The position numbers and the translations under genes are program-made. DNA of 63,646 nucleotides, counting the filler, from Reticulomyxa filosa (taxonomy: Eukaryota > Protista > Foraminifera): NCBI GenBank assembly GCA_000512085.1. It is 18 parts of 18 records of this genome, joined end to end, with 100 filler letters (N's around TTAATTAATTAA, not from the genome) between each part and the next. Parts side by side here need not be neighbours in the genome. Positions count along the whole stretch, not along the records: positions 41,344 to 46,998 come from ASPP01012563.1; 17 more parts are not named here. One strand, given 5' to 3'. Positions 1 to 63,646 of the stretch are shown here, piece by piece. How positions within the stretch are numbered: the stretch's first letter is position 1; every line of letters begins with the position of its first letter. Under the pieces are notes generated by a model, which saw only the letters and a program-made list of their open reading frames with translations, was not told where the DNA came from and ran no database searches.

Positions 1-559
1 TTAATTCTGTCCAATTTTCATCTGATGGTAACAAAATTGTATCTGGTTCAAGGGATAACACCGTTCTATTGTGGGATGTATCATCTGGAAAACAAATTCA
101 ATCTTTAGAAGGTCATTCATATAGTGTTTATTCTGTTCAATTTTCACCTGATGGTAACAGAATTGTATCTGGTTCAAGTGATAAAACCATTCGATTGTGG
201 GATGCATTATCTGGAAAACAAATTCAATCTTTAGAAGGTCATTCAGATCGTGTTACTTCTGTCCAATTTTCACCTGATGGTAACAGAGTTATATCTGGTT
301 CAGATGATAACACCATTCGTTTGCACGGTTTGCTTCCGCTCGTGTTGCAGGCATGTCTGATGTTTGGAATAATTATTTTTCTGCGGATGACAGAAAATGT
401 TTATCAGATTTGCAAGATAAAAAGTCTTTATGGAAATGCATTTGGCAAGGTGGTGTTCAAAGTATTGGTTTGTCATTGAAGGGTAGTACTTGGAAAGATG
501 CAAAAGGTGTAACTCTTTTGCAGATGTCAGTTGTTGAGCAACATGGTGGAATATTTTGA
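1..559 (+). CDS. WD40-repeat protein, 3' part (5' truncated; frame break near 325-355)
   Basis: Tandem 42-aa repeats LEGHS..V.SVQFSPDGNRIVSGS.DKTIRLWD. The C-terminal tail WKCIWQ..LSLKGSTWKD..G.TLLQ is in a second frame (353-559). Confidence 0.9.
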
Positions 560-1739
560 TTTTTTTTTTCATGTGAAAAATGGTTATTTTGGACTTTTTT
601 TCGCTTAAGTATTAATTTTTTGCTTGTATATTTGATTTGAAATGACCACATTGATACCAGTGGAAAATTTTTCATCATACGTAAGACGGACGACAGCTTT
701 GTTTTATTTCTATGCTATTCAATTGGTAATTCTGTCACTTTTTTAAAGCTAACTATAAACTATAAACGGTTAGAAAAATAAAAAATATTATTTTTTATAT
801 TTTGCTTTCATTTTTGACTTATAAATTGCTGTGCATAAATGCTGCGTCATACGCAAGCATTCTGCATTGAATTGTGTATAGCAAACTGGTAATCGATTTA
901 GTTGAATTGATCAAACTAGTTAATATGATTCAAACACACGTTTGCAATTCTACAACATCGTTTATTTACGCTTTTTTATATTTTTGCATGTTCATCCATG
1001 CCGTCAACACTTCTGATGCAACTTTTTTGAAATACAATACCAAAATAACTGCTACATCTGACAATTCTTTGATTTTTCGCAAACGTTGGTCAATAATTAT
1101 AATATTACCTTGGTAGTTTTTAAATGTGGGTTTTTCGTTCCATCCGATATCTTACCTTGTCTTTGGTGGATTCACTCAATCCTACAAAACCTTGGTGCTG
1201 CTTTTTCAAACATTTTTTTTAAAGAGTTTAATTCAGGCGGCGCCCATTAAAACAAACTTTTTCTTTTTCGCTTTTTCCTCTTTTTTTTATTTTTTAATAT
1301 GCCACATGACCTAAAGTTTATTAATTTGTTTACACTCGAGACATATTGCCTTTCATTTTTTGACGTTGTTATAATACTATAATAAAAGTCAGATTGTTTG
1401 AAAAATAATGCAAATAAGTAAATTATTATCGATTATTTCATTATCATTAAAACTGTATTGGATATGACAATTGAATGAGAACAAGTTAATTTTTTTTATG
1501 TTTATCAGCAGTTATGCTTTGTCTATTTTTTTAACAAGCATATACACCAATAACAAGTTTTCTCGAACAATGCATTTATTAATATTTTCAATTATGTCGT
1601 TCCTGGACCGTTTGTGCCGACAGCGGCGAGGTGTCGGACTTAGCACATTTTTTTATGTGAATGTTCTTGCCGCTGACCTATTTGCATCAATTTTCTTTTG
1701 CTAGTTTGTTCGATACGATTTATCTCGGCGGCAGTGGAA

Positions 1740-3930
1740 TATTGGTTTGATATCAACCGCATCTTCAAAATTTTTATTTGGTACTTTAAAAAAAGATGAT
1801 GAAGTTTGTCATTGGATGGCGTGAAATCTTTTTAACATTTTTGACTTCAGTCAATCGCTTGAAAATACTTTCAACGACATCAATCACACTTTTTTTGTCA
1901 CTATCATTATCTTTATTTGATGATGAAGCACTTTCAATAAAATTCAAAGAGTTGAGTTGGTTTTGAACAAAGATTGAATAATTTTATAAATAATTATCCA
2001 TCAAATCCAAAGTATTTGTGGCCTTTTGTTTCAGAGAAAGCACTATCTTATTCTACGTTTGTTGCAATATCAAATTTTTGTTTTACAGCATTCATCAAAT
2101 TGCTGCTGCCATCTTCTTGACGTTCGTCAATTGACTCACACGTTCATACAACCGATTGTGATCGATTGACATATATTGTTAGTCGAGGGAGTCAATTATT
2201 GTGTCAATGTCTTTTTGTACATCATAACAAAACCAGATATCTTGTCGATAATTTGACAGTATTTGCTCGCTGTTCTTTGTTTTATTACTCCTATGATCTG
2301 GAGTCCATCCATCACCAAAATAAACTTTTTGATTTCATCAAATGCTTGATATCTTTGCTTTTCAAACAGGTATGAAATTTTTTGTCTAACTTTTTCGAAA
2401 TATCCAATAATTTGATTTACAAACGACTTGTCAAGTCTAACATGTTCATAAGGCAATTCAAATGCATTCGCCGCTTTCTCCAAAAGAGAATCACTGTCTT
2501 TTTCAAAATATCGACATTATTTCTGTCGAATTTTCAATTCAAACATTAACCACCCTTTTCTCCTTCCCTTTGATTTTTCAATACAGCTTGTTCCTCACCT
2601 GCAACATTATTGAGTTGAGTCAATAATCTACGTTCCAAACCTTTGATTTTTTTATTTATTTATTTTTTTTTGATATTCATGAAAGAGCGAACATGTTCTT
2701 GAAAAATCAAAATCTTTCCAATTTTTTTAAAATTACTTTCGAAACTCCGCAAGTTTATTTTTTTTAATGCATTCCCTTGCTTCATCCACACAATGTACCA
2801 CTCTTTTGACAAGCTTGGTCATAAGAACCACGAAAGTCAGGGAAACGGTCTTGCACTGTGAAACTTTTTTAAAAATGACTTTGTACTGTACTTTCGTTTC
2901 CTTCTGTTTGATCTTCAATTGCATTAATTAAATGTCTCATTTGTTCGTTGACATTTTGAATGAAAGAATCACTACAGATTGCTTCTTTCAAATGACTTTG
3001 TAATTCATTTGCAGACACAAGTTCTTTTATGACTTTTTGATAAGCCAACAACACCATCTTTGCTTAAATGTGGAGATGCAATTTGTTTATTGAATATTGA
3101 TTTGGTATCTTCACATTTTTTTTTTATTCCATTCATTAGTTAACTTTTTCACACAATCATCATATTCATTTTCAATTCGTTGAAAGTTTCAAGACATCAT
3201 TTAATGCTGTGAGTTCATTCAACTTTGTTTTATTGCAAGGTTCGTAATCTCCATTTTGATAAGCCAGGCCAAATTTTTTCTTTGTATTTCTGCACTTGCA
3301 TATAGACCGCTGCTTTGGAGCTTTCGGAAGCAAAGGGTTGGAGGACCTCTCCTGAATCTTTAATGGAAATCCTTTATATCAACAAGTTCTTCCAACAGCT
3401 CTTCTGTTTTTTTTTTTTAACGATATCTGTCAAATGACTTTGGATCTTTGATCGGATCATCTTTGGTGCTCTTTTGAGTCTCTTTGGCATACGCATTCAT
3501 GTATTGCTTTCGATCTTCAGGCATTTTGGTAAACACATACGAACATGTACTAACATAATTTTCGATTGATAGAATAATTGACACTATGATACGAGCCACC
3601 ATTCATTCGATAGCCCAAGGTAGTGTAACTAACCAACACCACAAGGTTTGACACTTTTACAATTTTGTAATGCTGGAATGATTCCCAATTCCATTGGTAA
3701 CATCTGCTTCAGCTTCAGGACCATCTGTGTCTTCAAACCCAGGAGTGCAAATTGATGGGAATAAATTTAATATATCGTAAACGTCCTTTTTGCTCTTCCT
3801 TATTTTTCCATGAAACAAACATATATCTCATTCGCTCTAAAAACTGTCGCAATGTTTGAATAAGGCCTTTGTCTGAAGATTTGGAAAACGCATTACTCAA
3901 ATCTTGACTTACTTCTTTCACTCACGCGCA
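1740..3930 (-). pseudogene. Decayed large P-loop GTPase gene (AIG1/GIMAP-like G domain plus helical C-terminus)
   Basis: Minus strand at about 3530-3790 reads, across frameshifts, RYIKFIPIN / TPGFEDTDGPEAEADVTNGIG / IPALQNCKSVKP / VVLVSY / CSYVFTK (G3- and G4-like motifs). Many short helical ORF fragments follow, broken by stops and frameshifts. Confidence 0.55.
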
Positions 3931-5639
3931 AATCTGCCGCCAAATGTAATGTCATTATTATTGCTATTGTTATTATTAGTATTATTGTTGCTACTGTTGA
4001 TGTCGTCCAACTTTTTCTTCATGACCAATTTGGCATTGCCAAAGATCAACTGCAAGCTAATCAAATTATGAGACTTGATGAGCGAGTCAAAATATCGACT
4101 GGTCAACAGCGGTAACGGGGTGATGTTCAAGCATCCTTCCACACGATCAATCAATATGCCGATGCGCTCAATTGAATCCATGAAAAAACATCGATAATCC
4201 AATGGTCAAACACTCAACCACTTCCGTGTGTGTGTGCTTCGTCTTCTAGCAATTTGAGCCTTGACTGACTGGGCCGATCAAACACTAGTCGGTTCGACAG
4301 CTTCGTATAGCGTTCGCGGAGTGTCAATGATTTCTCCAACTCCATTTCCTACTCGCTCATTTGGCGTTTGTTAAATCTGCACGACGTAGGGTCCGCATTG
4401 CATGTCACTAAGTAGCGTAATGTTGGTTCGCAGCGCTCGAAGGACAGTCAGTAAAGCTAGCATTCAAACCAGGTCCTTTTTCGAAGGCATATCACACTTC
4501 TTTCTGCTCCGTCCACTCATCTACGTAAACATTCTTTTGTCAATATCTCCGACATGCCGATTGCGATTCTCCAACGCTGAGACTCCGACAAGGCGATCAA
4601 CAGCTGTTCCTCCACGGCGACTGCAACTATTCGACGCGGTAATTCAGGTAGACAATACTGGCGTGGTATACAATCCCGCTGTTGAATCGAATAGACTGGT
4701 GCTGACATCATCACCAAAATGCAGTATATTTCGACATTGAAATGCTTTTGTTTCATTCCAGTTATTAATAGTTATAAGTTTGTCAATTTCCTTTTTTTTT
4801 TTGTTTCATAACAGTATACACACATTAATTTGTGTACATCAATCAAAATGCAACTTATAGTATATATATATGTGCATAATAAAGAATATTCGAATTTGAT
4901 TGCTAACTGTATCTTCTTGCTTGGAAATAGCCAGGAATCACTTGCAAAAATTGCCAACAAACAATTTGCTGTCGTCCACTTGAGCGATATCGGTTGGGGC
5001 AGTGAGAAATGGAGTTTCGAAATCTTTGGAGGGTTCTTTCTCTTGTTGGAACTGTCTTCAAACGAATGTGACAAAAGGGCGTTATCGTCAGTTTTGCTTT
5101 TGTTTTCGAGTTGGGTGACAATACCACTAATGGAAAATGATTATCTTTGGATGCTTTTAAAATGGGTTGAATACAAGATGAACGCTGCAAAATGACAAAA
5201 GATATTTTTCGAGCTTCGGATTGATCTTCAATTTCATCTTGTTGTGGCCACTACAAACTTAGTCCAATGTCCGAGATGAATTATCGGCTGCATTTGTGTT
5301 GATCAATATCATCGTGAAACTCGGCAATGACTGTGAAGCGTTGCACGTTGAACATATGCCCATGTCGCTCGAATTCCCTTTGAGATCTACCTGACCCGCG
5401 TAAACGTTTGAACCTTTTCCATTCGTCGCGAATCTCTATTTCTGCACTTTTTTTTCGCTATTTTTTTGCAGGAGCAACTATCGCCAAAGATTTTGGGGCT
5501 TCTCCTTTCTCTCGTTCTTCGCTTGTTTCCTTTTTATTTTCAATACAATGTATACGTATATACATGTACATAAGTAAGTATAAATATATGTTTGTATACT
5601 TGTACCAATCACTGTGCAGCTAATTCCACTTTACAATCG

Positions 5640-6080
5640 ACAATTTTTTGGAGCAGTTCCACGACAAAAAAAACACAAAATTATTTAAAATTATTTGTTT
5701 GATTATTTTTCTTTTTATTTTATTCTTTTTTATCATTCATTTTCTTTCTTTTTATTTCTTTTCTTTTTTCTTTTTTAATTCTTTCTTTCTTTTTTTCCAC
5801 ATTTTTCTACTTTTTTCTCTTTTTTTTCTTTATTTTTTTCTAACTTTTCCAATTCTTTTTTTTTACAAATTGTTCCATAAACTTTTTTTTTCCCCCTTTT
5901 CTTATCAAGTTATCCAATCCATTTTCCTCCTTTTTTTTCAATTCAATCCTTTTTCTTTTTCCCCCTTTTTTTATTAATTTCCAATAATTTTTTTCCCAAC
6001 TGTTATTGTTTTTAAATTTTTTCTTATTCCTCTTTTTCCAATTTCCCTTTCTCCAATAAACTTTTTTATATAAAAAAAAT
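5640..6080. repeat. T/C-rich low-complexity tract
   Basis: Almost no G, made of runs of T. The F/L-rich ORF 5648-5977 is a by-product. Confidence 0.85.
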
Positions 6081-7835
6081 ACACAAACTATTTGCTGGAA
6101 TTGGCTGTCCGCTCATGAACATCTATACAATAACAAACAAAGTTATGTTCGTTACTTTTCAAATGACAAAAAAAAATAAACATACCTTACTGTTGTTGGA
6201 TTGCTAACATCAAATTTTTTTTCTATAAAAAACTAACACAAACTTTTTTTTACATTTTTTTTGGGAGGGGATATAAATAAAAATAAAAATATAAACAAAG
6301 TTTTGGTACAACGGGGGAGGGAGAAAGCCTATAACATAACAAACAGTAATATTATAATAAAAGAAAAAATATACTTACATGTAAAACATACTTTTATTTT
6401 TTATTTTGAACACGGGGTGCCTACAACCTCGACTTTATCGTTTTTTTGATGAGTGGTATGTATACATAAAAAAAATTCCATATATTGACGAATATCTATG
6501 TCAGTGGAAACACACAATTACATTAATATATGAAAAAAAAAGTATATATACTACAACAAAACTTTTTTTTAACAATTTTTTTTTTGAATGGAAATTTCTA
6601 TCTAATGACAACACAATCACATATGTATAAGAAAAGAAAAACGAAACATAAATAAAGCAAACCTTTTTTATAATTGAATGCAAATTATATTGTCAGCTCC
6701 ACGTTTTTTTTTGGATAGATATTGTCTTTGTTGATTTCCCCAGTTTGTCTCCAGTTCATGCGCAGCCACATTTTGTCAATTGTGCGATGATTAAGTTTTT
6801 GTCTAGCGCATTGGAACCAACGGACTAATTTGAAGTATCTCATAACTAACATTATTTGTAGTAACAGTTGGAATAATAACAGCCAATGATGATCGGATAT
6901 TGCAGCAATAGTAGTAGTTGTAGATGTTTTGTGGAGACTTCGTATCCTTGCTGATTCAAAACTAAATTTTTCACTGATCATTGTAGTGATCGTGATAAGA
7001 TTATCAGTTTCGGAGCCTGCCATTACTTCAATATCAGTCTATGTCTTTGTGTCATTGGCTATATAATCTCCATTGGTCTTCTCTTTATCGTCATCATGTT
7101 TGTTTTCGACTGCATTATCCAAAAGCGAGTGTTGCGATAAATTTGTGATAATAAATCGCGAGTTAGCATTGGCTCGTCGTTGAATGGCGGAATATTCAAC
7201 GTAGTCTCCAGTCAACAATTGCGACAATGTCTTGTCATTTGTGTGTTTCTGGCCTATGTCAAACTCCTGCTGGACATCGCCATATCCATTTCGCTCCTTA
7301 GCACCGATCTGTGTGTCGATATATCTGCTTTGTATCCGACACATCACACTTGTTTGCAAAATTTACAAAACCTGGTTGCAATTGCAAAAAAAACAACTCA
7401 ATATCCTTTTTCTTCTGTTAAACAAAAAACTCAAAACTTTCATGCAGAATATTCAAAGCGATCCAAAGCAATTTGGAAAATTGTTTCTGCAGCCGAAAAC
7501 GAAGTATTATCTCGGTTTTGCTGCTTGTGATCTCGGATGGCATAAAATTCAAACTAATTTGCAATATTTTTTGCCTCCTTTTCATCATTATGAAAAGTAG
7601 CATGGAAGACTGCGCCAAAATGAGTTTAACTAATTTGATTTGTTGATATACAGTTGAGTGAAGAAACAAAAAAATTAGACGACAAATACTGTATCATTTG
7701 GAAATCATTTAAGTTTTCAAAAATAATATAATTTTGAATTCCAAAAGCATTGTACTCAATACTCAATATTTACAAATATTTATTTACTTCTAAAAAAAAA
7801 AATCACTTCTTTCTCCAATGAAAAAAAAAAGCAAA

Positions 7836-8938
7836 TCAAAAAGTCCCACCATATGTTTCAACAGATGACTTTTGCAATAAGGTTAAGCCTTGTGAATCTT
7901 TCCATGTGCTGCCCTTCAACGACAAAATGCTACCAGCTTGCCAAATGCACTTCCACGATCTTGCATTGTTAGGATTTGTCAGAGATGATTTATCATCTGA
8001 TAAAATAGGACTTGCATCAGATAAAACCCACAATCGAATAGTATGGTCATCAGAACCTGATACAATTTTGGTACAGTCCGGAGACAAATGAACACAGCTA
8101 ACTACATCTGAATGACCCTCTAAACATTGAAGTTGTTTGCCAGATATTATATCTCGAAAATGAATAGTTTTATCTTCGGAGCCACCTACAATTGTGGTGC
8201 CATCAGGCCAGAATTGAACAGATGCCGATCTCTCTAAATGGTCCTGGAAAAATTGAATCTGTTTTCCAGAGAATAAATCCCATATCCGAATCCCGCGCTC
8301 TGAACTAGATATAATTCTTGTACCATCAGATGAAAATTGAATAGTATAAGCATTATCTGAATGAAGTTGTAAACATTGAAGTTGTTGTCCAGATGATGCA
8401 TCCCAGATTCGAATGGTATTGTCAAGTGAACTAGATATAATTTTGGCACCATCAGGTGAAAATTGGACAGTAAAAATACGATTTGAATGACCTTGTAAAC
8501 ATTGAAGTTGTTGTCCAGACGATACATCCCACAGCCGTATAGTCTTATCTTTGGAGCCAGATACAATCCTGGAATCATCTGGAGAGAATTGGGCAGAGCA
8601 AATGGCTTCTAAATGACCTTCAAAAATCCAAAGTTGTTTACCAGAGGAGATATCCAACAATTGTATGATTTTATCTTGTACAATCAATACAAGCTTACTT
8701 TCATATGAAAATCGAGCACAGTCAGCATATTGAAAATAAAGAATTTGTTTACCAGATAACACATCCCATATTATTATGGTGTCAGACGAACTTGATAAAA
8801 TTTTAGTACTGTCAGATGAGAAGCAAAGAGAATTAATAAAAGCCTGGCGTCCTTCTAAAATGTGAAGCTGTTTACCAGATGATACATCCCAGATTCGAAT
8901 GGTATTGCTTGTTGAACTCGCAACTTTAGTGCCATCAG
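7836..8938 (-). CDS. WD40-repeat protein, 5' truncated by spacer; paralogue of the gene at 1-559
   Basis: About 7 repeats of GH..V....FSPDG..IVSGS.D.TIRLWD and the same WKCIWQ..LSLKGSTWKD..GLTLLQ.S.VE..GG.F tail. Confidence 0.93.
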
Positions 8939-9038
8939 NNNNNNNNNNNNNNNNNNNNNNNNNNNNNNNNNNNNNNNNNNNNTTAATTAATTAANNNNNN
9001 NNNNNNNNNNNNNNNNNNNNNNNNNNNNNNNNNNNNNN
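8939..9038. other. Artificial contig-joining spacer N44-TTAATTAATTAA-N44 (first of 17; others start at 15245, 16719, 19069, 22306, 35580, 38013, 39551, 41244, 46999, 48927, 50406, 55492, 57336, 59335, 60476, 62401)
   Basis: Identical 100-nt structure each time, with stop codons in all six frames. Composition and gene content change abruptly across the spacers. Confidence 0.99.
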
Positions 9039-12000
9039 AATATAACACTACTGTAAATATCGGGATAGAGTGGTCCACATGTTCGGAGTTGGAAGAAAAG
9101 GCAGAGGCAGACGGCAATCGACAACCAGAGCTTCATGAATGCGTGATTACAATTTTGACCAGAGTACTGTCTTGCATCGAAACAACGATAGAAAACATGG
9201 ATCCTGAACAAATGAAAGCAAAGATGAATCAATTGGCTTCCATTTCAAAACCATTTGAACATCTCCTTCAATGGTGTCGTCTTGAGACCGACATCACTAC
9301 GGAAAGCTTGGAAGGCAAGTGGGCGAAATTGAAATTGTGGATGTTGTGTGTGATCGCAACGGACTATCATGTGCATATCCCTTGGGTGCATGCAATCAAA
9401 ACAAACTTTTGCTTTCATGAAACTGGATGCGTTGTGAGACTACTGGAACATATTCAAAACTATTGGAGAGGACAAAACGAGCACCGGGAACAATCGAATA
9501 ATATTTTGCAGTGGTTCCTTCAGAGATATGTGGAGGAATTTGGAACGCAAAGCGTTGCTTGTCATGACCCAATATATCATCAACAAAAGAGTAATTTGGT
9601 GGAAAATCTGATCAAAGTGCTAAGAAACAAAGAACTAATCTTTTGTATCGAACCAAACACGTTTACAAAAATGCATATCGCTTTACAGTTGATCACGAGC
9701 GCATGCAAAGTTTTGTTTAAATCTATCTTAATGACATTACAAATGCGTCATTTATTTGACTATTTCTATTTTTTTTAAAAAAAAAGGGCGATAATATAGA
9801 AGTACTGAAGAACAGTGTGGAAGGAATGGAAATTGATAGCGAATTTGCTGTGTTGCTTATGAGAGCTCAAGAACAATATTTGCATTTCGGCGAAAATCCA
9901 ACGTGGAAAAATCTGCATCAAGAAACAAAACTGAATATCGATGCATTTGTTACGGCGTCCAAAGCTTTATCTCAATCAGCTGAGACTGAGGATACACTGA
10001 ACATCCTGCTCAAAATTGCCGAATGTAAAATGTGGACTTATCATTTGTCTCATTACCTGAGCAAGACAATGGGATCCACGTTTCGCTATTCGAATAATGG
10101 CATCGAGGAAGGATGGGCTGTTGCAGAGGTATTACAACTTCGTCCTTATCTAAGCGCTTTGGAATGTAAACAGATCGGAACAATGTATGTATTGGATTCA
10201 TCGACTATGCGTCCGCGAGAAATGAAGATCCGACGTGGCTTGACATTTTATTTATTGACGGAACTGTGGAGGTTTGAATTTTTTATTTATTTCTGTCTCT
10301 GCATGTGTACATGACTTGCACATTTTGTGAGGATCAATCTTATTTGAAAAATCTTTGTTTATGTCGGAATTCAGACGATGTGGCTCACGTGCGATAAATC
10401 TATTGGCTTCGCAACAATTTGCAACTCTGTTTAAATTCTCACTGGAAGCGAACAAAGAGGATGCGTTGCTGCAAATGAACACGATCACCGAGGATCCATT
10501 TCGATTATTGGCAGATCACGAAGGTGAAAAAATATTCAAATTCGTCGACACACAATTTGGTGGTAGTTCCCTAATTGCATGTGATTGGTTTAAACGCAAG
10601 CATTTTGTATACATGGTGGCAGGTATCTATTTTCTGTTTGTTGTTTGATCCTTTTTTTTATTTGTGCAATACGTTTACATAGGCATTTTTAATGGGTGCT
10701 ATCTCAAAATGGGACGACAGTCCCGTGAAAATGTCTTGGAATTCATACACAAGATCCTTTATTCGAATACAAAAAGCGAAACGTCTGTTCGGAAGTGCAA
10801 CCGTCTCGCGACATTGCTATCTCAGCTGGCCAAGGACGAAAGCAAATTCAAAAGCTTCAAATACGAAAAGATAAGATCAAAGGTTACAAATCTCCACATC
10901 TATCGTCTCGCGTGGCATTGGGTGGGAGTCATCTCTTCGTTACCTCGGTCTCCGTGGAGAATTTTGCTCCATAATCCAAAGGCATACACAATTGCTACTT
11001 AATCGGTATGCCAACTGACGAAGCCACTTCGTTGCTGCACATGATGCCCGGATGCGGAGTGTGGCTGTGTCCGAATGACCACATGTATTTTGTCGACGAC
11101 TGCACTGCAACCCTCGAAGCGGCAAACTGCCCTACCTGTGGCGCATCCATTGGAAATAAAAGCGGAGCAGATCAACACGTCGCTGCTCCCGGAAATCGCA
11201 AGGTTGGCGTTGTCAGCAAAAACGGAAAAATCGATGTGGATAAATGGGGGGCGACTGAGGGATTTGTCCAATATCGAAAAGATCTCTTCGAACCCAAGGG
11301 CTATGTTATTGTCGATTATTCCCCGGAACATACATGTCGAATGTTGGATCAAACCTCACTTTGTATTGTTCGTCTGTTGGTTCACTTGACATTGTTGATG
11401 CATGCTTGCGATGAGGAACGTAGTGACGCTGTCAGGTTTAACTCATGTGTCTTTTTCGACATTACTTTTTTTTTGCTTATCGTCTTGACATAACTAATAT
11501 TTGTAATAATAAATTACGTCATTGTGTTTGTAAACAAGCTTCACGAGATTGGGAAAAAAAGACGACGAAGTAAGAGCAAAACTGTTCCAACTAATCCAAC
11601 GGGACTTATCAGTATGCTCCGTCAATATCGGAGGATCGTCAATTGAAAATACAATTTTGCTGATCCATGGCATCATTCATCGATTTTATGTAACGTATCC
11701 ACACGAGTCTCCTCAAACATACAATCAACTGTCATCCACACAGCGAGGCTTATTCGAAAACTATTTTATGAACAAATGCATTCGTCCAGTCATCGACAAC
11801 TATCAATTCAGCATTCGTGACATTCGAGCACTCGTCGCAACGGATCCTTGCTGCAGACATTGGGCAGAGCGCGTCGAAGAAAATATGAAACCGGGCAGTG
11901 ATACATTCAAGACTTTCGAAGAAATGTATCAACCCAGTTCCTTTTTACCATTTCGAATGACAACACTATCCGAATTCCGGAACTTTGTTCTGTCCAATCC

Positions 12001-13906
12001 CCAAAATGAACGGCAATATCCAGTGATATGGACCATATTGCACATGATTGATAGTCCTCAAGGCTATTCCATATTCGCACTGCAATACTTACCATTAATG
12101 ATTCAATGGATGAAATTGCTCCATTCCCACTTCAATCGTCAACTGCGCTTGGAAGAGGTCGAAGAGAGTGGACAATATACCATTGAATACGCATTAACAC
12201 AGCAAGAAAAAAACAAATGGAGAGACAAAGCTCTTTGGGAAAGAGCTTGGAGAGGATTTGCCATGGGATGGAACCATGTCACAAGTCGTATTCGAGTCAA
12301 ACCGCGCTCCGAGCAAAACCACTCTGTAAAACAGATGCAAGATGAAAGCAAATATGAGATAGAGGATAATGAAAACAAAAGTGATGCAAAAATTTCCGAC
12401 GACTTTGGAATGCACGAAATTGATACAGATTTACAAAAATATCGACATCAATTACGTATTCGTGACGCTGAAAATCAATGTCAAAATTTGCCATTTCCAC
12501 AATTTCTCGGCTCTGGAGACAATAATCAACTTGTTCCAAAAGATGTTCCTTTGTGGCCAGCATTGGTGTGTGACAACAATTACATGAGAACATCACGAAT
12601 GATCTGCTTATTATTGGATCATTTGGTTTGTGTCAATAACGATCTTTTGGGGGAATGCTGGAAGTTTAGATGCAACCACGCCGCACTCTCTTACAATTCA
12701 TATCTGTAAACTTGTGAACTGTGCATAACAAACACAAATAAAATAACAAAAGGTCGGCTGCAGTCGAAGCATCCACACAAAAACGGACCATTCTGCTGAG
12801 TCACGTTTTGAGAGAGAGAGATGTGATAAGCCTCAATGAAAAAGAGTTGGTTGAGTTAAGTCAATTGAATATGGATTCTTTTTTCTCTAAGGGCATATCC
12901 AAAGTTTAAAACAAAGTAAATAAGGGCAAAGTTTCACACAATATTTATAGACTGATTCAACAATCCATGCCTCAGAAATTGCAGTATGGAAAACATCCCG
13001 AACTCGCCTATAATTTGCCACTGCTGGAAGCTCGACTAAAAGAAAAAGTACTCGTCGGAAAATGTATTATTAAATTTGACTTGCACGAATTAATATTTGA
13101 ATTTCAGGAACAACATAATATCCGTCAAATAATAGCAAGCATTTCACACTACTACAAAAAATACACTGGGCAAAATGAAGAATATTTTAGACGTGATGAA
13201 AATCTTTTAAGAGAGTTGGAAGAAGCAATTTTACAAAAAGTTCCTCAAGGAATTGCCAGAGAGAGAAGTGATTTAAGTTTATCCAAGAGTGCCAAACAGT
13301 CGTTGGAAGAAGTACTTATTTCTTTACGTCGGCAAAACCCGTTACCTTCTCCCTCCTTGCTTATTGGAGATTGGATGGAGAAAACACTCCATTTACTCCA
13401 AACTGAATGTGATTTGTTCAAAGAGATGTCACAACTTCAACTAAGACATGCTGCTATGGCATGGGTTTACTTAGAAGAACGGTGCGTTAAACATAGTCCA
13501 AAACCTTGGTACGAAATTCCTGAAAAACTCATGAAAGCGTATCAGTTACTTTTTTTATTGTATTTTTTTGTTTAAAACAACGTAACATTTACAACTTTTG
13601 AACTATAGAAGGGAATTACCAAATATGCTATCTGAAGCCTTAATCAAGTTTGTAAACAGTGAAAATAAAACGGAAGTATGGGAAGTATTAATTCAATGGA
13701 AACAATTTTTAGAAAACATATTAAGTCGGCCTGTGTACGATTATGACCCAATGTCTCCACTCAAAGATTATTTGGTTAACGCAATTGCAACAGATAACTG
13801 TGCAAATTACGTGATGCAATTTCCACAAGAAATTTTGCTGGCCCATGCAGGAACTGCCTTTAATAAGGCTGCAAGTCTGTATCACTTTAAAAAGGATATT
13901 CTTTAA
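9039..13906 (+). CDS. RNF213: RNF213 (mysterin)-like E3 ligase, C-terminal part, multi-exon, 5' truncated
   Basis: RZ finger CPNDHMYFVDDC...CPTCGASIG (about 11068-11154), followed by IVRLLVHLTLL, YNLPLLEARLKEKVLVGK and terminal FPQEILLAHAGTAFNKAA, all matching my recollection of the RNF213 C-terminus. GT-AG introns (e.g. 9710-9786). One frameshift near 10990. Confidence 0.82.
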
Positions 13907-15344
13907 TCCAATTTTAAAAATATTCTAGTAAATTATTACTTAAATAACGATACATTAGCTTTACTTTGGATCGTGCAAACATGAATTGTGTATTGTATTC
14001 AAATTCGTTCAATTAATTAATATATGCATCACCTTTGTAATATTGCTATAAGCTTTTAAAATTGCAAGAAAAAGATTTTTGTCGGATTTCAGACTACTTT
14101 GTTTTAACGACAGGATTTTGCATTTTAATCTCAGTGTTGAATAGTCAAATTCTATTCTAAAACTGACAAGTTTGGAGACAAGACATGTGAACATGAGACA
14201 AAAATCAAAGTTGTCAATGAACTTGCAAAGTTCGTTGCTGCAACTATAAGAAAGTTTAATATTTTGTGACAAATTATACAAACTACAGTACCTTTTTTTG
14301 AACATTTTTTTGATAACCTTTGTAATTTTATGCTTTCTTCATTTGACAGACCTATTTATGTACTTCAACTTGCTTTGGTTTGCACTTTCGAAGCAGAAGG
14401 GTTAGTGATTGAATGATTAGCAAGGAGTAGTGCACTTTCACGCAATCTGGTGCAAAAGCTTGGAAAAAATAATCACAATGAGATTAATGTGGTTGAATGA
14501 AAAAAAATTCATATTAATCATCAAGATTAGAGTCTTTGGTTGAAAGTGACTAATACTTAAATATATCTTAAGTTCTGAAGGATATTTTGAAAGACCAATT
14601 TGAAATAATATACGATTTTTCGTTCTAGAAGTTTTTTCAAGATTCTAGTAAAAGTAAAAACAACCAAAGAACTAGAAGAAAATTTTTCTCAACGTAACAA
14701 TTTTTTATAATGATAAAAGCTTTTTTTATGGTAGTAGCTAATATCACATCATCAAGCACAAACTCAAAGAAAATTTTTTTTAGTAGTTAGATTTTGAGAT
14801 ATTGTGACTTTTCCCTTTTAACATCCTTTTTGGCAATTCATTTTTGGTGGGCAGTCGTAGTCGGTTCAGTATCTTCGGTAGGTAAGTGACTGTGATAGGT
14901 GGAAGTGCTTGTTTAAACTTACAGTGTATCTGTCGTCAGTTGATTTAAGAATACAGAATTGCAAGCTCCTGGTAATTTTTCTTTTTTTTAGGTGATAGAA
15001 TGTTGTAATATTAAAATTCCAAAAAACGAAAAAGAAAGGAAAAGAACATAGTAAACAAGCAAATCATGCGCACGGAGTACAATACTAAATTACAAAGTAA
15101 TCAATAACAAACATTTTATATTGTGGATTATCAACGTAGAATTTGTTCTAAATAGTTGTTTTCACAAAAACTTTAAAAATGAAATTATTAAATACATAGA
15201 TGACAAAAGGAAAAATATTGTAAAACAAGAACATCACTCAAAATNNNNNNNNNNNNNNNNNNNNNNNNNNNNNNNNNNNNNNNNNNNNTTAATTAATTAA
15301 NNNNNNNNNNNNNNNNNNNNNNNNNNNNNNNNNNNNNNNNNNNN

Positions 15345-16718
15345 ATAATAAGACAACAAGTTTCAGATTTATTGGTAATCTGCCCTCGGCAATATGACTT
15401 GAAAAAGAGAAAATCAAAAGAGGGAACAATATTAGGAGAAAAAGAAGAACAAGAAAATCAATGCAATTATAAAGGAAAAATAAAGGAGATAAAAGATCAT
15501 TTGGATAAACAATGTCAATTAATTTCAATTCAACATATTATTTTATTGATCAAAGAGTTGCAATTGCAATTGCAAATTGAAAAACTGAAAGCAGTTTTGT
15601 TGTATTTTTTATAATATTTCTATTTAATAAATAAAGGAAAAATATAACATAAATATATACATAATAAAAGGATGAATTAAAAGAGATGCATTTGAAAAGT
15701 AATACAGAAATTCAACAACTTAATGTATAAAGTTTTATTTAATATTTATTTGTTTTCTATTCATTAATGCTTGAATTGTTGAAACATAATAGAAAATCGA
15801 TTATTTACAACATGAATCTGTGAAAAAGAATGCACAAATAATTGAATTGACAAATGATATCCAACAAATTAAATCAGAAATAAATCAGAATATTACTAAA
15901 CTCAAAAAAAAAATTGAACAATGTCAAAGTACATGTAATTCATGCACGAAACTCAATGTAAATATTTTCTACTTTTAAAAAAAAATTGTCAATATGTGCA
16001 ATATTTCTTGGATTGACAATTCAAAATAAATAACAAAAATAGGATGAAATTAAACATTTGAAATTAGAAAAAGAAATAAATGAAAAAAAACAAAATAAAG
16101 AGATTTCAAAAATGAATAATGATAATCAAATATTAAAACAACAACGGGTACGTTCTCTTTGTATTCCTATTTTATTACACAACAAATAACAAATTACACC
16201 AATCAGGACAATATTCTTACTGAAATTAAGCAATTGAAAAAAGAAACACAGTTCAAAAATAATCAAATTTACCATCATTTTAATCCTCAATTGTTACAAA
16301 CTAAGTCAAATTCATCATCCAAATTCAATTTTGATTTGTTTCATTCATCGTTCAAATTAATCAATACATTCACTGGACATACCAATTGGACGCGGAGCAT
16401 TGATTATTCAACATTTGGTGATTGCCAATTCATCTGTTCTGGATCATATGATAAAACAGTTCGTGTATGGGATGTTGATAAAAACAAACAAATTCAATCG
16501 TTCAATGGACATTCATATAGTGTGTGTTGTGTGAAATTTTCATTATATCATTATCATAATTATCGTCAACATGTCATTTGTTCTTCATCATTGGACAAAA
16601 CCATTCGTTTTTGGAATTTCAAACATAATCAACAATTAAAAATATTCGATAGACATACTGATTGCGTTTATAGTATTGAATTTTCACCATTTAATAGTAG
16701 TAGATATTTGTGTTCTGG
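15345..16718 (+). CDS. TRAF-type zinc finger, coiled coil and WD40 protein (TRAF7-like architecture), partial, multi-exon
   Basis: VICPRQY...CNYKGKIKEIKDHLDKQC, short coiled-coil exons, then GHT..../GHS.... WD40 repeats (16159-16718). Confidence 0.8.
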
Positions 16719-16818
16719 NNNNNNNNNNNNNNNNNNNNNNNNNNNNNNNNNNNNNNNNNNNNTTAATTAATTAANNNNNNNNNNNNNNNNNNNNNNNNNN
16801 NNNNNNNNNNNNNNNNNN

Positions 16819-16858
<40 letters not shown>

Positions 16859-16910
16859 GACCTTTCCATTTTGCATAGCTTGTCAATTGTTGTTTTGGTA
16901 ACATAAAACA

Positions 16911-17655
16911 TTGACAGCTATCGACTCCGCTGGCCTGATGCTGAGATGGAAATTTTTTGACCATGCGGCTCACTTGGGTGGGTACTTTGGCGGATATGTG
17001 TATTGGAATTACCTTTGTCGCAAGTATGGAACATGCACATACAACAACAACAACAACAACAACAAGGATGACAATACCCCTTGTCGACTCGTATTTGGCC
17101 AAGGCAAATATGTGTTTGAAGGGGAATATGTTAACTTCAAGCCACGTCATAACTATGGGATCATCTACTCCCCGAGGAAAACTTATTTCGGGGAAATCGA
17201 CTCCAACTTCTTCTTGGATGGCAAAGGCTGTCTACGTAACGAACTTGATGGCACCACATTTTTCGGAAATTTCAGATCCGGATTTGTTGAGTCGTCACGG
17301 AGAACTATCTTTTATATTTTTCATTGCAACACTACTTTTTCATATTCATTACTCTACTGAACATATATGCATGCACAAATATATATATACATACATATAT
17401 AATAATAACAAGCCCGTGGGATTGGGAATACAAGAAACTCTTGATGGTTGGTGTCCGTCCAGATTCGATGGAAAATTCTTTTATAACACAATGGAATTCA
17501 AACCATCTGAACTGGGTCAGTTTTTTGATGAGTCAATTGATGTCAGTATATTCACAACGCAAGAGGACCCAAAAGGAACAGAACATATTGAGCCATCGCA
17601 ACAAAATGAAAACGTGCAAGATCAAAGTGTGCAAAACGAAAGCGTGCAAAAATGA
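16911..17655 (+). CDS. PARL-like rhomboid protease C-terminus followed by MORN-like repeats (partial; intron about 17286-17412)
   Basis: AIDSAGLMLRWKFFDHAAHLGG matches the PARL catalytic-His helix. It is followed by YVFEGEY..GIIY..TYFGEI...DGKG...DGTTFFGNFRSG. Confidence 0.72.
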
Positions 17656-18002
17656 AAACACAAGCAATTGAACTGAATGTTATTTTTTCTTTTGCAATGT
17701 CATTGAGGGAATGCAAACAACAAATCACTGCCATTTCTTTTTTTTTTAAAAAAAATAAATAAATAACATGCAATATGTTTTCAAATGTCGCAAACTTCAA
17801 TATTTCACCTTTTTTTTTTTTGACAAGTTTAAGCACTATTCCAATAAATACAAAATCATTTTTACAATAAGCAAAGAAGTAAAGTTTTCAACAAAAAAAA
17901 AAAAAAACACCAAACAAAATGAAATGATTGAAGGGACAGACAATAATGTCAGCAAAAAAGTCATAGTGCAATGCAATGCAATATAATATGATGTAATGTT
18001 TT

Positions 18003-18566
18003 TTACCATGAAATCGTGAGTTGATGGTGACAATCATCACGAAGTACTTGGATACAGGAAATGATGTCGTCAATTCCCTCCTTTTTAGTTGACTCAAAGC
18101 AATTGGTAATGTTAAGTTCTGTGATGCACTGGTATCCGACCCATTGACTCAAGTAGTCAATGACATCGTCAGACAGCCACAAGGGGTCGGAGTCGGACAA
18201 GCCGCAGTCATACTTTGTCAAAAAATGTTTCAAGAAGCGTATTTTCCCTTGGGTGTTTCGAACGTGTGCAATTAACCCCTCTTTTAATGACTTCCATCCC
18301 TTTGCAGTAAGTAGTCGCAAGTCGCTCAAATTCAACAGCGACAAATGCGAGTTGTTTGCAATCCCTTGAGAAAGCAAGGCAATCCCATTGTCGGTGATGT
18401 CACTGTTTAGTTGCAGCTGTAGCGACGACAAATTGCTATGTTTTTCCAGCAATTTGCCAAGTGACTCACAGCACTTGTTCGTCAAATTGCAGCTGCCCAA
18501 GCGAAGGGACATTAACGATTCATTCTGCAATAGTCCTTTCGTCCCACCATTGTCATACATGTACAC

Positions 18567-18603
<37 letters not shown>

Positions 18604-19068
18604 ATTACATGCAAACATGCACACATACATTTAACAAATACAAAAAGAAGCACATACATACCTTGACACAATGCATTGACTCCATTATCACCGAATGTGG
18701 TATTAAGCGATAAGTCGAGTTTTTCCATGTGATAACTTCCGGCCATCATGGCACCCAAATACTCGCCACTTTTTTCAGAGATGGAATTCGCGGACAGATT
18801 GATGGAATGAATGGCCGAGGGTTCGGTTAAAAATGGCACGTCGTGTTTGTCTTGCTGGTCTTCCTTCGCATGTATCAATGACGACGTCCCCTCTTTCTCT
18901 TCTTTCTTGTTGTTCTTGCGTTTCCTGGCGTCCAAGCCCAAAGGCTTTCGTCGCAGCGCATTGCACAGCACGAGCACGGCGTCATCCGTTATCTCATTGC
19001 GCGGCAATTCGAGGCTGCGAAGGACCTTGTTTCTGGCAAGTCCGGGGCAGATGCAGCATAGCTTATCA
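18003..19068 (-). CDS. RNI-like leucine-rich repeat protein, partial, with TA-rich intron (about 18537-18660)
   Basis: Repeats such as INLSANSISEKSGEYLG, LDLSLNTTFGDNGVNALCQG, LRLGSCNLTNKCCESLG and LQLQLNSDITDNGIALLSQG. Confidence 0.88.
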
Positions 19069-19168
19069 NNNNNNNNNNNNNNNNNNNNNNNNNNNNNNNN
19101 NNNNNNNNNNNNTTAATTAATTAANNNNNNNNNNNNNNNNNNNNNNNNNNNNNNNNNNNNNNNNNNNN

Positions 19169-22100
19169 TATATATATATATATATATATATGTATATGCT
19201 AGTCAAAATAATTCCTCTTCTTTCTTACCAATGTCAAATTTGTTTTCCTTCGGAGAGGTTTCGAGTTTGGATACAGCTTTTTCTTTTGACACTTTTTCAT
19301 TTGAATTTGTACGCTGTGGATTGGATGGGCGTGCTGGATCCGAGTTATTTGATTGTTTCGTTTTTGAAATAGCTTTGGGTGTATGATCTTCATGTTCGAT
19401 CAGACTACTTTCACTTTTATGCTGTTCTATTTGGCGAGGGGATGGTACGGCTGGCGTTGCGACAGTTGTCTTTTTATTCTTACTGTTGCTGTTACTGCTA
19501 CTATTGTTATCATTGCTGTTGTCATTGTTCATTAGTTTGGCTTGCTGTGGCTGCACTTGAATGTTCGGGACAGTCTCTGGAGATTTGCTGGCATTCGCTG
19601 TTAAAACAGGACTATCGGTCAGTCCCGTTCGAGCAGTCTTCGAAAACGAACCCTTTTGCTTATTCTCGGTTTCATAATCGTCAAGACTCGGATCATCCGA
19701 CAAAGTGTCCGAGATTGTCAGTTGCTTTGTTAAGGGAAGTCTTTTATTACTTTCTTTTTCTTTTCCTTTTTCTTTTTCTTTTGCTTCTTCTTTGTCGACA
19801 TATTTGGGCTTGCTTTCCTCCGTTTGTTCCGTTGCATCTGTGTCAGTTTCTTCCTCATCAATCACCGGCATTGTTGAATCCAACTTTGCTTTTGTTTGTT
19901 CTTCCATCGGGGTCCCTTCAACCGCTATTGTCAACTCTACCGTCTCTCTATTCTATTGCACAACACACAAATTTATATGCATATACACATATATGTACTA
20001 TATATATATATATAAATAGAGATGTATTTGAATGATTGCCAGTTAATATAACATTGTTTCTGTTTTTGTTTGAAAAAAGATTTGTGTCGCAAAACTTTCT
20101 CAACAATGGATCGTTTTTGTACTTGATCAACTTCTTCATCATTAGCTTCATCTTGACATCAATGCATTATTTTGTTCAAATAAAAGCAATGAATAATTAA
20201 AAACAAACAAACAAATACAATACCCTTACATGGTAATGTGGCAATTGACGCTTGTTTTCGCTCTTCTTCTTCTTCTTCTTCTTCCGCAGCATCATCTACA
20301 TTTCACAATACCCAGTCCATAGAGAGGGGGAATCAATCACATTCACAATTTCAATCAACACATTTGATCCTACTTTTCTTCACTCCCCCTTTTAACATAG
20401 AAAAAAAAAGAAAAAAGGTAAGGAAAAGCTGAACAAGGCAAGGTTGCTGGATGCACATAATTTGTCGTCGTTTTCTTTCCATTGTTCGACACTTGGAAGA
20501 AAGAAAAGCAAGGTGAAAATAAAGAGAGGTGAGAGAAAGAAGGAAAATAAAACAAAAAAAAAGAGTAAAAAAATTCAACAAACAAAAACAAAGAATACCT
20601 TGTTTTGTATTTTCATTGTCTTCATTGAATGAAGGCGATTCAATGCTGTCATCAACAGGCATTGTTGCCTCCAACACTTTTTTTTTTTAAATAGAAAGAC
20701 AAGACACATACACATGTTTATATAAAATCTTGATTTTTGTATGATCGAAATGATTCCAACAACAAAGTATTGATGTTTGTAATTGCTAAACTTTGTTTCT
20801 CACAAGTGACAGGCGCTTTTGTCCGTTGTTTGTTACTTCGGTTTTCTTCTTCTTCTTCATTCATTTCATCTGTGTTGTAACAATTTCTGTTTGTTTGTTT
20901 GAATTTGAAATGCCGATTACTTAACAGGCAATAGTTTGAGGCAGATCAGCACGGCCATTTGCCTCTGTCTCGGTCTTAATTGTCTCTTCTGCAAAATCAT
21001 ATTCCATCGTGGCTTCCAAATTTTCTATAGCGCATTGAGGTTGAGAAAAAGGGAAGAAATAAGGACATATTTTAAAATATCAAATAGAAAAGTGCAGAGT
21101 ATATCAAAAGATTTTGGTAACTTTCACTTTTGCATGAATTCGTGTTGTTGTTGTTGTTGTTGTTGTTATGTTCGGTTGTGTCAGACGGCATAGTGGAAGC
21201 CAGTTGATCACATCCGCTCTTATTGTCTAGAGAGCACAGACACACAGACAGATTCATTTGTACTCAAGTCATTTCCAAACAAACAAAAAAAAAAAGAGTA
21301 TTATTATTTTTTTTTTTTGCAATGTACACATGCACACAGACATTAGCAAACAAAGAAAAAAGAATATTTCGAACCAACAAGTCCGATTAGTGAGTCATTT
21401 CCACTGTCACTACAATCGTCAAATGGCATGGTTTGGTCTAATATTTTGGAAGGTTTCTTTGTCGCTGATTATTATTATTATTTATTATTATTGTTATTAT
21501 GTTTCAAGAATGGATGTCTTCCATACAACAGCAATAATAAAAATAAAAAAAATAATAATAATAATAAAAGAACTTTGTCTGAGATGAATCGGAGTGACAA
21601 GATCACCACTTGCAAGTTCATTCATCGACGTGTCTGCATTTGCATTGTCTGTGGTTGCGTCTCCGCCCGAAGGGAAGGAGGTTTCAGACCCATTTGACGT
21701 CCTACGTTTCAGTGGGGTTTTCATTTGCGCCTTACCGTTGCCATTCTTTGCACTAATTTATTCCATCATGCACACACACACACATACATTTGCAAAGGAC
21801 TCTCCACACAAACATTGCACATCCAAAAAAAAAAAAAAAAAAGAACAAGTTAGAGTCTGGGACAGGATGAGAATGAGAGCTGTTATCTTCGTAGTCATCG
21901 TCAAAAGGTAAAGTGGACTCTAATATCGCTCGCTTGGCAGCGAGAGAGGGCGAAGCAGAGCGACCATGGTGGCGATTCGGACGTTTGACAGCACTCGGAT
22001 TATCTTCCAATTTATTCGTGAGTTCTTCTTTCATTGTTGTCAAATGTTTACGTTTGACTACTGTTGTTGTTGCTGCTGCTTTTTGTTCACGTTTCTCTTC

Positions 22101-22200
22101 TTCTTCTTCCTTCTGTTTCTGCACTTCCTCTCGATAATCCTTGGCAAACCAAATTGAAGCTTCACATCTATTTTATCCCCACCACATTTTACAAAACTGC
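19169..22200 (-). CDS. Multi-exon low-complexity hydrophilic protein, function unknown
   Basis: Charged S/T/E/K-rich exons (19203-19934, 21753-22124 and others) separated by AT/microsatellite introns. No recognisable domain. Confidence 0.5.
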
Positions 22201-22599
22201 CTTATGGTACGCACGCAGCTGCATTTTTTTTTTTTTTTTTTTTTACTATGCGCTCATGCCAAAGGTACGCCTCCTTCCAATGATTGTAAATAGCAAAAAA
22301 AAAAANNNNNNNNNNNNNNNNNNNNNNNNNNNNNNNNNNNNNNNNNNNNTTAATTAATTAANNNNNNNNNNNNNNNNNNNNNNNNNNNNNNNNNNNNNNN
22401 NNNNNCATTGCTTGTTCACATTGTTTTTCTTTATGAATTCAACAGCAACATTCTATCTCCATCTAAAAAAAAACACAAGAAAAACAACAATAAGCAAAGG
22501 CTGCATAATAAAAAATCTGCTGATGAAATCTTATTGCTAAGACGTGAATTGGCAGATATTGAGCCGGCATTCCAGCAATTAAAATCCTTAATAGTGCAG

Positions 22600-23030
22600 A
22601 TGAGGGTTGGTAATCGATCAAGATATGAAATTAACATTGCAAATATCAATATGCAAGCAGATCTATAATCAATTGATTTTATTCCAAACTTGCATCAAAA
22701 GCAGCACCACATCTGTTTATTGCAAGAAGGATTCAGATCAAGAAGGACATCGATTATAACTCCAGTATCTTTATGTTCATCACTGGAGTGAGACAGGAAG
22801 ATCTGGAGTGTTATGTCGAAGATATTTACATTCATCATACGGTTATTCAATTTATTTGGTGAAAATCTCGTGTCCTGATCAAAAGAGACCGTTATTGTTC
22901 TGCATTCGAGCAAGAATGACAATCTGCTATGAAAATCGCTGAATATATTGTCATTGGAGGAGATTGTAATGTGGTTAGATCATAATATCGACGATGCAGG
23001 TGAGAATATTCTTGCAATAAGATGTATTAT
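22600..23030 (+). mobile_element. Decayed non-LTR retrotransposon APE endonuclease remnant
   Basis: Ordered motifs across frameshifts: IANIN, HICLLQE (22708-22728), HWSETGRSGVL, EYIVIGGDCN (about 22941-22970), WLDHNIDDAGENIL. Confidence 0.62.
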
Positions 23031-24099
23031 TCCAAGAGAAAAATTCAGCGAGACATTTGTCGTCGTACAAGAAAGCCCAGCAATTGCAGTACTAAATAAT
23101 ACAATACGTTACAAAAAGTAATTAACAAACAACATTCAAGCTTCAACATTGAGGCAATAATTTTATTTTAAAATTTGTTTAGGTGAAGATAGAGATTGCA
23201 TCCTTTTATAACATTTCAAAATGATATCAATTTAACCCCCAAAACTTTATGTGCTCATCACATTTAATAGCCTTGCCTCACCAGCTCAGAGGGGATCCAA
23301 GGATCCCTTTGGGACCACGCTCAGAATCAAATTAAGATGGATAAAATGTAACACTCTTACAAATTTAAACAAAACTATTGCACTCAAAAATAAACATAAA
23401 ATTTGCTGAAGCATTTTTTTCTTTGGTTTTCGGGTGCATTTTCTTTAGTTTCCAGGCCTTTGGAGCCTTCAGTGATCTTGCCTTCTGTGGCCTTTTCTTG
23501 CTCGTGCCTGCGGTTCCTCGCACGCTGCTAGAGCAAGTGCTTTCCGCGCATCTAAATGAGATGTTGGTCGCGATGAGGAGATGCTGTTACCCCTGTTGGC
23601 TTTTTTTTTTTGAAAAGGTTTTATTGTATTCATTGACATTTAGTGAACACAAGATTATTTGTCAGTTGATTTATTGAATGAGAAATAATTCATTGTTGGT
23701 GATCGACGGTTGAAACCAGATGTCAGTATTAAAGTTGTAAAAGTAGCAGCCAATTTCGTAGTCGATACCAAGAGAAGGATTTGAATAATTGTCAAGCTTC
23801 TTCAAGAAAATCTCAATTTAAATTGAAATAACTTTATTGTTTTTCATTTGACTATTTTTGCATGGATCTTTTTGGTCTTTCTTTTGTTTTGTGTTTCTTT
23901 GAGTACTGTGTTCTATTTCTTAAAATGATGTGCTCTTGTGACTTGAAAGATCGAGTTTTGTGCAGGCAAAAAGAAGTGCGAGTTGATGATGAGTCCAACT
24001 CGACACGCTCCCACTACAACCTATCTAAAAAAAATGTTCATGGATTCATATTCATGTCGGTATTTGATTAATCTGTTCCGACTTACATTTGCATCATTG

Positions 24100-24960
24100 C
24101 TTTGAATGGTTGCACGAGCGTCGCATCTCTTTGAATACTGCTTTCAATTTTGCTTTTGTTTTATGGCCTTTGAACTAGTTGATGTTCTGCCACTTTATTG
24201 TTATTATTATTGCCCTTTTCTTTTTTCTTTGAGTGCTCTTGATATTCTCTTTTGGCTGGTTGATGCTGAATGCTTTGCGATGCCTTCTCTTCAGGAATCA
24301 TCTTCTTTCCTCGTCGCAGTGAATCACTTGGATGATTCTTTGATGTTTCGTGGTTTTTCAAGCACAATACTTGCATGTTTTTCTTTTATTTGAAATTCCG
24401 ACATTGCTTGAAGTGATGTTTGGTCTTGACTTGTTTTTGTCATATAAGACATCCTTGTCTTGAAGGACCTTAATCGCTTTTCACTTTGGATAATGTCCAT
24501 GACAATAGGCATTCGGTTGACCACATCAACTGAATAACCATACTCTCCAATATCTCTTTGATTTTGTTTCACTTTCCAGTCTTATTCAGTTCAGGATTGA
24601 ATATTTCTTGTTTCCGTTTTAATTTCACATTCGCAGCAAAATGAACATTGTTCTGAGATTGCCAGAGAATGTGTGAGCAATAACGTTTCGTCCCAATGAA
24701 TCTTTGTTCTTCAAGCCGTGATGAGGAATATAGAAAATTATGTCGAATTCTTGTTCATTCTTCTTTGTCTTGATATTGTTTTCAATATCCATTTCTGATT
24801 TCGTGTGTTGACTTGATCTTTGTGACAATACCAGAATTTCCAAATAACTCATTCAACATATCCTATTTTGTTCTATGTTTCAACGTCACATCGAATCCTT
24901 TAGAATTACAATCGGTACAATCACAAGTTTGAGAATTTGCTTGCTCCATCTTTTTAAACA
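24100..24960 (-). mobile_element. Possible decayed non-LTR ORF1 (gag-like) remnant
   Basis: EYGYSVDVVNRM followed by a broken zinc-knuckle-like FKQCRN / NKRKTCKYCA at about 24361-24415. Heavily frameshifted. Confidence 0.35.
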
Positions 24961-25404
24961 GCAAACAAAAGTTTTAAAGCTCCTGTTTGCTTCTTTTCAG
25001 TCGCAGAATACGTGCTGAGAAAGCAGAACTTCTTTTATGAACATGTGTTTCTATTGGCCTGCTAGCCTTGCCAACGGCTTTCTCGTTAGCACCTCGTTTG
25101 ATAAAATGCTCTTTCTTTTAACCGCACGCGCCTCAAAATCTGTGAAGTTTACACCATCCAAAAATAAATTGCAACAAGTACGTTGCCAGAGGGTAACAAA
25201 AGAGTTGAAAGCCATACTCAATCTTTATATCACTATAAAAAAAATTTCACTAGTTGAAATTACTTCGAATTTTGTATTGCGATATCTAGTAAGTTGAAAA
25301 TTGTCGACTTTTTCATGATCTTTCATATCTTTCGAAATATTTGCTTTGCTTTCTAGATCTTGCTAATTTTTCACGATTATAGTCGATTGTAGATTTTTTT
25401 TATG

Positions 25405-25680
25405 TTAAATATCCAAGTTTCCTCGCAGCTTTTCCATACTTAATTAATATTTGGATAAGTCATGTTAGAATCCAGAAACTTCACATGATCATATTCCTTA
25501 ATGTTTGTGGAATTTCCTCTTATTTTAATGTCTGAATGTGATACACTGTGTCTTATCAGCTGCAAATAACATCTTCCATTTGTTCGGACAAATATATACT
25601 TCGTCCAGACTTTGCTGCAATAATTGCAATTGATCATTCATCAATATCGTCTATAAATATCGATGTCCAAATTGCCACTT
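25405..25680 (-). mobile_element. Decayed non-LTR reverse transcriptase remnant (post-YADD region and thumb)
   Basis: Reads VAIWTS / QLQLLQQSLDEVYICPNKWKMLFAADKTQCITF / IKEYDHVKFLDSNMTY / YGKAARKLGYL across frameshifts. Confidence 0.68.
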
Positions 25681-26644
25681 ATTATTTAGTACTGTATTTA
25701 ATTTAAATGATTGCTTGTTTTTACAATTCAACTTATGCATTCTTCCTGCTAAAAAAAACTAGTGTCAGACATGTTCTGAAGTGCAGTTAACGTGTCTGCA
25801 TACATTCTTTGTGCTAAGCGATGTTCGACATTCTACCATAAATCGCCCGTTACCATTAAAAGAGTTACTACCAGTGGCTTGTACATCAGTGCTCTTAAAG
25901 TAACTAATTACAAGATACATGTTAAGTTTTACTAAACACTTTCACATATCAAAGTCACTCACCAATCCTTTCAAAATTATTAAAATAAAAAAAATTTTAT
26001 TTAAACTCAAACAATTTCAAACTTTCCCAAAACAAAGTCAAAACAACAAATTTGACACCTACATCAGGCTAGCAATAACAAAACAAACCATTGTGCCTTG
26101 TCGCGCTTGGAAGCATCCGCACATTTCCAAGGCTTGTGAATGCGATCTGGACTGTCGAATTAATGTGTTACTGCCATAATTGGCTCTACTGCAATGGAAA
26201 ATAAAAATATTGGCAATAAATATCAAATAATTTACCAAAAGACTAGCCCTAAAATATACCAAATTGTCAAAATGCTTTTGGACAATCAAACTTTCAAATC
26301 TTCCAATATAATTTATACTAATTTTTTTTTGCTGTATTGTACAATCAATCTTGAACAATTTTAAAAAAAGTAACTGAATCATAAAGAAAATTAAGAACAA
26401 GTTTATTTAACTTTTTTTGTATAATATTACATTAACTAATCTTCTATTCTATGTTTCAATTCATTCGTGAAAATGCGACAATAACAAAAATATTGATCAA
26501 ATTTTTATGGCACAAGTCTTAAAGTCAAAGCATGTTTTGAAACTGTCAATAATAATAAACAAATTGTGTAATCTCTTGCAGGCTACCATTAGATAATCAA
26601 TCGTCTTTGTGTCTTTTTGTAACAGAAAAGTCCCGATTTCTTCA

Positions 26645-28200
26645 ATGAACGCAATGAAAACTAAAGACATGCCTTCTGTGAATGACAGCAAAAAAGAAGA
26701 TGATGCAAAGGTTTCATTTGTTTTAGAAAAAGCAGTGCCGAGACGACAAGTGAACCGACAAAAGAGATATGAGAGTTTGAAGTCGACAATGACAACAAAA
26801 AAGGCAAAAGCAATCCTTCAAATACAATCACCACCTGTAGTTCCTTTGACGGGTCCCATTGGTCAAGGATTACCCCGTCAAGTATTTACGGCATTACTGC
26901 TTGGATTCTGTAGCAAATGCTTTCGACACAGTTTGTCTTTGCATGTACTTATTATCAAATAAAATTGTTATAAAATTTTTAAAAAAGTGAGCAGCGACGA
27001 ATACTTTGACGGAGTAATGGAATGCAACGAAGAAATTATGGTAGCATTGACAAGCCAAATGACAAGTGTCATGAGTCGCTGGGGCGGTACAGTGTGGCTG
27101 AACAAAGCTTATGAGTTGCAAGGATACGTACCCAATATCAAAGCAACTGCGTCGATTTCATCGCGTACATTCCAGTTGATTTTGACGAGTTTTGCAATTC
27201 CAGACTTCCCACAGCGATTGCAGTTATGGAAGGTTCTCGATGGACAATTTTCCTCCCTTATCGAGCCACGAAATATTATACTTACGTTAACGAAAGCTTT
27301 GAACGAAATTATGCACGTTCAGTAGATACTTTTGCTTTGTATTTAATCCATGCCCTTTTCATGCTTGCAATACGTAGTATAATTTTTTTGTTTTTGATAT
27401 GAATTGAAAGGCCAAAGAGTACCAGAAAATTGTGATTGCATCGCTGATTATTGAAAAGTTTCGACATAACAGATATGGACATGAGATTTGGAAACCTTCA
27501 GACAGCACTACCCTTTTGCGCCTGCTTGCGCCAAAACCATCTCGTGCCGAGGAAAATAAACTCAAAATCATGGACGAGTCGATTGGTTCTGTCTCTATCG
27601 CGCACGAAAAGTACATTTGCGCACCACATGTTTTGAAACAAATCCATCAAAAAGGAATCGACTTGGGCTTCTCTGGTTTTTTTGTTTATATTCCTATGAG
27701 TCCATGTATGCAACATTTGTTCAATTGTTTAGCTTTGTCCATACTTTCACATAGATGGAATCAACACCAAAAACCCGCTTTTGGAAATCAATGATGAAAA
27801 TGTAGTATTTGATATGTTGCAAGAAAAATTACAACTCGAATCAAGGAAAGAAGATCAAAAGGCAGTGGTGAATAATTGATTTTTTTTGTAATATCTTTGA
27901 TAACATGCCAAAAAAACAATTTTTTACACATAATTAGGATAATAATAAAATTGTCGTAAACGATCCTTTGAACCCAAGTATTTTACCATTACCCTCGAAT
28001 GGTATAATATCTTCACTTTCTATACATTTTTTCTCAACTTTTCAAACGTATAATGCTTATTTACCATAAACTACTCAGTGACCAAACAGGCAGCTATGGC
28101 GCCAATGCCTCATTCAATTCCCATGGCCATATCTCCAAGTATTATTGCAAAGTCTTACTCATCTTTTTTTATTGTTTCTATCCGCACTGAATTTTACGTG
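26645..28200 (+). CDS. Multi-exon hypothetical protein
   Basis: Successive + ORFs (26609-26962, 26987-27325, 27432-27794) with GT..AG AT-rich gaps. No recognised domain. Confidence 0.55.
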
Positions 28201-28249
28201 CATTTATTTGTACTTTTAAAAAGTAGTTAAAAAAGATAAATACAGTACA

Positions 28250-28828
28250 ATGTTGAATGGTTGTATAGCAAATTTGACGGTAAAAAATACGAAAGAGATA
28301 TTCGATATCCCTGAACGTTCCCACGCCCTCCTCACTTGGAAAAGTATTTTTTCGGAAGTTCAGTTTATCACAACATTCGCAGTGAACCTGGAACAACAAA
28401 TAAAGGTGATGGAAAAAAATCGTCGCGCGATTTATTTGCAATCCACCGACAATGAGGGAACAACGATAGTTTCGGAGGGAGACAAAATGATATCAATGTT
28501 ATTTGATGAGGAAGATGTGGTGAATTGGCGCTGTTTGTTGCAGCGATGTCAAGACCTCAAACACTTGACACAAGATCTTGAAATGCAGTGCGAACGAAAT
28601 AATGCAAAAATTAATTATCTTGTGTTTTTGTACCATTTCCGCTTTCGAGAAGAATATTTAAATAGTATTATAAAACCACAATTCGAGGCTTTGATTGAAG
28701 CAGTCGGTCATTGGGGCATTTTTATTCCTGTAGAGATATTTGATTTGATTATAACACTTGTCAAACCAGTTGATCGACTTGTTGAAATGAAATGGGCTGT
28801 GAATATCTTAAATGCATTTTGGAAATAA
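28250..28828 (+). CDS. Hypothetical helical protein (possibly the last exon of the preceding gene)
   Basis: 192-aa open frame with normal amino-acid composition. Confidence 0.55.
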   Translation: MLNGCIANLTVKNTKEIFDIPERSHALLTWKSIFSEVQFITTFAVNLEQQIKVMEKNRRAIYLQSTDNEGTTIVSEGDKMISMLFDEEDVVNWRCLLQRCQDLKHLTQDLEMQCERNNAKINYLVFLYHFRFREEYLNSIIKPQFEALIEAVGHWGIFIPVEIFDLIITLVKPVDRLVEMKWAVNILNAFWK

Positions 28829-30644
28829 AATTCCACTGTTGTTTCATTGCTGTTGGCCTTGAAACTTTTTTTGGTTTTATAATTTGCTTTTTGATTATAC
28901 TATGTCCATCGACTCAGGCTAGAAACATGTTCTTTTGGGTACTTTTCTTTTCTTCATCTGTCTGCCTTGAAAATAAAAACAAAGTAAAAAGACCTTCAGT
29001 CTTTGCTCATTGATCTTAATGTTGGGCCTTAAGTGTAAATAGTGTCATATTGAAACTGTGGAATTGGTTGACTCTTTTGGTCATGGTGTCACTGTCCATC
29101 ATCAAGTTGTCTTTTCACTTTATTTGATAGAAATGCAAAAAAACAAAGATTTTGTCTTCTAAAGATCTTATCAACGAAGAGTAAATGCCCATTAAATTAT
29201 TTACAAAAGCAATACTATTGTTGCAATTGGAAGAGGTAAAAAAGATTACAATTTATTTCAGGCATCTTGATTATCAAGACTACGTTACAGACTGCTTTCC
29301 TTGGACATCATTTAAATATTATTGAATTGTATAAAGAATAAACATATTCAGAATACATTTATCAAACAAACTAAAGATGTTGTGCCCACATATAACGTTG
29401 ATGTATCTTTGGTTATTTTCCCTCAATTATTTTGTAAAAATTCAGGTGGGTTCGAAATTTTGAAAATATTCCAGAAATGTTTATTCGTACAGCATTAAAA
29501 TATATTTGACAAAAAAAGAATATTGTAACAAAGCAATTGAATGCTATTAAAGATTGCTGGGGATAATGAAAACTGTGAATGCGCAGACGAATTATTCATT
29601 TTGAAGGAAACTAAGCAAATCTTGAAATTAAATAAAAGCGCAATAATTAAATCGTAATTATGCAATCAAAGTTAATTTATGAACACATAACTTTACTGCC
29701 CATTTGTTTGAATTCTTAAGTGCAGTGCATTTAAAAAACAAATTTAATACTTTTGAGTAATCGTTTTTTTGTCACTCCTTTGGCAAGCTACTAGCAAAAG
29801 CAGGAAATGATTTTTATGTGATATTAACATTTGCAAAAATTATACAATAATCTTCAAAATACACTTTTTGATTGTATCAGCAAAAGTATTTTCATAAAGC
29901 TTAAAATAATGAATATCCTTGTAATATTAAAATTAGATATTGAATTAAGTATTATAGGGTACATGTTGATATGATTGAAAGTCATTACTAAATGTAAGTA
30001 TCCAAATAATATAACAATCATGGAATATATAACATGCTAATTACTAGGCGTTTGTAGTCAATGAGTTTAGTTATCATTTGACCAGAATTAAACAAATACA
30101 GAACTTAGGGTAATTTGGCTTCATTGATGAAATTATATATGCTAACATCGATTAAAACACTATTGCGAATTGACAGTTTCTTGTCACTTATGTAAGATTT
30201 ACTGCTTTAACAAACACAAATTTATAAAGTACACTTAATTAGGAACAATTATCATCGGTATACATCTGTCTTATCCCATATTTGACAATTCGTATGGAAT
30301 ATCAAAGCGTAACCGTCCAACATTTGATTTGACTTTCAATTACAACAATGAGTTTACGTTTTAAAAAACAAATCATTCAAACCGAACACTTATTTCTCTT
30401 TAGGAACGTTTGCGTTTCTATGGTTGACAAGTGTACTTGCGTTTCATAACGTATTGTCATTTCTTTTGTACATAGGGAAAAATAAACCAAAATGCAATAT
30501 GGTTGAAATGCACGAAACTTACGTTTCGGGCTCACTTGGAAAGATTTGTAGTTTTGATTTTTTCAAAATTTTCAACCCTCGGAACGTTGAGTAGCGTTTT
30601 TTCCTTGCTGTTTGCTTATTTGAGCTGCTTCAGCGCAAGAGACG

Positions 30645-32810
30645 ATGCAAAAACATCAATTAGAAGTAAACTTGACAGACAACGAAGAGATGGACTTTTC
30701 TGAAGGCCAAGTTAGGATTGTTACAGAATCGTGTCGCCATAACAGCAAGACAACCCGGCAAATGCCATCAGACAAGCCAAAAACCTCTGAGCCATACGGA
30801 AAAAAAGAAGGCATTTGTGGCAGTGCGATAAGTGAGAAAAAATTCAAAGTGTGCACTTGGAATTTATGGTGCGTGCCTTTTGGTAGTCCACGTACACTAT
30901 CCAATCCATATCGTTGTGCAAAGTATGCAGCCAACATTGCCAAACTGCAAAAATGGAAAGAATTTGATGGACTGATTATCTTCCATTTGCAAGAGCTGTG
31001 GGCCTTCAAAACAGGAATTTTTCCACCTTTTCTCCTGTGGTGTGTGTCATGGTTCGAATGGTGCCCTATCGTAGGTATACTCTTGTTTTATTGGCATTGT
31101 GTGGCATACATTGGGTGACCAATTGATTGTCACTATTTTTTTTGAGATGTGTGCTTGCCAAAAAATGTTTCAATTAAAAAGAGCCAATCATTAAATATCA
31201 TCCCATCCATTAAAAAAATGATTGAAAATAGGGCGTATAATAAGTTGCTTGTTTCAATTCCTTGCATTGTTATTGGGATTGTTGCCAATACTAAAGTGTC
31301 TGCCGTTAATGTACAACCCGAAAAGGCAGTTTGCACAGCAATTACGTAAGTATTTGCCTTATACAGTAGAGCATTCGCAAGTGCCATGGACGTGCGGATT
31401 TGATAATGGATTGCTTATGTGCTTCAACAAACCGCCACAAAAACATGGATTTCAACGATTTACGTCTCATCGTTGCGACGACAGCTTCGCTGCCAAAGGT
31501 TTTTTATGGGCTTATTTTCAAGACTTGCAATTACTTGTGATTAACACACATTTACAAGTTCGCTTTTTTGTGTAATTCAATTTTAAAGAAATGGTGGCAC
31601 ATTCGTGGGTGTCAAGATAATGTGTACCTATTTTTTGTGGCTTTATTTTTGTAAATGATTGACTTTTTTTTGTTTTGTAAAATAAACAAAATAAGTCAGC
31701 CGGATCAGGCAAAGAAAGAGAAAATCAATTGAATCAGCTGAAGAAATTTATTGATTCAGTGAGAGAACATATGAGTGTGTTGATCGCAGGAGATTTCAAT
31801 ATCGATTGTCGTAGCAATGCATTGCGATTGTATCGATTGGAACAAATGAAGAGGATCCATTTTGATTTGCAAACCAATTACGAGGGATCAACGACCAATT
31901 CACTGAGTGGTCATCACCACAGAGGTGGCAGTAGTAATAGTAGCAATGATCCTTCGCATCCAACTGATACCATCCGTGATGCCATGCACGGCAATCACAC
32001 AAATGGTTATAATTCTCACGATGATGGCGTATCTGTCAATGAGCATTCCACATCTCCACAACAGCTTCTTTCCCATTACTTCTATGAAGACACTCCAAAT
32101 GAGACTTTGTGCGAACAAGCACATAGCAGTGGGAATGCTAGTAATGCCACCAAAAACGAAAACATGCCACCCGCTGTTTCGATCAACTACGATTATGGTC
32201 GACGTAGCCACCATTTTCATTTACACTCGTATTACACATATTGCAATTTGGAACGCGCCAAATTCACTTGGCCCTCCATTTCAGATTGTCATGGTTTGTT
32301 TATTCCGTTTTATCTGTATTTTTATTCTTATTTGCTATATTTTTTTTTATAAGTCTCGAACGAGTGCAACCAACAAATTTTATTGTATTTAAAAAAAGAG
32401 GACCTGCCAGATGAAACTCCTGCGACTCTGGGAGATGTCGTAATTCCAGCATCGTCTGGGCATTTTCTTCCGTCAAAAAATATTGATAAAGAGTCATTGG
32501 CACGGAGGAAAGATAAAGAGTGTGGAAGGTATGGATTGTCGTTAGAAGAAGCAATACTATTACCTGCCAACCACCCGTTACAGGCACAAATTGGGAAAGG
32601 TGTACTCAAAAAAACTTATTTACCAATCGAACCACTTTGGGAATGAAAAAAATCAATCTATATGAACCTACATTTAAACGAAGAGATTGGAGTATCGATT
32701 ACGTTTTGGTCGACTTTCCAGTCGCCTCTGTCAAAAACTCGACTTTTGGAAGAAGGAGTGGCTTATCCGATCATTTCTTGATCCTCACCGATTTTGTGCG
32801 TTCCAAGTGA
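30645..32810 (+). CDS. Endonuclease/exonuclease/phosphatase (neutral sphingomyelinase-like) protein, multi-exon
   Basis: Complete EEP motif order: VCTWNLW, HLQELW, DSFAAKGFL, INTHLQ, IAGDFNID, PTF..SIDYVL, SDHF. One-base frameshift at the A-run near 32610. Confidence 0.85.
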
Positions 32811-33339
32811 GTCAATTGTGCCGGTGAGTTCTCTCTTTTTTGTTCTGTGCTATCCAATCGCTTCACATGAGCTGTTGGCCACAATTCGAACATGTTCCTT
32901 AAGTGGAAGTGTTTTCAACCAATAAAAATCGTTTGTAATATAATTTAACGGACAGACGATACAAATATATAAATGGTTTTAGCCATACCCAAAAAATCTG
33001 TTCACAATTTTGTTTGTTTTTTTGTAATGTGAATTCTTTTTTTAATCTAACTTTTGAGGTTTTTTCACAATTCAAATGATATGAAAAAATACAAGCAATT
33101 GTATTCTTTTGTATGCTAATTGCTGGAAGAAAAAAGGAGATGCATTGTTGCAAAATTATTATTAAAATTGCGTTCTCCCCTGGCCAAAAAAAAAAAAAAT
33201 TTTCCCCTGAATAGTGCTAAAAGGATCAACTTTGGCATTACTTTATACATCAAATGATGGTTCAATAATATCCTTTATTTATTCTCTTTATTAACTGATG
33301 GACACAACTACAACTAATAAAAAAAACAAGAAACACCGA

Positions 33340-34014
33340 TCAGGGATCAGGGATGGGGTCTTTGGTTTCGCCCTTGTTTTTTTGCTCTATAATGAAATCA
33401 GAAAAGTGTGCTTCAAAGCCATCTCTTTTTGGAGAACAGCTCATACAGCCAATTTTCAATTCACCATTGTCAAAGTAAAATTTTCTTAAAAGATTCCATT
33501 TGGTAATTTCGGTAGGTTTCTTAGACAATGATTCGCTTTTCTCCTCTTGAGTGGCTGGTGCCTCATTTTCACCTGGAAGCGCGTATTCGATTACAATCTT
33601 GTTGCCAAGGCGAGTCACTTTCAAATGCATAGTTGTTGATTTAGTGTTGCTTGAGGGCAGCTTACTCACCGCCCAATCACAGAAATTGTCATTACTGTCG
33701 CGACAAACCACACACGACGCGTGAGGACAATCATTCACATACTCAATTCCGCATTTCATCCATTTCTTATAGTTCACACGCAACATCATTCCCATCTGAT
33801 CATACAATGTACTGTACTCTCCTTTGATCGTTAGATAAGCCACAAAATCACCACTTATTGCTGTATAATAAAAATGCCCGTCATGTGAGTTCACTTCTGG
33901 TGTGTACCAAAAATCAGTTTTTTTGGTCACCAAGAGCAAGCTGTCAGGGCTCACCTCACTTGATTTTGGAGGATTTAACCACTTAAAATCTTTCGTAAAG
34001 TCAATCTTCGACAT
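33340..34014 (-). CDS. DUF1349 / Ree1-like concanavalin-fold protein, intronless
   Basis: WLNPP, KTDFW, DGHFY, YSTLYDQMGMM, WMKCGIEY, DWAV and GCMSCSPKRDGFEAHFSDF are typical DUF1349 motifs. Confidence 0.88.
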   Translation of the reverse strand: MSKIDFTKDFKWLNPPKSSEVSPDSLLLVTKKTDFWYTPEVNSHDGHFYYTAISGDFVAYLTIKGEYSTLYDQMGMMLRVNYKKWMKCGIEYVNDCPHASCVVCRDSNDNFCDWAVSKLPSSNTKSTTMHLKVTRLGNKIVIEYALPGENEAPATQEEKSESLSKKPTEITKWNLLRKFYFDNGELKIGCMSCSPKRDGFEAHFSDFIIEQKNKGETKDPIPDP

Positions 34015-34270
34015 TAGACGTGTTAATCTACTTAAAAAAGTTCCAACGTGGCCTTAGTTTAAACTCAAACTAAGCGTTTTCAAAGCAAAACTAACCAAGA
34101 GTGACACAATCCAAATTAAGAAAAAACAATCTCAATGGCACTAAAAAGCCACTTTTTCAAATGTTTTTCCTGATCAACATAAATCCAAGTAAACATAATT
34201 GCATGTTTACTTTTCACTTGCTAGAAGAGACACAAGGACCGACACATTAAAAAACCCCTTGCAAGACCCC

Positions 34271-34700
34271 ATGAGTGAAGCTTCTTTGCTATCTCGTTTG
34301 AAAGATGTTCCTTCTCGAGATATGATAATGAGACAAGAGCAAACTCGGAGCGGAATGAGCGCGCCTTCGCATCTGTCTTCTGGTAGTGGAATAGTGCAAA
34401 AAGCGGCTTCAATGTACAACAATAGTAGCAACAGTAATAACAATAATAACAGTAACAATAACATGTTGAGCGGAGCAAATTCATGGCATCTGTACACAGA
34501 CGATGAAGATGAAGACATAGAGGCCAGCGAAAAGGGAATGACATCAGCGTCAAACAACGACAGCATGATGGCAGGAACGCAGAGCAATGAAAAGTACAGA
34601 AGAGAGAATTGGACGCAATCAAAGAGTGTGATTCAGGAGCGAGAAAAAAGAGAAGAAAACGAAGATAAAAAGGAGAGCAGCGAAGAGGAGGAGGAGGAGC

Positions 34701-34749
<49 letters not shown>

Positions 34750-35579
34750 GCAACAACAACAACAACAAATGCAACGACAGTCGCATATGATACAAGCATC
34801 AAGCGGAGTAGTCGGAGCAGGAGCAGGAATAGGACTATCAAATAAATCACAATTAAAAAAACCACCAAACAAATATAAGCAAGTGCTATATATCCACGAC
34901 AATCACGAAAAAAAAAAAAGCAAAAGTTTGTTTGAGATCAATGGGTCAAATGACTTGATTGCGAAATTGATAACGAGCAATCGCTGGTACAAACTGATCC
35001 AATGCAAATCCAAAGAAATCCGAAGCAAAAAAAGGAATGCATTTCGCAATCACGACATTGTGATTGTCATGTTGAAGTCGAAAGATATTCTATTTAAGAT
35101 CTTAAAGGAAGCAGTGCAACGGTGTTCACGCCAATGTCTCCTCGTCGTGGTCCATAAGCATGCTTCCAAGCAACAGTTCCGACAACAGCTGGTCAAGTTG
35201 GGTGTCAACGTGGTCACCAATGACCCTCAAGAATTAAATAAAATGCTGGCTATTGTATCGCTACAAGGACGTAACTATCGTCAGGACATTCAGCAAAGCC
35301 TTCGCAATCATTATCACGTCGATGGCCATCAGTCGACTATGGACCCCAAAAAAAAACCGACCGACTATCACACATGCAACTTCTGTGGGATGGAGCATTT
35401 GAGCAAAAGAGAAATATCTGCACACATACCCCTGTATCATAGTGATGGCCTAATACGACAGCAAAGTTATGATAGTGATGACAACAATGATAATAATGAC
35501 AACAATGATAACAGTGATGCAAATAATGATAACAGTGATGCAAATAATGATAACAGTGATGCAAATAATGATAACACTG
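34271..35579 (+). CDS. PolyQ/polyN protein with C2H2-like zinc finger (Di19/KCMF1-like), 3' truncated
   Basis: Long ORF containing a CAA-rich polyQ run and CNFCGMEHLSKREISAHIPLYH. Confidence 0.65.
34700..34768 (+). repeat. (CAA)n polyglutamine microsatellite
   Basis: Seen directly. Confidence 0.95.
35504..35578 (+). repeat. 21-bp tandem repeat AATGATAACAGTGATGCAAAT, about 3.5 copies (NDNSDAN)
   Basis: Seen directly; runs into the contig end. Confidence 0.9.
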
Positions 35580-35679
35580 NNNNNNNNNNNNNNNNNNNNN
35601 NNNNNNNNNNNNNNNNNNNNNNNTTAATTAATTAANNNNNNNNNNNNNNNNNNNNNNNNNNNNNNNNNNNNNNNNNNNN

Positions 35680-38012
35680 AAAAAAAAACACACACACACA
35701 TAAGAATTGACGTAAGAGAAAATACATCCGCATGATAAATGAAAAACAATTACACTCACCACATCGTAGGGTCCCAGCTTACGCAAATCAGTGCAATGTT
35801 TGCCACAACAATGCCCTTGCTTTTTTGTCCGCAGTTTCTTTAGCGTTAGATTGCTGTCGCAAACAAAACGAATGAACGTATTTTGCTGCACATTGCAATG
35901 AAATTTTTTTTTAAAAAAATTAACACACACACACACACACAATACAACGTAACATTTCACATTTTGGCTTGTAATCGTCAATAGGTTCGTAAGGGAATGG
36001 GTTGTTAAACATAAAATCGTCCAGCCGTTTCAGACGACTTTGATCTCCAAAATAACAAGGTTTTTTGTAAGGAATTTTCCAAAACCCATCGACGTCGATT
36101 GGGTCGCTTGTCAGTTTATTCTTGGCTTGTTTTTTCGTTTGCTGTTTTAATTTCAATTCGTTCCACTGTTTTAAATGCCATTGCCAATCTTTTCCTTCCG
36201 CCCGTTTGACCAAATGTTGTTCCGCTGTTGTTTTGTGTTTTGATATGTGCAAGTTAACAAATAAATAAACAAATACATATACACATATATACATATGTAT
36301 ATACATACATATACATATATATATCTATATGTGTGTGTTATTAAAATGTACCTTTATCCAATAAAAGTTTGGAGTGTGTGTATAAATCCTCCAATGAGGA
36401 AGGATCATATTCGTGGCCTTGCAGCTTGCTCAAAACCTGCAACCACTTTTTTTGAAAGTCTCCAGCAATGTTCATGTACTTGTCATTTTCCACTTCGTCG
36501 CGGATGTCATGCAAAGTGACCTTAAGCTGCAGTTCTTGACACAGCTTGCCGAAGCGCTTCAAGAGCTTCAGCATTTGTTTTTGAACGGTGCTGTCATAAG
36601 GATATCCCACTTGATACTCTTCCTGCATCGATGCAATCTTGGACATCATGTCTTTGTTCATCGGACAATACGCGCTTCCCCTGTCTTCGCTACCTTCGGC
36701 GCCGAGATTTGGAATGTATTCCAAATTGGGCACGGGCGGCTCCGCACTTTCGCTATCTACGTCCATTGCATCGTGATGATCGACGGACATTTCCGCAAGT
36801 TCGTCTTGTTGACGCGCGAGAGTTCCATGGGCTTGATTTCTACTTCTGTGTTTCTCCTTGTCCTTTTCCTTTTCCTTGTCTTGATCCACGTCCATCGTTT
36901 TGTTCTTTCCTTTCTCTTTGAGCTTGTGGGCTGTTTTATCTGTTTGTTTATTCTTCATCTGGTCTTTGTCATCCTTGTTTCTGTCTTTATCTTTGCGTCT
37001 TTTTTCTGTTTTACTCATTCCTGCATTTGTTTCAATCTTCATGTTCACATCCTTTTCTTCATCATCGTCTCTCCTTTGCTCGTCGTCATCATTATTGCCA
37101 TGGTCTTCTTCTTCTTCTTCTTCTTCTTCTTCTTCTTTGTTGCCACTCTTTTTTTGTCCCAACTTTTGCAATTTCAACTGCTTGCGTCGCTCCGCTAGCG
37201 CTTGCGCTTGCGCTCGCTTTTGTATCATTGTTCGTGGCAGCTTGTTCTCGCGCAACACCTGCACGATTGCTCGCTTCGCACGTTTGCGCGAAACGTTTTG
37301 CATGTCCATAAAGTCCTCGATGATCGGCAACGTGCCGGTCAAGTCGTAAAATACGCGGGCTGCTTTGATTATTTCTAGCTGCGAACGTTGCGGCTAACGA
37401 CATTGGATAATGGCATTTTAAAAATGAAACACAACAATACGTATACACACATAAATATAAATATATATATATATATATGTATATATATATGTACACATAC
37501 ACTCAACATGTTTAGGAATGACTAACAGATCATCTGCTGGACTAATTTCCTTTTCTTCTTTGCCTTCGGCTTTTTCTTCTTCATTCTTGTCATTGCCCGT
37601 TCGATCCTCGGAAGAACTTGTCAAAGAGGCCTGGTCACAATCAAATTCAATGATTATATCTGCAGACGACGCACTCTCCTCATTGCTCTCTCCTTCGCTG
37701 CTTGATGAAACTGATATCGACGAATCGCTCTGTTTTGTTTGATATGTATATAAAGATATAATACATGTATATTATATAAAGGTACAAACAAATATAACCT
37801 CTTTCCCCATTAATTCTTTGTGCAACACGTCGACACGATTGAACAGCCCCATTTGAAGAAGTCTTTGCTTGCGACTTTCACGCGCAATTTCTTCCCATTT
37901 TATTCGGTCTTCTGGAGTCATTGCTGACACTCTCTTATCTTTTTTGTGTTTTGATTGATCCCAGTCCGAGTGCAATCGACTCAAACAAAACAATATACAT
38001 ATATATATATAT
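35680..38012 (-). CDS. Multi-exon charged hypothetical protein, partial
   Basis: 333-aa exon (36341-37342) plus flanking exons with TA-rich introns, and a Cys cluster near 35790-35830. Confidence 0.55.
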
Positions 38013-38994
38013 NNNNNNNNNNNNNNNNNNNNNNNNNNNNNNNNNNNNNNNNNNNNTTAATTAATTAANNNNNNNNNNNNNNNNNNNNNNNNNNNNNNNN
38101 NNNNNNNNNNNNTTTCTCAAACTATCCATGAATTAGAATTGATATTTTGCCATAAGTACAAATGTATGCATGGACAGCCATTACAGAATTTTTTGGATAT
38201 TTTTGTAATCCAAAAGAATTTATTAGTCTATCTTTCAGTTGTAAAAGATTTTTTGCTCATGTAATTTCTTTAAAAATAAAATAAATTTAAAATTATGTGT
38301 TTATTAAGATTATAAAACATGCTTTTGCAACTCAAAACAAGGTTTGCTGTTCACGTTCAAAGAAAAGTAAAATTAAACCAAACTTGAGGATAACAACTTC
38401 TTTAAAATTAACTTTGCATAATTCATTGAAAATGGCATAAAAATTCATTATGTGATTGGAAAATACGCAGATCCAACATTTTGTAGAGTGTTCCACAAGT
38501 TTGTGTAAAAAAAGGGGGAAACAACAACATTGAGCTAAAAAAGCATATAATTGGGTTGGCTTGTCTATTTCTTTGTATTTTCCAACAGCTAACGACACAA
38601 ACACAAGAATCATTAAATAAACTGATTTTTTATTAAGTAGCGCTTTAACAAAACTTGTACTTACACAAACTTTGGAGACATGAGAACTAAGTATTCTTGT
38701 AAAGAGACGCAGGTAAAACTCATTTATTGAGAAGACTGTTATTGATCTTACTTTTTCGCAATCTTACGTAAAAGCATAGTGAGATGAAGTTTTAATAATG
38801 GAAACAGCAAACTGGTTTTTCATTTTATTCAATTTATGTAAGCACATAATCTGTTACAACAACAGTTTAAAAAAAGGAAAAGTGCCCCTTTCGTGTTGTA
38901 ACTATTTTTGGTGAACCTCCCTTTTGATGTTAAGAAATCGGAGTGAAAGAAAAACTACAGATATCAAGCCAGGAAAAAAGATAGGCAAGCTTCT

Positions 38995-39515
38995 ATGGCA
39001 GCGGGTCTTAACAGAAAAGTAGCCGAAATACCTAATAAAAAAGATGACATTGATATTCTGGGAGCAACAACAACAAACAAGTTAAAACGTTACTACAAGT
39101 CCCAAGACAAACTAGTTCCATTATTTGATGATCCCGAACAATCTATTGACACTTGTTATATTCGATTGGCCCTTTTGCATGAAAGACAGTTTAAAAAAAT
39201 AAAAGAACAAATAACAAACAAAAAGCAAAACAAGGAAGAAGATGAAAAAGAAAAGTGGTTAAATTCAATTGATTATTCGGCGATGTATGGCAATGAACAA
39301 GAAACAATTGACGTGCGATATGTTTGGAAAATAGACAATGAAGGAGAAAAAAAAAAAGAAGAAGAAGAAGTGCGTCATATCAGTATTCGTGGTGAAGCAG
39401 GAAGTGGAAAAAGTGTATTGACACAAAGAATTGCATATTTATGGGCCAAAAATCAAATGTGGAATGATATGTTTGAATGGTTATTGCACATTTCATTTCG
39501 AAAGATTGTCAATGT

Positions 39516-39550
<35 letters not shown>
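38995..39550 (+). CDS. NACHT (STAND) NTPase protein, N-terminal part, truncated by spacer
   Basis: Pre-NACHT motif SIDTCYIRLAL, Walker A ISIRGEAGSGKSVL, then RIAYLWA...FEWLLHISFR. Confidence 0.88.
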
Positions 39551-39650
39551 NNNNNNNNNNNNNNNNNNNNNNNNNNNNNNNNNNNNNNNNNNNNTTAATT
39601 AATTAANNNNNNNNNNNNNNNNNNNNNNNNNNNNNNNNNNNNNNNNNNNN

Positions 39651-39870
39651 GAGCAGCCTTGAGCGCCGTCTCAGGGAAGCGGCCGATAACGACCGTGGAT
39701 GGGGTATCGCTCCCGGCGGGGCGCTTGACCACAATGAAGCTCTTGACCCCTCGCTCCGTGACGCGGACGGCTAGGGGGATAGCCTTCGTGTCGTTGATAA
39801 CGTAGCGTTTCCCTGTCTCGGCATTTGGGAGAGCCGCAATGTACCGGTCGGTCAGAAGTACCTTGGTCAA
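39651..39870 (-). CDS. int: Bacterial tyrosine integrase, N-terminal arm-DNA-binding domain (DUF4102/P4-like), truncated
   Basis: LTDRYIAALP..GKRYVINDT....LAVRVTERGVKSFIV......VIGRFPETALKAA. TTG start with a GGAG ribosome-binding site just upstream. GC-rich. Confidence 0.9.
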
Positions 39871-39880
39871 ATCAAATCTC

Positions 39881-39901
39881 CGGGGCTACGCCAGGCTTAC
39901 G
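39881..39901 (+). promoter_or_regulatory. Putative integrase arm-site pair (left)
   Basis: CGGGGCTACG-C-CAGGCTTACG: a 10-mer pair at 11-bp period, resembling the pair at 40143-40163. Confidence 0.6.
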
Positions 39902-40029
39902 GAAAATTCTGATTGGCGAGGCTCGCTTAGGTTGCCTCGGTTTCGCTGGGAATACCCAAGAAGTAAACAATTATCGGCCTTGATGATGTCCGAAGCTGCT
40001 TTTCGTTTTCTTAGGTTCGGTGGGCGCTC

Positions 40030-40078
40030 CGGCTTCCCAAGCCGTAGGTCGCGGGTTCGAATCCCGTCGCCCGCTCCA
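40030..40078 (+). tRNA. 3' half of tRNA-Gly(CCC), an att-site core rather than an intact tRNA
   Basis: CGGC-TTCCCAA-GCCG anticodon arm, GCGGGTTCGAATCCCGT T-arm and CGCCCGCTCCA 3' end. No D-arm or 5' acceptor strand at the expected distance upstream. Confidence 0.88.
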
Positions 40079-40142
40079 ATTTATCTTTTATATTCATAGA
40101 CTTAAGAATTGTCCGCACGATAGGCCAATTTCAAGGTCGTCG

Positions 40143-40163
40143 CGGGGCAACGCTGGGGCTACG
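40143..40163 (+). promoter_or_regulatory. Putative integrase arm-site pair (right)
   Basis: CGGGGCAACG-C-TGGGGCTACG: same orientation and period as the left pair. Confidence 0.62.
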
Positions 40164-40418
40164 AATTTTTGCTGTAGTTAGGGCAGAAACAAGCAACGGC
40201 AATAGTCGCCCTGAAACGTGCGTGCGTGACGAGCGAGAGCCGACCGAGTTGCTTGACATCATGGAGGCTCGGTCCGCTTTGGGATGAGAACGCCGACGAC
40301 ATACGCCAGAGCGTAAGCGGAGCGCAGTGCCGGCTACACGGAAAGTTCCCTCACTGCATCCACCTTACTTCGTCGGAATGAGTTTCCGTCATCAACCCAA
40401 TAGGTGTTGTTCCTGGGC

Positions 40419-41243
40419 CTATCCCTCTTCGGACGGTCCGGACATTGCGAGCGCGTCATTGATCTGCACTTGCGCGTCCTGCACTTCGGCTCGCAATTCT
40501 TCGACCTCAACTCGATTCAGAAGCGTAAGTGGGGCTCGCTCGGGAGGCATTGTGGCGGCATCCGCATCTAACAGCAGATTGCGTTCCAAGTAGTAGGACA
40601 TGCTCAGGCGAAGCTCTATTCGAAGCTCGCCATCCAGCATGTCGTATTCGTGTTCCACTGCCCTACGGCGTCCAGCAGTTAACTCTGGTCTTGGACCGAT
40701 TCGGAACACGATTGGAGTCACCCATTCAAGATCGTGTTCTTGCTCGATAGGGTGATATTGCCGCCCGACAACTTTGAGCACGCGAGCTAGTACGAAATCC
40801 CGGAACTCGTGACGCCTACCGCACCACGCGCGCATGTGCCAACGGGCGCCATCAAAACCTAGCGCATGAGGCGTCAACCAACGATAGGTCGGCTCGTTCG
40901 TTGACATCGATTGGTATTCAACGGCGATTGCCTGCTGGTTCTGTATCGCCTGAAGAATTGACCGCAACCGATCGGGCTCCAGGGGTTTGCGAGGTGCCGG
41001 TACTATCGCATGGCTCGGCAATTCTCCCAGCCAGGTGCGCCCCTTCATCAGGGCCTGATCTGCAATTCCACGGAGGTCAGCTAAGTACTGGCGCGCAGAG
41101 GGGCGATAGAAGATCGGGAAGAACCGCTCAGCCGCCAAATAGACCTTAAGTCTTGGGTCGTAGTGCATGTTTTCCGGCGCGAGATCGAGGTATCGGCTGA
41201 TGTCGATCGATGCCTGAGGGGCGGATAACTTGAACCGAGCCGT
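40419..41243 (-). CDS. CapW/BrxR-family wHTH-WYL transcriptional regulator (5' truncated)
   Basis: The frame stays open to the gap: FKLSAPQASIDISRYLDLAPENMHYD (wHTH), YQSMS..EPTYRWLTPHALGFDGARWHMRAWC..RHEFRDFVLAR (WYL), PELTAGRRRAVEHEYDM (C-terminal domain). Confidence 0.9.
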   Translation of the reverse strand, partial: TARFKLSAPQASIDISRYLDLAPENMHYDPRLKVYLAAERFFPIFYRPSARQYLADLRGIADQALMKGRTWLGELPSHAIVPAPRKPLEPDRLRSILQAIQNQQAIAVEYQSMSTNEPTYRWLTPHALGFDGARWHMRAWCGRRHEFRDFVLARVLKVVGRQYHPIEQEHDLEWVTPIVFRIGPRPELTAGRRRAVEHEYDMLDGELRIELRLSMSYYLERNLLLDADAATMPPERAPLTLLNRVEVEELRAEVQDAQVQINDALAMSGPSEEG

Positions 41244-41343
41244 NNNNNNNNNNNNNNNNNNNNNNNNNNNNNNNNNNNNNNNNNNNNTTAATTAATTAAN
41301 NNNNNNNNNNNNNNNNNNNNNNNNNNNNNNNNNNNNNNNNNNN

Positions 41344-41378
<35 letters not shown>

Positions 41379-42408
41379 TATATACATGATCTAAACGTAT
41401 AATGAGGTTATCCAAAATAACAATGCTGCCTGGATTGAGTGTTCGTTTGAAATTTTTGACATCTTCCGAATGAAGCAGATATTTGTCTTGATAAGGCCAT
41501 TCTACCGACAGCACTTCGCTGATGGGTTTCTTGAATTGCGCGACGAACTTGAAGAACTCTTCGATAATGTCGAAAGAAAAGATTGTGAGGTTGGGTTGGG
41601 ATTTGTTTTTCAGTTGGTCGAACAAGTGGACACATATGATTTCCAAAGAGTTGTTGGAAAGGTGTTTCTTGTCTTTCACTTGATAGTGCTGCCACATCTT
41701 CAAAAACATGATCGCCGATCGCGTGTTCTTTCCGACCAATTCCTCTCTCATGTAATATACTCGAAGCAATGACAATGATGCACTCATGTTCTTTTCCAAA
41801 AATTTGGTCCATGCTTTATTTGCTCTGCTCATTTGCTTGATATATCTTTGATGTATTGGCGCTTCATCAATCAAATCATTGGCAGCCATTTGCAATTGCT
41901 CTGAAGAAAATGGATATACATGCACATTTTGTTGGGTGTAATGAAATTCACAATATTGTCGTTTTGAAAACGTACATGCTATCACTATATGATATTCCAC
42001 TCCTTTCCATTTTATTCGCAATGACGACTCTGAGTGTCGTCGCACTATTGTATGCGTCCCTTGTTTTTTCATCTTTTCAATGCATTGCTCGATCCACTCC
42101 AAAATGTTCTTATGTTTCTGCTGGAGTAAATCCGTATTGCGGCCAATCAAATCCTTTTTTTTTAGGTGGTGCAAAAATACTAAATATCCGCAAGATACAT
42201 TCGGAATCGCCAGTTTTTTTTGCACACATCCAGAAAGTGTCGCTCCGTAAATACACCCAAATACACATTCTGTGTCGTGAGACGCCCTTTTTTTTTTATC
42301 CAACAAGTTATTTATTAAATCATTTGCAAATATATAATATTTATTCAGGGCGCTAGATGAAGCTACTTCTTGGATCTTCTTGTCCAAAAAATCCTGCTCA
42401 TTCGCCAT
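41344..42408 (-). CDS. 2'-5' oligoadenylate synthetase (OAS)-fold nucleotidyltransferase-like protein with degenerate catalytic residues; 3' end not seen
   Basis: Ordered OAS-like blocks: TLSGCVQKKLAIPNVSCGYLVFL (cf. GGS.GKGT.L...SD.DLVVFL), SLRIKWKGVEYHIVIA (cf. VEFDVLPA), SASLSLLRVYYM..TRSAIMFLKMW (cf. STCFTELQ..LIRLVKHW), LSNNSLEIICVHLFD (cf. YALELLTVYAWE), IVILD (cf. PVILDP). Confidence 0.7.
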
Positions 42409-42671
42409 TATCAACAAAGAGTTGCAATGACTTTTTTAAAAGGGTTTTTTTCAAGTTCTCATATTACTGTTTTTCACAAGATATTGTCCTATGTCGAAAC
42501 TCCATAAATAATACTTTCTATACTTTGAAAAGCGTTTGCATGAGATTAAGATCTTATTAATAAGAAATAGACTGCAACAATGAATAGGCTTGAAAAAGGC
42601 CAACGAATTAAAAGTGACATTAAAAAAAAAAACAAAATAAAATAAAAGTACAATATTATATATGGCTATGA

Positions 42672-43377
42672 CTATAATTGTTCAGTTTTTTCTTGAGGCG
42701 AAGTTAAACTGTAACGAGCCAAACAAAGCTTGCCAACTTTGGAGGCATTGCTTTGGTTATTGGTACTTAAATATTTCCAACCCAAAGAAGCGGCACATTT
42801 GGAGCAACTGACCCAAGCTATCTCATAGGAACCAGTGGTAAATTTTTCAGTTTTCGTAGCTCCCAATGTTAGATTGACAGCACAATTAAATAGATAGCCT
42901 CTTTTTTTTCGGAAATGCTCCTTGTCCAACTTGGTAATTTCGACTTGCAATATCACCCTCCAAACTAATATGTGTTCCACAGTTCTTACATGCGTAGCAC
43001 TTGCTTTTGTCCAATTCTTTCAAAGAAACACAGCTTTTTGCATTTGCATCGGTCTCTTCGATTTTTTTGGCTTTGGCAGTGTCCTTCAAACTTTGTACTT
43101 CTTTTTGCAATGCTTTCGTTTGTTCCAACAACTCCTTATTTTTGCTGTCAAGTGCACACACTCTATCGCGTAGTCTCTGTTTTTCCTCTTTCATTTGTTT
43201 CATTTCCTCCAACATTGCAGTCATTGTCTTTCGGCATTCTTTTATGTTTTTTTCAAGATTCTCCATTTCTTTGAGCTGTGAGTGCCTATTTGACAATTTC
43301 TCAAGTTCCTCTTGGAGGGCTTTCAACTCGTTATTCTGCTCTGGTCCAAAATCGACAATTTGGAAATCGTCTTCCAT
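42672..43377 (-). CDS. Coiled-coil plus Yippee/Mis18 zinc-binding domain protein (one-base frameshift at A8 run 42902-42909)
   Basis: About 110 aa of heptad coiled coil, then CYACKNCGTHI...ASRNYQ, RGYLFN.AVNL, FTTGSYEIAWVSCSKCAASLGWKY...KVGK (Yippee signature). Confidence 0.85.
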
Positions 43378-45281
43378 GTCTTTTCAAACAAAGGGTATAT
43401 TATTAATATTCTATTGAGGGTAATTCCAAAACACAAGTACGCAAAAAAAGCCTAAATACTAAAGAAAAACTCGTTGTGGACTTTAGAATTGACCCCCTCC
43501 CTCTTTTTTTTTTAAAAAAAAAAGACAAAATAAAACTTGGATTTCGACCAGTTTGTAGTGCAAATGAATTGTTTAGAAGTGATTGTTTGTAAAGCACTTT
43601 CAAAGAGTCTGCAAAAAAGCTTGATCCCTTTTTACAGCATCGTTGAAAGTTTAAGAGTTACTTTTCCATTAACTAGCTTGTTTCCAAGTGATTGTAATTA
43701 TTTGGTAACTTGTATCCTCCAATGAACCACTCGAGCAAAAACACCGACAAAAAAAACATGGACTTGCTATCAATTTTTGAAATGACCTCCTTGCACACTT
43801 TGATTGTAATGATGATAACATAAGATCTCATTAACAACGAAAAAAAAAGATGAAACAAAATGCAAGGTGAACACGGATGAGTTATTTGAATGATTTGAAA
43901 AAAATTTTAATTTCGCCTGCTTTGTTTCTCTTGATTTTTGTTATTTGTTAAGCACCACACATGTACAAAAAAAAAAGAGGAAGTGGCTCTTTTTTTTGTC
44001 TGTGTGTTTTTTTATGGTAAAAAAAAATGACCGCAAAGTTGTTGCAATGCTAAATACACAAATAAAAGAGACTGAAATAATTCCAAAGAAGGTCAATACA
44101 TTGAAAAATTTTGTCTATTAATAAGTTTCAATGAACTTTCACACATCTCAAATAAATCTCTTTGTTCCTTAAATTTCCTTTTTGTATTTCCTAGGCAAAT
44201 ATGTATACATTAAATCAAAGTTCTTTTTTTCTCCCTCTGTTTTGCTGGACGTATAATGAGATCACTCCAAATTAAGAGTTTCCTCAATTCATCCTTAGTT
44301 TGTACTGGTTTATATCTCGCACAGCCTCAAATCGAATTTACTAGTACGGTCATTCAATTAACATTGATTTTGCAAGCCGTATCATAAAGACAATAATTTC
44401 CAGAAAATTGTCTATTTTTTATTGCAAGATGTTGATCTAATTTCAGAAAGTCGAGAGTTTTTTCCAATCGATTGTTCCTCATATAATATAACTCATGCTT
44501 TTTTCTAAAATCTTTGCATTGTGTATGAGCTCATCTTTGGTGTGTTGACACTTCAGTCTTATTTGCATTCACTAAAATTTCAGAGTATTTTTTCTTGGAG
44601 TAGCTCGAGATTGTATACTCAAACTCTCTGTCATTTAAATGCTATAAGAATATAAAATGCTCACAAAACAGATTGGAAATGACAAGTTTTTTTTGTACCA
44701 CAACAGCGCCGTTTCACAAATAAAACTGATATTTTTTACGCTATTTCTTTGCGTTGTTCGAGTGAACTATTTTCAAATTCATTTGCGTGTTTATAATATG
44801 CTGACTATATCAAGAGAATTATTTCCTGGAGTCACTTCCAATGAGTCTGCTATATGCAGAGGCTCTGCTTGCCTCTTTTTGAGAAGTTAGTATACAAAGC
44901 TCTGTTTTAGTTGTATTATTTTTATTTCGATTAAAATCCTGATTTGGGAATACATTTATATAGTCAAAATGTGAATTAGTCAATGTTACTTTGATCATGT
45001 CAAAAAAAACACCTGAGTTAATGTGAATTTTTACTTGTTTTAAACGTCAATGATTTGTCAAGCGTAAAGTAAGATAACGTATAGGAAAGGCACGAATTTA
45101 ATTCTTTTGATTACAACTGACAATCGTGTAATAATAATAAAAAGAAGAAGAAAATTTCGCCCTTTGACGGAACAGAAACGTAAAATTTTTAAGAAAAAAA
45201 AAACTACCAAGGAAACAAACTATTCTATTTAATCGAGAAGAAGCTTTTGCGTCTCTTAAAATTCAAAGGCATTATTAGAAG

Positions 45282-46100
45282 ATGGGCAATATTTTAGGTG
45301 ATAAAAAGACAGTGAAGCAAATAATCCGCGAACAGAAGCGAATAATAACTCGTTCAATCCGCGAGTTGGACAGGGAGCTGAACCGAATGAAAAAAGAACA
45401 GGTGAAACTTGTAAACATGAAATTGTAAACTGCAAAAAAAAAAATATACATATATGTAAATGAAAAAAGATATATATAAAAAAAAAAGGCTAAAGCCGAA
45501 GTAGAGATGCGACGATTAGCAAAAGAGGGACAAATACAAGCGGTGCGACATTTGGCGAAAGACATAGTGCGAATGAAAGATAACCAAACAAAGTTTATCA
45601 AATTGAAAGCAGAATTGAGATCATTGTCTGCTCAAATGGACAGTATGGCAGCCACAGCGCAACTGCAAAAATCAATGCGATCAGTGTCTCGAACTATGGG
45701 AATGGTGGCCAATCAAATCAAATTACCTGAATTACAAGTTTTTTTTTTTTTTTAAAAAGGAAGGTATTTTTTTTTTAACCCCCTTTTTTTTTTTTTTTGA
45801 TTGAATCTATTTTTATAGTTTGTAAAAAAAAATAATTGTGCATAGGCGTCATTGCAAAAATATGCAATGGAAAGTGAAAAAATGGAAATGAAACAAGACA
45901 TGATCAACGAGGCGATGGATGACGTAATGGAACATGACACGGACGATGAAGACGAACTGATCCAAAAAGTTATGGACGATGTCGGCCTCGAATGGAATGA
46001 AAAGTTAGTCGACGCACCTGCCAAAGAAAAACAACAAGAGGAAAAAGAAGACGAAGTTGACACTGACTTGCAGGCGAGATTAAATAATTTGAAAAGATAA
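45282..46100 (+). CDS. VPS2: ESCRT-III subunit CHMP2/VPS2, three exons
   Basis: IREQKR...RELDRE, LAKEGQIQAVRHLAKDIVR, SEKMEMKQDMINEAMDD, and the C-terminal MIM DLQARLNNLKR. Confidence 0.92.
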
Positions 46101-47125
46101 TGCGCAATAAATAATACAATAATTATAAATAAATAAAGAACAATTAATCTCTCTTTTTTTAATTTTTTTAAAAAAAAGAAGTTGATTGTTTTCTTTTTGT
46201 TGTGATGCTTTTTTTAGTTGCTTGGTCAATTTGAGTGTTTGAATAATTTCCTACGTCCATCCAACATAAAGATTTTTAAAAAAAATGTGTCTTTCATGGG
46301 CACTTACTTTTTTGGAGCCTTTGGAAAATAAAACTTAGAATTTTGTTGAGACATATATTATAATTTTTTCGTATGTTTTTACTTTTTTTTCCCCCCTCTC
46401 ACAAATTAATCCCGAAACTTAAATAAAGTTAAATTAAACTGAAATCGGTTCAAAAAAGTTTTAATTTTAAATTGAAGAGTTCTATTTCGCAGGACAATTT
46501 GATTGTGATTATCAATGCATTCACAATGTTAGTACAGATATGTTTGTGATCGTTTCAAAGAAGGTTTGTATTTTCGTTTCTATCAAAAAAATTAGAAACT
46601 TACCAGTTTTCAGACTTGTTCAGCATTTTTGAATTTTGGATTAAACAGAAATGTTTGTTATGTTATTAAATTAAAAAATCTAGGAAGAACATTATTTTGC
46701 AAAATTGAATAAAAAATTGTAAAAGTTTGCCATGATTGATTTTTTTTTTAAATGAACAATTTATTTTTTCCAAAAAAAAAAACAAAACGGGAAACTTTTT
46801 TGGTCTTATCTCGATTTTTAGTTTTAGTTCTTTTAGCGTGTTTTTTTTGTTTCCCTCCGTCAAAAAAAACTAGCAAGGTGCTAACAATCACAAGGAATGA
46901 CAACTCCAACTTGCGTTAAGTAGCATTATTTTTTTTCTACGCAACAACAAAAGTGAAAGGAGAGAGAAGGAGGGACAACAAAAAAAAAAAAAAGGGAGNN
47001 NNNNNNNNNNNNNNNNNNNNNNNNNNNNNNNNNNNNNNNNNNTTAATTAATTAANNNNNNNNNNNNNNNNNNNNNNNNNNNNNNNNNNNNNNNNNNNNCC
47101 GAGTTTTCAACAGTGATAATATCAA

Positions 47126-47764
47126 GTGTTGCTTGATTCTACCCGTTGCGATCAAATTTGGTGTGTGGATATTTCACCATTACAATGCAATAATAACAAT
47201 GATTATAATATAATGAATAATATTGGTATAATTGGTGGTAATGGTTATACTATTTGTTCTGGATCATATGATTTTACTATTCGAATATGGGATATTGAAA
47301 CAGCTAAACAATTAATTATATTTGAAGGACATGAAGATACAGTAAGAAGTGTAAAATATGGATCAAATGAAATAGGAAATATTGGTTGTGCAAATACAAT
47401 ATTATCTGGATCAGATGATAGCAGTGTTCGTCTGTGGGATATTCGATCTGGTCAACAAATTCAAGAATTCAATGGACACATAAATCTTGTTTGGTGTATA
47501 GAATATTCACCATTTGTAGTTAATAATAATAAAGTTGGTAATAATTCAAATATAATATGTTCTGGATCAGAAGATAATACAATTCAATTTTGGGATATTC
47601 GATCAAATAAGTGTGAACTGTATGCAATTGAAGGAAATAGCAAAGAAGATGATGGAATAATGTGTTTTAAATTTCTACAATTAAAAAAAAACAGAAAAAA
47701 TAAAGATAATTGTATTGACTTGTGTTATGGCACAAGCAATGGTCCCATTCATCTTTGGGGATAA
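47126..47764 (+). CDS. WD40-repeat protein C-terminus
   Basis: CSGSYDFTIRIWD, GHEDTVRSVKY, SGSDDSSVRLWDIRSG, terminal GPIHLWG. Confidence 0.9.
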   Translation: MLLDSTRCDQIWCVDISPLQCNNNNDYNIMNNIGIIGGNGYTICSGSYDFTIRIWDIETAKQLIIFEGHEDTVRSVKYGSNEIGNIGCANTILSGSDDSSVRLWDIRSGQQIQEFNGHINLVWCIEYSPFVVNNNKVGNNSNIICSGSEDNTIQFWDIRSNKCELYAIEGNSKEDDGIMCFKFLQLKKNRKNKDNCIDLCYGTSNGPIHLWG

Positions 47765-48575
47765 TATTATTTTTCATTAACAAAAAAAAATTGGTTTTTT
47801 TAGATGAATTAAATGAAGTACTTTTTTTTCATAAATTAAAAAAGTATTCACTATATAAGATTGTCAAAATGGAATTTCATATTCATTGAACAAAATATTC
47901 AATATTGTGTTACTTCCATATTTTAGGAACAGTATTGGATCTAATGGAAAAAAAGAGGATATAATTTAATTGATATGTGAAATATTTTTAAGATCAATAA
48001 CACAAAATCGATTTTTTTGTAAGATGTTAAATCGATAGTGTAACAAATAAGCAATCAGAATGATTCATGAAAGAAAAGCATATTAGAATTCGATTCCCTG
48101 AAATAAAATCACTTTAATGCAAAAAATTATTTTGATTGATGTGCTTTAAGTAATCAAAAAAAGATAAGAAATTATGTAATAACTTCAGTTTTGCGCTGAA
48201 AACACATAATATTCAAGTCTTACATGTAATTCATCTATCTTTTGAAGTTAGACAGCGATCGAAGAGTTTGAGTTGTGCAAATAAAGTTCTTATATTCTTT
48301 CTTTTTTGTGATTTCACATTCTCTATTATTCCCATGTAGATTTTTTTAAAAGTACAAATTGTATTTGGATTGTTGATATTAATTGTATTCACTAAATGTT
48401 GATTTGAAGTAAATTAATCCGAAAGCAGTTAAAAATTGTACAAATTAAATCTTTTTATTTCTGTTTCAATTTTTTAAAGCTTAATTCCAACAAAAAAAGT
48501 AAATAACACTCAAAATGAAAAACTTAGAAACAAATTTTATCCATGTCTTTCCAAATAAAAAATTTACTTATGTCT

Positions 48576-48926
48576 TCATCCCCAAGTACAAATGAGACCA
48601 TCGCTTGAACCATAAAAAAAATTAATACTATGATCATTTAATTTTTGTTTATTGCACTTTCTTTTCTTTCTCAATGATACAAATTTAAGACATGTTATTC
48701 CATCATCATCATTATCATTATCAAATGCATTAATTGTATACAATTGATTCTTATTTGATCGAATGTCCCAAAAACGAATTGTATTATCTTTTGATGCAGA
48801 ACATATCACATTTGAATTGCCACCAACAGCTTTGATATTTACTACAAATGGTGAATACTCAACGGCATATACCCAATTTGAATGTCCGCTAAACACTTGA
48901 ATTTGTTGACCAGATCGAATATCCCA
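48576..48926 (-). CDS. WD40-repeat protein C-terminus, convergent paralogue of 47126-47764
   Basis: GHSNWVYAVEYSPF...CSASKDNTIRFWDIRSNK...CTWG. Confidence 0.88.
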   Translation of the reverse strand, partial: WDIRSGQQIQVFSGHSNWVYAVEYSPFVVNIKAVGGNSNVICSASKDNTIRFWDIRSNKNQLYTINAFDNDNDDDGITCLKFVSLRKKRKCNKQKLNDHSINFFYGSSDGLICTWG

Positions 48927-49088
48927 NNNNNNNNNNNNNNNNNNNNNNNNNNNNNNNNNNNNNNNNNNNNTTAATTAATTAANNNNNNNNNNNNNNNNNN
49001 NNNNNNNNNNNNNNNNNNNNNNNNNNTTTTTTTTTTGTTTGTTTTTTAAGTTGTGTTATTTTTCCTTAGTTTATAAATAACAAAAGTT

Positions 49089-49697
49089 TCAAAAACATAA
49101 AAAAAATGACAAAACTATTTGCAATTTTTCAGTTTGCAATTGCGATTGCAGCACTTTAACTAATGATATGACTTGTTGAATTGATATTAATTGACATGAC
49201 TTGTCCAAATGATCTTTCATTTCCTTTATTTTTCCTTTATAATTGCAATGACCTTTTGAATTCCAATTCGATTGGTTTTCGTGTTCTTCTTCTTCTTCTC
49301 CTGTTACTGTTCCCTCTTTCAATTGTCTCTGTTTCATATCATATTGTCGAGGACAGATTACCAATAATTCTGATACTTGTTGTCTTATTGTCTTATTTTT
49401 TGAAAATTCACAATGTTCGTGTTGTTGGATTGGGCATTTTCCATTACTTTGTTTCAAGTACATTTGCAGACATTCTTCTCCAACCAAATGCACTTGTTCT
49501 ATATTCTCGTGCTCATCACATTGTAATTCTACTGCGTTATTTGCAACTTGTTTGCAAATACAACAGATTAATGTATTTATTTTTTGTGGCTTGTTAGTTA
49601 ACAAAATCCAGTCTTTGTTATAACAGCCAGGACTGGAAAATGTTTCTATTTTATTTTCCGAGTTTTTTTCATCTCTTTCCACATTTAAGGCCAACAT
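49089..49697 (-). CDS. Variant RING plus TRAF-type zinc finger protein, first exon
   Basis: CCICKQVANNAVELQCDEH...GEECL...KCPIQQHEHC and VICPRQY...CNYKGKIKEMKDHLDKSC. Paralogue of 15345-16718. Confidence 0.8.
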   Translation of the reverse strand: MLALNVERDEKNSENKIETFSSPGCYNKDWILLTNKPQKINTLICCICKQVANNAVELQCDEHENIEQVHLVGEECLQMYLKQSNGKCPIQQHEHCEFSKNKTIRQQVSELLVICPRQYDMKQRQLKEGTVTGEEEEEHENQSNWNSKGHCNYKGKIKEMKDHLDKSCQLISIQQVISLVKVLQSQLQTEKLQIVLSFFLCF

Positions 49698-50075
49698 TAT
49701 CTTTTTTTTTTTTTATTATGATGAAGAGTTGTTTTTTTTTTCACTCCAAAAAAAAGTTGTGTTTAAAAAAGGGATAATCTGAGACCCTGCTTTATAAAGT
49801 AGTTATTAATTTTTTTTTTTATTTTTGAAAAAAATTAATGAAAATAACAATTCAATAGAAAACAATTGCTCCTTTTGAAGTTAAACCCCCATAATTGAAT
49901 CATGTTATCATTTGCACATGAAATAATCTTGAATATATATTGTGAGAAAAATTACAGAATCTTCATTTTATTGAGAAAAAAAAATTTGCCCAAAGATTGC
50001 ACCAACATCATGTCTTTACTTTCAATCCTTTGCTGTAATTGCATTTTTAAATTGGAAAATAAATCCAAATATTAA

Positions 50076-50405
50076 ATGGGTATACGTGGAATAAAATATT
50101 CATTGAACGATTCTAAAATTATTTCATATTCATTGGACAAAACGATCCAAATATGGGATATTTCTTCAGAAAGACAAGTTCAAGTGTTAGAAGGACATAA
50201 TAATTACATTAATTGCATTTACCTATCTTTTAATGATTCAAAACTAGTGTTATGTTCTACTGGTAAAACAATTCGATTATGGGATAGTGATAATTGTAAA
50301 ATTGTTAGCGTAACTGAGACCAGTTTGGTGAATTATGTTTGGAAAGTATGCACTCAAAGTAGTTTATCAATGAAAGAAAGTATTTGAAAGGATACAAAGG
50401 GCTTG
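50076..50405 (+). pseudogene. Degenerate WD40 gene fragment with the same C-terminal tail family
   Basis: Two worn WD40 repeats, then VWKV...LSMKESI*KDTKGL, with TGA in place of the conserved Trp. Confidence 0.6.
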
Positions 50406-50505
50406 NNNNNNNNNNNNNNNNNNNNNNNNNNNNNNNNNNNNNNNNNNNNTTAATTAATTAANNNNNNNNNNNNNNNNNNNNNNNNNNNNNNNNNNNNNNN
50501 NNNNN

Positions 50506-53140
50506 AATCCAATGCCAGTAATCATGAGCAGTAAAGTCGAGATAATCCCCTTCTCGGACTTGAACTAGTGTCAAAGGAGATATTCCATACTCGACATGAT
50601 CCGTGCAAAAGTTGATGCACAACACTTGAAATTTCTGTTATTCCCCCCCCCCATTTCAATATCCCTTTTTTAAAAAAAACTCTCTTTTTTTTTTTTTTTT
50701 AAAAAAAAAGAGTGCACATTTGTATAACTTTGTCGGCACAAAAGCGGAATTTGAAGAGATGATACCATGGCGTCAAATGGGCCATGTCTTGCTTGAGTCC
50801 TTTTTGGGCGGTGGTCAAGTGTTCGCACCACTCCAAATCCGAGGAATACTCGCTGTCACTACGTTTGCGTGGTTTACTCTCGGTATCCGACTCTTGTTCG
50901 CTGTAATGATAATAAGGGGGTTGGATCATTTTCCCTACTTCATCGTCGCTGATATCGGTTTGTTTGGAAAGTTCGGCCTGTTCGTACGCTTCCTTCACCG
51001 TGTATTTCTGTTCTAGAGCGGCGACGTCGATCCACATGCGATAAAATGCATCTCTCCACAACGTCGCGTCTTGGAGTCGATACTAATATACACACACAAA
51101 CATATATACATATATATATATATATTGTATATTGTATATTGTATATTGTATATTGTATATATATATAATACTCGAAAAGCTTGTGAAATGGTCATGAGAG
51201 GTAATAATTCTTGCCAGGAAAGAAAAGAAAAGACAGTGATAATGAGATCTTTGGAAAGGAACAAAGGTTTGTGTAAACGCAGGTCTTTGGGGGGAACACT
51301 ACCCAATTCCATTTGCAAGCATTGTGCTTCCAAGTACTTTTGTGTGGACATATCAGGCTGTCCCTGTCGCTGCAATGCGATGGATTGTTGATATAATTGT
51401 TCGGCTTTGGCCCAACGAGTGTCTTGTAAAATGTCTTGAATGCGTTGAGGAGACTTTTCAAATGACAGTCGTTTGAACATGAGATCGGTGCGAAGAATAT
51501 ATTTGACACCTTTTGCAACTTTGGCTCCTTCGTGCCATACGTCGTGATTAAATAGTAACGCCATTCCACTTTGTGGCAATACTGTTTCTGCTTTGGCATG
51601 TTTCAAGTTTAAATACGGTTGATTTTGTTTGTTGGCAAAGAACTTGGTTTGTCCTCCTTCAAAGTCTTGATTCAAAAAGATCATCAACGTATATACCGAT
51701 GCAACTTCGTCGTTGTGTTGATATTTTCCATCGCGATGTGCTTTAAAGTGTTGTCCAGGTTCGTATTTTGTAAATCGAATGCATTCGTTCACACCCTGCA
51801 CCACCCAAATGCCTTCGTTTCCAAAGCCAAATGGACGCATTTGATCCAAGTCTCTTACCTTCAAATGTGGACGAATTCGATCCCAAAGCATCTTTGCAAA
51901 CTCCACGGATTTACCGCAAACGCGAGTGCAATTTCGATACTTTTTTTAAAATTTAAAATTTAAAATACATTTGTAATTCACACAATATAAAGATACCTCA
52001 GGATGGTACTCATTGTCAATCGATTGGAATTTCATATCTTCCGCTTGCTTCATATAGAACGTGCATTCGTCGGTTGACAATATATTTGTCACTCGGAATA
52101 TGCGACATTCATCATTGTTCCACAACTCTATGTCGCTTCGCTCTTGTTTTGTCCTCAGTGACAAAGTCGTTTTTTCGCTACATTTTTTTTAAATCAAAAA
52201 AAAAAAAAAGGGGGGGGGGGGAAATAAAAAAGTTCATTTTTATCAAAAAAAAAAAAAAAAAGTGTGAGTTATGACGCAACTGTTGCTTATGCAAAGTGAA
52301 AGGCAGCAAATTTTTAAAGTAAGGAACATTGCGATTGTTATCATTTGAATCGGATGGTTGCTCCTGCTTCCTCTCTTCTTTTTCATGATCGGTGTCGGAG
52401 AGAGGAGTGGGCCAGTCGAAGCGGTTATAAGCGACCCAGTTGTCGTAAACGACTGGGTTGCGACGATCAGTGATAGACTGACTTTGATTGGCAATGTATC
52501 GATAAAAGAAGGGTCTATACTTGTGCTTGCCAGACGGGTTGTTTCGAAAGGTTGGGATTTTCGGCAGTGACAAAGTTGCTTCAAATGTCGGCATCGTATG
52601 GTCATCGCTCAGCTGCTTTTCTTCCCTTACTAGATCCAAACGAATGCCTGGGTATTTGAAGTTGTCCCAATCTCCAATCACATAGATCTCACTACTTGCA
52701 GGCCGGTGTTGCACTCGGAATAATACCTCTTCCGATTCCATGTCCTCATATTGCTTTTGTTCTTTCGTCTTCCTTTTCTTCTTCTTCTTCTTCTTCTTCT
52801 CTTCTTTCTTTTTCTCTGTTTCTTCTTCTTCTTCTTCGTCCAATGTTGTCTCTTCTTCGGCCTTCTTCTCGTTTGTGTCTCCGTCGTTCTCGTCCTCAAT
52901 AATGCTGTAACTTGGCGCTGCAAACTCATTTTTCAATTTTTTCAATCGCTCGGCTTTTTGCTGCATTCGCTGCACTGCCGCTTCTCTTCGCAGTCCCTCT
53001 TCCTCTTGTTTTCGCTTTTTCTCTAGTTCTTTTGTTGTCGGCGTTAGGGTCTCGTCTTGCGGTTCTGTTGTCTCGTTGTCCCCTGAAGTGCCATCTACTT
53101 CGTCCGACATGTTTTGCTTTTTACACAAATTTGCGCCCAT
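50506..53140 (-). CDS. Probable single gene: N-myristoylation motif, acidic/basic coiled region, CBM48-like domain, 2OG-Fe(II) oxygenase (P4H-like), F-box; 3' truncated
   Basis: MGANLCKK; EIYVIGDWDNF...FEATLSLP...FFYRYI (CBM48); an in-frame GT-AG intron at 52280-52178; RFTKYEPGQHFKAHRDG, IFLNQDFEGGQTKF, WHEG...KYILRTD (2OG); LSKDLIITVFSFLSWQELL...LWR (F-box). Confidence 0.72.
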
Positions 53141-53653
53141 TCACCTTTATATTCAATATCAACCGGATTAAATCACACTCTTTACCTTGGGGCTGGCTTG
53201 TTGCCCTCGTTTATATGTTTTCTTTGCAAGGCCCGTAACCCTTTGGGCGTGCGACGGATCACACAAGCAGGGCAAAGCAAATCGAGACAACGAATGACGA
53301 TAAACAGTTGAGACACTTAGATTATACCAAAGCCAAGCCGGCATTTGCTACTAACAATGTAAGTTTTGATGAAATTATAATTAAAAGAAAGATGACAGCG
53401 TTTCTTTGGAATGCCAATGTCAAGCAAAAAAAGGATAGAAAAAAAACCATAGATAGTGCAATGTTTTGGAACACTTGTAAGTGTGCATCCGCGAACTCCT
53501 TACGTCTCGAAAGCAGAAGAGGGAGAAAAATAGGGGGTGGATGTTAGGGAAAACATCCCTTTGAAAAAGTAATTTGACAAATAGTGGCAATCGCACAATT
53601 TGAATTGAACCCCCTTTTTTTTTTTTTTTTTTTTGACCCTTTTTTTTTTTTTT

Positions 53654-55491
53654 TTAAGTAAAAAAAAAAAGATCATTTCTTGGATTGAACTTTTTCAATA
53701 TCGAAATGATTTTTGATTCCCCACGAGTAAATGTTGACATGATTGTTTTTCTCCCATCGAACTTTGGCGATGATAGCCGAAACCTGGAGAACAAACTGTA
53801 GTACACAAACAGTTCCGAGGGCACCATCGCCGCCATCTTCATCAGCATAGAAGCGAGAGTCCCACCAAGCGGACCTTTTGACACGATCTCCGACGCGAAT
53901 TCTGGAAATGGGATGAGCAAAGAGTTTGCCCCTGTGTTGGAACACGACATCGATGGCATGGTTGTAATGGAAGCGAAAGCCATGTCGAGCCGTCCATTGC
54001 GTGAGAACGCGATCACCACGAATGCGATGTGGATCCACGCGAGTCTTATCCCATTGTTCCACACGCAACACAATAGCATTCGTGGTGACAGACGAAAAGT
54101 CTCCCGTCGAAGGCTGTTCGAAGTCGGGTCCTTTGCATACGACGTCGTCCACGAGCAAGTAGGCGTTGTCCTCCAATGGAACGGCCTTCACGATCTCCAG
54201 GTCGTATGTGTTTTCGTCACCCCAACGGTAACGGGCCAATGGCTGTCCCACCACATCCTCGAACTCTTGCTCCTCCCATTGCATCACGTCTCTCCAAAAA
54301 CGTGAGTTCTTTATCATTGTGTCCCAATCCACAAAGAGTGGGTCTGCACACTTTTGTCGTTCCTTTATGTCTTGCAGCTTCTCTGATCCATTTTTTCGTT
54401 GATGCTTTTTCCATGCCTTGTCGTCGTTATCCTCTTTCTTTTCATCTTCATCTTCATCGTCATCGTCTTCATCATTTTCATCCTCATTATCTTCTTTTTC
54501 TTTTGCTCGCTTTCTTTCTTCTTTTTTTTTTGCAACTCCTCGGCTTTTCGCTTCCACTCATTCTTGTCCTTGTCCCACAACACACCCACACGAATGCCAT
54601 TCGCAAATGGAGCTGGAGATGCATACAACTCAATCACTGTCCCATAGCCCTCTTCTGACCCGCCATCTTGGCTTTACATTAACAACATCAAAAAAAAAAA
54701 AAAAAAAGGGGTCAAATTATTTCCCCACTGCTCTCACTTTTGACTAAATTTTGTAAAAATTTGTTTCGTGATTATGCCGAAATAAATAAATAAAAAAAAA
54801 ATATAAAAAGTAAGTGTAACTCTCCCCAACGCCAACTGGAATCAGCTCGCTTGACTTTATCGCCAACAGCCAAGTAGCGCAGTCTAGTGTCAGCAAGACC
54901 GAAATAAGAGGAATGTCGCTCGACGACTTTGAGGTCATAAGCGCCGCGATATCCGAAGCGATAGTTGCCATAGCTGCCAATGTTCCAGAGGACCACAACT
55001 TCTGTGACACTATGTTCGGGGTCATTTGGATGCCACCGTCGCAAAGCGCGGACTCGTCCGGTCATTCCAGCTTGTCCATCTTGATCTCCCCATTTCCAGT
55101 CCGGCCCTCTCTTCACCATATCGCCGATGAAGATCCCCTCGACCATGGACTCTCTTTCATCACCAATGTACTCGCCCAAAACTTTGTCGACGTCCCCTTG
55201 GTGTCGGCACAAACTGCGGATATTCCGATACTCCTCGTATCCCATCGTTGCCAATTGTGACAGCTCTTCTCTGTACAGCTCGTGACTTGTCGCGATCAAC
55301 TCCTCCGTCAGCTCGTCGTCGATGTCCACTTCGGGCAGATACTTTTCCTCCACGCCCAGCCGTACTGCCACTGCGCGAGGTCCATTCTTGCATGGGTACA
55401 TTATTCGGTATGCCTCTGTCCATAACATAGCATATATAATTTATATATGTATAATTTATTTATTTATACGTATTGTATGAACACACTCCGT
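53654..55491 (-). CDS. UBA-like plus multiple MIB/HERC2 domain protein, partial
   Basis: LSQLATMGY..RNIRSL..HQGDVDKVL (UBA); VKRGPDWKWGDQDG...VVVLW..G.YGNYRFGYRGAYDL plus about three further similar units. Confidence 0.85.
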
Positions 55492-55629
55492 NNNNNNNNN
55501 NNNNNNNNNNNNNNNNNNNNNNNNNNNNNNNNNNNTTAATTAATTAANNNNNNNNNNNNNNNNNNNNNNNNNNNNNNNNNNNNNNNNNNNNTTTTTTTTT
55601 TTTTTTTCATGTCGTTTCATTGCTCTTGT

Positions 55630-55896
55630 CTAAACTTGAAGCAAATTGTAAAACTGCTCTTTATCTTGAAGAAGTTTATTATACGGAATGCTCCCTACTT
55701 TTTCTTTGTCCAGCGTGTTAAAAATTTTTTCACACTGTTTGTCTGTGGCCTCTGGCATTAGTCGGCGCATCAACTCTCCAAACTCTACTAAATCCAACTT
55801 CTGATTTTTGTCCGAATCTGCCTGTGAAAACATTTTGGCCAACTCTTCCCGCAATACAGCGGCTTGTTCCTCTGAAATAGTATCTACCGACGTCAT
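55630..55896 (-). CDS. EF-hand protein (likely first exon)
   Basis: FSQADSDKNQKLDLVEF and IFNTLDKEKVGSIPY. Confidence 0.8.
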   Translation of the reverse strand: MTSVDTISEEQAAVLREELAKMFSQADSDKNQKLDLVEFGELMRRLMPEATDKQCEKIFNTLDKEKVGSIPYNKLLQDKEQFYNLLQV

Positions 55897-56307
55897 TTAT
55901 ATCTGCTCTTTGTCAAAGCCAATTTAAAAAACTCTTTTTGCGGGTTACCACTGGCCAGAACATTTATCTCTTGACCAACAACTTTTTGGTTGTCAAACAT
56001 GACATTTGAATACTTTTTTGTGTTTTTAATGGAAAAATAAATATATCTGCGGAATGAAGTAGATAACAAGCTTTGTCGAAAAGTTACTTTGAATTACTGA
56101 AGCAAGTTGGAGAACATTGCAGAATTCTCTACAATGCCCACAATTTGTTGACAACAGAACATCCACCCATAGATTACGAAAGATGTATCATCGACCCACA
56201 AAAACGAATAGCAATACTTTGATAAATTAGATTAGAACAAAAAAGGAGAGGGCACACAATAAGGGAGGAAAGGAGGAGGGAGAGAGGGGGAAAAAAAAAG
56301 AGTAGCT

Positions 56308-57290
56308 TTAGTCAATATCGACTGTTTCTTCTTCAGATAGTTCATCTTCCAATCCATTCAATCCCATATAATGATATAATTTCATGGCCGTTTCAGCTGC
56401 AGTTTTTTTTCTATCCTCATAGGAAAGGTTTCCGTTGAGCGATGCTTGTCTCACATTTTTCATTTCCTCGACTAACGATTCAAAGGCCTGCATATCCCAT
56501 TCGACATTATTAGGGCGTTTGGCGTCTTTTGCTTCATTTGTTGACTCGTACTTGACCTTTTCATCACTCCACATTTTAGCAAACTGATGGATGAGTCCAT
56601 TGTCTTTGGGGCTGTCCTTATCGTCATTCTCATCGTCCTCCTCCGCACTCATGTGATCATCATCCAGAATTTTGTCGACATTATCTTGGGTTTTGCTTTC
56701 AGGTTTTTCTTTGATTACGACACTAGCATGTTTCTCTTCTTCACAACAACAGCAATAACAAACAAACCAAACATACATAACAAAAAGATATTGCTCAACG
56801 ATTCGCATTGTCATTTCAAAAGTAATGTAAAGTGTTTGACTTGTATAGCTTTTTAACGTTAGTCAAAAGACTATTTTACCGTGGTCGTCGTTGTCTTCTT
56901 TTGTCTCAGCGAGCGTGACGCTGCTCCGGTCTTTCGTGGGGCCATTATCATCACTGGCCAATTGACACATTGCAAAGCGTCAAACACGCGCTGACTGCCC
57001 AATTCTTCTGCGCTGTAACTACTTAGTATGTCTTTCCATACATTGTTGCTATTGCTATTGCTATTGTTATCACTCGGAATATGAGGCGAAGGAACAAATT
57101 CATAGTTGTGATCCACACACCACTCGTGCAAATATTCGTGCATTTGCATTATATGCTCCTTCTTTTTTTTATCATTACTGTCCCAAAAGTCCATGTTCGG
57201 ATAGTTCCCTACCAACAAACAAGACATTGCTTTTTCACTTGAAGATAACAATACATCGTCCCATTCCATCAACTCATTTTTTATCACTGG
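56308..57290 (-). CDS. AAGAB: Alpha/gamma-adaptin-binding protein p34-like, partial
   Basis: EWCVDHNYEFV, GSQRVFDALQCVNWPVM and C-terminal FESLVEEMKNVR....LSYEDRKKTAAETAM. Confidence 0.8.
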
Positions 57291-59434
57291 CTGTTTTTTT
57301 TTTTTTTTTTTTGTTTTTTTTTTTTTTTTTTTTTTNNNNNNNNNNNNNNNNNNNNNNNNNNNNNNNNNNNNNNNNNNNNTTAATTAATTAANNNNNNNNN
57401 NNNNNNNNNNNNNNNNNNNNNNNNNNNNNNNNNNNTGCAATTGTCAAAATAGTGTTGCTTGCCCATGACCTTTTGTTGTGATGCGGAGATTGCCAAATAT
57501 TTCTGTTTCATTGACAATATTTCTTCAAAAAAGATTGGAGCTCGTTTCTGTTTTGACATTTATTAGAGTCAATGATTCAATATTCATATTTTCAAAGTCT
57601 TGGTGACACGTGTCAACACCTTTTAGGGATTGATTGTGTCGATTCTCTTTACACTGTCTTGATCCACTTGATAAGCTCATACTTGTTGCACAATTCGTTG
57701 CCACTTGCCTTATTTCTTGGAATAGTCCAAATGTCTCTAATACCATTGATCGGCAGTTTTGCTTCTTTTTCTTTTCTTTCATTTCAAACCTAATAAATCA
57801 TTTTACAATGAAAAGGTCAATGTTCAAATTGTTTTGATTAAGATATATTATTACAACTGAAAATATGATAAAAATAATATATACCTTCAAATAGAACTCC
57901 TTGCCATTTTGTACGTTTTGAATTCGAATAATAACAGGATTGCTTGTCACAAGGGCCATTGGATAACGATAATTGTGCTTCATTTTGTCGATAGATTTGA
58001 TTCACATCGTCCCTGTCATCGTTAGTGGTGACTATTGATACGGTTTGCATTTTTAAGATCGGTTATATACTTGTGAATTGTTTCCCAGATATGGATTGGC
58101 CAATTGTTGAGTTGATCCCAAAATTGTTGAATGTAATCTTGATTTGTTTTCCTGCTGCTACCAAATGCAATTGTGTTTAGACCTTTTTCCAGAGAATGAT
58201 ACATTCACCAGATGACAACATTAGTAAATTGGAAACCGTGTTGATAAATTGATTGATCGTGTTCGATACTTGATTTTTCACGGCAACACAATTTGAAAGT
58301 TTGTGAGCCACATTGCTCCTCCGACAATATTGCTACTCAAACAGTGCAATATCATCTACTATCAATGATAAGACGTTTAATGCTTCCAATTCAGCCAAGA
58401 CATTATCAACAATGGAATACGTGTTATATACCGACTTTGCTTTGGACATGCATTTAATAATCTCTAACATTCACTGCAACAATATTTTTTGTTTCAAATC
58501 TATATACAGAAATAATACATTGATTGGAAATTATTGGAAAAAAAAGAAAAATAGCTATTTGCTCCAAATCAATTCAACTGATCGGCTGTTTTTTTCTTTC
58601 GACGGAGGACTAGGACATGCATAATTCAGTTTGACATGAAATCTTGGAGGCAATGTTAAATTCGTATGTACGTAAATACCAATTATGCAGAACACTTCTT
58701 CTACTTCACAGTACAATCTTTTTTTGGTAAGCAAATGCACAGCCGAATTTTTGGACCAATGGTATTGGATAGTGGTTGTTACACTGTTAATCCATTGGTA
58801 TTTTTGGGCAATGAAACAGCAGCTGAATTGAATATATATAATAAAAATAGTGATATTGTTGGTTGTGTCATGCCTATTGAATCCATTGCATTATCAATTT
58901 CAATAACTTCACCAAATCAAACAGCAAATAAAAGATGAATCCCGAATTGAAATGATAGATTGTGGTGCTTGAGTTTTTTGCCAAAGAATTTACATTCAAC
59001 GTTGTTCGTCTGCAATTGTTTCTCCCATTCTCGTGTTATTGTTGTTGTATTGTGCCATTATTAAAATTGCCACTGATATTGCTTTTCATCTATATAACGT
59101 TATATTTAGTTTTCACAGTGTTTTTTTAAACAAACAAAAAAAAATACACTTAACTAATGTTGTTATCCCATACGGGATATAATCAATTTTCCAATAAAAA
59201 AAATTAAAAATTCAAACAAATTTTTTTCCATTATTCTTTTATTTTTTCTTTCATTTATTTTTCCTTATAATAATATCCATTTTTTTTTCTTTTTTTTTCC
59301 ATACTTTTTTTTCTTTTTTCTTTTTTATCATTCCNNNNNNNNNNNNNNNNNNNNNNNNNNNNNNNNNNNNNNNNNNNNTTAATTAATTAANNNNNNNNNN
59401 NNNNNNNNNNNNNNNNNNNNNNNNNNNNNNNNNN

Positions 59435-60475
59435 CGGAGTTTTAATTTCTTTTTCTTTACAATCTTGTTTCCGGGATGGTCGCCTTGCCATTCTTGTGAA
59501 AACGAACGCTGTCTCAACAAGTCTGCGCCGACATTAACGTCTAAAGCAGCCAGTTGTGCAATTTCATCCCTCAATGACTTTTGCTCTCCACGCGTTTTCG
59601 AGGGGTCTCTTTCGACTGTCCATCGTTCATGCTCTGCTTCAGCTCGTCCTTTGACTCGTTCAATGTCTTTTCGTCAGTGTTCGACGTAACCTGCTCGGAC
59701 GACTGTACATCGTGCGTGGACGTATCTTCGGTCCTGTTGCTGTTGTTGTTCTGCATTACCGTCGGCTGCGTCAAGTAAGGTGTCAATTCGTTGGCAGGGT
59801 TTGCTGAAAACCGTAAGCTTGCTGCCATGTGCACTTGAGTCGATAAGTGGGTACTTGCCCTTCGATTCGGCAAGCCCTTTAATTGCCCATCCTCCATTGT
59901 CTCGTCGTTCTTTCTTCCTTTGTTACCACAGCAACAATAGCGCCGATTGCATTTCGGATCAATGTTCACATAAGTGCGATTGTAATATAGCGGAAACGCA
60001 GTTACGCTCATTCCACAAAACCACGCCGTCATTGCTAGACCAGTGTATATGTGTTATACGTAATTTATATAAATATATATACATATATGTATATATGATG
60101 TATGTTGGGTTTAACACAAACTTATGTGTTATGGACAATTCATTAAACAATTTTTTTTTTTGGAATAAACAAATACCTTGGAAAAGAGGACGCAACCACC
60201 AAATAGGAAATTTTAATTGAGAGAGAGTGAAAAGTATTATAAAATCAGGCACCACTGAAAATAGAGAAAGCGCTACTGCGATCATTTCTTGTCGGACATT
60301 GAAGAGATCTCGGTAAGGTGGCAAAGATCTCCATAAGAACAACACCACTGTTACTTTTGCTACCACTAAAAGTACAGCATAAAGTGCTGGTATTATCATT
60401 CTTGGCTTGGCTGGAAATGCTGCTGTCAATGCCCTGGGTTATTTTTTGTTTTCCCCTTTTTTCGTTCAGTACCCC
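59435..60475 (-). CDS. Multi-pass membrane protein fragment (possibly GPCR-like)
   Basis: Three hydrophobic helices (IIPALYAVLLVVAKVTVVLFLW; DLFNVRQEMIAVALSLF; AWFCGMSVTAFPL) and a Cys-rich cytosolic tail. Confidence 0.5.
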
Positions 60476-62500
60476 NNNNNNNNNNNNNNNNNNNNNNNNN
60501 NNNNNNNNNNNNNNNNNNNTTAATTAATTAANNNNNNNNNNNNNNNNNNNNNNNNNNNNNNNNNNNNNNNNNNNNGAGAGAGTATTAATAGATATGGAGA
60601 ATGAATTAGAAGATTTTGGATTTAAAAAAGAAGATGATGATAATTGGTATTATCAATATCATAATATTCAATTATTACATCTGTGGAAATGTTATAAATG
60701 GTGGGTCTATCAACAAATCATGTATGTGTTTATTTTGTTGTTGTTAATAAAACAAATGATATAAATATATAAATGATATAACCAATCATTTTAAATAGAT
60801 ATAAAACAAGATATTGGATTAAATACAAAGTGTGTATGTTATGGAATGGAAAATGGAAAGATTATGAATGTGGTAATATAACACATAAAGAGCCATTGAA
60901 TCCATATTCAATCACTTTCAAACAAGGAAAAGAGTATGATAAAAAGTCTTTATTAATTTTTTGTTAGTAACAAAAAAAGAGATTACAATGTGACCGATTA
61001 GTATAAATTATTGAATTTTTGTTTCATAAAAGAATGCATCGTAAAGAAAGAAAATGTTACTTTAATTCTGCATCAAGTTTATTGACTAGTTCTTGGAAAA
61101 GAAGAAGTAATTTTTATTTTATTTGAGCCACTAAATAATAAGTATATCTTTCCGCAAAAACAAAAAAAGACATTCATTCAACTCTTGAACTTGCCTTTTT
61201 CATTTTTCAAAAGGCTATTCACATACTTTTTTTTTAGAGGAAAGTTAAAACTACTCAACATTAACATCATGGATAATCGAATTACAACACAAAAATCTCA
61301 TGAAAGATAAACTTTAATGCACTTTCAAAATTTGATAGACAACAAAAAAAGCAATAAATGCATTTTGATGCCTTTTGGTGATACGATAAAATTAATGATA
61401 AAATATATGTTAAACAAAAAAATAAAACAAAACATAACAAAATGAACTCCTTTCATATGTAATCAATAATAATCAAATTTGCACCAAAAAATGAAGGCAA
61501 TTATCATAAAAACCAAAAAAACTAATTCTATTCGAGTTCACTAACTGTCTGATTGTAATGATACTCAATTTGTTACAAAGGTTAAGTATTCCAATTTTAA
61601 AAAAAAAAGGAAGGGAAAAGCGAAAAAGAAAAGAATCAGATCAGGCGGAGCCTGAAGGCGCCGCCCAAACTGACTCTTTCTTTTTGCTTTTGTCTTCCTT
61701 TGTTTTTTTTAGCTTTCTGAGATCTACAAAAGTGTGTTTTTGGTGTATCTTTTGAAATCTCAACTATATCGAGTAAAACTTTATTCTATGTATGGACGGA
61801 TTTGCAAAAATGAGCGATGCGTCATATATCTTAGTGGATTTCAAAATATGTATTTTTCATACAAGAATGAAACAGACATATTCTTTTGGTGTGAAAAGCG
61901 TAGATTATTTTAGACTAATTCCGGTCTTTCTACGACACTTTTACACTAATAGGAACAGCAATAAGTTGTATAATTGAGTTTTTTAGAAATTTTTATACCT
62001 TTTTTGTTGTTTGGTGTTTATTCTTTTATAGAAATTGAAACTATAATTACTTTTGCTTGCTTAAACATTAAGACAGTAACAATAAGGACCACTAGGACTT
62101 TTTATACCTTTTTTAATTAATCTTATTGTATTTTTTGATTTTTGATGTTTGGAAAATTTGAATTATATAATTACATACACAAAAAAAGGAATACAAGTTT
62201 TCAGTTTTCCAAAATACAAAAATTGGAACCAAGTTTTTCTTATCAATAATCAACAAGTTATTTTTTAAAAAATACTTTTAGGATTGCTCTATGCTATATT
62301 CGTTTGTATTAATCATGATAAAATAATAACTTTTTCAATTCAACAGATAAGATGCATGTGAATTATTTTAAAAAAGACTTGTAACACTTGAAAAAAACTT
62401 NNNNNNNNNNNNNNNNNNNNNNNNNNNNNNNNNNNNNNNNNNNNTTAATTAATTAANNNNNNNNNNNNNNNNNNNNNNNNNNNNNNNNNNNNNNNNNNNN

Positions 62501-62542
<42 letters not shown>

Positions 62543-62669
62543 AGTTGAACTCTAACGACCTTTTTTTTTCCCTCCCCCTCCCCTTCTCCACCCTCATTGT
62601 CAATAACAAAAAAAAAAAAAAAAAAAAAAAAAGGATACAGGAGGAAGTGAGTTACACTCATCGACAGAA

Positions 62670-63620
62670 GTGCATGAAAGTAGTGAAGACAAAAAAACGA
62701 ACACAGCAGAAGTGATAGTACAACCGGTGGTGGAGACCCCCGTGGTAGTAGTTGAGCCCGTCGTAGAAGCGAAGCAAAAAGAGATAAACCTAGCAGACGT
62801 GAAATTGGACGTGGAACATGTGAAACAGTACATTGGACAAACGAGCGGGGTGACATTATCGGTGTATTGGTACAAAGTGGACCAGAAACGAAAAGATCAA
62901 ATTGACACGAATGACCAGTTGATCCAATTGTTCAAAGAGATCATCCACGGCTATGTGGAATCAGTTGCAGGCAAAGAGGTGATCGAGTTGCTGGAGGCAA
63001 CCATTGCCAATCTGAGTGAAGATTTTGCTAATCACTATTTAAATGCGATGGACAATTACAATGAATCGGATATGAACTATTTACATAAAAAGTCGTTTGA
63101 TAAGCTTTTTATGCAATATGTTTTATTCCCTCAGCCAATGGATTGGGAAAAGAATCAACGTTCAAAACGGGTATTATTTATTAATACATACATATACATA
63201 TACATATATATATATATGTATGTATATGTATACATATATGTATTGTTAATTGCAATTATATTTGTAATGTATGTGTATGTGTATATGTTTGTATACGTGA
63301 AAGGGAGAAAAAGTCGAAGCCAAATTTGATATGCTCACTTACGTCAGTTCCTCTCCCACAATGAGAGGCCGTTCGTCAGAATCGTTTGACGCAAAAGCAT
63401 TGGCACAAGAGTTGAAGGAAATCTTGGAAGGTTCGTCCACCTCTCGTGCAGACCGCTTTGCTGACATGGTGCTATCTCTCAACTGCGCACAGCGCGTTGC
63501 CGTCCGAGACTTGTACAAAAACTCGCGTGACCAAGTCTTGAAAGATCACCTTTCCTCGTGTTTAGGAAAGGATGAAACCAGAATTGCACAAACTTTGTTC
63601 CGCTCTTTTGCCGAGTTTCG
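62670..63620 (+). CDS. Annexin-like protein with long N-terminal region, partial
   Basis: The exon at about 63304-63619, absent from the ORF track, reads FDAKALAQELKEILEG...FADMVLSLNCAQRVAVRDLYK....LKDHLSSCLG..ETRIAQTLFRSFAEF, the pattern of an annexin repeat. Confidence 0.65.
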
Positions 63621-63646
63621 TTTTTTTTTTTTTTTTTTTTTTTCCC

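What the first reader, a model, noticed from the sequence alone, without database searches (positions are those of the whole stretch)
41344..42408. Apparently catalytically dead OAS-fold protein in a protist
Seen: a roughly 340-aa uninterrupted frame with five OAS-like blocks in the right order, covering both the NTase lobe and the OAS1_C helical lobe. The G[G]S motif reads SGC, the DxD positions read C-G-Y and the third Asp position reads H. Established: OAS proteins are dsRNA-activated antiviral sensors, and inactive OAS folds (human OASL, DZF domains) act as RNA-binding or adaptor modules. Inference: a pseudo-enzyme nucleic-acid or nucleotide sensor in a lineage far from animals. It has no stops over more than 1 kb, whereas neighbouring pseudogenes are shredded, which suggests purifying selection.
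Basis: partly seen in the sequence, partly recalled or inferred. Interest (0 to 1): 0.85.

Follow-up and report, generated by a model that had tools for sequence, protein, structure and literature searches.

The report
Inactive OAS-like gene in a foraminifer
This is the first exon of a Reticulomyxa filosa gene whose protein has the fold of the animal antiviral enzyme OAS but lacks all catalytic residues; it belongs to a clade of at least 13 such inactive copies that arose once from OAS-like genes still carrying the catalytic motifs.

Summary
On the minus strand, 42408 to 41397 is an intact 337-codon first exon of a Reticulomyxa filosa gene. The rest of the gene lies beyond the assembly gap.

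The single sequence hits nothing in Pfam or PDB. A profile of its paralogues hits only OAS2 (E 4e-7) and OAS1. An AlphaFold2 model (pLDDT 91) matches OAS1 best: VIA Z 19.3, against 17.0 for poly(A) polymerase and OASL, 15.8 for DZF and 15.3 for NRAP.

SGC, C-G-Y and H sit at the GS, DxD and third-Asp positions. At least 13 full-length paralogues (up to 25 counting fragments) share these replacements, with single-residue variants in two. They form one clade (support 100/100).

That clade is nested among paralogues that keep GGS/DGD/D. Two of those are already in a published OAS-superfamily tree (Culbertson and Levin 2023).

Between paralogues dN/dS is 0.22-0.45, and the former active-site strands are the most conserved part. 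So the family is a maintained pseudo-enzyme.

This copy is less certain. Against a near-identical, frameshifted twin locus dN/dS is 0.56, it has Cys at an otherwise invariant Trp, and no RNA data were listed. A sensor or regulator role is inferred, not shown.

It is a new member of a known kind; interest is moderate.

The parts
41397..42408 (-). Exon 1 (337 codons plus 1 nt) of an OAS-like gene. It encodes the NTase N lobe and most of the helical C lobe.
   Evidence: Open frame. It equals database protein P0001 over 329 aa. AF2 model pLDDT 91.4, pTM 0.89. Best structural match OAS1, Z 19.3.
42226..42234 (-). S59-G60-C61, at the position of the G-G-S nucleotide-binding motif.
   Evidence: Profile alignment to OAS1 GGS. 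SGC in 19 of 20 clade-type rows (SGH in P0015); GGS in P0023, P0025, P0026, P0027 and P0036.
42184..42192 (-). C73-G74-Y75, at the position of the D-x-D metal ligands.
   Evidence: Aligned to OAS1 S-D-A-D-LVVF. CGY across the clade (YGY in P0015, CGN in P0021); DGD in P0023 and P0027, ESD in P0026.
41989..41991 (-). H140, at the position of the third catalytic Asp.
   Evidence: The profile column holding H140 aligns with E of ISFEVLAAF in OAS2 domain I. Its equivalence to the third Asp of OAS1 rests on my knowledge of that motif. H throughout the clade; D in P0023, P0025, P0026, P0027 and P0036.
41974..41976 (-). C145, a copy-specific change at a site that is Trp in all 17 other clade members compared.
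41698..41700 (-). K237 in FLKMW, equivalent to the Lys of OAS1 LVKHW. It is retained.
   Evidence: Profile alignment. Conserved in both subfamilies.
41641..41643 (-). E256 in SLEII, equivalent to OAS1 ALELL. It is retained.
41398..41421 (-). V330-I337 (VILDNLII), which I take to correspond to the OAS1 'VILDPADPT' block. It is coding, not intron as in the database model.
   Evidence: In frame in every paralogue locus. Continuous in the intronless relative P0036, which reads IADPIT..N...KF..W. The OAS1 motif itself is recalled from memory.
41344..41396 (-). GT donor (41396-41395) and the start of intron 1 with a (TA)n microsatellite, cut by the assembly gap.
   Evidence: Conserved C|GTTAA or C|GTTTAG junction in all loci. 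Exon 2 follows TTTCAG|GA in L003 and L004.

Best explanation
**Shown.** The window holds exon 1 of a Reticulomyxa filosa gene for an OAS-superfamily protein, with a Pol-beta nucleotidyltransferase lobe and an OAS1-type helical lobe.
- It belongs to a monophyletic, species-specific expansion of at least 13 full-length copies, up to 25 counting fragments.
- In this clade the GS serine and all three metal-binding carboxylates were replaced once by Cys, Cys, Tyr and His.
- These replacements have since been kept, with single-residue variants in two members, and paralogues differ with dN/dS well below 1.
- The clade is nested among R. filosa paralogues that still carry GGS/DGD/D, which are presumably real synthetases.

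**Inferred.** Without carboxylates the protein cannot carry out two-metal nucleotidyl transfer. It is therefore a pseudo-enzyme.

**Mechanism I think most likely, about 35-40%.**
- The former catalytic cleft is the most conserved part of the protein and keeps the two Lys residues equivalent to OAS1 K66 and K213. I propose it still binds a ligand: RNA, a nucleotide, or an oligonucleotide.
- The protein would then act as a non-catalytic sensor or regulator beside the active paralogues, in a fast-turning-over, defence-like gene family. This is comparable to OASL, OAS2 domain I, or the inactive mouse Oas1 paralogues.
- Its output would pass through a C-terminal extension of unknown fold that lies outside this piece.
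For: **Kinship and fold.**
- The family profile hits human OAS2 (E 4.1e-7) and OAS1 (E 0.18), and only these align over the NTase and C-lobe blocks.
- The AF2 model has pLDDT 91.4.
- Foldseek's top hit is porcine OAS1, E 2.6e-6.
- VIA Z: OAS1 19.3, 19.0 and 18.9; OAS3 domain I 17.1; poly(A) polymerase 17.0; OASL 17.0; DZF 15.8; NRAP 15.3; CdnC and CdnD about 15.
- In the ESM Atlas the three nearest clusters are all 100% OAS1_C, TM 0.68-0.69.

**Loss of catalytic residues and its history.**
- Motif table across 39 homologues.
- In the tree the dead clade has 100/100 support and a stem of 0.95.
- P0023 and P0027 are in the published OAS-superfamily tree and alignments.

**Constraint.**
- dN/dS is 0.22-0.26 for the window against five other dead-clade loci, and 0.21-0.45 among the others.
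- Mean major-residue frequency is 0.86 and 0.82 in the former active-site strands, against 0.49-0.75 elsewhere. K237, E256, Q63 and G60 are shared with the catalytic-type paralogues; K64 is nearly invariant within the clade.
Against: - No binding or expression data exist, and no RNA run was listed.
- This copy against its twin locus gives dN/dS 0.56. The window lineage carries as many derived residues as the frameshifted twin (22 against 17), including W145C.
- dS between paralogues is near saturation (0.9-1.8), so the dN/dS values are rough.
- The C-terminal part of the gene is missing from the piece, and its fold could not be predicted (pLDDT 42).
- The heterodimer test with an active-type paralogue gave no answer.
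- Pfam does not recognise the protein.
Confidence: 0.72

Rival explanations
1. This particular copy is a decaying duplicate, a recent or incipient pseudogene. This could be true even if the clade as a whole is functional.
For: - A twin locus (L003) with near-identical flanks carries three 1-nt deletions in the same exon.
- The pairwise dN/dS is 0.56.
- The window lineage has 22 derived residues against 17 in L003, including C145 at a Trp invariant in 17 of 17 others and Q116 at a Glu found in 13 others.
- The adjacent Yippee-like ORF is broken in the window.
- No RNA run was listed.
Against: - All 337 codons are intact, as are the start codon and the splice donor.
- All clade-defining residues are retained.
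- The assembly is a fragmentary draft. Some of the frameshifts sit in or next to homopolymer runs and may be sequencing errors.
- dN/dS of 0.56 is still below 1.
Confidence: 0.2
2. The clade is still an enzyme. The Cys/Tyr/His-lined cleft would bind a different metal (for example Zn or Mn) or carry out a different reaction.
For: - The former active-site strands are the most conserved part of the protein.
- The replacements are nearly uniform across the clade (C61, C73, Y75, H140) rather than scattered.
- The Lys residues equivalent to OAS1 K66 and K213 are kept.
- The long stem branch followed by a radiation suggests a change of function rather than decay.
Against: - To my knowledge every characterised Pol-beta-fold nucleotidyltransferase needs the acidic triad. 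Here all three residues are gone, and the first Gly of the GS motif is also changed.
- No coordinates were available to test whether the Cys and His residues could form a metal site.
Confidence: 0.06
3. It is a housekeeping NTase-fold protein (NRAP/Utp22, poly(A) polymerase, a TENT, or the DZF proteins NF45/NF90) rather than an OAS relative.
For: These folds all appear in the hit lists with Z 14-17. Features of the C-terminal extension of a paralogue weakly resemble Nrap_D5, at 0.78, which is below the chance mark.
Against: - OAS1 leads by about 2 Z units, with the lowest rmsd among these full-length matches (3.2 A over 269 residues).
- The sequence profile aligns with OAS proteins alone over the NTase and C-lobe blocks.
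- Sister paralogues fall in the OAS superfamily in a published phylogeny.
- Dozens of fast-diverging copies are not what a housekeeping gene looks like.
Confidence: 0.02

Closest known systems
OAS1 (human and porcine 2'-5'-oligoadenylate synthetase 1)
   Same: - The two-lobe fold: Z 19.3, rmsd 3.2 A over 269 residues.
- The order of sequence blocks: the GS loop, the beta-2 strand LV(V)F, the third-Asp strand, LxxLxKxW, LE(L/I)(L/I), and (OAS1 motif recalled from memory) VILD.
- The Lys residues equivalent to K66 and K213.
   Different: - S63, D75, D77 and D148 are replaced by C, C, Y and H.
- Sequence identity is about 13-15%, and Pfam's OAS1_C model does not hit.
- Full-length paralogues carry a C-terminal extension of about 200-300 aa of unknown fold.
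Catalytically inactive OAS modules: OASL, OAS2 domain I and OAS3 domain I. Also the mouse Oas1 paralogue cluster, whose inactive members are cited from my own knowledge.
   Same: - An OAS fold kept without the catalytic triad.
- The best profile stretches fall in OAS2 domain I, whose motifs read SDGT and E.
- OASL scores Z 17.0 and OAS3 domain I 17.1.
- The expansion into many paralogues, most of them inactive, resembles the rodent Oas1 cluster.
   Different: - The loss was independent and happened in a foraminifer.
- The replacement residues differ and are nearly uniform across the clade: Cys, Tyr and His.
- No ubiquitin-like domains were detected.
- The inactive unit is a separate gene, not a domain fused to an active one.
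R. filosa OAS-like proteins RFI_14454 (P0023) and RFI_15844 (P0027), placed in the OAS superfamily by Culbertson and Levin 2023 (PMC10732462)
   Same: They come from the same genome and are true paralogues: about 30% identity, E 7e-41 and 2e-27. They share the exon 1 end and the same splice donor position.
   Different: They keep GGS / DGD / D. The window's clade was not among the five R. filosa sequences in that study.
DZF domain of NF45/NF90 (ILF2/ILF3)
   Same: An NTase-fold pseudo-enzyme without the catalytic triad, solved with ATP, CTP and UTP bound (PDB entries 4at8, 4atb and 4at9 in the hit list).
   Different: The structural score is lower (Z 14.4-15.8) and there is no sequence-profile match. 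No heterodimer evidence was obtained here.

Membership tests
OAS superfamily (OAS1/2/3/OASL type CD-NTases) | Two-lobe fold: a Pol-beta NTase lobe plus an OAS1_C-type helical lobe, with OAS as the best structural match | tested here: met
   AF2 pLDDT 91.4. Foldseek top hit 4rwn. VIA Z 19.3 for OAS1 against 17.0 or less for non-OAS folds. Atlas top clusters are OAS1_C.
OAS superfamily (OAS1/2/3/OASL type CD-NTases) | Significant sequence similarity to OAS proteins or to Pfam OAS1_C (PF10421) | tested here: inconclusive
   The single sequence has no Pfam hit at E up to 10 and no OAS hit in PDB. The family profile hits OAS2 at E 4.1e-7 and OAS1 at 0.18, and only these align over the NTase and C-lobe blocks.
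OAS superfamily (OAS1/2/3/OASL type CD-NTases) | Phylogenetic placement inside the superfamily | tested here: inconclusive
   Paralogues P0023 and P0027 are in the published OAS-superfamily tree. The window's clade nests among these paralogues in my tree. I built no tree that includes animal or bacterial sequences.
Active 2'-5'-oligoadenylate synthetase | G-(G/S)-S motif and the Asp triad (DxD plus D) | tested here: not met
   SGC / CGY / H in the window and, with single-residue variants in two members, throughout its clade.
Active 2'-5'-oligoadenylate synthetase | dsRNA-activated synthesis of 2'-5'-linked oligoadenylates | not testable with these tools
   This needs a biochemical assay.
OAS-fold pseudo-enzymes (OASL, OAS2 domain I, OAS3 domains I and II) | The OAS fold retained with catalytic residues lost, under selective constraint | tested here: met
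   Fold. Loss of residues. dN/dS 0.22-0.45 between paralogues. The cleft strands are the most conserved part. Constraint on this individual copy is weaker (dN/dS 0.56).
OAS-fold pseudo-enzymes (OASL, OAS2 domain I, OAS3 domains I and II) | RNA binding or adaptor function | not testable with these tools
   No binding data exist. The complex prediction with P0023 gave no answer.
OASL | C-terminal tandem ubiquitin-like domains | tested here: not met
   The long paralogues P0006, P0007 and P0020 have no ubiquitin or other Pfam domain. The C-terminal fold could not be predicted.
NRAP/Utp22, poly(A) polymerase, DZF | Best structural or sequence match to that family | tested here: not met
   Z 15.3 (NRAP), 17.0 (PAP) and 15.8 (DZF), all below OAS1 at 19.3. 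None has a profile hit.

The most novel reading that the evidence does not exclude
The dead clade may be a repurposed OAS fold rather than merely inactive. Its strictly conserved Cys/Cys/Tyr/His-lined cleft could form a new metal site, or a receptor pocket for the oligonucleotide signal made by the catalytic paralogues P0023 and P0027. The uncharacterised C-terminal extension would then act as the effector. That would make the family a self-contained synthetase-and-receptor immune signalling system in a foraminifer, built from one fold.
Probability: 0.08. Interest if true: 0.8.

Novelty: new member of a known kind. Interest (0 to 1): 0.42.

Why it matters
OAS-type CD-NTases are argued to be ancient eukaryotic immune proteins (PMC10732462), but I know of none outside animals that has been studied functionally.

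This locus shows that one free-living foraminifer holds two kinds of OAS-like gene:
- a few with the catalytic motifs intact;
- a much larger clade, of single origin and selectively maintained, in which the catalytic triad is replaced by Cys, Tyr and His.

This parallels the repeated birth of inactive OAS modules in vertebrates (OASL, OAS2 and OAS3 inactive domains, and the mouse Oas1 paralogues). It offers an independent system for asking what a dead OAS fold is kept for.

It also corrects gene models. Several database proteins of the family end at a splice donor that was read as a stop codon.

Tried and rejected
- **Pfam scans.** The window protein and 19 relatives gave no OAS or NTase family at E up to 1-10. 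The only hint was a faint NTF-like hit in P0034.
- **Single-sequence PDB search.** Only chance EF-hand and heparanase hits.
- **RNA evidence.** No run was listed, so read laying could not be used.
- **C-terminal extension of the long paralogues.**
  - The region search found only the query itself.
  - AF2 gave pLDDT 42.5, which is unusable, so no fold search was made.
  - Atlas features pointed to Nrap_D5 at 0.78, below the chance mark.
- **Profile search of the 5.8-billion-protein set.** It was capped at 8000 candidates and returned only known members.
- **Complex prediction of P0023 with P0001.** No answer, with score 0.00. This is not evidence either way.
- **Neighbours of the one non-Reticulomyxa relative (TARA contig L001).** Only a weak SPRY hit; the organism is unresolved.
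- **Chance open reading frame.** Rejected: about 38 homologues and a confident fold.
- **Housekeeping NTase.** Rejected; see the rival explanations.

Full report
**What is in the sequence**

The usable piece (41344-46998) is a 5.7-kb contig of the foraminifer Reticulomyxa filosa. The encoded protein is identical to a database protein from a 5,655-bp contig, and all close homologues are annotated R. filosa.

On the minus strand an ATG at 42408 opens a frame that runs without a stop to the edge of the piece, 355 codons in all. Comparison with eight paralogue copies in six other loci shows where exon 1 really ends.
- Every copy reads in frame up to '...(V/I)(I/L)D..(I)IR'.
- Each then has C|GTTAA or C|GTTTAG.
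- In the twin locus L003 and in L004, an acceptor TTTCAG|GA lies 130-150 nt downstream. It restores the Arg codon and continues 'NIE(E/S)KF(K/R)QW...'.

Exon 1 is therefore 42408..41397 (337 codons plus 1 nt). The rest of the gene lies beyond the assembly gap.

The database model P0001 stops 8 codons early. Models such as P0002 and P0003 end at 'IIR' because the donor GTTAA reads as a stop codon.

**Is it an OAS fold?**

The single sequence gives nothing. It has no Pfam family even at E 10, and only chance hits in PDB.

An exhaustive phmmer search and a word-indexed search together found 38 homologues. Of these, 37 are from R. filosa and one (P0036) is from a TARA Oceans metagenome.

A profile of 14 diverse members hits four PDB sequences at E up to 10.
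- Human OAS2 scores E 4.1e-7, with the N-lobe and C-lobe stretches in order.
- Two porcine OAS1 sequences score E 0.18-0.19.
- The fourth is a 91-residue protein named PSK, at E 0.38 over 47 residues, which I take for chance.

An AlphaFold2 model of the 329-aa protein, built with the 39-sequence alignment, is confident: pLDDT 91.4, pTM 0.89. It has the expected order of elements.
- N-terminal helices.
- Strand, GS loop, strand.
- A long helix.
- Three strands.
- A helical C lobe.

The structural searches agree.
- Foldseek ranks porcine OAS1 first, at E 2.6e-6.
- Re-alignment with VIA-align gives these Z scores:

| Match | Z |
|---|---|
| OAS1, three structures (best: rmsd 3.2 A, 269 residues) | 19.3, 19.0, 18.9 |
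| OAS3 domain I | 17.1 |
| Yeast poly(A) polymerase | 17.0 |
| OASL | 17.0 |
| OAS2 | 16.0 |
| DZF (ILF2/ILF3) | 15.8 |
| NRAP | 15.3 |
| CdnC, CdnD | about 15 |
| cGAS | 14.8 |

- The three nearest ESM Atlas clusters are all 100% OAS1_C, with TM 0.68-0.69.

That test is not met.

**The catalytic positions**

The profile alignment puts family 'GGS...s-e-g-d-LVF' on OAS1 'GGS...S-D-A-D-LVVF'. It puts the strand 'lefdilvaf' on OAS2 domain I 'ISFEVLAAF'.

In the window these positions read as follows.
- S59-G60-C61 at the GS motif.
- C73-G74-Y75 at the DxD motif.
- H140 at the third Asp.

Across the 39 homologues, 18 of the 20 clade-type rows that cover both motifs read SGC/CGY, and all that cover the third position read H. 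The two exceptions differ by one or two residues: SGH/YGY in P0015 and CGN in P0021.

The other paralogues differ.
- P0023 and P0027 keep the canonical GGS / DGD / D.
- P0026 has GGS / ESD / D.
- The TARA protein P0036 has GGS / NGD / D.
- P0025, P0028, P0029, P0030 and P0034 are partly degenerate in different ways.

Several other OAS features are retained in the window.
- K237 of 'FLKMW' matches the Lys of OAS1 'LVKHW'.
- E256 of 'SLEII' matches OAS1 'ALELL'.
- Q63 and G60 are shared with the catalytic-type paralogues, and K64 is nearly invariant within the clade.
- The 'VILD' block is present. I match it to OAS1 'VILDPADPT' from memory.

**History of the family**

I built a maximum-likelihood tree of the 22 members that cover the core. 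The SGC/CGY/H genes form one clade with 100/100 support and a long stem of 0.95. The branching inside the clade is star-like. The clade is nested among the catalytic-type and partly degenerate paralogues. The tree was rooted only at its midpoint, on the very long branch of P0036.

So the triad was lost once, and the dead form then multiplied to at least 13 full-length copies. Counting fragments the number reaches 25. Three copies lie on one 9.7-kb contig.

**Selection**

Nei-Gojobori dN/dS between exon 1 copies of the dead clade is 0.22-0.26 for the window against five other loci. It is 0.21-0.45 among the others. dS is 0.9-1.8, which is close to saturation, so these values are rough.

Within the clade the former active-site elements are the most conserved parts.

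| Residues | Region | Mean major-residue frequency |
|---|---|---|
| 53-81 | strand, GS loop, strand | 0.86 |
| 119-160 | three strands and loop | 0.82 |
| all other segments | | 0.49-0.75 |

This argues that the cleft is still used, and not only that the fold is kept.

**This copy in particular**

Contig L003 is a twin of the window locus, with a Yippee-like gene followed by the OAS-like gene. The flanks are nearly identical, but exon 1 is not.

| Region | Differences |
|---|---|
| Upstream of the Yippee-like gene | 0/119 |
| Yippee-like gene | 9/706 (1.3%) |
| Intergenic spacer between the two genes | 12/263 (4.6%) |
| OAS-like exon 1 | 68/1003 (6.8%) |
| Start of intron 1 | 0/52 |

- For exon 1, dN is 0.061, dS is 0.11 and dN/dS is 0.56.
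- L003 also carries three 1-nt deletions.
- Polarised against the family, 22 derived residues are in the window and 17 are in L003. The window's include C145, where 17 of 17 others have Trp.
- No RNA run was listed.

I therefore give about 20% to the window copy itself being a decaying duplicate. The divergence restricted to the exon is unexplained. It could reflect gene conversion from other paralogues, diversifying selection, or an artefact of the draft assembly.

**How it most likely works**

- **Shown:** an OAS-superfamily fold, the loss of all catalytic carboxylates, a single origin, and maintenance of the clade.
- **Inferred from what is established about Pol-beta nucleotidyltransferases:** no two-metal catalysis is possible.
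- **My preferred mechanism (about 35-40%):** a non-catalytic ligand-binding module, for RNA or for a nucleotide or oligonucleotide. It would act as a sensor or regulator alongside the catalytic paralogues, in the way OASL, OAS2 domain I or the inactive mouse Oas1 paralogues do. Its output would pass through a C-terminal extension of about 200-300 aa seen in P0006, P0007 and P0020.

I could not characterise that extension.
- It has no Pfam domain.
- AF2 gave pLDDT 42.
- The Atlas lead was weak.
- A heterodimer prediction with P0023 gave no answer.

**Comparison with what is known**

Culbertson and Levin (PLoS Biol 2023, PMC10732462) report OAS-like proteins in 8 of 12 eukaryotic supergroups. 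Their supplementary trees and alignments include five R. filosa proteins. Two of them are our P0023 and P0027, matched by EukProt identifiers P025644 and P024262. None of the five belongs to the dead clade.

A full-text search for 'Reticulomyxa' together with 'oligoadenylate' found no paper.

The kind of protein, an OAS-fold pseudo-enzyme, and the presence of OAS relatives in this species are therefore already known. Three things are new:
- the large dead clade of single origin;
- its nearly uniform Cys/Tyr/His replacements;
- the corrected gene structure.

**Verdict**

This is a new member of a known kind. Interest is 0.42.

Noticed in passing
window 42672-43377 (-); L003:120-827: A Yippee/Mis18-like gene (Pfam PF03226, E 1.4e-7) with an N-terminal coiled-coil region lies upstream of the OAS-like gene. 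In the window it is split into two overlapping frames by a 2-nt difference next to an A-run, near 42905-42913. The twin locus L003 has an intact 235-aa ORF. So each locus has one broken and one intact gene, or else these are errors of the draft assembly.
   Followed up: partly
window 45507-46100 (+): Two ORFs match the N- and C-terminal halves of Pfam Snf7 (E 8.5e-7 and 1.2e-3). This is an ESCRT-III (CHMP-type) gene, apparently with an intron of about 100 nt between them.
   Followed up: partly
window 41397-42408 against L003:1114-2125: Exon 1 of the OAS-like gene is 6.8% divergent between two loci. Most of the flanks are 0-1.3% divergent; the spacer between the two genes is 4.6%. The cause is unknown: gene conversion, diversifying selection, or an assembly artefact.
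   Followed up: partly
L005 (ASPP01004733, 9.7 kb): 534-1448 (-), 2702-3712 (+), 6547-7546 (-): Three dead-clade paralogues lie clustered on one contig. One has an in-frame stop in the aligned region and another needs a frame change. This looks like a local array with gene turnover.
   Followed up: partly
L001:9241-11268 and L002:2184-4211 (TARA Oceans and another marine metagenome): This is the only relative found outside R. filosa: an intronless 675-aa protein with GGS / NGD / D, on a contig of about 22% GC. Its neighbours have no Pfam domains apart from a weak SPRY hit. The source organism, a protist or a giant virus, is unresolved.
   Followed up: partly
L004:2828, L006:3314, L007:6065, L009:3670 (exon 1 ends): The conserved splice donor C|GTTAA reads as Arg followed by a stop codon. 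Several database models (for example P0002 and P0003) therefore end at 'IIR', and others skip the VILD block. The family's annotated proteins are truncated or mis-spliced.
   Followed up: yes
P0020 (R. filosa, 504 aa): A source names it 'Casein kinase II regulatory subunit', but it has no Pfam support for that name. Its N-terminal half is the C lobe of a dead-clade OAS-like protein, and the rest is the family's C-terminal extension.
   Followed up: partly
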